Under the pieces are notes generated by a model. The model saw only the letters and a list, made by a program, of their open reading frames with translations. It was not told where the DNA came from and did not search any database. Below, piece by piece: positions 1 through 37,658 of a stretch of 37,658 nt of DNA. Within the stretch, counting starts at the first letter, position 1, and each line of letters begins with the position of its first letter. Position numbers and translations under genes: made by a program. The stretch spans positions 1-37,658 of the forward strand of contig JAEOSU010000061.1 of NCBI GenBank assembly GCA_016840165.1. Reading direction: 5' to 3'. This DNA comes from Promethearchaeota archaeon. Its GTDB lineage: Archaea > Asgardarchaeota > Lokiarchaeia > Sigyniarchaeales > SOKP01.

Positions 1-167
1 AAAGGGATACAGATGCAGGTCATTCTGATACTGCAGTATTGACACCTGAGGGAACACAGTTTGAAATCGCCGCTTTTGTTTATCTTGATGCGATTATCGC
101 GGAACTTGCTATTAAAATGGGAAAAACCAACGAAGATCTATTAAGAGCTCATTCAGAAGCAACTTAG
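1..167 (+). CDS. hxlB: 3' end of a SIS-domain protein, probably 6-phospho-3-hexuloisomerase (partial)
   Basis: Frame from nt 3 reads RDTDAGHSDTAVLTPEGTQFEIAAFVYLDAIIAELAIKMGKTNEDLLRAHSEAT-TAG. This matches the PHI C-terminal pattern PxGTxFE...LDA...H. Confidence 0.7.
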   Translation, partial: RDTDAGHSDTAVLTPEGTQFEIAAFVYLDAIIAELAIKMGKTNEDLLRAHSEAT

Positions 168-212
168 GCTCATTAAACTTAAAATTAATAAGTTAGCTAT
201 ATGTTCAATATT

Positions 213-292
213 TGTGCCCATTTATAGTGTGTCTATGAGATAAAATTTAAAATTTATTGTCCATGAATAGAGATCTCCAAATGGGCACACAT
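213..292 (+). ncRNA. Candidate single-hairpin box H/ACA guide RNA with K-turn
   Basis: Lower stem GCCCATTT 216-223 / AAATGGGC 279-286, ACA at 287-289, internal loop 224-231 / 272-278, upper stem TCTAT/ATAGA, tandem GA/GA (237-238, 265-266), 3-nt bulge CAT, apical stem GATAA/TTGTC. Confidence 0.55.
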
Positions 293-301
293 TATTAAAT
301 C

Positions 302-1183
302 CTAGGTTATTAAGGCTCCTAAGGCTCCTGCAAATTCTGAATTTTTAAGAAAAACTGCATTTTTACCTCTGCTTTTAACCATCAATTTGAGTAAGTTTTT
401 TAAGATCTTATTCTCGATTAACAAACCACCACAAAATATTATCTCAGTGACTTCATAAAGATTAGCGAATAAAGTAGCAATAAGGCCAATATTTTCAGCG
501 ATAATGCCTAGAATAGAATGAATTATGTCTTCTTTTCTTACTTCGACTAAATTCTGGATATCATTAATTTTTCCAAGTGATGAAGCTGTAAATGCTCTAA
601 AAAAATCTTCAATACGAGGATCATCTTCAGCATAAATATCTGATACCTTTAAATCTATATTATAGCGATTTCCTTTATTTGCTAATTGAATTATCTTTTT
701 ATAATCATTTAAACCATACAGTAATTTCATTAAACCCATAAACATACCTCCTCCCATAGCACTACCCCCTAAGTGCTTAAAAGTGGCGTTTTTAAGAACA
801 ACTGAAGTCCCTGTTCCGATACTAACAATAAGAGAAGATAATGGTTCTCGCTTCTTTTTTAATCTATATAAAAAGTCAATTCCATTAACGTTTGCATTAA
901 ATTCATCTAATACACTTGTTTCGATTCTTTTTTCGTATTGTTTATAAAAATGATAAGCTTTTCCTCCAGTAAAATGGAGTGCTTTAATTTCCTCTTCAGA
1001 GATAATCTGTTCTAGGATTTCATCGATGTCATCTGTTGTAGGTTTCAAAAGTAGCAATATTTCATTATTATGAATGTATGCGAATTTAGTTAAAGTTTGC
1101 CCAATATCAACACCAACAATTTTTTTTGAAAATTGAGCTATTTTATTCTCAGAATCTAAATTTATGCTTTCTGTAGTTAAAAT
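302..1183 (-). CDS. Type II (Fumble/CoaW-like) pantothenate kinase; true start lies upstream of the ORF-track start at 1057
   Basis: Motifs TGGKAY, VSIGTGTS, HLGGSAMGGGMFMGL, DLKVSDIY, ASSLGK, FAGALGA. In-frame upstream extension contains the ASKHA phosphate-1 motif IVGVDIGQTLTK. Start is either ATT 1183-1181 or ATG 1198 with readthrough of TGA 1192-1190. Confidence 0.85.
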   Translation of the reverse strand: MLTTESINLDSENKIAQFSKKIVGVDIGQTLTKFAYIHNNEILLLLKPTTDDIDEILEQIISEEEIKALHFTGGKAYHFYKQYEKRIETSVLDEFNANVNGIDFLYRLKKKREPLSSLIVSIGTGTSVVLKNATFKHLGGSAMGGGMFMGLMKLLYGLNDYKKIIQLANKGNRYNIDLKVSDIYAEDDPRIEDFFRAFTASSLGKINDIQNLVEVRKEDIIHSILGIIAENIGLIATLFANLYEVTEIIFCGGLLIENKILKNLLKLMVKSRGKNAVFLKNSEFAGALGALIT

Positions 1184-1226
1184 TTCTAATCACTTCATAA
1201 TCGATATTCCAGTTAAAATTTATTAA

Positions 1227-1250
1227 ATTATATTGTTTTAACAATATAAT
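1227..1250. promoter_or_regulatory. Palindrome in divergent promoter region (candidate operator)
   Basis: ATTATATTGTT-TT-AACAATATAAT, perfect 11-bp arms; AT-rich, so chance is not excluded. Confidence 0.4.
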
Positions 1251-1275
1251 ATATTTAAAATTTTAATTTTAAAAT

Positions 1276-2673
1276 ATGTCTAAAAATTCAGATACCATTG
1301 GTACTAATGTAGTTATTGTGAGAGATACCAATACCGCTGATGCATTAGTAAAATGTTTTGATCACTTAGGAGGAATTAATAAATTTATCCAGGAAAACGA
1401 TATCATATTTATAAAACTATCATTCAAACTTCCTTATGGTTATCCTTGTAGTGTAAATTATGATACCTTAGGGAAACTTATTGAGCTATGCTTAGATTCT
1501 GGCGCGAAAGAAATATATGTGGGAGACTTCCCCTCTGATCATATAAAATTCGAGGTCATCACAGATATTACAGGATTGAAAAAATACCTTGAGAGCAAAG
1601 GTGCCGTACTTGCCAATTTAGATGACGAGGAATTATTTCCTCGTAGACAATTTTCATTGGACAGTAAACAAATCAAGATACCCTCGATTATACTTGATGC
1701 TGACAAATTAATTATTTTAAATCAAGTCAATGTTGATCCAATTTTTATTTGTACTCTATCATACCTTAATTTATCAACTATTATACCTAACAAGTATCAA
1801 AGAATCGAAAAAAATGAAAGACCAGGGAAGGATTATCTCTCTTTAGATCAATATAAACAAGACCTTATATCAAATATTCTTGCTATTTCTACGATTAAAA
1901 CTCCAAATTTAGTCATAAATGATCTTACTTACGTTATAGAAGGAGCTGGACCATATACTTATAAAGATTCACACTGTATAGAAACTAATCTTTTCATTAT
2001 GGGAGAGAATACCTTTGCAGTCGATTATATAACCCTTAAACTTATGAGCATAGAGCTATCGGAAAGTAAATTATTATCAGAAGCACAAGGTCATTCTACA
2101 GGAATATTACATCCAGAATATATCAATTTATTAGGAGACTCTGCTTCGGATAATAAATTTAAAATCCAAAAATGTGTATCCACATTAGAAGATATTAATG
2201 TTAAAAATTGTCTTTTAAGGAAAGGTAGATACTGCTCAGGCTGTTATGAAAAAGCTTATCACCTATTAAACTTTCTAAAGAGTGCGATGACTAAAGATTT
2301 AAAATATATGGGCTCTTTTTCATTTCTGATCGGAGAAACTCCTTTAGAACCGGATATAAAAGATAATATCATACTTTTTGGTGATTGTGCAATTGAGAGC
2401 ACTAAAGATCGGGATTTTAGGAAAAAAACTCTTTTAAAAAAACAGACAAATACAAAAGAGATCATGAAGAAAATAAAGAAATCACAGAAGAAACCATCTA
2501 AATCCACTAAAATGAAAATAGTTGATAACAAGAATATATTGGAGCTTCCTGGATGTCCTCCCGATCTTATCGAATGTTATGATTTTTTAATAAAATATTA
2601 TAGTAAAACAAATCTACCAAATCTGAATCTTTTAGCTACAATTAATTCTAGCTTTATAGATAATTATAAATGA
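1276..2673 (+). CDS. DUF362-family protein with C-terminal Fe-S-type cysteine motifs
   Basis: N-terminal LGGINKFI..D.IFIK pattern, EGAGP, C-terminal CSGC...GDCA...LPGCPP. Confidence 0.75.
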   Translation: MSKNSDTIGTNVVIVRDTNTADALVKCFDHLGGINKFIQENDIIFIKLSFKLPYGYPCSVNYDTLGKLIELCLDSGAKEIYVGDFPSDHIKFEVITDITGLKKYLESKGAVLANLDDEELFPRRQFSLDSKQIKIPSIILDADKLIILNQVNVDPIFICTLSYLNLSTIIPNKYQRIEKNERPGKDYLSLDQYKQDLISNILAISTIKTPNLVINDLTYVIEGAGPYTYKDSHCIETNLFIMGENTFAVDYITLKLMSIELSESKLLSEAQGHSTGILHPEYINLLGDSASDNKFKIQKCVSTLEDINVKNCLLRKGRYCSGCYEKAYHLLNFLKSAMTKDLKYMGSFSFLIGETPLEPDIKDNIILFGDCAIESTKDRDFRKKTLLKKQTNTKEIMKKIKKSQKKPSKSTKMKIVDNKNILELPGCPPDLIECYDFLIKYYSKTNLPNLNLLATINSSFIDNYK

Positions 2674-2701
2674 TTATAGGAAATCTTAGGTTGATGATGC
2701 T

Positions 2702-4237
2702 ATGATTGACAGAAATCTTAAAGAAGACTGGTTGAAATTACTAGAAATTAACGACAAGATTAATAAATCTGAAACTCCTGAAGATATACAAGAGATAATT
2801 ACAATTCCTTTTACACCCCTAAAAGTCAACGCTCAATTGCTTTACTTTCTTTCGCAATACCTTTACCCTAAATTCATTAACGACCAAAAAAATGTAGTAG
2901 ATATTATTATATCTGATTATGATATTGATGATATCGCGTTCAATGCATTTCTCTATAAAACCAGTAGGCTAGGCGTCTACGATTCGATTTATACAATTTC
3001 AAAGGATGAAATTACTTTTAAGCAAATAGAAATGAATAATTTAGAGCAATTATTTATCAGTATTCAATCTACTATTATTAAGAAAAGAAATATACGAATT
3101 GCTTCAGTACGTTTCTTCAGAAAAAGAAGTATTGATTTAATTAATCGATATTATGAAGAATTAGAAAAATTTACGCCCTTTGAATTCTTTACACATCTTT
3201 TTGATTTAATTCAGAAACTGATCATGCAAGAATTGATAATTATCTATCCTGAACCAAATATCATAAAATTTTTGAGATCGTTTTTCTCAGTGATTGAAAA
3301 CTTGAAAATCTCCGACTTCATTGAAACATTCTTTGATATTTTACCTCTCTTTAATCAAATCATAACTTTTCATTCCATAGAATCAGATTTCATGCTTCAT
3401 CTCAAAAAATTAGCCTCAGAAAGGAAAAAACATCTTGAATTGACGCTTAAAGAAATAGATATTGATAAAAATCCGATTGATTCTAACTCAACTAACAAGA
3501 AATTATACCAACTTCAAAAAGAATTTAAAAGCGATAACTTATTGATTCTGAAATTAGACTCTCTTACAACTTTTCTTTTAGAAATATCAGAATTACGAAT
3601 CCCAATTAATAAGGAGAAACTTAAATTAATCCTCCAAAAAGGGTTATACGCATTTTCAAACCTAGGAACCCATTGGAATATTAACCCTCGACCCAAGATT
3701 TATAGTACCCTCATACGATTTTTAACACGTCTTTTAGGTTTTAATTTAAATTTAAAGAAAATTTCTTACTGGGCCATTCCTGAATTCATATATTACATTT
3801 TTGATTCTTATTTTGGCTTAAATTATAAGATCGCTTTTCTACTAATGGATGAAGGCGAAATAAAGAATTTATTTTCATTAGAATGCCAGAATGGCACACC
3901 AATAAAAATTATTCCAATTAATCAGAAAGACATAATAAATAAAGAAAGTATCACTCCATTGAGTTCGATCTGGAAATCCATTAATATATATTATGGATTT
4001 CACGTTATGCTTCTTAAAATCGATGCAACCTTAATTCGAAAACTTTTAAATACATTTCTCTTTAAACTTAATAAACTGGGACTCTTTTCACTTTTATCGA
4101 CTATGAAAATGGTTAAAAATCCAGAATACTTCGACTTTTTTCCAGAATTACCGCCTTTTCAAATCATTAAAAAAAAGAATTCCCTTTCTCTGCTAAAACT
4201 TCTATTGAACATTCTTATTGATAAATATGAATTCTAA
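2702..4237 (+). CDS. Hypothetical protein
   Basis: 511-aa ORF, no motif recognised. Confidence 0.7.
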   Translation: MIDRNLKEDWLKLLEINDKINKSETPEDIQEIITIPFTPLKVNAQLLYFLSQYLYPKFINDQKNVVDIIISDYDIDDIAFNAFLYKTSRLGVYDSIYTISKDEITFKQIEMNNLEQLFISIQSTIIKKRNIRIASVRFFRKRSIDLINRYYEELEKFTPFEFFTHLFDLIQKLIMQELIIIYPEPNIIKFLRSFFSVIENLKISDFIETFFDILPLFNQIITFHSIESDFMLHLKKLASERKKHLELTLKEIDIDKNPIDSNSTNKKLYQLQKEFKSDNLLILKLDSLTTFLLEISELRIPINKEKLKLILQKGLYAFSNLGTHWNINPRPKIYSTLIRFLTRLLGFNLNLKKISYWAIPEFIYYIFDSYFGLNYKIAFLLMDEGEIKNLFSLECQNGTPIKIIPINQKDIINKESITPLSSIWKSINIYYGFHVMLLKIDATLIRKLLNTFLFKLNKLGLFSLLSTMKMVKNPEYFDFFPELPPFQIIKKKNSLSLLKLLLNILIDKYEF

Positions 4238-5340
4238 CTTCCTCTTTTTTCAAAGAATCCTTTAACTTTAAGCAACTCAGCGTTTAAAATTGCTCCGCCT
4301 GCTGCCCCTCGAATAGTGTTATGACTTAAGGATATAAACTTATAATCTAAAACATTATCATCTCTCAGTCGTCCAACTGTTACCGCCATTCCCTTATCAT
4401 TGGCTCTATCCTTTTTAGGTTGAGGACGATCAACATTCTCTAAGTAGATAATTGGGTGTTTCGGTGCAAAAGGAAGATTCAACTCCTGAGGAAGAGATCG
4501 ATAACTCCTCCAAATATTGATGATTTCTTCGTTTTTTGGAATTGTGTCTTTACATTTAAAGCTGATTGAAGCGATATGACCATCAGTAACTGGAACGCGG
4601 ATACAAGTAGCACTAAAAGTAATATCCTCTCTATTACTAATTCCTTCGCTTGTAATTCTGCCAAAAACCTTTAGGGGCTCTTTTTCAGATTTCTCTTCCT
4701 CTCCTTCTATATAAGGCACTATATTATCAATAATATCCAGCGAAGCAACCCCTGGAAAACCGGCGCCTGAAACTGCTTGTAAGGTTGTTACAACTACTTT
4801 CTCAATCTCATAACCTGCTTGTTCAATTGCGTGTAAAGGAGCCATATAACTTTGAATGGAGCAATTAGGTTTAACTATTACAAAACCATGAGTAAAATTT
4901 CTTCTTTTTTGTTGAATCGGAATAACTTTAAGGTGTTCATGATTTATTTCTGGAATTAACATAGGAACATCCGTCGTCCCCCTATTTGCGGAATTATTAC
5001 TTATAACTGGAATTCCCTTCTTTGCATATTGGAATTCTAAAGATTTGACTTCTTCTTTATTCGGTAAGGATATGGCAGAAAATACAAAATCTAAATTTTT
5101 ATCTAATGAATCGAAGTCAAATACATTTCTGACTACTAGAGTTCTAAGCTTTTGAGGGATCTCACAATCCATTTGCCATTTAGATTTGACTGCATCATAA
5201 TAGGGTTTTCCTTCTGACCTCGGTGATGCTGCGATATCTATTATTTCGAACCAAGGATGATTTCTTAAAAGCTTTATATAATTCTGTCCTACTATTCCAG
5301 TTCCGCCTAATATTCCACATTTTAACTTTTCTGATGACAT
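4234..5340 (-). CDS. asd: Aspartate-semialdehyde dehydrogenase
   Basis: GILGGTGIVGQ, catalytic KPNCS, QAVSGAG, CIRVPVTDGH, SHNTIRGAAG. Confidence 0.96.
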   Translation of the reverse strand: MSSEKLKCGILGGTGIVGQNYIKLLRNHPWFEIIDIAASPRSEGKPYYDAVKSKWQMDCEIPQKLRTLVVRNVFDFDSLDKNLDFVFSAISLPNKEEVKSLEFQYAKKGIPVISNNSANRGTTDVPMLIPEINHEHLKVIPIQQKRRNFTHGFVIVKPNCSIQSYMAPLHAIEQAGYEIEKVVVTTLQAVSGAGFPGVASLDIIDNIVPYIEGEEEKSEKEPLKVFGRITSEGISNREDITFSATCIRVPVTDGHIASISFKCKDTIPKNEEIINIWRSYRSLPQELNLPFAPKHPIIYLENVDRPQPKKDRANDKGMAVTVGRLRDDNVLDYKFISLSHNTIRGAAGGAILNAELLKVKGFFEKRGS

Positions 5341-5460
5341 TCTTTATCAATGATTACTAATTTTCAATCCTATTTAATAAGAAATTATTGAATAATTTTA
5401 TTAAATTTTTTTAGTTTCATTACTATTATATAGTAAATTATTATTTATTTGGTGTTTAAT

Positions 5461-6780
5461 ATGGACGATATGAAAAATACGCTAATAATTGAAGCGGAAG
5501 AATATGAAAAACTATCAAAAATTGAAGTTAAAAGGCAGAATTATGAAGAAGCAATTTCCTTATTACTTCAAGCAAAAGCAAAGTATGAAGAAGCGGGATT
5601 AACAGGACAAGTATCTATCCTTATCAAGAAAATCGCTAATTTAAAAAACCTGATAAGTATATCTCCAATTAAAGCGGTCATTTCGAGTGAAGATAAAATT
5701 AAACTTGAGATAAATCACAAAGAAAACCTTGAAGAGAGAGGAATTGAGGCTTTAGAGAAAGCATATGAATCTGCTTCAAATGGTGAACTAGAGAAAGCCA
5801 TTGAAATATATAACGAAGCCTACATTGTTTATAAAAAATTAAATTTTGATTATGAATGTAAACAAATTCTCTGGCAGATCAATGAAATAAAAGAACACCA
5901 AAAATGGAATAAAGCAGGAAAAGTTAATATCAAGAATCTCCCATTAAAGGACATTATTTCTTTATCTCAAGCAGAAAAGCGAAGAAGTAAGATTCAAGAA
6001 AAATTAGCCGCTCCAAAAGAAAAAGTAATATCTAAACCCGAAAAGGAGATCTCACCCATTTCTATCTCCGAAAAGACAACTGGACCAAAAAAGCCTAAAC
6101 TATTACAACAAATCCAAGAACTAGAAAAGAAAGAACAATTAAGAAAAGAAAAAGAAGAGGAAATTCGTAAGGAGGTACACGATATTAGGCTTCAAAAAAT
6201 TAAAGCAAAGCAAGAAAAATTGTTAGCAATTCAGCAACAACAAAAAGCAGAAGAAGAACTGATTAATCAAGCCAATTCATATTTGGACCAAGCTAATAGA
6301 CATATAAAGGAGAAAAAATATGATAAGGCAAAGGAATTATATACCCAATCCATTAAAATTTTTACAACTTTAGGTTGGAATGATCAACTAAGAACATTAA
6401 ACCAAGAATTAAGAAATATTGAACTTTATAAGAAAGAGGACGTTAGAAAGGAATATTTAACTCAACAAAGAAAAATACAGAGTGAACAGAAATTTCAAAA
6501 ACGAGTCTCTACTGTAATTAACGAGAAAGAACGATTTCTCGAGAAAAAAGGAACAGGCGAAACCGTTTTACCTCCTGAAATCAAGCTTAAATTAGAAAAA
6601 GCGCGATTTACTAAAGAAAAAGCAGAAAAAGAAGAGAAAATAGCGAATTTAGGAAGGGCACTCGCGAGATATAAATACGTTTTAGAATTATACGAATCGA
6701 TTCCCCCAGAATATCTTGATATCTCTGAAGAAATTACATTCATTAAGCAAAAAATTTCCGAAATAAAAGAGAAAATGTAA
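5461..6780 (+). CDS. TPR-like helical / coiled-coil protein
   Basis: Repeated helical hairpins (YEEAISLL..A, LEKAIEIY..A, YDKAKELY..S) separated by E/K-rich coiled coil; ATG 5461 preferred over TTG 5449. Confidence 0.7.
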   Translation: MDDMKNTLIIEAEEYEKLSKIEVKRQNYEEAISLLLQAKAKYEEAGLTGQVSILIKKIANLKNLISISPIKAVISSEDKIKLEINHKENLEERGIEALEKAYESASNGELEKAIEIYNEAYIVYKKLNFDYECKQILWQINEIKEHQKWNKAGKVNIKNLPLKDIISLSQAEKRRSKIQEKLAAPKEKVISKPEKEISPISISEKTTGPKKPKLLQQIQELEKKEQLRKEKEEEIRKEVHDIRLQKIKAKQEKLLAIQQQQKAEEELINQANSYLDQANRHIKEKKYDKAKELYTQSIKIFTTLGWNDQLRTLNQELRNIELYKKEDVRKEYLTQQRKIQSEQKFQKRVSTVINEKERFLEKKGTGETVLPPEIKLKLEKARFTKEKAEKEEKIANLGRALARYKYVLELYESIPPEYLDISEEITFIKQKISEIKEKM

Positions 6781-6827
6781 AATTTTATGCTCTCTTTAAT
6801 ATAACAAAAGAGTAATTTTATAAAATT

Positions 6828-7871
6828 ATGGATAATCCTTTTTCAGATTTTTTTCACGTTCCTGGCAGCCAAGAATTACTTGATATTGCATTCAAAAAGG
6901 CAATGAAAAGTTCTGCTCAAGTATCAAAAAACGCATCAATCTTAATTAAAGCAAAGAAAAAAGAACATAAAAGAATTAAAGTTGCTATTGATGAGATCAT
7001 TAATAGGGTTCTTACCATTATAAAAAGGGTCCCAATGATTGAGGAACTACCTGATTTTTATAAAGAATTAGCAGCCTTAATCGTAGATGTTGATAAATTA
7101 CGTTTAAATCTAGGTAAACTTAATGGGATACTTCCTATTTTGAACCAAATTGAGCGGGATTCATTAAGAAGACTAAGACATATAGAAACTCCAAAAGAAG
7201 CTGATCAAATTCGTAGAGCCGCTTTTGGCAGAATCTCGTCGATTATAAATAAACAAAACCAGAATTTAGAATATCTCAACCAAATTCGAGGAGGATTAAG
7301 AAAAATCCCTTCTCTTGACTATACTTCTCCTTGTGTTGTAGTTGCGGGCTATCCTAATGTAGGAAAGAGTAGTATCGTTAAATTAATTTCTACTAATAAA
7401 AAGCTAGAAGTACAAGAATATCCATTCACTACAAAAGAACTCAATTTAGGACATTTAGTAATTCAGCGACGCTTTGATACCATAAAAATTCAGATTATGG
7501 ATACTCCGGGCATCCTAGATCGACCAATGCCTCGAAGGAATAATATTGAACTAAAAGCTATACTAGCTTTAAAAGCCATTTCGGATCTTATCCTTTTTGT
7601 ATTTGATCCTACTCCTTCTTGTGGTTATACCATTGAATCCCAGATCGAACTCTATCAAGAGGTATACCAAAATTTTACAAAACAAGGAAAAACTAAAATT
7701 TTCGTTTTGATAAATAAAATGGATTTAGCCAGTGCTCAAGAAATTGATTATCTTTGTGGGCATTTGGAATTAGAGAATAATGATTATATCCTAACGAATG
7801 CATTAACTGGAGAAAATATTGATAAGGTTATCTCTTACTTATATTCCTATTATTATCAAGATAAAATATAA
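6828..7871 (+). CDS. NOG1-family ribosome biogenesis GTPase
   Basis: GYPNVGKSS, YPFTTK, DTPGILDR, INKMD and an N-terminal helical NOG1 domain. Confidence 0.93.
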   Translation: MDNPFSDFFHVPGSQELLDIAFKKAMKSSAQVSKNASILIKAKKKEHKRIKVAIDEIINRVLTIIKRVPMIEELPDFYKELAALIVDVDKLRLNLGKLNGILPILNQIERDSLRRLRHIETPKEADQIRRAAFGRISSIINKQNQNLEYLNQIRGGLRKIPSLDYTSPCVVVAGYPNVGKSSIVKLISTNKKLEVQEYPFTTKELNLGHLVIQRRFDTIKIQIMDTPGILDRPMPRRNNIELKAILALKAISDLILFVFDPTPSCGYTIESQIELYQEVYQNFTKQGKTKIFVLINKMDLASAQEIDYLCGHLELENNDYILTNALTGENIDKVISYLYSYYYQDKI

Positions 7872-7886
7872 AACGTCTAACTACTC

Positions 7887-8969
7887 ATGTTTATCATAGG
7901 ATTAGATATCGGTGGTGCGAATTCAAAAGCAGCTTTCATAGAAATTAAGGAAGAGAAAATTATTAAAGCAGCATCAGTGATTGAATATTTCCCTTTTTGG
8001 GAGAAAACCAACAAAGATATAATTACAATGTTTAACACACTTATCGAAAGATTGACGAGCGATGATTCCATCTCACAGGAGCAGATTAACTTTATCGCAG
8101 TTAGCATAACAGCAGAACTCTCAGATGCATTCTATACTAAAAGAGAAGGGATTTTTACCATATTAGAGGCACTAAAAGAGGTATTTGGCACTGATAGATT
8201 AAAATTTATCACTATTCACAATCAATTTGTGGACTTTTCATTAGCGAAGAAAGACTACTTAGCTATTTCCGCAGCTAATTGGGTTTCAACTGCTCTATTT
8301 GTTGGTAATTTCGTAAAAAATTGTATCCTAATTGATGGGGGCTCAACTACTATAGATATTATTCCAATTGTGAATTCTCTTCCAAATACTAAAGGAAAAG
8401 ACGATACAACACGAATCATTAATCATGAATTAATATATACCGGAGGCTTGCGGGCAACAATTCCGTCTATTACTCATTTTGTACCTCTCCAAGGAAAAAA
8501 ATTACGGGTTTCATTCGAAAAGTTCGCATTAATTTCTGATGTTCAACGCATCTTAAACAATATAACTGAGGCGGAGTACATCAACGATACTGCTGATCAT
8601 AGGTCTACTTCCTTAGAGGATTGTTATGCTCGGTTAGCTCGCATGATATGCTCCGATTTAGATTTAATTTCGAAAGAAGAGCTCAAAAAGATTGCGGAAT
8701 ATATCTATCAAAAACAACTTGAACTCATCTCATCAGAAATCGAATTATTAATGGAAGATCTTATACAAAGATTTCCCGATTTCGAAACTGATCCTCAATT
8801 TATTGTTACTGGGTTATGTAGCGACTTTTTGGTTAAGAAAGCCTTAAATAAATTAAATTATACTAAAATTTTAGATTTTAGAAATATTACGGGAATTCCG
8901 GATAATGTTAGCTCATCTGCTTTTGCTGTAGCAGGAGCATTATATTATAATCATCTAATAAAGTTGTAA
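7887..8969 (+). CDS. mfnF: Methanofuran biosynthesis protein MfnF (hydantoinase/oxoprolinase family)
   Basis: GLDIGGANSK, TAELSDAF..KREG, SAANWVST, DGGSTTIDIIP, ELIYTG, RLARMICSD; adjacent to mfnE. Confidence 0.85.
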   Translation: MFIIGLDIGGANSKAAFIEIKEEKIIKAASVIEYFPFWEKTNKDIITMFNTLIERLTSDDSISQEQINFIAVSITAELSDAFYTKREGIFTILEALKEVFGTDRLKFITIHNQFVDFSLAKKDYLAISAANWVSTALFVGNFVKNCILIDGGSTTIDIIPIVNSLPNTKGKDDTTRIINHELIYTGGLRATIPSITHFVPLQGKKLRVSFEKFALISDVQRILNNITEAEYINDTADHRSTSLEDCYARLARMICSDLDLISKEELKKIAEYIYQKQLELISSEIELLMEDLIQRFPDFETDPQFIVTGLCSDFLVKKALNKLNYTKILDFRNITGIPDNVSSSAFAVAGALYYNHLIKL

Positions 8970-8971
8970 TA

Positions 8972-9697
8972 ATGATTTTAGAAAAAGCACTTTTTAAAAT
9001 TGGCGGCTCTATAATAGAAAACCCTATATATCTCAAAAACACTATTTCCCAATTTAAAAGACTAGTCCAAGAAAATCTTATCAACAATGTCATCATTATC
9101 CCAGGAGGGGCTTCATACGCTAACTTTATACGAACTCTCGATAAGGAATTGAAAATTGGAAATAATATGGCCCATTGGATGGCTATATATGCCATGAATT
9201 ATAATGGAAACAAAATAGCTCACCAATACCCATTTATAAATTTGACAGAAAAAATCGAGGAATTGCTAACAATTGATCATTCCATCTCTCTTTTTTTACC
9301 CTTCAAGTATTTGAAAATGAAAGATTCATTACCACATAGTTGGGATGTCACCTCCGATTCAATTACCCTCTCTATCGCCCATGAGCTGGAACTTAGTCAG
9401 TGTTTCCTAATTAAAGATGTAGATGGAATTCTCAATCAAGATAATGAATTAATCCAAAATTTAACTACTTCTACCTTTATTCAATTGAAAGAATCAGGTA
9501 AACTTGCCAAAATCGATGCTAATGAGAAAGACATAAAACAATCAAAGCCAATTGATAACTATGCATTAGAAATTATTGATGCTTTCAATATGTCATGCAT
9601 CCTATTAAACGGAGCACTTAATACTTCAAGAATTTATAAATATTTTGCCAGTAGTAAAGAAACCGAGAAAATTTTTACCAAAATCTCTTTTTCATAG
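8972..9697 (+). CDS. mfnE: Amino-acid-kinase family protein, MfnE (aminomethylfuran phosphate kinase)
   Basis: KIGGS, IIPGG, AHWMAI.AM, LPHSWDVTSDSI, KDVDGI. Confidence 0.85.
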   Translation: MILEKALFKIGGSIIENPIYLKNTISQFKRLVQENLINNVIIIPGGASYANFIRTLDKELKIGNNMAHWMAIYAMNYNGNKIAHQYPFINLTEKIEELLTIDHSISLFLPFKYLKMKDSLPHSWDVTSDSITLSIAHELELSQCFLIKDVDGILNQDNELIQNLTTSTFIQLKESGKLAKIDANEKDIKQSKPIDNYALEIIDAFNMSCILLNGALNTSRIYKYFASSKETEKIFTKISFS

Positions 9698-9831
9698 TTT
9701 AAATAACGTAAAATTTCTCGATGAATCTTATTATTATAAAGAATCTCGAGAGAAGAAAGTTTTAATTAACCCAGAATTAATTATTAATTAATATTTTAAT
9801 AATAAATTACAGACATTAATGTGAAGTAAAT

Positions 9832-10332
9832 ATGGAACCAGAAGAAATAAAAAAAAATGCAGAATTTCTTACAAAAAACCTCTCTGGAAAAGATGTACCG
9901 GGTAAAGTAAATATTAGCATTAGATATAAAAAACTTGTTGATTTCGCAAAAGTATACGGAATTGCTGACCCAAAGTATGTTGGATCGGAAGAGGATGGAA
10001 TTATTGCATGCCATGCTTTTGCAAACCATTTTACAATTAAAGCATTATATAAACTGCTCTTGGGAATGAAATTGACTAAAGATGGTAAAGAACGTACTTT
10101 TATTCTTAATCCTAATAAATTATTACATGCTGGGCAGCTTTATAACTGGGATGGATGTGTAGATGTGAAACCAGGAGACAAACTTAGTGTAAAGGCAAAA
10201 TGGGGAAAAGTATGGGTAATAGAAGATAATATGATCTTATTTGCCGATTTACACGTTGAAGTTAAAAATCAAGATGGAGAAATGGTCTGTAAACCAGTAG
10301 TGACTGCTGCTGTACGACCTGGAGGATATTAA
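9832..10332 (+). CDS. MaoC-like hot-dog fold protein (non-catalytic-type partner)
   Basis: FAKVYGIADPKY, LLHAGQ.Y, VKPGDKL; paired with the following MaoC gene. Confidence 0.7.
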   Translation: MEPEEIKKNAEFLTKNLSGKDVPGKVNISIRYKKLVDFAKVYGIADPKYVGSEEDGIIACHAFANHFTIKALYKLLLGMKLTKDGKERTFILNPNKLLHAGQLYNWDGCVDVKPGDKLSVKAKWGKVWVIEDNMILFADLHVEVKNQDGEMVCKPVVTAAVRPGGY

Positions 10333-10355
10333 ATCTCGTAAAGGAGGTATAAAAA

Positions 10356-10904
10356 ATGGTAAAAATTGCAGATATGAAAGTTAGTCAAGTTATCAAGAAT
10401 GAATTTGATGGAATCACTAGGGAATTGTTAAGAGAGTATGCAAAAGCATCGGGAGACACAAATCCAATCCATACTAATGATGAGATTGCTGAAAAAGCTG
10501 GATTGAAAGGTATTATTGCCCATGGACTTTTTTCGTATGGATTTATTACCAAATTATTCGAAGATTTTCTTGAGCATGGCAGATTTGGGAAACTTATAGA
10601 AACTAAAGCAGAAATGCGAGCTATGGTGAGGCCAGGTGATACTTTAATCACTGAAGCTAAGGTTACCAAAATTGATGGTAATCGAGTTTATTTTGATTTA
10701 AATCAAACAACGATTACCAATGTGGATATTAAAGATAAAAATGGAAATATTATAAAACAATTTGAAGCCGGAGAACGGGGATGGATTTCTGAGAAAGATA
10801 TTAAAAAAGGTTTGGTCAAAACTAAGGAAGTAGATAATGGTATCTTAACCTATAGAGAACAAGTAGCCACTCCTGGCTCTGCTATAATCGAAATAAATGA
10901 ATAA
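10356..10904 (+). CDS. MaoC-family (R)-specific enoyl-CoA hydratase/dehydratase
   Basis: Hydratase-2 motif YAKASGDTNPIH...IIAHG, VRPGDTL; SD GGAGGT upstream. Confidence 0.85.
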   Translation: MVKIADMKVSQVIKNEFDGITRELLREYAKASGDTNPIHTNDEIAEKAGLKGIIAHGLFSYGFITKLFEDFLEHGRFGKLIETKAEMRAMVRPGDTLITEAKVTKIDGNRVYFDLNQTTITNVDIKDKNGNIIKQFEAGERGWISEKDIKKGLVKTKEVDNGILTYREQVATPGSAIIEINE

Positions 10905-11138
10905 GGGACAAAATTTTAAAATATTACAAAAATTAATTCCTTCTCTTTTTTCTTATTTTCAGATCAAGCTTATTTGATGTCTCTTTTAGTTTTATTCTCA
11001 TTAAATTTAAAATAACATATTACTATGTATTGATTGAAAAAACATTTTTATAGTATTTCGACAAATGAGATATTTGCAATATCTGATTTAATTGTGAAAT
11101 GATCAAAATAAAGCGGATTAACTATTATTGTATTAGAT

Positions 11139-14054
11139 GTGAAAAAAATAGAAGGTTTGATTTTAAGCGGTAACTACGAGAAAGCCGCAGATGATTTGTT
11201 TTATATCATTTCTAGAAATCAAAAATCAGATTCAAATAAAGAATTAGTCTATAAAAGTTTAAATCTCTTAAATAAAATTTGCGATAAATCACCTTCAATT
11301 TCTTTAAGAGCCGTTAAGCTAATCCAAAAATTAGTTAATGATTCCAATTCATGGATAAGACTTGTATCTTTAGAGATTCTATATCAAATCTCATTATATC
11401 GCCCTAATCTACTTATAGATCTGATAGATAGTATTAAAAATCGATTTTATGACAATGAAGCAGTAGTAAAACGATTAGCGGTAAAAATAATCGGTAACCT
11501 AATATTGTCCTTACACATTGATAAAGATGAACTCTATAAAATTATTGATGAATTTAATTCAAAACTATTAGATAATGATTGGAAAGTTAAATTGCAGGTG
11601 ATGAAAACTCTTAAAAAGATTTTAAATCAAGATTACACTAAAATCCCTGATTTTGAACCATTGTTATCCATAATAATTGTAAACTTACGTGATGATGACG
11701 ATGATGTAGCAAGATCTGCCGCAGAATTGCTCAAAATACTTGGGACGTATTTCTTATCAAAAGAAAAGATCATGTATGTGCTGTTAAATCTCTTATATAA
11801 TGAAGAATCTCGAGTTAAAGAATTAATAATTTGGTTATTTGGAGAGATAGGAAAAGAAAAGAGTTCTGAAATCATCCCTGTAATTCCCAAATTAATAGCG
11901 CTTCTAAAAGAAGACGATTATAGAATCCAACTGCGTGTAATTGATGCGTTAGTTAGCATTTCAAAAAATAATTTTGATCAAATTTGGGCAAATTTAATAA
12001 ATGCTTTATACTCCAGTGATTTTGAATATCGAAATGTTATCATTAACGCTCTTTATCACTTGAGTCAAAATAATATTATTGAAGTATTTAATTACGTATT
12101 TGAAGAGTTGGAAAATCCTTCTGAAAATGTACGAGATGCTGTAGCGTTAGTATTTAAGAGATTATACGAGGAATACCAATTAGAAATAGAAAATGAAATT
12201 ACAAAAATCCTTTACACCTTAGAATCAAAGTATTGGAGAGAACGAGAGAAAACCATATTACTTCTTCGAAATATCTGTTTAATCTTAGAAAGTAAGAAGG
12301 TCGCAGTCTGGATCTTCATTGAATTAGAAAAGACTCTTAATGATGAGACAGATCCCGATGTTAAAGATGAAATTCTATATACATTAAAAAGTATTAAACA
12401 ATTGTTTAGCAATATCCATGAGACCATTGAAAAAGTAAATGAAGAATTAGCAGCATTTCGGAGAAAAATTCGGGAATTTCAAAGAATCCCTGCCGATTTT
12501 CGAGAAAAAATGAATGCTTATATAAGGGATTTTAAGTTTCGCGATACAGAGATCGAATTAGATAAAATATATCGCAAATCATTGACAAAAATTAAAAAGT
12601 TCAATAAAAAAATTAATAAGTTTGATTACAAGCGATTAGCTTTTAATTTAATTGAAGATTGGGAAGAAACCAAGGTTAATATTATTGATGAGCTTAGCAT
12701 TATAAAGGGATTTATTTCTGAAGTATTTGAAGAGAAAAAAAAGGAATATACCATAAGCATTCAATCAAGAGTAAAAAATTTACAAGATCGTATCAAAATT
12801 TTAAAAGCTCAGTATGAGGATCTCAAGGAATACACCTTTCCCGATGATTTAGATCAAATATTATTGAGTAATACCCAAGATAAGGATCTTAAAGAGAAGT
12901 TTTTTGAAATAACTCAACTGAGAAATTACCTTTTTAACCTTGATGATGATATCCGCGAAGATTTAGTTGACAATGTTGAATTCAACGAAATATATAAAAA
13001 TTTATTACGAAATTGGGTTAGTACAAAAATAGAAATTCAAGAGTATCTCAGTGATTTGGACCGTAAAATAAAGATTGTAAAGGATAAAGTTATTGATTAT
13101 TTTGTTGATATTCGTAATCGCAAAGAAGTTGTTGAGGACCTAAAAGTAAATAATATTCAAAATGAAATGGGATTTCAACTATTTCAAGGGCATATTCAAA
13201 ACCTTATTACTCAATCTATCGAGGGATTTAAAAAGTTCAATAATCAATTTGAGAATTTAGATTTGAAAATTAAAGTATTGATAAAGAAAAATGAATTTTC
13301 AGATGTGAAAAAATTAATCGAAATGAATACATCACAGATACAATTATTTATTGAAGAGAGTGAAAACCGAATAGATAATATCATAGGAAAAATTACTGAA
13401 GATAATAATATTTTCAATCTCTTTATTCGACCCTATATAACTAAATTTATAGATACCAAGGAAATGCTGATAAATAAGTTAAAAACTTTTAATAAAAGAA
13501 GTAATGATAAACTCTTACTCGCTCAGATTAAATTTTACCTAGAAATTACTAATCGAATCAAACTCAAGAATCTTGCTTCCTACACCGAATTGGATTCAGA
13601 ATTCTTGAAAGAAGAAGTTCTAAAATTTATTCGAAAAAATAATCTAAATGCTAAAATAATTGATGATTATTTATACAGTCCCGAACAGGAGGAAGTTTTA
13701 GAAGCAAAAGATTTGCTTTTCTTTAAAAATATCAAATCGATCGGTAATAAGATTTATTTCAATTTTAAGTTGAACAATCCTACAAATTTACTTTTTAAGG
13801 ATTTGCAAATAGCCTTAAAAGCTCCTCCTTATTTACAATATCTTAAAAAAGAAAGCTTTCCTATGCTTCTGTTTCTTGATGAGTTGAAATCGGGAAATGT
13901 ATTTAAATTCAATTATGTGTTTAAAATTATCCGAGAAAGTGAAAGAAAAATTACAGACCACAGGGTAGATGAAGTAACTCTTAAATTATACTATAAAGAT
14001 CCCTTCAACATAAACCGAAAAATTACAAAAAAAATTAACCTCCTCCTTCCTTAG
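11139..14054 (+). CDS. HEAT-repeat protein with coiled-coil middle and C-terminal beta-rich domain
   Basis: Multiple HEAT units (LVNDSNSWIR, LLDNDWKVK, LRDDDDDVAR, LKEDDYRIQ, LENPSENVR); C-terminus beta-strand rich (FNFKLNNPT, LKLYYKDPF). Confidence 0.8.
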   Translation: MKKIEGLILSGNYEKAADDLFYIISRNQKSDSNKELVYKSLNLLNKICDKSPSISLRAVKLIQKLVNDSNSWIRLVSLEILYQISLYRPNLLIDLIDSIKNRFYDNEAVVKRLAVKIIGNLILSLHIDKDELYKIIDEFNSKLLDNDWKVKLQVMKTLKKILNQDYTKIPDFEPLLSIIIVNLRDDDDDVARSAAELLKILGTYFLSKEKIMYVLLNLLYNEESRVKELIIWLFGEIGKEKSSEIIPVIPKLIALLKEDDYRIQLRVIDALVSISKNNFDQIWANLINALYSSDFEYRNVIINALYHLSQNNIIEVFNYVFEELENPSENVRDAVALVFKRLYEEYQLEIENEITKILYTLESKYWREREKTILLLRNICLILESKKVAVWIFIELEKTLNDETDPDVKDEILYTLKSIKQLFSNIHETIEKVNEELAAFRRKIREFQRIPADFREKMNAYIRDFKFRDTEIELDKIYRKSLTKIKKFNKKINKFDYKRLAFNLIEDWEETKVNIIDELSIIKGFISEVFEEKKKEYTISIQSRVKNLQDRIKILKAQYEDLKEYTFPDDLDQILLSNTQDKDLKEKFFEITQLRNYLFNLDDDIREDLVDNVEFNEIYKNLLRNWVSTKIEIQEYLSDLDRKIKIVKDKVIDYFVDIRNRKEVVEDLKVNNIQNEMGFQLFQGHIQNLITQSIEGFKKFNNQFENLDLKIKVLIKKNEFSDVKKLIEMNTSQIQLFIEESENRIDNIIGKITEDNNIFNLFIRPYITKFIDTKEMLINKLKTFNKRSNDKLLLAQIKFYLEITNRIKLKNLASYTELDSEFLKEEVLKFIRKNNLNAKIIDDYLYSPEQEEVLEAKDLLFFKNIKSIGNKIYFNFKLNNPTNLLFKDLQIALKAPPYLQYLKKESFPMLLFLDELKSGNVFKFNYVFKIIRESERKITDHRVDEVTLKLYYKDPFNINRKITKKINLLLP

Positions 14055-14190
14055 GATTTGTGGCAACCTAAATCATGTTATTTTTAAAATATTACCGTAC
14101 CTATCGATAACTTCGATAAATACTATTAAATAAATTAATAAATCAATAAATATTACTTTTCAAATAAAATATATACGTTGCAAGTAGATT

Positions 14191-14706
14191 ATGACAATGG
14201 GTACTAAATACAAGATTAGTAAAATTATTAAAATTCCGGCATTTCTGGGTATCCTTATTGGATTTTTTGCTGCTTTAGTTCAAGCATTAATTATTAGTGC
14301 TGGTGGACCGGAAGCGTATGGATTTTGTGTTGCTTGCCATACTAGAGACTTAGTGAATGCCTTTTTTAACGCATTTACAGGTGATAGTTTGGGAATTGCT
14401 CCAGTTTCTATGGTTACTCCTGTTCTCACAATTATCGGCGTTATTATTGGAGGTTATATTGCCGCTACAAGAAACAAAGAATTTAAAGTAAAAAAGACAA
14501 AACCAATCATCTATCTCCTTTATTTTCTAGGAGGAATCGCTGTTTTAAATCTCGCATTATTATTAGGTGCATGCCCTTACAGAGTTGCCTTAAGGTTTGC
14601 ATATGGTGACTTAATTGCATTAATAGGGGTCCTCTCAATTGCGGGAGGAGTCGCAGTAGGTGTATTAATCCTTCTTTTTATAATGAAAAGGAGGGATTTT
14701 AATTAA
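14191..14706 (+). CDS. YeeE/YedE-family S/Se transporter, N-terminal half
   Basis: Hydrophobic, YGFCVACHTRD and LGACPYR motifs. Confidence 0.85.
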   Translation: MTMGTKYKISKIIKIPAFLGILIGFFAALVQALIISAGGPEAYGFCVACHTRDLVNAFFNAFTGDSLGIAPVSMVTPVLTIIGVIIGGYIAATRNKEFKVKKTKPIIYLLYFLGGIAVLNLALLLGACPYRVALRFAYGDLIALIGVLSIAGGVAVGVLILLFIMKRRDFN

Positions 14707-15215
14707 TGGCAGACGGATTCTTAGTTTCTTCAGCAGCTATTATAATCATTCCCTTGGTAACACTTGCATTAGGCTTTCTGATTGGTTATCTTGCTCAGAG
14801 GTCAGGATTTTGTTCGATTGGTGGTATGAGAGATCTTATGATGTTTAAACACACTCGATTATTTTTCGGATATCTTGCCTTAATTGGGGGAGGATTCTTA
14901 GGATATTTACTTTTTTGGGCAATTATTCCTAGTGCGTTTCCTAACTTTCTCTGGTCAGTTACTCAATCTAACCCCCTCACTCCAATTCCAGGGGCTCCAG
15001 GAGGTTTATCTATAATTTCTTATGTATTATTAGCAATTATTGGGGGATTTGGCATGGGATTTATCGGAGTACTACTTGGTGGTTGTCCTTTAAGACAAAT
15101 CGTGATGGGGACCGAGGGAAATTTGCGATCGTTATTTTATATCTTAGGATTGGTCATTGGTGCGATAATCTTTCACGTTTGGGTAATTGAACTAGTAGTT
15201 GCAATACTCCCTTAA
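14706..15215 (+). CDS. YeeE/YedE-family S/Se transporter, C-terminal half
   Basis: QRSGFCSIGGMRD and LGGCPLRQ motifs; TAATG stop/start overlap with the previous gene. Confidence 0.88.
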   Translation: MADGFLVSSAAIIIIPLVTLALGFLIGYLAQRSGFCSIGGMRDLMMFKHTRLFFGYLALIGGGFLGYLLFWAIIPSAFPNFLWSVTQSNPLTPIPGAPGGLSIISYVLLAIIGGFGMGFIGVLLGGCPLRQIVMGTEGNLRSLFYILGLVIGAIIFHVWVIELVVAILP

Positions 15216-15235
15216 TATAAAAGAGGTAAATAAAC

Positions 15236-15463
15236 ATGGTAGAATACAAATTAGATATTTTGGGGAAAGTTTGTCCTTACTGCTTATTAGCAGTCAGGAA
15301 TGAGATGAAAAAATTATCTCTTGGAGACACATTGGTAGTGCTTACTGATCATCCACCTGCAGCCACTGATACAATTCCTTATGATATGAAAAAAAAAGGG
15401 AATGAGATATCCTCTAAAAAATTACAACCCGGAATCTGGGAATTAACCATAACAAAAAAATAG
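15236..15463 (+). CDS. TusA/SirA/YedF-family sulfur carrier
   Basis: LDILGKVCPY, LVVLTDHPPA; SD GAGGT. Confidence 0.9.
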   Translation: MVEYKLDILGKVCPYCLLAVRNEMKKLSLGDTLVVLTDHPPAATDTIPYDMKKKGNEISSKKLQPGIWELTITKK

Positions 15464-15479
15464 ATTAATATAGACAATT

Positions 15480-16664
15480 ATGACCACGATTAAAATATTT
15501 TTTCTTTTTTTTGATAAATTGAGTAAAGAACGATTAGAATGGTTAATGGCTGTATTAAATTATCTAAATAATCAAGAAAGATCTCCTCATTATGAAATAA
15601 CCTTTTTTTTAAGTGGAGAAAGTCTCTATAGTTTATTAGATAAAAGGATGAGTGATATATGGATCAAAATTTTGAAAATCCCTCAGATCAAGCTTTTTCT
15701 TGATCATCATGAACTTAAGATATTAGGTCTTCCAGTTGATATATTGCATAAAAGATATTTAGATTCAATAAGTTTATCTCTTGAAGACTTAGATAATAGA
15801 TTTAGCTTTTGGGATCTAATAATAGAGAAAATAATGAAACAGCAATTTGATTCACGAATCGGTCTCTTACAAAATGATGGACCGTATATGCATAGAACAT
15901 CCGTATATTCTGTGCGATTAATGAATGCCGCTATTAATAGAAATCTTAACACTGAATTTTATGGTTATCTTGATGGAGTACATCTTGGTCATAAAGGTCA
16001 AAAACCATCTGAATTTGAAAATATCTCTCAATCACTTTTAGATATTAAACAGAAAGCAAATGAAAAAAAATTAGAATTTTCAATGCTTTCCTGTACCCGC
16101 TGTGGAACAGCAAGAGGTTACATTCGCTCTCAATCCACTAACGAGTATTATTTATCAGATGATACTATTCCTCATTATATGTTTTGTAATCTAAATAAAA
16201 TAATAGATCAATTTGAAAAGCAACATCCTATAATCTCCTCTAATTCTGCATTAATCATCTATGATCCTCAAAAAAATGAAGCAAGACCACAATTAACTAT
16301 CTTTATTACACGTAGTCCTTATGCCTCTGAATGGACTTTTGGGGGCGTATCATTTGCAATAGCAAGTGCCACTCATGATATATCGACACAAGTTATATTC
16401 CTTGAAAATGGAGTTTATGGACTGATTGGAGAACATCAAATTAATGAAAAAGAAAAAATCTTTAATATACAAGATATTTTAGAAGCCACAGCAGATTTGA
16501 AAAATCTTAAGTTCTATGCTCACGCACCATCCTTAGAAAAAAGAAATATATTCCTCTCAAAAACGTTAAAAAATGTATCACTTCTCAATAATGAGGATTT
16601 AGCGAATATGGTATTAAAAAATAATCGAAAAGGTTTATACCATAAAAGAATTATATTTTTTTAA
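15480..16664 (+). CDS. Multi-domain DsrE/DsrF-like sulfur relay protein
   Basis: Three DsrE-fold-like segments (FFLSGESLY; GPYM...YLDGVH...SCTRCGTARG; RSPYASE...FLENGVY...SLEKR). Confidence 0.75.
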   Translation: MTTIKIFFLFFDKLSKERLEWLMAVLNYLNNQERSPHYEITFFLSGESLYSLLDKRMSDIWIKILKIPQIKLFLDHHELKILGLPVDILHKRYLDSISLSLEDLDNRFSFWDLIIEKIMKQQFDSRIGLLQNDGPYMHRTSVYSVRLMNAAINRNLNTEFYGYLDGVHLGHKGQKPSEFENISQSLLDIKQKANEKKLEFSMLSCTRCGTARGYIRSQSTNEYYLSDDTIPHYMFCNLNKIIDQFEKQHPIISSNSALIIYDPQKNEARPQLTIFITRSPYASEWTFGGVSFAIASATHDISTQVIFLENGVYGLIGEHQINEKEKIFNIQDILEATADLKNLKFYAHAPSLEKRNIFLSKTLKNVSLLNNEDLANMVLKNNRKGLYHKRIIFF

Positions 16665-16699
16665 GTAAAATAAATAGAATTAAGTATAGATTAATAAAA

Positions 16700-16933
16700 A
16701 TGGTCACTCTTGAAACATACGACTTTACCGATCTTACTTGTACGAATCTAATGATCAAGCTTAAGATCCTTCTAAAAAAGTTACCTGTGGGAGAGCAACT
16801 AAATTTTTATTCTAACCGTGAACAATATGATAATATCAGAAAGCCATTTGCGAAGGATCCTTATAAATTACAAGGAGAACAATTGGGAGATAATCGATAC
16901 TTAGTTGCAATACTCAAAAATTCCAAGAGGTGA
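16700..16933 (+). CDS. Divergent TusA-like small protein
   Basis: YDFTDLTC at the position of TusA LDxxGxxC; 77 aa; LPVGEQL. Confidence 0.6.
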   Translation: MVTLETYDFTDLTCTNLMIKLKILLKKLPVGEQLNFYSNREQYDNIRKPFAKDPYKLQGEQLGDNRYLVAILKNSKR

Positions 16934-16941
16934 TATATTCA

Positions 16942-17298
16942 ATGTCAAAAATACATGACCCTCTTATTATTCATCTTGTATTTACTCGAAATCATCAAAA
17001 ATATATCTTATTTTCGTTAAGTTCATTGAATTATGAATACTTATATGTCTATCACATGAAAAAACCAATTCGTTCTCTATTTTATGGAGAGAATTTTCAA
17101 GGTTTAATATCAACACTATTACAAGATACAACAGTGGATTGCATTGAATGTTCTTTGGGTCCAAATATGATAGGTGGGGTATCTATTGATGGTGATCAAC
17201 AAGTTCTTAACAAGATGTCTCTTGAAGAATGTAATACCATCTTAGCACGACTAAAAGTAGAGCTAAAACGTTCTTTAGACATAGTAGTTCCTTTTTAA
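16942..17298 (+). CDS. Hypothetical protein with CxxC
   Basis: ATG 16942 follows SD GAGGTGA (the track's GTG 16930 lies inside the SD); DCIECSLG. Confidence 0.65.
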   Translation: MSKIHDPLIIHLVFTRNHQKYILFSLSSLNYEYLYVYHMKKPIRSLFYGENFQGLISTLLQDTTVDCIECSLGPNMIGGVSIDGDQQVLNKMSLEECNTILARLKVELKRSLDIVVPF

Positions 17299-17327
17299 AA
17301 AATATGTAAAATAAAAGTGAGGTGAAA

Positions 17328-18356
17328 ATGCAAGAAAAAAGTGAGTATCGACTTACTTCACAGGTAAAAATACATGGATGAAGTTGCAAACTCGGACCAA
17401 CGGATTTACGAGATCTGCTAGTAAAAACTGGATTAGCGGGAGATATTGAAGATGCTGCACTAGTACCAATTCCAAAAACAGATTTGGTTCTGGTAAAAAA
17501 TATTGATATAATGACTCCAATAGTCGATGAACCAGATATTATGGGAGAAATTGCTGCTTGTAATGTAACAAATGATATTTTTGCATTAAATGTTCCTGAG
17601 ATATCAGGTATGTTGGTATTTTTGGCAATTCCTATAAATATGCCAATAGAGATTGCTGAAGGTATTTTAATAGGGATAAAAAACTTTATGGAAAAGAAAT
17701 TGAACTCACAAGTCGTTGGTGGACACACTATTTATTCAGCATGGCCTCTTACTGGAGGAGAAGCAAGTGGATTTGCTCAAAAAGACGACATCATCCCTAA
17801 AAATGGCGTAAAAAATGGTGACAAATTAATTTTAACGAAACCCATTGGCCTGCAGGCAATCATGGCGGCTTATCGTGTCTTAAAAGATTTTCCAGATTTT
17901 TTAGAGCAATATTCTCAACCAGAACTTAAAAAATCTATTGATTTTGCCATCAAACTAATGACAACTTCTAATCAAGATGTAGTTAAAACCATACACAGCT
18001 ATGAAGATTTTTCTTTTGTGCATGCGATGTCGGATGTAACTGGATTTGGTTTGGCAGGTCATCTTGAAGAAATGCTCCAACATTCAAACTTATCTGCCTT
18101 AATCACAAAAACACCTTCAATCACACTTTCTAAAAGCCTTTCTGAGGAATTAGGTTATTCTTTTGATGATTGCACTTGCCATGAAACTGCGGGAGGTATG
18201 ATAATTTCTGTGGATCCTGCTCGGACTGAAGATTTCTCCGATAAGCTTACTCGAAATGGCGTTAGAAACTGGATTATTGGGGAGATTGATAAGTTCAAGC
18301 CTAGAACGGTACGAGTTTCTGATGATGTCCAAAATGTTGAAGTATCATATCTTTAG
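17328..18356 (+). CDS. selD: Selenophosphate synthetase, selenoprotein (Sec encoded by TGA 17379-17381), 342 aa
   Basis: SD GAGGTGA 17319-17325, ATG 17328, MQEKSEYRLTSQVKIHG-U-SCKLGP in frame with the 17484 ORF; EDAA, GGHT, ILTKPIG, DVTGFGLAGH, ETAGG. Confidence 0.95.
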
Positions 18357-18428
18357 AGATGTCTATGAAGTGAGCTTAAACACGAAAGTGAGGGCTTACA
18401 GAGAATTACACTTGCCCAGTGGCATCTC
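18356..18428 (+). promoter_or_regulatory. Eukaryote-type (form 2) SECIS element in selD 3' UTR
   Basis: Lower stem GAGATGTC/GGCATCTC; core ATGAA 18365-18369 / AGAG 18400-18403; stem GTGAGCTT/GGGCTTAC; unpaired AAA 18378-18380; mini-stem CAC-GAAA-GTG. Confidence 0.88.
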
Positions 18429-18433
18429 AACTA

Positions 18434-19228
18434 CTATTCCGTCTTAATTTTTCCATTTAGATTGTGGACTATTTTTTTAGCCTTCTTAATGGCATTCTCA
18501 ACTAACTCAACGTCATTTTCTACATTAAAACACGTAACAGAAAGCTCAACTTCTACAGAAAGCCCAATTCGGGGGTGAGTTTTAATCCATAGTTGTGGAT
18601 ATTCTTCTTCTATTTGAGTAATATATGGAGCAATTTGTGATTCTCCAATACCAGTAAAAATAAATCCTCTTTCTATAAATTTCCCTTTGGTTTCCTTCAG
18701 AAGAGGTGTGATCACAGTTCGAAACATGGATTTCATCTCAGCAGGCACTCCTGGCAAAATAAAAATCGTAGTATTCTTCTCCGTTAATTTCACTCCAGGG
18801 GCTGTTCCAACTGTATTAGGTAATGGGGTAGAACCACGAGGAAGGTAAGCCATTTTTTTCCTTTCTTTAGTCATTCCTTCAAGTTTTAAAATCCCTCTTC
18901 GGGTTGCACTTTCATATGCTTTCTTGATGGAATTAAAAGCATGCTGGTTCAATACGATCTCTCTCTTTAAACCTTTCGCAATCCCTTCTAAAGTCATATC
19001 ATCGAAAGTTGGTCCAAGTCCTCCTGTGGTGATTATCATATCTGGTTTTCGTGCAAGTATTTCTTTTAATGTAGTTGAAATCTCATCTAAGTCATCTCCT
19101 ATAGTGGTTATTCGTTTTAATCGATGCCCATACTTCGTAATTCGCTTTGCCATCCAATTTGAATTAGTATCTTGAGTTTTTCCAATTAAAATTTCATTTC
19201 CAATCGTTAAGATTTCAACATTCATCAA
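18434..19228 (-). CDS. CinA N-terminal / molybdopterin-binding (COG1058) protein
   Basis: IGNEILIG...DTN, TGGLGPTFDDMT, NTVGTAPG, LPGVPAEM, IKTHP. Confidence 0.9.
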   Translation of the reverse strand: MMNVEILTIGNEILIGKTQDTNSNWMAKRITKYGHRLKRITTIGDDLDEISTTLKEILARKPDMIITTGGLGPTFDDMTLEGIAKGLKREIVLNQHAFNSIKKAYESATRRGILKLEGMTKERKKMAYLPRGSTPLPNTVGTAPGVKLTEKNTTIFILPGVPAEMKSMFRTVITPLLKETKGKFIERGFIFTGIGESQIAPYITQIEEEYPQLWIKTHPRIGLSVEVELSVTCFNVENDVELVENAIKKAKKIVHNLNGKIKTE

Positions 19229-19362
19229 TAAATTCTCTGTAAACTCATTTATTTTATGTTTATAATATAAATTAAAGTTAAAATTTAAAACTGTATTTTC
19301 TCAAAATTGATATTTGGCAATTAATTTCATTAATTATTAGATAAATCATTCTTCTTAATCAC

Positions 19363-19911
19363 ATGTCAATTGAAATCGATGATGCTGGCACCGGGGATTT
19401 AGTAGGGGATGCGTTTATTGGCTTTCTTAGAAAAGATACTGGAAAAATCATTTTTCGTACGCTTCCCGTGGAATTATTCAAGAAAGAAAATTGGAAAAAT
19501 AAAATGCCCTATAAGAAAACGGTAGAACTTGTAAAAAGCGGATTAGAAGAACTTCACTTTGATAAAGAAAAAGAAAAGATTCTTCTCTGTCGTGGTAACA
19601 TTTTTGATAGAGTACGCGATTATTTTGATGAGGAAGGGATCAAATATAAACCAGCTATCATAGAAGGTAAATTACAAGATGCTGTGGAAGGAAAATTTGT
19701 AAATCATCTGAGGTATGAATTGGGAATTAGGTCAAGAAATTTAACAAAAAAAAGTGGTGCTAAACGCTACTTTGTATTATTTAACTGGGTTAGTCGTGAT
19801 ATATATAAAAGAGAAAAATATGTGAAATCAGGATTCAAGCGATGGAATACTATATGGAGAGAAAAGGCAATAGAGAAATTCAATCATAGAAAAAGAAAAT
19901 CAAGAACTTAA
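19363..19911 (+). CDS. Conserved archaeal hypothetical protein, possibly RNase H-like fold
   Basis: IEIDDAGTGDLVG resembles the RNase HII GxDEAGxG start; LCRGNIFD. Confidence 0.6.
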   Translation: MSIEIDDAGTGDLVGDAFIGFLRKDTGKIIFRTLPVELFKKENWKNKMPYKKTVELVKSGLEELHFDKEKEKILLCRGNIFDRVRDYFDEEGIKYKPAIIEGKLQDAVEGKFVNHLRYELGIRSRNLTKKSGAKRYFVLFNWVSRDIYKREKYVKSGFKRWNTIWREKAIEKFNHRKRKSRT

Positions 19912-19912
19912 A

Positions 19913-21553
19913 CTATTTATGTGAGCCTTTTTTTTTAACTATGTTAATTGTTAATAATATTCCCGCTAATACTATTAATCCTGCTCCTGATAAATTCATA
20001 CCTAGCATGATGTTATTTGTTAGTGATTTAGAATCCGTAGGAAGATTCATCTCCTCTTGCGCTAAATACGGCATCACATTTTCTTTAAATTGGGGTATCC
20101 AATCTAGAATCATTTGCAATTCTCCCTCTTCTAAGTAATTTGCTATCATTAATCCATAAGCGGTGGCTGATTCTGGGTTTTTTACAGCATTAAACCATTC
20201 TTTCAAACCATTCTTATTCACGAGTGAAAAATTATTCGATATATTCCATAACAACCTAGCGGATTTTAATGAGATGTTAGTGGGGATTACTGGAATTTTT
20301 TGGCTTTGATAACCGATTTCAAAACCATAAACTATTGTAACTTTTAATTCAAGAGGAAATCCATACAGATATAATACTTTTCCGTCTGCTGTACCATTTA
20401 CCCAGACTTCTAAAAATATAACTTTAGCATACTCTGATAAACTCATACCTTCTCCAATTGGAGGGGGAAGTGTGATTAAAACAGGAACGATATTCCATTT
20501 AAATGATTCCTTCCACAACCAATTTAAAAGAAGATCCATCTGATACGGATCTAAACCGAATTCGATACATAAGTCTTCTGCTAATGTTTGATTTTCTAAG
20601 GCTAGGATCCATTCATTTATTCCAGTATCATTTAATATCGATCTTTTGTTTTGTTCATTCCATAATGCATTTGTTGCTTCTCTCGTTATATTTGATGGAC
20701 AATTACGTCCAACCTCAAATCCATATAATGGTTCATCTAACTCATCTACAATCGTACTGAAATCAATACCCTCTGAATACAATGAACAATTTGCCCATTG
20801 TTCATAGAAGTAATTTTCTGCTATTTCTATAGTATTCATTCCAGAATATTCAGGCATTATTGTATCCAAATTATCCACTAACATAGGTATAGCGATTGGA
20901 ACGAAATATTCTCGATAATACTGTGTTAGTTTAGAGAGTTTCGTCCATGTAGTATTATAACCTAATACTAATTCTTGTTCTAAAGTTGAGTTCCCTAATG
21001 CGGTATCATATAAATCTAAATAGTCTATGACACCCGTTCCCATTGTATTATTACCTATTAATCCTGGTAAGGTTCCATTACCTTCCATTAATAAATATTT
21101 TGCCTCTCCATACCATAAATCTTGTTGAAAATATTCAGAAATTCCTTTTATTGGGGGATATCCCATATTTTGTAGAGCAGAACTGAAAGTTACAGGTATA
21201 ATCAGAACCCACTGAATCCATCTGTCAAAAAATAATGATATAGGTACTACTCCTAGGGTAGTAGGTTCATGCAAGGTCATATTGATTAAAAACATAAAAA
21301 AAGTGGCATTCACAATGGCTTCGAGTTCCTTTAACCCAACTTCTCTAATATCTCTTAATGTTCTTGGAATTCCAAGTTCTGCGATCATCGATTCTACCAT
21401 GGGTAATGCGCCCTCTTGGATTCCTAAAAGTCCTTCATCAACCGAATCTCCAACCATATTCTCAACATAACTATCAATGATAAATCCAGTAGGTATTAAT
21501 GCGGAACCAAATCCCAAAACAACAAGTGATATTAGTAGAGTTTTTTTTGACAT
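19913..21553 (-). CDS. Membrane protein anchored at both termini with internally duplicated ectodomain
   Basis: Hydrophobic N- and C-terminal helices; two roughly 125-aa repeats (YGFEVG..PSNIT...LWN / YGFEIG..PTNIS...LWN). Confidence 0.75.
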   Translation of the reverse strand: MSKKTLLISLVVLGFGSALIPTGFIIDSYVENMVGDSVDEGLLGIQEGALPMVESMIAELGIPRTLRDIREVGLKELEAIVNATFFMFLINMTLHEPTTLGVVPISLFFDRWIQWVLIIPVTFSSALQNMGYPPIKGISEYFQQDLWYGEAKYLLMEGNGTLPGLIGNNTMGTGVIDYLDLYDTALGNSTLEQELVLGYNTTWTKLSKLTQYYREYFVPIAIPMLVDNLDTIMPEYSGMNTIEIAENYFYEQWANCSLYSEGIDFSTIVDELDEPLYGFEVGRNCPSNITREATNALWNEQNKRSILNDTGINEWILALENQTLAEDLCIEFGLDPYQMDLLLNWLWKESFKWNIVPVLITLPPPIGEGMSLSEYAKVIFLEVWVNGTADGKVLYLYGFPLELKVTIVYGFEIGYQSQKIPVIPTNISLKSARLLWNISNNFSLVNKNGLKEWFNAVKNPESATAYGLMIANYLEEGELQMILDWIPQFKENVMPYLAQEEMNLPTDSKSLTNNIMLGMNLSGAGLIVLAGILLTINIVKKKGSHK

Positions 21554-21577
21554 TGAACGTCATATTTTGACAATTAA

Positions 21578-21705
21578 TGATCATCACTATTACACTCTAA
21601 TATATAAGGATTGTTATTTTCTTTCTTTTAGTAATCGCTGAGCAATTTTTAAATATTAACATCTAATATTGTTAATTATTGAGCAATGAGCATTAGTGAT
21701 GATCA
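21578..21705. promoter_or_regulatory. Divergent promoter with inverted 12-mers and TGAGCA direct repeats
   Basis: TGATCATCACTA 21578-21589 and TAGTGATGATCA 21694-21705; TGAGCA at 21639, 21680, 21687. Confidence 0.5.
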
Positions 21706-21719
21706 ATTTATTCTAGCCA

Positions 21720-22415
21720 ATGACTGAAAAAAAACATATTATTAATCATGAGTTTGAGATTTTAGAGTATATCAGAGACAAACCAGGCGGAGTCACAGTT
21801 TCAGATATAGCCAAATTTACGGGATTTTCGAGAAATACAGTTTCTAAATATGTATCTATACTAGAATTGAAAGAGCATATTTTTAGTAAAAAAATAGGGG
21901 CATACCGACTGTTCTTTACAACTAAGAGAAATTTTATTCCTCTTGAATTAGCAATTTCTTATTATAAGGCACTTATTTCTCGTTTCAAGAAGTATATCCC
22001 TGATACTGGGGAACTGGCCAAAAAAGTGGGAAAAGAAGCCATCAGGGACATAAAATTCACGTTTGGAGATAACGTATATAAACAAATGAAAAGTTTGAAG
22101 AATAATCCAATTTCACGAGTTCATTTAGAAAGTTTTAAAAGCTTTTATCCTACATATGACCCATTTTCACCAGACATTGAAATCTCAATCATAAACATAG
22201 ATCCTAAAGGTAAGAGTGCTACATTCCGATTTAAAAATTCTCCATTCTTAACCGATACTAGGGATTTTGATTACCATATCTATATTATTGCTGGTATTAC
22301 AGAGGGAATTCTCGAAAGGGAATTGAAAGTTAAAGTATCCTGTGAAATTAAAGATATACATCCATCTAAGCAGAAGGAAGATGCCTTTTTTGATATAATT
22401 ATTAAGCTTATATGA
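21720..22415 (+). CDS. Winged-HTH transcriptional regulator with V4R-like C-terminal domain
   Basis: GVTVSDIAKFTGFSRNTVSKYVSILE HTH; C-terminal FKNSPF...IIAGITEGILE. Confidence 0.82.
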   Translation: MTEKKHIINHEFEILEYIRDKPGGVTVSDIAKFTGFSRNTVSKYVSILELKEHIFSKKIGAYRLFFTTKRNFIPLELAISYYKALISRFKKYIPDTGELAKKVGKEAIRDIKFTFGDNVYKQMKSLKNNPISRVHLESFKSFYPTYDPFSPDIEISIINIDPKGKSATFRFKNSPFLTDTRDFDYHIYIIAGITEGILERELKVKVSCEIKDIHPSKQKEDAFFDIIIKLI

Positions 22416-22489
22416 ATATAATAAAGAAGAAAATCGAAATTAAAAAAATAGATCTATAATAGACGCTCAGAAATCACTGTTTAAAATTT

Positions 22490-23233
22490 CTAATAAATTT
22501 TCGGAAGAAGCTTATATTTGACTTTCTTCTTATATTCAACATAACCTTCAAGCTCTTTAGTAAGCATCTTTTCCTCGAAGAAAATTCTTAACGCAAGTAA
22601 TACAACTGCTAATATTGCTAAAATCAACGTCCACCAGGATCCCAGCCCAAGTGCGAGACCAAAACCCATAATTGAAAACCCTGTATACATAGGATGGCGT
22701 ACAATTGCATAAGACCCTGTATCAATTACCTTATGACCACTTTCCTTTCTTACATCTAATACCTTCGAAGCATAAGCATTATCCCGCATCGCTCGAAATA
22801 AAACATAGAATGATATTGCTAAAAGTATAAAACCTACGATTTCGACATAAACTGGAACAATTGACCATCTATAACGAAAATCAAATGCAGGGAGGAGGAA
22901 GAGCCCAATGAAAACGATAGATATAAGAGGGAACAACCATTTGTCAGATCCCTTCTTCCCTTTCATACCTTCCTTTTTCGTCTTTATACGGTTAATCAGT
23001 ACCTCGGGATTTTTCTTGTTAAGTATAAGGACATTACTGGTCATGAAGATAAAATAAATTATTAAATATATCCATGCCTCAATCCAATCCCATCTACCTG
23101 CTGGAATAAAAAATAAGGGCATCTGTATCAATACGGATATAATGGTTAAAATAACAAGCAAAACAGAACTCATCTTTTTTGGTTCTTTTACCTCTAATGG
23201 AGAACCCTCTACATGATCATTTGATTCCATCAT
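22490..23233 (-). CDS. Isoprenylcysteine carboxyl methyltransferase / PEMT-family membrane protein
   Basis: VIDTGSYAIVRHPMY, RIFFEEKML..ELEGY..Y. Confidence 0.9.
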   Translation of the reverse strand: MMESNDHVEGSPLEVKEPKKMSSVLLVILTIISVLIQMPLFFIPAGRWDWIEAWIYLIIYFIFMTSNVLILNKKNPEVLINRIKTKKEGMKGKKGSDKWLFPLISIVFIGLFLLPAFDFRYRWSIVPVYVEIVGFILLAISFYVLFRAMRDNAYASKVLDVRKESGHKVIDTGSYAIVRHPMYTGFSIMGFGLALGLGSWWTLILAILAVVLLALRIFFEEKMLTKELEGYVEYKKKVKYKLLPKIY

Positions 23234-23366
23234 GACATTTCATGTTTTTATTTAATAATACCTAATAGAAGGTAATAACTTAAATTTCTAACTCTAAAAG
23301 ACAAAAAAATATTAAGAAAATAGATTACTAATTCTAATTACCTAGTAATTGAAATCAAAAGTAATC

Positions 23367-24050
23367 ATGAATATTATAGTGTTTGCCCCACACCCAGATG
23401 ATGAAGTCTATGCATGTGGTGGAAGTATATTAAACTGGATGGAAGAAGGACATGAGGTCCATGTGATTTATGTGACGGATAATTGTGCATTAATTTCATG
23501 GGGACGAAAAAACAATGAATTAATCGAAGAAGAAGCGAAAGAATATATCAATTTAAGTGAGGAAGAGATTGGTAAAATAGGTTTAGAAGAGGCGAGGAAA
23601 GCAGCTAAAGCATTTCAATTCCCCAAATCTCATGTTCATTTATTTGAATTTCATGATCAAGATGCCATGAATCATATTACGGAAGGAATTGAACTTTCAA
23701 AAGAAATTATTAAGGATGCAGACAGATTAGTGATCCCAAGTGATAATAATAATCATCCAGATCATCAAGCAACTCATATAATGGCTAAAAAAGCGGCTCA
23801 AGAACTTAATCTTACAAATGTGGAATTCTATGTATATGCTACCTATAACGTTTTAAAAGCGCCAATAGAAAAACACATTAAAATTAAAATGGTTGAACAC
23901 CGGGATAAGCTCTATGATATAATGAAAATATATAAAACTCAAATTACACTCTCTACCTCAAAAGTAGCATGGCAAACCTTAAAGCGAAGAAGAAAAGAAA
24001 GGTTTGGTCTTTTTTATTTAGAAGATGCTGGAAAATATTATAACTTTTAA
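23367..24050 (+). CDS. PIG-L/LmbE-family deacetylase
   Basis: VFAPHPDDE and HPDH metal-binding motifs. Confidence 0.9.
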   Translation: MNIIVFAPHPDDEVYACGGSILNWMEEGHEVHVIYVTDNCALISWGRKNNELIEEEAKEYINLSEEEIGKIGLEEARKAAKAFQFPKSHVHLFEFHDQDAMNHITEGIELSKEIIKDADRLVIPSDNNNHPDHQATHIMAKKAAQELNLTNVEFYVYATYNVLKAPIEKHIKIKMVEHRDKLYDIMKIYKTQITLSTSKVAWQTLKRRRKERFGLFYLEDAGKYYNF

Positions 24051-24059
24051 TATATAGAT

Positions 24060-24794
24060 TTAATTGAGTTTTATACCGCAATTGGGACAGTTTTTCGTTC
24101 CTGGTGGTAATTCAGTTCCACATGCAAAGCAAATAAGTTTATTTCTATCTTTCGAAGCTATTTCTTTATTATCCGCTCCTGCATTAGATTCTGGATGTTT
24201 AAATACGCTCATATCAATATCTTGGTTTAAAATTTTTTCTACATACTCCTTATCATGAGGAGTAATGATGGTAAAATCGTCGGAAGTTTCAATTTCTTTA
24301 AATCCTTTTGGTAGATTTTTAATATCATCACTTTCAATAATTGTTGAAGGTTTTTTTTCAGCTCCTGGGATTTCAGGATGTCTTTGTTCTTGGATAGAAG
24401 GGAATGATTTTGTTTTTAACTCCGTATTTTTTGATAGAATTTCCATTTTTTTTTCAATTCTCTTCGAATCTGGACTTTTTACTGATTCTTGCGTTTGCAT
24501 TTTCAAAGAAATAGATGAGATTTTTTTTAAATCTTTAATATGATTGATAATTTGTTCAGCTTTTTCAATGAGCATGGATCGAAAAGAAAAATCTAATTTC
24601 GGTAACTTTGAAATAGTAAGTACCATCTCACTAATCTCGATCCAAACTTTAATCGCTTCTTTAACTCTCTGATGTTTTTCAAGCCCATTTGCTTTTGCTA
24701 CTTTGTAGGCTAGTTCTTGATTAAATTTTGAAATATCCATGCTCTTTAGTTCGATAATATTTTCTTTCTTTACATGGTTTACATGTAAATTCAA
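24060..24794 (-). CDS. Protein with MIT-like helical N-terminus and C-terminal zinc ribbon
   Basis: Three-helix N-terminal segment, low-complexity linker, CFACG...CPNCG. Confidence 0.65.
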   Translation of the reverse strand: MNLHVNHVKKENIIELKSMDISKFNQELAYKVAKANGLEKHQRVKEAIKVWIEISEMVLTISKLPKLDFSFRSMLIEKAEQIINHIKDLKKISSISLKMQTQESVKSPDSKRIEKKMEILSKNTELKTKSFPSIQEQRHPEIPGAEKKPSTIIESDDIKNLPKGFKEIETSDDFTIITPHDKEYVEKILNQDIDMSVFKHPESNAGADNKEIASKDRNKLICFACGTELPPGTKNCPNCGIKLN

Positions 24795-24896
24795 CTATTT
24801 ATAATTGTGATCTATTATCCACAAAATTATGCAAAGATTTTTTTTAGTGTAGCCGATTAGATAATTAAGAAAGCTATCAACTCTTGGCAGTATTAA

Positions 24897-26786
24897 ATGA
24901 CGATACAACTTTTTTCTCCCAATGAATTAGAAAACCTTCGAGCGGTTATTGAAAAAAATGGTTGGAAAATCGAAGGAAAAACAGAAAATTATTTTAGATA
25001 TAGTGTCAAGAACGATAAACTTTTGCTTTTTACCTTAAAGATACCTATTCAATTGCCAGTTCGGTTAAACATTCCCTTAGAAATGTTAACCTTTCGCTTG
25101 AGCATTGCGTTTAAATTTTGGAATCTAAATCCTGCTGTGAATAGAAATATTCTCTTATTTATGAAGATGCTACGAGATTTAGCTCTTCAAGCAAAACTCG
25201 AACAATTATTTCCGATAGAAGGTAAAGAATCTCAATTAGTAGACCTTTTAAACCTCATATTACCTGAACCAATTAATACTGAGTATGAAAGTACATGGGT
25301 AAATAGAATTAGAATCTCATTAATGAATAAACGAGATTCGATAGAACAATTCAATGAATCTGAAATCACATCAATTCTCGAGACTTTAAAAAAAACGGGT
25401 TTAAAGTCCACTTTTAAGTTACCTTGGGAATTAAAGGAGGGGGTACCACGACTTAGAACAACAGAAACTTTGTTTTTTTCCAATGATGAAGAATTTGATG
25501 AGTTTTTCATTTTGGAAAAAGGATTTTTCACTTATTTTAAAGACTTGGAATATAAAAAGCTATATATTCGCACTTCTTTTGATTGCTATACTCCTTATAT
25601 CTTAAAAAATTTATTTCAAGGACCTAATTTTGACATAGATAATTGTCTTGAGAATTGGATTAAATTTTCACGTATGTTATTAAATTCTTTGCTCAAAATA
25701 ATTAATTTAAATAAGATTAATTTGCCAGATTATATCCAAATTAACCCTGAAAGAGAATTTAAATCTAATGGCTTTGAATTAAACGAAAATAATTTTCCCT
25801 TTACTGCCCTGCATTATGAAAGTTCAATTGCTAAAGGAGAGCTTTTTCATATACATAATGATTTATTAAATACTCCACCAAGGAGTTTCAAAGTTCTTGA
25901 ATTTATGAACACTTATACTGAAGCTGAAGAATTAATTACAAATTATCGGTTTGAAGAGGCAGCACAATTATTAAATAATTCATTAAAAGTGTTCAATAAA
26001 CATAAACAAAAGAAAATCGTAGTGTCAATTCTTTTAAAACTGCGTAAGATAGCTAAAAATTTAAATCAACCTGATATTGCCTTGAACTATTTGAATACTG
26101 CTTTGGGGGTAGCCAAATCAGGGGATGTACCCATTGAATTCATAATTATTGTCCATTATAAAATGGGAAAACACTATTTTAAAACAGATGAATTTGCTAA
26201 AGCAGAACAGCATTTTGATACGATTATTAATTTTCTGGAAAAAGAACAAGTAAAAATCAATAGAGAAGAATATCTAGGAATGGCTTACCTTTATAGGGGA
26301 TTGATTAATATTCATAATTCTCAAATATCGCAATCAAAGAATGATTTTAAAGAAACTTTGCAGTATAGCAGAGATTCACCAAAAGTAAAACTCAAATATC
26401 ACCTTTTAAGAGCAGTAGATTATAAAAATAATGAAAATCTCTCCCAAGCACAAAAATTATTGCGAGCAGGTATTGAAGCAGTCGGACTTGATTATACGGA
26501 TAAAAAATATGAATATATTTTAATAAATATTGTACTAGAATTAATTGAATTCTATATACACCATCGAGTTGACTCAAGAAAGGCATTATATCTTTTAAAA
26601 ACAATAGAAACAAGGATTGGACAAAATATTAAGCAGATAAATGGTATAAAGAAAGCTATTAGATGGAATCTACTTATGTGTGATTATCAAGATATTTTAG
26701 AAAAAAATAGTGATAAGTCCACCTATTATTATAAGCAAAGCCAAGTCCTTATTAATCAATTAAAGAAAATTGGAGTTATCCAATAA
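24897..26786 (+). CDS. Hypothetical protein with C-terminal TPR repeats
   Basis: HYKMGKHYF..EFAKAEQHF, AYLYRGLI TPR-like units. Confidence 0.7.
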   Translation: MTIQLFSPNELENLRAVIEKNGWKIEGKTENYFRYSVKNDKLLLFTLKIPIQLPVRLNIPLEMLTFRLSIAFKFWNLNPAVNRNILLFMKMLRDLALQAKLEQLFPIEGKESQLVDLLNLILPEPINTEYESTWVNRIRISLMNKRDSIEQFNESEITSILETLKKTGLKSTFKLPWELKEGVPRLRTTETLFFSNDEEFDEFFILEKGFFTYFKDLEYKKLYIRTSFDCYTPYILKNLFQGPNFDIDNCLENWIKFSRMLLNSLLKIINLNKINLPDYIQINPEREFKSNGFELNENNFPFTALHYESSIAKGELFHIHNDLLNTPPRSFKVLEFMNTYTEAEELITNYRFEEAAQLLNNSLKVFNKHKQKKIVVSILLKLRKIAKNLNQPDIALNYLNTALGVAKSGDVPIEFIIIVHYKMGKHYFKTDEFAKAEQHFDTIINFLEKEQVKINREEYLGMAYLYRGLINIHNSQISQSKNDFKETLQYSRDSPKVKLKYHLLRAVDYKNNENLSQAQKLLRAGIEAVGLDYTDKKYEYILINIVLELIEFYIHHRVDSRKALYLLKTIETRIGQNIKQINGIKKAIRWNLLMCDYQDILEKNSDKSTYYYKQSQVLINQLKKIGVIQ

Positions 26787-26806
26787 GTTTTTTAAAAAAA
26801 AAATAA

Positions 26807-27010
26807 TTAACGAGAATAACTTGCTCGTTTTGCTCCAAGACTATCTTGCTGTCCACCATACTTGCCTTTTTCAATTCTTTGGGTGTATAACTTTCTAAAT
26901 CTCATCCTTGGAGGTTTTTTCTTATGAGCATTTACACCAGTCTTCTCAATTTTTGGTGTTTGTTGTCTTACCTTACCAGCTTTAGTTAATGATCCATGCG
27001 AACCAGGCAT
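26807..27010 (-). CDS. rps30e: 30S ribosomal protein eS30
   Basis: SHGSLTKAGKVRQQTPK signature. Confidence 0.96.
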   Translation of the reverse strand: MPGSHGSLTKAGKVRQQTPKIEKTGVNAHKKKPPRMRFRKLYTQRIEKGKYGGQQDSLGAKRASYSR

Positions 27011-27203
27011 ACGAATTCAACTCTTGAAATAAATAATAGTGCTTTATTATGATAATTTAGCAATTGCAAATTCTTAAATTTTTTGATTATGGAAATTAGA
27101 TACGGACAAATTTAAAAAATGGACTCCACTTTTTTTAATAGATATATTAAATAACTTTTTCATAGGAATAAGAACAATTGAGTTTTATTTGAGTGGTTAA
27201 AAA

Positions 27204-27389
27204 ATGGCTGAAAAAAAAAATGAAGAAAAAGGGTCATCTTCTGGGATAGTGAAGGAAGGTGTGATACAATATAGTGAATCCAGAACAATTTGTTCCTACT
27301 GCGGTGAAGAAATAAAATCCAATGAAAAACTTATTAAATGCCCCTATTGTAATACTCCTCTCGGCAATGAAAATTCAGAGAACGAATAA
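27204..27389 (+). CDS. Small zinc-ribbon protein
   Basis: CSYCG...CPYCN. Confidence 0.65.
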   Translation: MAEKKNEEKGSSSGIVKEGVIQYSESRTICSYCGEEIKSNEKLIKCPYCNTPLGNENSENE

Positions 27390-27457
27390 AACATCTTTGT
27401 AAGTTTGAAAAGCTATGCATCCGAAATAATTTTAATAAAAATAAGATTTTACTACTC

Positions 27458-27952
27458 ATGAGCGTTCGAAATTACAATCAAAAAAGTAAAGCACTAATTT
27501 TGAGTTTACTTTTGTTGATTGTTGCTTTTTTGGTTTTCTTTGGTTTATTTTTTCCAAGTTTTGAGTTACTAATTACAATAGGTATCCCCATAGCCGTTAT
27601 TATTGCTATTGGAACCATTATAATTAAATTATCTTGGAATCCTCAAAATTATTGCTCACGCTGTAATTACCCAGTAAGTATTTATGCAGAATTTTGTAAA
27701 AATTGTGGTTTAAAATTGATAAGTAGATGCCCCAATTGCGATAATTATATACGACTAGGTCTTTCTCAATGTAAAACTTGTGGATACTTACTTGAGACTG
27801 AAGAGCATAAATTTGAACCAGAAAAATATGAGATACTTCAAAAAGGCTCAAAATTGCCTTCTAAACCAAATTTTTGCCCAACTTGCGGTGCAAGCCTTAA
27901 AAATGCCGAAAATATTCGCTTTTGTGAATATTGCGGTTCACGAATTAAATAA
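27458..27952 (+). CDS. Membrane-anchored multi-zinc-ribbon (DZR-like) protein
   Basis: Two TM helices followed by six CxxC motifs. Confidence 0.8.
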   Translation: MSVRNYNQKSKALILSLLLLIVAFLVFFGLFFPSFELLITIGIPIAVIIAIGTIIIKLSWNPQNYCSRCNYPVSIYAEFCKNCGLKLISRCPNCDNYIRLGLSQCKTCGYLLETEEHKFEPEKYEILQKGSKLPSKPNFCPTCGASLKNAENIRFCEYCGSRIK

Positions 27953-27956
27953 ATAG

Positions 27957-28529
27957 TTACTCTTTCTCTCTTTCCTTAAGATATTTTATAATGTAGGCAA
28001 GCACATAACCTAAAGATACAATAATTACCAATCGAATTAGATAATCAATTAGGGACGCTTGAAAATAAGCTAATCTTAAAAAGTATACTAATAAGAGCCA
28101 AATAGTTATTACAATCGAATTATGAATTACATATTTCGGATAAATTGTATCTCTTTTTTTCCAAAAAATATAGATTGACACTGAAAAGGGAATAAGATGA
28201 TAATAATCATAAAATAACCCAAAACTCGCAATTTCGGTTATAATTGTGATCGCTAACCCAATTAGGGAATAAATCAAGACATTATTAATATATGGATTAT
28301 CGCGCTTGATAAACCAAGCAATCGAAAGCGAGAAATACCATTGACTTATAGTAAAAATTACGATGTTTGCCCCCTCATCAAAATGTTGTACGTTTGGGCC
28401 TGTTCCGAATAAATATAGTAGTTGCCAATTCATTGGGATTACAAATTGAAACAATAAGCTAATTATTAGTGCCAATAATACTTGAATTATAGTGATGGAT
28501 TTTAAATTTAATTCACTTAATCTTATCAT
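27957..28529 (-). CDS. Hypothetical integral membrane protein
   Basis: About six hydrophobic segments. Confidence 0.7.
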   Translation of the reverse strand: MIRLSELNLKSITIIQVLLALIISLLFQFVIPMNWQLLYLFGTGPNVQHFDEGANIVIFTISQWYFSLSIAWFIKRDNPYINNVLIYSLIGLAITIITEIASFGLFYDYYHLIPFSVSIYIFWKKRDTIYPKYVIHNSIVITIWLLLVYFLRLAYFQASLIDYLIRLVIIVSLGYVLAYIIKYLKEREKE

Positions 28530-28656
28530 AGAAAAATTCTAATTTACACTCTTATATTAAGTTTATCCCTAACCGCATCTGACCTTGAATATCATCATCA
28601 ACTAGAAAAAGGTATAAATTATAGTAAGAATTTTATTTTATATTAAAAATTAGCAT

Positions 28657-28788
28657 GGGAACTTAGTGTAGCTCGGTAGCACAACAGGCTCCAGATCCTT
28701 TTAGCAGAAAGGTGCACGAGGACACCTGTAGGTCGGGGGTTCAAAGGGGGTTATACTTGATAACTCTTAGAAAATCCCTCAGTTCCCA
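28657..28788 (+). tRNA. tRNA-Trp(CCA) with two introns (28695-28723 at 37/38; about 28746-28774 at 59/60)
   Basis: Acceptor GGGAACT/AGTTCCC, D-stem GTGT/GCAC, anticodon stem ACAGG/CCTGT with CT-CCA-G|A, variable AGGTC, T-stem GGGGG/CCCTC with TTCAAA|T; no encoded CCA. Confidence 0.9.
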
Positions 28789-28879
28789 TCTAATTTTTTA
28801 TCTCGCTTGATGTTTCTAAATCCTTTCAATTACTTTTGACAAAAATGCAAATTTTTAAATTTACATATTTTTATCATAA

Positions 28880-31261
28880 ATGTATATACGAATCTATCAG
28901 GGATATTATCATAATTCTATGTACTTAATTAAAAATATAAAACTCAATAAGCGAATATTCATATTTGGGATAATATTTTTAGGTTTAATTATAAATCTTG
29001 GGAGTATTTTCTTTTTTTCATCCATTTCAACAAATCAAACAGAAATTAAAAATCCTTTGACTCAGCAATTAACTGAAGTTCTAAAGTATAATGCATCGGA
29101 TTCATATTCTATGGAAGAATTTGCGAATATTACTGACTCCCTTCTAAATATAACAGAAATTGAACTCTCATTGCCTTTTAATAACTGGAACGTTACGAAT
29201 CTTGATCTTAATTTTAAAAACATTAGTGTTACTGATGAGATAATTACGATTGAAGATATTGATAAAACAATTGAGATCCTGGAAAAGGGAGGAAACGAAC
29301 AATTAGCCGTGCAGTTAAGTTTAACGGAACCAACAACAATTTATTCAGTAGATATTAAAGGATTTAAAGTAGAATCGAGTGGAGAACCAGGAACGATATA
29401 TTTTAAAGTAACAGGGTGGGATTCAGGCGACCATGAACCAATGAGTCCTACCTATGCTTCTGTTGAGTTAAATATGTCAACTGATCTGAAATGGTATACT
29501 CAAACTTTTTCTGAACCTCTTGAACTTGTTGCAGGAGATTATGGGCTAGTCATCGATGCAAGAAATATAGAATCAGGAGATTATGTTTTTTGGCAGATAA
29601 ACGATAATAAAACGGGATCACCTCTTTATGTCAATAAATATTATCGTGTTTTTGGATCATGGGATTGGAGAGCTCCAGAAGATGAAAAACTATTTTTATA
29701 TCGCTATAAACAATTGTCGAATACATCATATTACCCCTCTGACATTAATTTGACGTTGAATATTAATGGAGTGGATTATTCTGTAGATGATGGTACTTCA
29801 GTTGGAGAGGGTAGTGTGTCGATTGACGCTATAGATTTCAAAATTGGAAGCTCAATAATCAACATTCCTATTAATAATAACCAATCGCTCAACCTAAATT
29901 TCAATCTCAATTATACAATAAATCTCTATAATCCGTTATCAATAGAATCCACCATCGAAATTGGCGATTTGACGATGAATAAGTGGTATTTATATCCCGA
30001 ACTTGAAAATTATTCTTGTAATTATTATTTTTATAAAATTGACCTCCCAAAAAACTGGGAAAACATTCAAGTTTTCAAAGATGGTCTAAATGTAAGCTCA
30101 GATGTTAATATTGTTTTTCAGAACCAATCACTAACTATATTAAACGATATAATTACAGAAGGGGCAAACTGGGAAATATCTGCAGAAAATCTTCCTAAAA
30201 ATTTTTCTCTAAATCTTTCCGGTGATGAATTCCAACCGGCTCAGGATATAGAGATTGAGGTTGATCCACCGATTGAAGGGGGAAAGTTAAGTCTCATTAT
30301 TCAAGATGCTTACGAGGCTATAATTTATATAAATGAAAGGACAGTCCTATCGAGTAATGAAGTATTTAGTTATTTAATTCGTTCTAATGCTACCGATGGA
30401 ACATGGAAAGCATATGTATACTGGTTCAATAGTACTGATGCAGGTTTTAACTCTCTCTCATTTAAAGTTACTGTTCCAATAATCGTCCCCCCAACTGATC
30501 CTTTATTAATAATTTTATTGATATGTCTTGGTGGAGCTATAACAGGAGGATCATATGGTACATATTCAATCTATAAACTAAGAAAGGCAAAAAAAGAATA
30601 CAGAAAACAATGTCTAATCCAAAAATTGAAAGATTTGATAAACTTAGAGTACATAATCCTAACCGATAAGATAAGCTCCTTAGATTTGTATGGTCAATCA
30701 TTTAAAAATAAAAAATTAGATTTAACCTTAGTTTCTGGTTTTTTAAATGCGATTAGATCGTTTGGGATCGAGCTAACTGGGTCCTCAGAACAATCCCAAA
30801 TTATTAAATTGGAATATCAAGATTCAAAGATAATTATGTCAGAATATAAACAATTTAGACTTATATTTATTATAAAAGAGACTCCATCAAATGAATTTTT
30901 AGAAACTTTACGTCTCGTTACAATCGAAATTGATGAAAAATTTGGCCGATTTTTAAATGATTTTGATGGCGATGTAAGACCATTTACTTATATTGAGCGT
31001 TTGCTCATGCAAAGGCTAAATACCAGCATTATATATCCATTAAAGATAGTAGAATTGCCTAATATAAAATTAAACGCTTTAGAAAAAGAGATGATTATGC
31101 AAGTCAATAAATTCCTAAAATATTCAAATTTAACTCAGTTTACAATTTTAGATTTCATTGATAAAAATGCAATCAATCCACTTGAAGTAAAAGTATTTAT
31201 CAATCTTATGAAAAAGCAAATTTTTCTGCCTATAATGAGTGATATGACTGCTGAATTCTAA
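28880..31261 (+). CDS. Large membrane protein: beta-rich ectodomain, TM helix, cytoplasmic longin-like domain
   Basis: N-terminal hydrophobic helix, many NxS/T sequons, TM LLIILLICLGG, then YIILTDK.S.LDLY...LVSGFLNAIRSFGIE. Start may be ATG 28919. Confidence 0.75.
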   Translation: MYIRIYQGYYHNSMYLIKNIKLNKRIFIFGIIFLGLIINLGSIFFFSSISTNQTEIKNPLTQQLTEVLKYNASDSYSMEEFANITDSLLNITEIELSLPFNNWNVTNLDLNFKNISVTDEIITIEDIDKTIEILEKGGNEQLAVQLSLTEPTTIYSVDIKGFKVESSGEPGTIYFKVTGWDSGDHEPMSPTYASVELNMSTDLKWYTQTFSEPLELVAGDYGLVIDARNIESGDYVFWQINDNKTGSPLYVNKYYRVFGSWDWRAPEDEKLFLYRYKQLSNTSYYPSDINLTLNINGVDYSVDDGTSVGEGSVSIDAIDFKIGSSIINIPINNNQSLNLNFNLNYTINLYNPLSIESTIEIGDLTMNKWYLYPELENYSCNYYFYKIDLPKNWENIQVFKDGLNVSSDVNIVFQNQSLTILNDIITEGANWEISAENLPKNFSLNLSGDEFQPAQDIEIEVDPPIEGGKLSLIIQDAYEAIIYINERTVLSSNEVFSYLIRSNATDGTWKAYVYWFNSTDAGFNSLSFKVTVPIIVPPTDPLLIILLICLGGAITGGSYGTYSIYKLRKAKKEYRKQCLIQKLKDLINLEYIILTDKISSLDLYGQSFKNKKLDLTLVSGFLNAIRSFGIELTGSSEQSQIIKLEYQDSKIIMSEYKQFRLIFIIKETPSNEFLETLRLVTIEIDEKFGRFLNDFDGDVRPFTYIERLLMQRLNTSIIYPLKIVELPNIKLNALEKEMIMQVNKFLKYSNLTQFTILDFIDKNAINPLEVKVFINLMKKQIFLPIMSDMTAEF

Positions 31262-31386
31262 TAAATATATGTTCCCTATTCTTTCTTGGTTTTTATAGAC
31301 TTGGAAGAGATTAATTTTTGTTTTAAATTTTTAATTTAAAATATTTTTGATAGAAAGATTTAAATAATATTATGTCCATTATATAC

Positions 31387-31434
31387 ATGGACGGTAAAGA
31401 AAGACAAGGACGTCCAAGAAAGAAAAAAAAGTGA
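31387..31434 (+). CDS. Short ORF MDGKERQGRPRKKKK (AT-hook motif), possible frameshifted N-terminus of next gene
   Basis: ATG 31387 to TGA 31432-31434; ends on A_AAA_AAG overlapping the GTG of the next ORF in the -1 frame. Confidence 0.45.
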   Translation: MDGKERQGRPRKKKK

Positions 31435-32375
31435 GAAAAATGAATGCGAAATCCAATGAGGAGTATGTGAGTGAAGAAAAAATTGACAACTTAACAAAAT
31501 TTCTAATAGGAATTAGATATTATAAGTTCAATCTTTTAAATGGATCTTTAAAGGAATATCTCGACAAGCTTGAGAGTAAAGATATCACTTCAGAAAGCAT
31601 GAATGCCATTATAGACTCTTTTATTCAATCATTTGGTATTGATTGGGTAATCATAAAATTATCCTCAGATATCTATGAATTATATGAAAAAACCATCAGC
31701 GTTGGTCAGATTATCGCAATTATGCATAAAGTTCTGGGAATAAAGCTCTCAAGCACTGAAAGAAGCCAACTTCATGAACTCCGGAAAAAAATAAGACGAT
31801 ATGATAAATTTTTAAATTACTTTGGGGTATGGGGTAAAAAGTTCGATGGACTGTTTAAGACCCTTATTCTTGGCTTAAAAGAAAAAGATGCTGACAAACT
31901 AGAGTATCTTGTTGATAAGGCAGATGTATCGGGCGGAAAAAGTATTATTGGTGTTGATTTTTATACACATGATATTGAGATCCTTAAGAAATCTCTTGTA
32001 AGATTTCAAATATGGGATATTTCTAGATATCAAAAATTTCAAGCCATTAGACCAAAATATTATAGAGGTGCTGCAGCAGCTATAATCTTTTTTTATGTTG
32101 ACGATAATCAATCAATTGATTTGATACAATCATTTATCACTGAATTGAAAGAAGTAACTAACTTAAAATTTACTCCTAGAAAAGCGAAGGATTTTACTAT
32201 TGATATGCCTATTGCTCTCGTAGGTTTAGGATCATCGAGAAAGGATTTTTATGAGAATGTAAGTGCGATTGCAAAAGAGATAAATGGCCGTTATTTTGAT
32301 TTCAACGAGATCAACTATGAAAATTTCGATGAAATTACTAAGTATATTACCTCTCACCTAACTCTATCTTCTTAA
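31431..32375 (+). CDS. Rab-like small GTPase domain (degenerate) with N-terminal helical extension
   Basis: IIGVDFY, FQIWDIS, RPKYYRGAAAAII are Rab-like; P-loop (ILGLKEKDADK) and NKxD are absent. Confidence 0.78.
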   Translation: MRKMNAKSNEEYVSEEKIDNLTKFLIGIRYYKFNLLNGSLKEYLDKLESKDITSESMNAIIDSFIQSFGIDWVIIKLSSDIYELYEKTISVGQIIAIMHKVLGIKLSSTERSQLHELRKKIRRYDKFLNYFGVWGKKFDGLFKTLILGLKEKDADKLEYLVDKADVSGGKSIIGVDFYTHDIEILKKSLVRFQIWDISRYQKFQAIRPKYYRGAAAAIIFFYVDDNQSIDLIQSFITELKEVTNLKFTPRKAKDFTIDMPIALVGLGSSRKDFYENVSAIAKEINGRYFDFNEINYENFDEITKYITSHLTLSS

Positions 32376-32415
32376 TTTTTTTTAAAAAAAAAGCAAAAAA
32401 ATTCATATTCAAAAT

Positions 32416-33834
32416 TCAATTTCGGATAACATCTCTCAAATAATCTCTTTTTTGAAGCAAAATTTTAACTTGTTCATCAATACGAGCTAAATCCATTCGC
32501 TCAGCTAATTTTCCTCCAGTCACTTTTAAATTTTCCCATTTGATAAAATTTTTCGATAATTCTATTTGCTCCTCTTTTACCCGGTTAATCATAAAATGTA
32601 AACCATACATAATAGCAATATCTAAAGCTCGGGTTAATAATTGTTGAGCTTCCTTAAAATTATAAATCAGCAACATCAATTTAGCATCTAACAAATTCAT
32701 TTCTACAAGAAGTGAATACACTTCTTCATCTTCAGCAATAGCACGAATTTTATCAATGTAAAATTGAATTTTATCCATTTCTTTTAAATTACTGGTTTCT
32801 TTTAATCGTATCAAATATAAATCACATAAATTCACTAACGCATCAAATTTAAATTCAATAAATGTCATTTTTCTATCAGCAAATTCTTTATAGATCTTTT
32901 CTGCTTTCGAAAGCGAATCTCTGTCAGGCTTTCTTTTTAATAACGCGGCTTCTTGTAGACGATAGGCTACCATATTAAATTTGAAAGTTCCTTGGGCAAT
33001 AAGTTCTCCCATTTCATCATGTAGTTGTTGAGCTTTTTCAATATAATTTGCTTCCATATATGCTTCAAAAAGAGATGTACTTACCACAAAAGTCTTCCAA
33101 CTGTTTATTTGTTTACAAATTGATAAACCCTTTTTTAGGTGATAAATTGCTCTATTGTTATCACCCTTTTTACTGAACTGCATTCCTAAAGAGTTATGAG
33201 CCCCAATAATTTCTTGTTTATTGTCGAGTTTAATAGCGAGTCTTAAATATTGTTTTATAAATTCTAAAGCACGATCATTTTCACCCTTTATATCATATGT
33301 AATGCCATACCATTTAATTATTAGCAAAATTAGATTTTTATCATTAATTTTGCTCGCAATTTGAGAAGCCTTATCTAATAAATTTAAACATCTGATCAGA
33401 TTTCCTATACTAAGATTGTACGTCCCTTTACGATATAAAATTTGCCCTTTCATCATTTGGAATTCATTTGTTGATTTGTCACTTTGTTTTGCTAGGATTT
33501 CTTCAGCTTCATTAATTACTTCTAATTGTTTTTTTGGCTCAACTAAACTCGCAAAGATTTGAGCCTTTAATATGAGAGTATTAATGACCAGATAATCTGA
33601 TCCTAATTTTTTACTCACTTTATATGCAAGATCAGCGTACTTTAAAGCTTCATTAGAATTGAGAATATCAAATAGAATAGAACTCTTTAAAAAATATAAT
33701 TGATATCTTTGATGATTGGTTAGATCTTGGTTTATCTCAAAACTATCTAAGACATTAAGGGCTTCCTTGAGTTTCCAATTACTTTTGAGTTTTTCTGCCT
33801 TTTTTAACACTTGGTTATCTATCCTAAGTAACAT
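32416..33834 (-). CDS. TPR-repeat protein
   Basis: YGITYDIKGENDRALEF, AHNSLGMQFSKKGDNNRAIYHL repeats. Confidence 0.85.
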   Translation of the reverse strand: MLLRIDNQVLKKAEKLKSNWKLKEALNVLDSFEINQDLTNHQRYQLYFLKSSILFDILNSNEALKYADLAYKVSKKLGSDYLVINTLILKAQIFASLVEPKKQLEVINEAEEILAKQSDKSTNEFQMMKGQILYRKGTYNLSIGNLIRCLNLLDKASQIASKINDKNLILLIIKWYGITYDIKGENDRALEFIKQYLRLAIKLDNKQEIIGAHNSLGMQFSKKGDNNRAIYHLKKGLSICKQINSWKTFVVSTSLFEAYMEANYIEKAQQLHDEMGELIAQGTFKFNMVAYRLQEAALLKRKPDRDSLSKAEKIYKEFADRKMTFIEFKFDALVNLCDLYLIRLKETSNLKEMDKIQFYIDKIRAIAEDEEVYSLLVEMNLLDAKLMLLIYNFKEAQQLLTRALDIAIMYGLHFMINRVKEEQIELSKNFIKWENLKVTGGKLAERMDLARIDEQVKILLQKRDYLRDVIRN

Positions 33835-33891
33835 AGTTAACCCTTCCTCGTTCTTTTAAAAAAAAAATCCATATATAAAGATATCTCGTTT

Positions 33892-34542
33892 CTATTTCTT
33901 CAGATTTATCTTTTTTTTCAGTTCAAAGAGAGCAGCAAGAGGTAATGAAATATCAAAATACACAAAAGCCTCCTCTGTATTTAAATCTTGTTCCATTGCT
34001 AACTTTTGTAATTTAAGAACATATTCTGCATGGATATCCATAAGTGCTTCAGCTCGTTTCTTATCCAGATAAAATATTACTGGTGAAGGGATAAAAGATA
34101 AATACTCATCATAGATCTCTTTGACACGTTCAGGATCATCTAATTCACTTTCAAGGAGATCTAATAATGGATTAAGATAACTCAGTAATTTACTTATATT
34201 ATAACTCAACTTTCTGTAATGCTGAATTACTTTTTTGTAAAAATTCTCTTCTTCTTCTGTCTTTTTTTGAAACTTTGGGTTAATTCTATAGATTTTAGCA
34301 GGGATCCTTCCCTTTATAACATTTTTTGGTGTTCTGTGAAGAAGAAGTCCGTCTTTCTCCATAAATTTAAGGTGTCTAGCAACCGTAGTTTTTCCTTGTT
34401 CTACATACTGAGAAATTTGAGTTACGTTTAATTCATAATGAAGTCCAAGAAGAGTCCATATATCAAATCTTATTTTATGTTTCGCAATTAATTCGTTCCA
34501 TTCTTCCTCATATATATTAGTACTTTCTATATCAGACGAAAT
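33892..34542 (-). CDS. ArsR-like winged-HTH regulator; N-terminus extends past the track start (probable ATT/ATA start)
   Basis: In-frame extension reads HKIRFDIWTLLGLHYELNVTQISQYVEQGKTTVARHLKFMEKDGLL; no in-frame NTG between the upstream TAA and 34362; SD-like GAGGGA 34554-34549. Confidence 0.75.
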   Translation of the reverse strand: MSSDIESTNIYEEEWNELIAKHKIRFDIWTLLGLHYELNVTQISQYVEQGKTTVARHLKFMEKDGLLLHRTPKNVIKGRIPAKIYRINPKFQKKTEEEENFYKKVIQHYRKLSYNISKLLSYLNPLLDLLESELDDPERVKEIYDEYLSFIPSPVIFYLDKKRAEALMDIHAEYVLKLQKLAMEQDLNTEEAFVYFDISLPLAALFELKKKINLKK

Positions 34543-34798
34543 TTTTATTCCCTCTTTATAATATTATTTTCATTTTTAGTGTTATGTCTAATACTTTTTA
34601 ATAATACGATTATTTATAACTTTCGGAAAGATTCTATGATAATCACATTAAGGAATGGTTTTATTTTTTAAACCTATATTAAAATAGTTGATCTCAAATA
34701 TAAAAATGTGATCAAAAAGTTTAAATAGGAAACGTTCCATTCTTCCCAATAATGGCACGATAAAATTTCGAGCTAATCTATAAAAAAGGTGAAATTAA

Positions 34799-35434
34799 AT
34801 GAATCGAACAAAATTACAAACTAAAGTATGTTTAACCCTTGTTATAGTACTCGTTTTCTTAAGTGTTGCTTCATTTGGAGCAGCATGTGGGCCACGAAGG
34901 AGAGTTATTTATAGACCGATAAGCGATTGGGTGTATAATAATCCAATTGTCATTTATGGATTTACTACCAATTGGGATCTTCTCCCGGAGGGATACCTCC
35001 TAAGACCTGCTATCGATGATCCCGATCAATACTATGGTTATATCAAAGAAAAAGTATTAGACGATGGACGAGCAGAACTTACTGTTTTTATTGTTGGTAG
35101 AGGATTTCCAATACATTTATTCGGTTTAGATGATGCCTTCAACGGAATTATGGAAGATATAATGGTAGACACGTCTTACTACTGTATTTATGTAGAAAAA
35201 TTTATCCTTCCCGAACCTAATATGGAGATACCAAACCTTTGGGCTATTTATGATGGTGCAGGTGAAATGGTATCGGGTTATTCAATTGGGTTTGGCTGTG
35301 GAACTTTTACTGACTATGCAGAGAGCTTTGGGTTCACCTCAGGGGCGCTAGGTAGAGTTTTCCTTCACCAGGAGTTCTATTTCGATGGTGAGGGTAACGA
35401 AATATGGCCATACGAAGCATTAGAAATTTATTAG
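34799..35434 (+). CDS. Secreted hypothetical protein
   Basis: Signal-like N-terminus ending GAAC (lipobox-like); SD AGGTGA. Confidence 0.7.
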   Translation: MNRTKLQTKVCLTLVIVLVFLSVASFGAACGPRRRVIYRPISDWVYNNPIVIYGFTTNWDLLPEGYLLRPAIDDPDQYYGYIKEKVLDDGRAELTVFIVGRGFPIHLFGLDDAFNGIMEDIMVDTSYYCIYVEKFILPEPNMEIPNLWAIYDGAGEMVSGYSIGFGCGTFTDYAESFGFTSGALGRVFLHQEFYFDGEGNEIWPYEALEIY

Positions 35435-35466
35435 TTGAATTCAAGAGACAACACAAAAAAGGGTTG

Positions 35467-35569
35467 AAATAATAAATCAAAATATAGAAAGGAGATCAAG
35501 GTTTTTACGTATGGACATTCGAAAAGCCAAATTTGTAATAACCTTCCTCCATTTCTATATTTATTATTT
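35467..35569. other. Long imperfect inverted repeat between convergent genes
   Basis: AAATATAGAAA/TTTCTATATTT, GGAG/CTCC, AAGGTT/AACCTT, TTAC/GTAA nested pairings. Confidence 0.6.
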
Positions 35570-35592
35570 TTTTTAAATATTTTAAAAGATTT

Positions 35593-36921
35593 CTATTTTC
35601 TATAAACTCCATATTTATGAACAGCATTAGTCATAGCTAGCACATTTTCATGTCTAGCTTCATTAGGTATTCCAGAAACACCCCCATCGACAAGATAACC
35701 TCCCCCAGCCATACATCCTTCTATACACTTCTTAACATAATCTTCGACAGCTTTGGGTGGCCCCCCTATCAACAATGAAGCGGGAACATTACCCCTAATA
35801 CATACATAATCGCCCATTATCTCTTTTGCTTTGATTATATCTGTATCATGGAACCAATAAACCATTTTCCCTTTATGTTTCTTCGCGAATTCTCCTAAAA
35901 ATTCTAATCTTTCATTATATCTACCTTCAAAGAAAGGCATTGGAATTATATCTTTTTTAATCATACCCTCCATTAGACTCGTTAAGCCTGGCCAGTAAAA
36001 TTCTTCAAATTGATCATTATTCATAAAACCATCAGCTCCTCTGTGAAGTGGTATAAATGACAGTTCAATAGTATCTGGATCAGGCTCTCCAAATGCAAAA
36101 ACAGAATTATCTAACTGTTCTATCATCGGTTCGACCAGTAAGTCGCATAAAGCTTTCAAATCTTCTGGATTTCTATACATATCAAGCATCGCTCCTCGCA
36201 TACCTCTTAAACTGTCTGATACCATGTCAAACGGTGCTTGTGCTAAAGCAAACTGACCTGTTACTGGGTTACCATTCTTTTTCATAACTTTTGCATATTT
36301 TCTCATACCAAGAAAGGCACCAATCATCCGTCTTATTGCTTTTTTCAAGGTCTTTATCATTTTTTTCACATCCTTATTTAGAAAGAAAAATGTCAAACCC
36401 AATCCTGAAAACATCGATACATAATTGGCTAAGTTTGGAAAAATCTCAAACGGTTTTAACACAGTATTTTGTTTAGGTACAATATTTCGAATTAAATATC
36501 CTGTTGGATCCTTCAAAAGATTATTATATTCTTCTGCTTCCATCCATGCTTTTTCAATATATTGGTAAGGTTGATGATCTCCTAAACGAAAATTTGGATC
36601 AGCCGCTCCAGCCCATTTCATTGTATTTGTACCGACAAGATCAAGTAATTTTCCCATGCCTGGAAATAAGAGAGCAGGATAAAGATCCCAGTCATATCGA
36701 CTATAAACCTTAATACATGCATTTGCATACTTTCTTCCTTTATACATTGCTTCCTTATGGGTCATTCCAGCTTGAAGAGGGGCAAAAAAAATATCTGTAA
36801 AGGGGGTTATTGGTACTCGGTCTGGTTCCTTTAACGCTACTGCATCTTTTACTCTCTGAATTCTCTCTTTTAATAATTGTTGTGCTTCTTCATTATTCAT
36901 TGTTTTCACACCCCCATCCAT
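35593..36921 (-). CDS. Uroporphyrinogen decarboxylase-fold protein, probably corrinoid-dependent methyltransferase (MtaA/CmuA-like)
   Basis: EPDRVP, APFD..SDSLRG, FEEFYWP, CIRGNVP, GGGYLVD; adjacent to a corrinoid protein. Start may be ATG 36900. Confidence 0.85.
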   Translation of the reverse strand: MDGGVKTMNNEEAQQLLKERIQRVKDAVALKEPDRVPITPFTDIFFAPLQAGMTHKEAMYKGRKYANACIKVYSRYDWDLYPALLFPGMGKLLDLVGTNTMKWAGAADPNFRLGDHQPYQYIEKAWMEAEEYNNLLKDPTGYLIRNIVPKQNTVLKPFEIFPNLANYVSMFSGLGLTFFFLNKDVKKMIKTLKKAIRRMIGAFLGMRKYAKVMKKNGNPVTGQFALAQAPFDMVSDSLRGMRGAMLDMYRNPEDLKALCDLLVEPMIEQLDNSVFAFGEPDPDTIELSFIPLHRGADGFMNNDQFEEFYWPGLTSLMEGMIKKDIIPMPFFEGRYNERLEFLGEFAKKHKGKMVYWFHDTDIIKAKEIMGDYVCIRGNVPASLLIGGPPKAVEDYVKKCIEGCMAGGGYLVDGGVSGIPNEARHENVLAMTNAVHKYGVYRK

Positions 36922-37532
36922 TTTGTAGCTATATTAACAGCATCAACAGCACTCTGGCCATATTGGTCTGCTCCAACGTATTCTACAATTCTTTTATCAA
37001 CAGTACCCCCACCTATCATAATTTTCAAATCATCTCTCAAACCTATGTTTGTCAAATTTGTTATAAGTTCTTTCATTGAATCATAAGCAAGAGTTAAGAA
37101 ACCACTTAAAGCCAAAACTTTAGGTTTATGCTCTTTTATAGCATCTATAAATTTTTGAGCTGACACATCAACACCAAGGTCAATTACTTCAAATCCATTA
37201 GCATCTAACATGAACCTAACCACATCTTTACCAATATCATGAATATCGCCAGCAACTGTGCCTAATATTACCTTTCCTTTCTTTTCTACAGCCTTTTGTG
37301 ACTCTCTTAATATTGGCTCCAATTTTTCAAATATTTGACGTAAAATTTCTCCAGACATGATCAATTCAGGGATAAAATATTCCTTATTACTAAATTTCTC
37401 TCCAATGATCTTCACTGCTTCTCTTACATCTTTCATCACATTAAACGGATCATCATTACTCTGAAGTCTTGAATCAAGCAATTCTATAACTTTCTTTTCA
37501 TTTAATTCTACAATTTCATTTATAAAACTCAT
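36906..37532 (-). CDS. Cobalamin-binding corrinoid protein
   Basis: EYFIPELIMSG, GTVAGDIHDIGK, DLGVDV, IMIGGG. Confidence 0.95.
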   Translation of the reverse strand: MSFINEIVELNEKKVIELLDSRLQSNDDPFNVMKDVREAVKIIGEKFSNKEYFIPELIMSGEILRQIFEKLEPILRESQKAVEKKGKVILGTVAGDIHDIGKDVVRFMLDANGFEVIDLGVDVSAQKFIDAIKEHKPKVLALSGFLTLAYDSMKELITNLTNIGLRDDLKIMIGGGTVDKRIVEYVGADQYGQSAVDAVNIATKWMGV

Positions 37533-37601
37533 TTAATTCTCTCCATTTTTTAATTCTAGAAATGCTATTATAGATTTGATCTAATTATATATAACAATTT
37601 C

Positions 37602-37625
37602 TTCGTGAAACAAGTCTTTCACGAA
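37602..37625. promoter_or_regulatory. Inverted repeat upstream of corrinoid operon (candidate TF site)
   Basis: TTCGTGAAA-CAAGTC-TTTCACGAA, perfect 9-bp arms, just upstream of a TATA-like TTATATATA on the minus strand. Confidence 0.55.
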
Positions 37626-37658
37626 CTATTAGAAAAAATAAATGGTCATTTTCAATGA

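Follow-up and report, generated by a model that had tools for sequence, protein, structure and literature searches.

A YTD-like cassette adjoining selD in a Lokiarchaeia-type Asgard archaeon as a candidate route for selenium supply

Described systems and the layout of the locus

Modules of related composition have been described for both selenium and sulfur metabolism. YedE, YedF, and the LysR_Se regulator co-occur with SelD and occupy its gene neighborhood, the archaeal YedE being split (Zhang 2008; Lin et al. 2015, PMC5322559; NCBIfam TIGR04112, TIGR03527, NF040786). The YTD or dsrEFH type II cluster comprises yedE, tusA, and dsrE together with two small conserved genes (PMC8780430, PMC13293266), and the TsuA(YeeE)-TsuB(YeeD) system mediates thiosulfate uptake. 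The homologues characterized biochemically to date, including YeeE/YeeD, TusA, and DsrEFH of types I and II, all carry sulfur (PMC13293266).

We analyzed a stretch of DNA of 37,658 nucleotides (the window), in which seven co-directional genes occupy positions 14191-18356 of the plus strand in the order yedE_N, yedE_C, tusA1, dsrE3, tusA2, a CxxC orphan gene, and selD, with intergenic gaps of -1, 20, 16, 35, 8, and 29 nt. The gene identities, coordinates, and operon-like packing given in the initial annotation were retained, apart from the start of the CxxC gene, which is most likely ATG 16942, as in the orthologues, rather than GTG 16930. All of the cysteine motifs that it listed were found in the window; over 10-33 orthologues, and leaving out the U-S-C site of SelD, the CVAC, GACP, GFC, GGCP, CP[YF]C, C-x-R-C, LTC, and C-x-E-C motifs were invariant or nearly so. 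A six-gene block recurs with unchanged order in more than 20 genomes, and the gene order is therefore not due to chance; in Lokiarchaeia and Methanoregula the six genes hold the same order at 35-60% identity.

The locus shares with the YedE/YedF/LysR_Se neighborhood a split archaeal YedE located by a TusA/SirA-like carrier, a DsrE-like domain, and selD, as well as a nearby LysR_Sec_metab-type regulator in sister genomes and seleno_YedE as the best transporter model. It differs from this neighborhood in scores that all fall below the curated cut-offs, in a free TusA (CP[YF]C) and a 394-aa multi-DsrE chain instead of the YedF fusion of TusA and DsrE(CGXC), in two additional small Cys proteins (TusA2 and the CxxC orphan), and in the occurrence of homologous cassettes in SelD-less methanogens; neither a Sec lyase nor DUF3343 was seen within the cluster. 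With the YTD cluster it has in common the YedE-like transporter, TusA, a DsrE with one active Cys, the small conserved genes that follow, and DsrE-fold units building a DsrEFH-like body. In contrast to that cluster, the DsrE-fold units form one chain, the trailing small genes encode TusA-like and CxxC orphan proteins rather than DsrF/DsrH, the unit ends in selD, and the transporter belongs to the selenium-type YedE branch; moreover, no DsrC/TusE or DsrA/DsrAB acceptor was found by searching the genome (99.7% complete).

The same folds and the same importer-to-TusA-to-DsrE logic characterize the TsuA-type system, represented in a sister species by a separate thiosulfate-type TusA-TsuA-DsrE-DsrF-DsrH operon. 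However, that operon encodes YeeE as one undivided protein, with 324 bits on TsuA and 65 bits on seleno_YedE (the halves in the window reach 14-22 bits on TsuA), its TusA has a CPYP instead of the CPYC motif of TusA1, and the operon is not near selD. The locus had been put forward as the best candidate for an undescribed system, a claim overtaken by the published descriptions of a split archaeal YedE, YedF (TusA+DsrE), and LysR_Se beside selD (PMC5322559) and of yedE-tusA-dsrE clusters with two further small genes (PMC8780430, PMC13293266). The cassette is best read as a YTD-like chalcogen relay recruited to SelD, kin to known systems rather than a new one.

The transporter halves and carrier proteins

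The first two genes encode the N-terminal (yedE_N, 14191-14706) and C-terminal (yedE_C, 14706-15215) halves of a split YedE/YeeE-family membrane protein and overlap by 1 nt. Both halves match the Sulf_transp family (PF04143; 31.3 and 27.8 bits, respectively, with a cut-off of 27). YedE_N has the invariant motifs AYGFCVACHxRD and G(A/G)CPYR (10 orthologues), and YedE_C has SGFCSIGG and GGCPLRQ. In comparisons with NCBIfam models, YedE_N scored 65.8 bits on seleno_YedE (TIGR04112) and 13.9-19.4 bits on TsuA, and YedE_C scored 71.8 and 22.3 bits, although the scores of the cassette on selenium families are all below the curated cut-offs, which counts against a role in selenium supply. The nearest bacterial relatives of yedE_C are found in Veillonella and Clostridia. 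Judged by these scores, the affinity of the halves is with the selenium-type YedE, which would support a selenium role.

TusA1 (15236-15463; 75 aa; Pfam TusA, 57.4 bits) is a TusA/YedF-like carrier with the active-site motif CP[YF]C instead of the usual CPxP, conserved in all 12 orthologues that cover the site (a 13th extracted sequence ends short of it). Among the NCBIfam models, YedF (NF008242) scores highest on it, with 41.9 bits, short of the cut-off of 79. DsrE3 (15480-16664; 394 aa) is a single-chain multi-DsrE protein with a Pfam DsrE match on residues 272-382. Its middle unit, which carries the invariant Cys205 within CSRCGTARGY, is DsrE/TusD-like, the last unit resembles DsrF/TusC, and the first is an alpha/beta unit without detectable DsrH similarity. 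In the AlphaFold2 model (pLDDT 89.7, pTM 0.91), residues 124-254 match YchN (Z 15.0), DsrE (2hy5_A, Z 14.1), and TusD (2d1p_A, Z 13.8). The hhalign comparison of the middle unit with the stand-alone DsrE of the sister species gave 95.8% with the Cys residues aligned, and that of DsrE3 with DsrF gave 43.6%. The DsrE3 family is small, with 211 matches among 1.84 billion representatives.

TusA2 (16700-16933; 77 aa) is a divergent TusA-fold protein with an invariant Cys in its LTCTN motif. Its Pfam TusA match is weak (E 0.0026, below cut-off); the alignment of 14 orthologues matched the TusA1 set over the full length, Cys on Cys (hhalign 76.9%, E 2e-5). The CxxC protein (16942-17298; 118 aa), in which C67, E69, and C70 of the C-x-E-C motif are invariant, had no family match in Pfam or NCBIfam. 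A search with it gave 36 clusters, and all those named are from Promethearchaeota/Lokiarchaeota. The AlphaFold2 model of this protein (pLDDT 86) has a top PDB match of Z 5.7 and thus no clear fold relative.

Linkage to selD, regulation, and function of the cassette

Within the window's own family (f1), at least 10 genomes from four genera have the cassette placed after a conserved operator and before selD; the co-directional arrangement was seen in eight genomes and, in addition, at two loci of named MAGs. A second arrangement, in a genome of another family, places the cassette and selD adjacent but divergent. In one decayed locus TusA2 still adjoins selD and the transporter is lost, and in four genomes the CxxC gene lies directly upstream of selD with the rest of the cassette lost. 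The proposed link to selD thus stands for the window's own family, but not for most genomes of the sister families f2 and f4, where the cassette is mostly far from selD (e.g., 465 kb in one genome); in f2, the CxxC gene stays with the cassette, away from selD. The f1 linkage may derive from a single ancestral event.

Outside the coordinates of the initial annotation, a putative palindromic operator, TATCGA-N5-TCGATA (14102-14118), is located 72 nt upstream of yedE_N and corresponds to the ATC-N9-GAT pattern of a LysR-type box. Ahead of the cassette in other genomes, the two arms of the site are preserved, whereas its flanks have diverged. More than 20 genomes of the window's family have the site, with no more than one mismatch, 70-160 nt ahead of the gene that opens the selD unit, and it heads this unit alike in relatives with selD alone, CxxC plus selD, tandem selD, or cassette plus selD. 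Across its 3.6 Mb, the own genome contains the site only twice exactly and 21 times when up to one mismatch is allowed. In f2, a LysR gene lies next to the unlinked cassette; it scores best on LysR_Sec_metab (162 bits; next family, 108 bits), and the own genome has a homologue (222 bits). The cassette and selD are presumably co-transcribed.

The assignment of the DNA to a Sec-using Asgard archaeon was confirmed by SepSecS and EFSec over cut-off and a PSTK-like gene in the own genome and by named relatives from Promethearchaeota/Lokiarchaeia; SelU was searched for in this genome and not found. The cassette is absent from about 22 of the 25 Sec-using species sampled in the window's genus, the DsrE3 fusion protein occurring in only two. 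Across the phylum, DsrE3 fusions were found in about 9 and SelD in 153 of the 301 genomes; therefore, the cassette is not needed for Sec use. The full cassette is also present in Methanoregula, and a reduced one with DsrE3 and TusA2 but without TusA1 and CxxC in Methanolinea, and in these five cassette-bearing Methanoregulaceae genomes no SelD over the family cut-off was found. Their best SelD match (91 bits) was rejected as SelD, being a ThiL/HypE-like gene among thiamine genes. The relay can hence not be called dedicated, as had been claimed: the SelD-less methanogens must use their homologues for a different acceptor, so the cassette is not selenium-exclusive. The initial annotation had itself named separation from selD and presence without selenium use as arguments against its proposal, and both were found in part, in f2 and f4 and in the five methanogen genomes, respectively.

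On balance, we explain the cassette as a YTD-like (yeeE-tusA-dsrEFH) chalcogen import-and-relay module that has become part of the selD transcription unit in this archaeal family and probably supplies selenium to SelD, a reading we hold with moderate confidence. The two YedE halves would form a 10-helix channel, with the four invariant Cys motifs as its lining, through which selenium would enter in a reduced or thiol-bound form. On the cytoplasmic side, TusA1 could accept the selenium, either as a perselenide or bridged as Cys-Se-Cys, and pass it to Cys205 of DsrE3, from where TusA2 and the CxxC protein may carry it to the Sec/Cys site in SelD. SelD would then make the selenophosphate that Sec-tRNA synthesis requires. 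A single promoter behind the LysR-type operator, which also heads selD in cassette-less relatives, would drive expression of the whole unit. We counted in favor of this supply role the operator-headed unit, the synteny, the retention of TusA2 and CxxC, the seleno_YedE scores, the LysR_Sec_metab neighbor, the lack of DsrC/TusE/DsrA, the Sec machinery, and the published co-occurrence of YedE, YedF, and LysR_Se with SelD (PMC5322559), and against it the SelD-less Methanoregulaceae, the patchy occurrence, the unlinked f2 and f4 cassettes, the possible single event in f1, and the sulfur cargo of all studied homologues. Selenium starvation of M. maripaludis raises the expression of yedE and a TusA-TusD system 20- to 40-fold, which counts in favor, but the yedE deletion had no clear selenium phenotype (PMC11097638), which counts against it. 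The cassette proteins are testable candidates for the route of selenium to SelD in a Lokiarchaeia-type Asgard archaeon.

It is possible, if rather unlikely, that the cassette instead imports polysulfide, thiosulfate, or other sulfane sulfur and passes persulfide via TusA and the DsrE-type Cys for sulfur assimilation, its adjacency to selD being a one-insertion accident or reflecting shared redox regulation. The architecture is that of the YTD cluster, whose recombinant TusA and DsrEFH type II move sulfur in vitro (PMC13293266), a gene of the cysteine-desulfurase family and a small one resembling sulfite reductase adjoin the Methanoregulaceae cassettes, and within the genus the TsuA-type operon and this cassette do not co-occur in any sampled genome, as if they were interchangeable; the f2 and f4 cassettes unlinked to selD also fit. 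However, the transporter halves score much higher on seleno_YedE than on TsuA and a genuine TsuA-type operon is present in the genus as a separate unit, the operator belongs to the selD unit, TusA2 and the CxxC gene persist by selD once the transporter is lost, a LysR_Sec_metab-type regulator adjoins the unlinked cassettes, and the DsrC/TusE or DsrAB acceptor was not found in the own genome.

We consider it improbable that only tusA2 and the CxxC gene serve SelD, as accessory factors (e.g., in redox upkeep of the Sec-Cys site), with the importer, TusA1, and DsrE3 being unrelated and upstream by chance. Several genomes retain only CxxC or only TusA2 with selD, and Methanolinea has reduced cassettes, which implies that parts of the cassette can separate, but the conserved six-gene order shared by Lokiarchaeia and Methanoregula and the movement of the f2 CxxC gene with the cassette, apart from selD, argue against two unrelated modules. 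Still less plausible is a buffering or protective function in place of a supply to SelD, in which YedE exports excess selenium or chalcogen in general, as raised by Lin et al. (PMC5322559), and the carriers sequester selenide through C-x-x-C motifs of TusA1, DsrE3, and the CxxC protein that could, from their chemistry, chelate selenium as Cys-Se-Cys, since the patchy accessory distribution typical of resistance modules is outweighed by co-regulation with, and a place upstream of, the selenium-consuming SelD that suits supply better than removal, by the response of M. maripaludis yedE to selenium starvation rather than excess (PMC11097638), and by the importer function of the YeeE family members studied so far (PMC13293266).

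The selD gene and its SECIS element

The selD gene (17328-18356) matches TIGR00476 with 189.4 bits (cut-off 125) and PRK14105 with 280 bits. An in-frame TGA (17379-17381) encodes the Sec of its HG-U-SCK site, and the same single in-frame TGA was present in the complete selD orthologues of 38 of the 41 relatives. The positive feedback that the initial annotation deduced from a Sec-containing SelD is an already known idea for SelD of the Sec type.

The SECIS predicted downstream (18356-18428, plus strand) proved to be real. It is a eukaryote-like type II element in the 3'UTR of selD; in an alignment of 33 selD 3'UTRs, 92% of the cells were paired and 14 of the 18 pairs had compensatory changes, whereas none of 500 shuffles was as good and slid controls paired at most 43%. 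The fold energy z-score was -2.2, and an Rfam search gave no match. Helix I pairs 18358-18361 with 18423-18426, the AUGA core (18365-18368) is opposed by GA at 18401-18402, and the apical part has an AAA motif and a mini-stem. Such eSECIS-like type II elements on Asgard selD have been described (PMC11227280), and the element shares with the published ones (Mariotti 2016, PMC4989117; PMC11227280) the 3'UTR location, the AUGA...GA core, the unpaired AAA, the apical mini-stem, and a selD with one UGA. A further covarying hairpin (18409-18421) fills the apparent long 3' internal loop and may set the element apart from the published models.

Gene layout, selD and its SECIS element

The analyzed cluster lies on contig C40 of a genome of 3.6 Mb (99.7% complete), and the named relatives of the encoded proteins belong to the Promethearchaeota/Lokiarchaeia. 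As described in the initial annotation, seven co-directional, closely packed genes occupy positions 14191-18356 of the + strand, with intergenic gaps of -1, 20, 16, 35, 8, and 29 nt. A six-gene cassette (yedE_N, yedE_C, tusA1, dsrE3, tusA2, and an orphan CxxC gene) is followed by selD (17328-18356, + strand), which contains an in-frame TGA at 17379-17381. The selD product scored 189.4 bits against the TIGR00476 family (cut-off 125) and carries U in the motif HG-U-SCK; its assignment to SelD thus combines a family score above the cut-off with Sec at the N-terminal catalytic site. A convergent CinA-like gene starts 6 nt beyond the SECIS.

The SECIS proposed to cap the cluster was tested by covariation because Rfam gave no SECIS model match at the gathering threshold or at E up to 10. 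The 3'UTRs of 33 selD genes aligned well and supported a four-helix model that was 92% paired, with changes on both sides in 14 of the 18 pairs; none of 500 shuffles was as good, and slid controls were at most 43% paired. The model consists of a lower helix, an AUGA/GA core with an upper helix, an AAA followed by a mini-stem, and an extra hairpin on the 3' side. The latter accounts for the apparent long 3' internal loop: positions 18409-18421 form a covarying hairpin with a commonly GCAA-like loop, whose arms read CCACC/GGTGG, CCGTT/AACGG, CTGTT/AACAG, and ACACC/GGTGT across the 33 UTRs. The stem-loop, core, unpaired A's, mini-stem, and covariation are those of the eukaryote-like type II SECIS of Asgard archaea, the type published for Asgard selD (PMC11227280).

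Transporter halves and carrier proteins

Both YedE halves passed the gathering cut-off of the Pfam family PF04143 (Sulf_transp; 31.3 and 27.8 bits, cut-off 27). On the seleno_YedE model (TIGR04112) they scored 65.8 and 71.8 bits, and their sum of ~138 is below the curated equivalog cut-off of 200, a shortfall that may be explained in part by the split and by archaeal divergence. The thiosulfate transporter model TsuA gave the halves 14-22 bits, compared to 66 and 72 bits on seleno_YedE, whereas YeeE of a sister species showed the opposite pattern (324 bits on TsuA, 65 bits on seleno_YedE). Judged by these family scores, the halves are nearer to the selenium-type branch than to TsuA. Five cysteines within four GFC/GxCP motifs are invariant across the two halves, and the closest bacterial relatives of YedE_C come from Veillonella and Clostridia. 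To date, no organism is known to have a transporter specific for selenium (PMC11097638).

TusA1 scored 57.4 bits against Pfam TusA (PF01206, cut-off 28.6), and its motif CP[YF]C is present in all 12 orthologues covering the site, as against CPYP in the sister sulfur-type TusA. Unlike YedF, in which a TusA/SirA domain is fused to a DsrE-like domain with CGXC, the protein has a single domain and scores 15.3 bits on TIGR03527 (cut-off 110) and 41.9 bits on NF008242 (cut-off 79); the YedF models did not match DsrE3 either. The 77-aa TusA2 scored 18 bits on Pfam TusA, under the cut-off, and has an invariant LTCTN motif. Its hhalign comparison with TusA1 (76.9%, E 2e-5) placed Cys on Cys, and by this profile alignment TusA2 is a true TusA-fold relative.

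In the 394-aa DsrE3, a multi-DsrE fusion, Pfam detects one DsrE domain (residues 272-382). The predicted fold (pLDDT 89.7, pTM 0.91) reveals a middle unit, residues 124-254, that superposes on YchN (Z 15.0, rmsd 1.7, 115 aligned), on DsrE of DsrEFH (Z 14.1), and on TusD (Z 13.8). A profile of 33 DsrE3 family members matched a relative's stand-alone DsrE with 95.8% probability for this unit, and Cys205 (CSRCGTARGY), invariant in the 33 sequences, aligns with the Cys of the stand-alone protein. DsrE3 contains a DsrE/TusD unit with an active-site Cys, and its last unit is TusC/DsrF-like, all in one chain rather than in the separate E, F, and H subunits of a heterotrimer. The first unit, seen within the full-chain model, has an alpha/beta pattern and shares only the position of the F-x-L-x-G-D motif, which reads FFLTGDALYSL, YLDGVHLGH, and IFIEDGVYGL in the successive units. 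These two features alone hint at a DsrH-like unit. Profile comparison found no sequence similarity of the first unit to DsrH or to the other units, and in an hhalign internal-repeat test none of the pairs among the three units was significantly similar. Since internal-repeat similarity is absent, the description as three DsrE units is based on structure and on family matches for units 2 and 3. A DsrH-DsrE-DsrF fusion was also considered and not adopted, as DsrH aligned weakly with unit 3 and not with unit 1. An exhaustive profile search of 1.84 billion representatives returned 211 relatives of DsrE3, approximately 45 of them full length; those with names were all Asgard MAGs, and the fusion was additionally found in Methanoregulaceae, methanogens with a related cassette.

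For the CxxC gene, the probable start is ATG 16942, behind AGGTGA, in line with its orthologues. Residues C67, E69, and C70 of its product are invariant; the protein has no family match, and none of its 36 database clusters is annotated. Its model has a pLDDT of 86, and no fold was assigned because the best match in a wide PDB structure search reached Z 5.7; an ESM Atlas search gave no usable match.

The selD unit and its putative operator

In the window's own family (f1), the backbone order is a 971-aa HEAT protein, selD, a convergent CinA gene, and a 182-aa gene, and the interval between the HEAT gene and selD is empty or holds a second selD, the CxxC gene alone, or the full six-gene cassette. 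The HEAT-repeat gene (11139-14054 in the window; loci L048, L050, and L053) is found beside selD throughout the order, down to 25% identity, so this adjacency is old and the cassette stands between two long-standing neighbours.

The order of the cassette genes is conserved in more than 20 genomes. The proposed link to selD held in f1, where at least 10 genomes from 4 genera have the full cassette immediately before selD and share the operator, but failed in the sister families f2 and f4, where the gene order is kept and the location is usually away from selD. In the closed f2 genome of Ca. Harpocratesius repetitus (G032), for example, 465 kb separate the cassette from selD; the exception in f2/f4 is G031, with an adjacent, divergent selD. 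Reduced forms before selD are a DsrE3 remnant with TusA2 alone (G070) and the CxxC gene alone (G024, G330, G356, and G361). Of 41 relatives, 38 have a single-TGA selD, as do 153 of the 301 genomes of the phylum. The DsrE3 fusion is present in 2 of the 25 genomes of the genus and in ~9 of the 301, all in one taxonomic order. Co-occurrence with SelD across the phylum was set aside as uninformative for the cassette because DsrE3 is confined to clades in which SelD is nearly universal.

A perfect palindrome, TATCGA-N5-TCGATA, was found at 14102-14118, 72 nt upstream of yedE_N; we take its ATC-N9-GAT form to be a typical LysR-type box. The palindrome is kept upstream of the cassette in other genomes, with diverging flanks. 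With up to one mismatch, it also occurs in relatives lacking the cassette, in those with tandem selD, and in those with CxxC only, in each case 70-160 nt ahead of the first gene of the selD unit. Scanning ~85 kb of selD loci yielded 11 sites, all upstream of selD, compared to about half a site expected. The own genome contains 2 exact copies and 21 with up to one mismatch, and a genome-wide regulon search gave one further exact site, C29:46117. Because the same putative operator heads the selD unit with or without the cassette, the cassette appears to sit inside the selD regulatory unit. Inspection by eye of the f2 cassettes and f2 selD upstream regions, both AT-rich, revealed no convincing common operator. 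A scan with bacterial promoter and terminator models, which are uninformative for an archaeon, produced 14 sites against 21.7 expected.

In G032, G025, G036, and Ca. Lokiarchaeum ossiferum, a LysR gene lies next to the unlinked f2 cassette. The best NCBIfam family of this regulator is the selenium-metabolism-associated LysR (162 bits, next family 108, cut-off 250). The own genome encodes a closer LysR_Sec_metab homologue (222 bits, cut-off 250) at 1680-2579 of contig C94, a 2.8-kb contig where it is divergently paired with a 77-aa TusA-like gene carrying LVCPLP (L105, G000:C94:1347-2579). Their intergenic region contains a TTATTA-N9-TAATAA repeat resembling sites beside the f2 cassettes. In f2, an AhpD/CMD-family gene comes after the cassette (L059:6471-6884 in G032; L060 in G025); its best NCBIfam matches are peroxidase-like proteins associated with arsenosugar biosynthesis and selenoproteins.

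Tandem pairs of Sec-containing selD genes with ~61% identity occur in many species of the same genus (L031, L033, L034, L036, L038, L040, L042-L044, and L046); each copy is equipped with a separate SECIS, and the operator is located between the copies. Multiple selD copies have been reported in Loki- and Thorarchaeia (PMC11227280). A CxxC gene hidden in every selD pair was considered but dropped, since most spacers between tandem selD genes gave no match to the CxxC profile. The CxxC gene occurs on its own in one f2 genus (L087 in G038; L085, L086, and L088). At L087 it is flanked by an OsmC-like gene and a TRM5/TYW2 methyltransferase gene, and because the same backbone holds the full cassette in G032, this arrangement suggests cassette decay sparing the CxxC gene.

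Proposed selenium delivery and a rival sulfur relay

We interpret the cassette as a chalcogen import-and-relay module of the YTD, or yeeE-tusA-dsrEFH, kind (PMC8780430, PMC13293266) with a selenium-type YedE. It resembles these clusters in its syntenic yedE, tusA, and dsrE genes accompanied by two small conserved genes, and differs in that the two small genes are here a TusA-like gene and the CxxC orphan. In f1, where the cassette is placed inside the selD unit, our preferred reading, held with moderate confidence, is that it most likely feeds SelD; the order of transfer, the substrate, and co-transcription of the cassette are what we infer. The own genome contains SepSecS, a PSTK-like gene, and EFSec. 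Searches of this genome found no SelU, no match to DsrC/TusE (TIGR03342), and no DsrA over the cut-off, so that neither a usual acceptor of DsrE relays nor any SelD outlet other than Sec synthesis was detected. M. maripaludis responds to selenium starvation with rises of 4.5-5.3 log2 in yedE and a TusA/TusD system, and deletion of yedE there has no clear phenotype (PMC11097638).

The serious rival, to which we give a rather low probability, is a plain sulfur relay that merely sits in the selD unit. The acceptor searches and the seleno_YedE scores of the transporter halves bear against it, and the methanogens bear on the other side. A YedE_C profile search of named genomes recovered the complete six-gene cassette in Methanoregula MAGs (35-60% identity) and a reduced one, with the YedE halves, DsrE3, and TusA2, in Methanolinea MAGs. 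No SelD over the family cut-off was found in any of these five Methanoregulaceae genomes; the best match (91 bits) scores equally as ThiL or HypE and is located among thiamine genes. A restriction of this YedE to SelD-bearing organisms was accordingly not upheld, as homologues with 52-60% identity lie in the same cassette in these five genomes, and the association with SelD is not exclusive, contrary to the earlier inference of a dedicated perselenide relay. The Methanoregula cassette (L118, CAZQGG010000002.1:48026-58526) has genes for an acyl-CoA-dehydratase-type activase, a double-cubane reductase (500 bits), and a C_GCAxxG_C_C protein downstream; upstream lie a cysteine-desulfurase/SclA-like gene and one for a small sulfite-reductase-like product. 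Several such families also accompany YedE/YedF in bacterial selenium clusters (PMC5322559, Table 1), and the flanking set recalls bacterial selenium islands, though in a SelD-less genome. The SelD-less copies provide a natural control.

We also give a rather low probability to an extension of the preferred delivery to SelD, in which CxxC and TusA2 would be the long-sought dedicated selenium donors for SelD, the split YedE, TusA1, and DsrE3 would form a selenium-specific uptake line, and a selenium-sensing LysR_Se would switch the unit via TATCGA-N5-TCGATA. If true, it would give the first membrane-to-SelD selenium pathway defined for any organism, located in the archaeal lineage closest to eukaryotes.

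The view of the cluster as an undescribed system has to be narrowed, since the association of YedE/YedF/LysR_Se with SelD, the split archaeal YedE, the Sec-containing selD with a type II SECIS, and tandem selD are already published (PMC5322559, PMC11227280). The Asgard selenoproteome and review literature that we checked does not mention YedE, TusA, or DsrE carriers in Asgard archaea. New are the single-chain DsrE body, the TusA2 and CxxC families persisting beside selD, the shared operator, and the contrast with the sulfur-type sister operon. The locus bears on how cells import selenium and pass it to SelD while avoiding toxic free selenide, and its compact candidate set makes clear predictions, namely one active Cys or C-x-x-C per protein, one operator, and one acceptor. 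It would also illustrate how a sulfur-type relay (YTD/DsrEFH) can be re-aimed at another acceptor. The cassette is testable, being present in the cultured Ca. Lokiarchaeum ossiferum.

The sulfur-type operon of sister species lacking the cassette is separate and encodes TusA with CPYP, an unsplit YeeE (TsuA 324 bits), DsrE, DsrF, and DsrH, together with an Lrp-type regulator whose tail is rich in Cys (L017, G002:C116:1144-4404). Similar loci occur in G004, G005, G008, G014, G015, G017, G021, and G023. Small DsrE-like matches with an in-frame TGA on contigs G005:C95, G005:C108, and G002:C18 may be DsrE-like selenoproteins.
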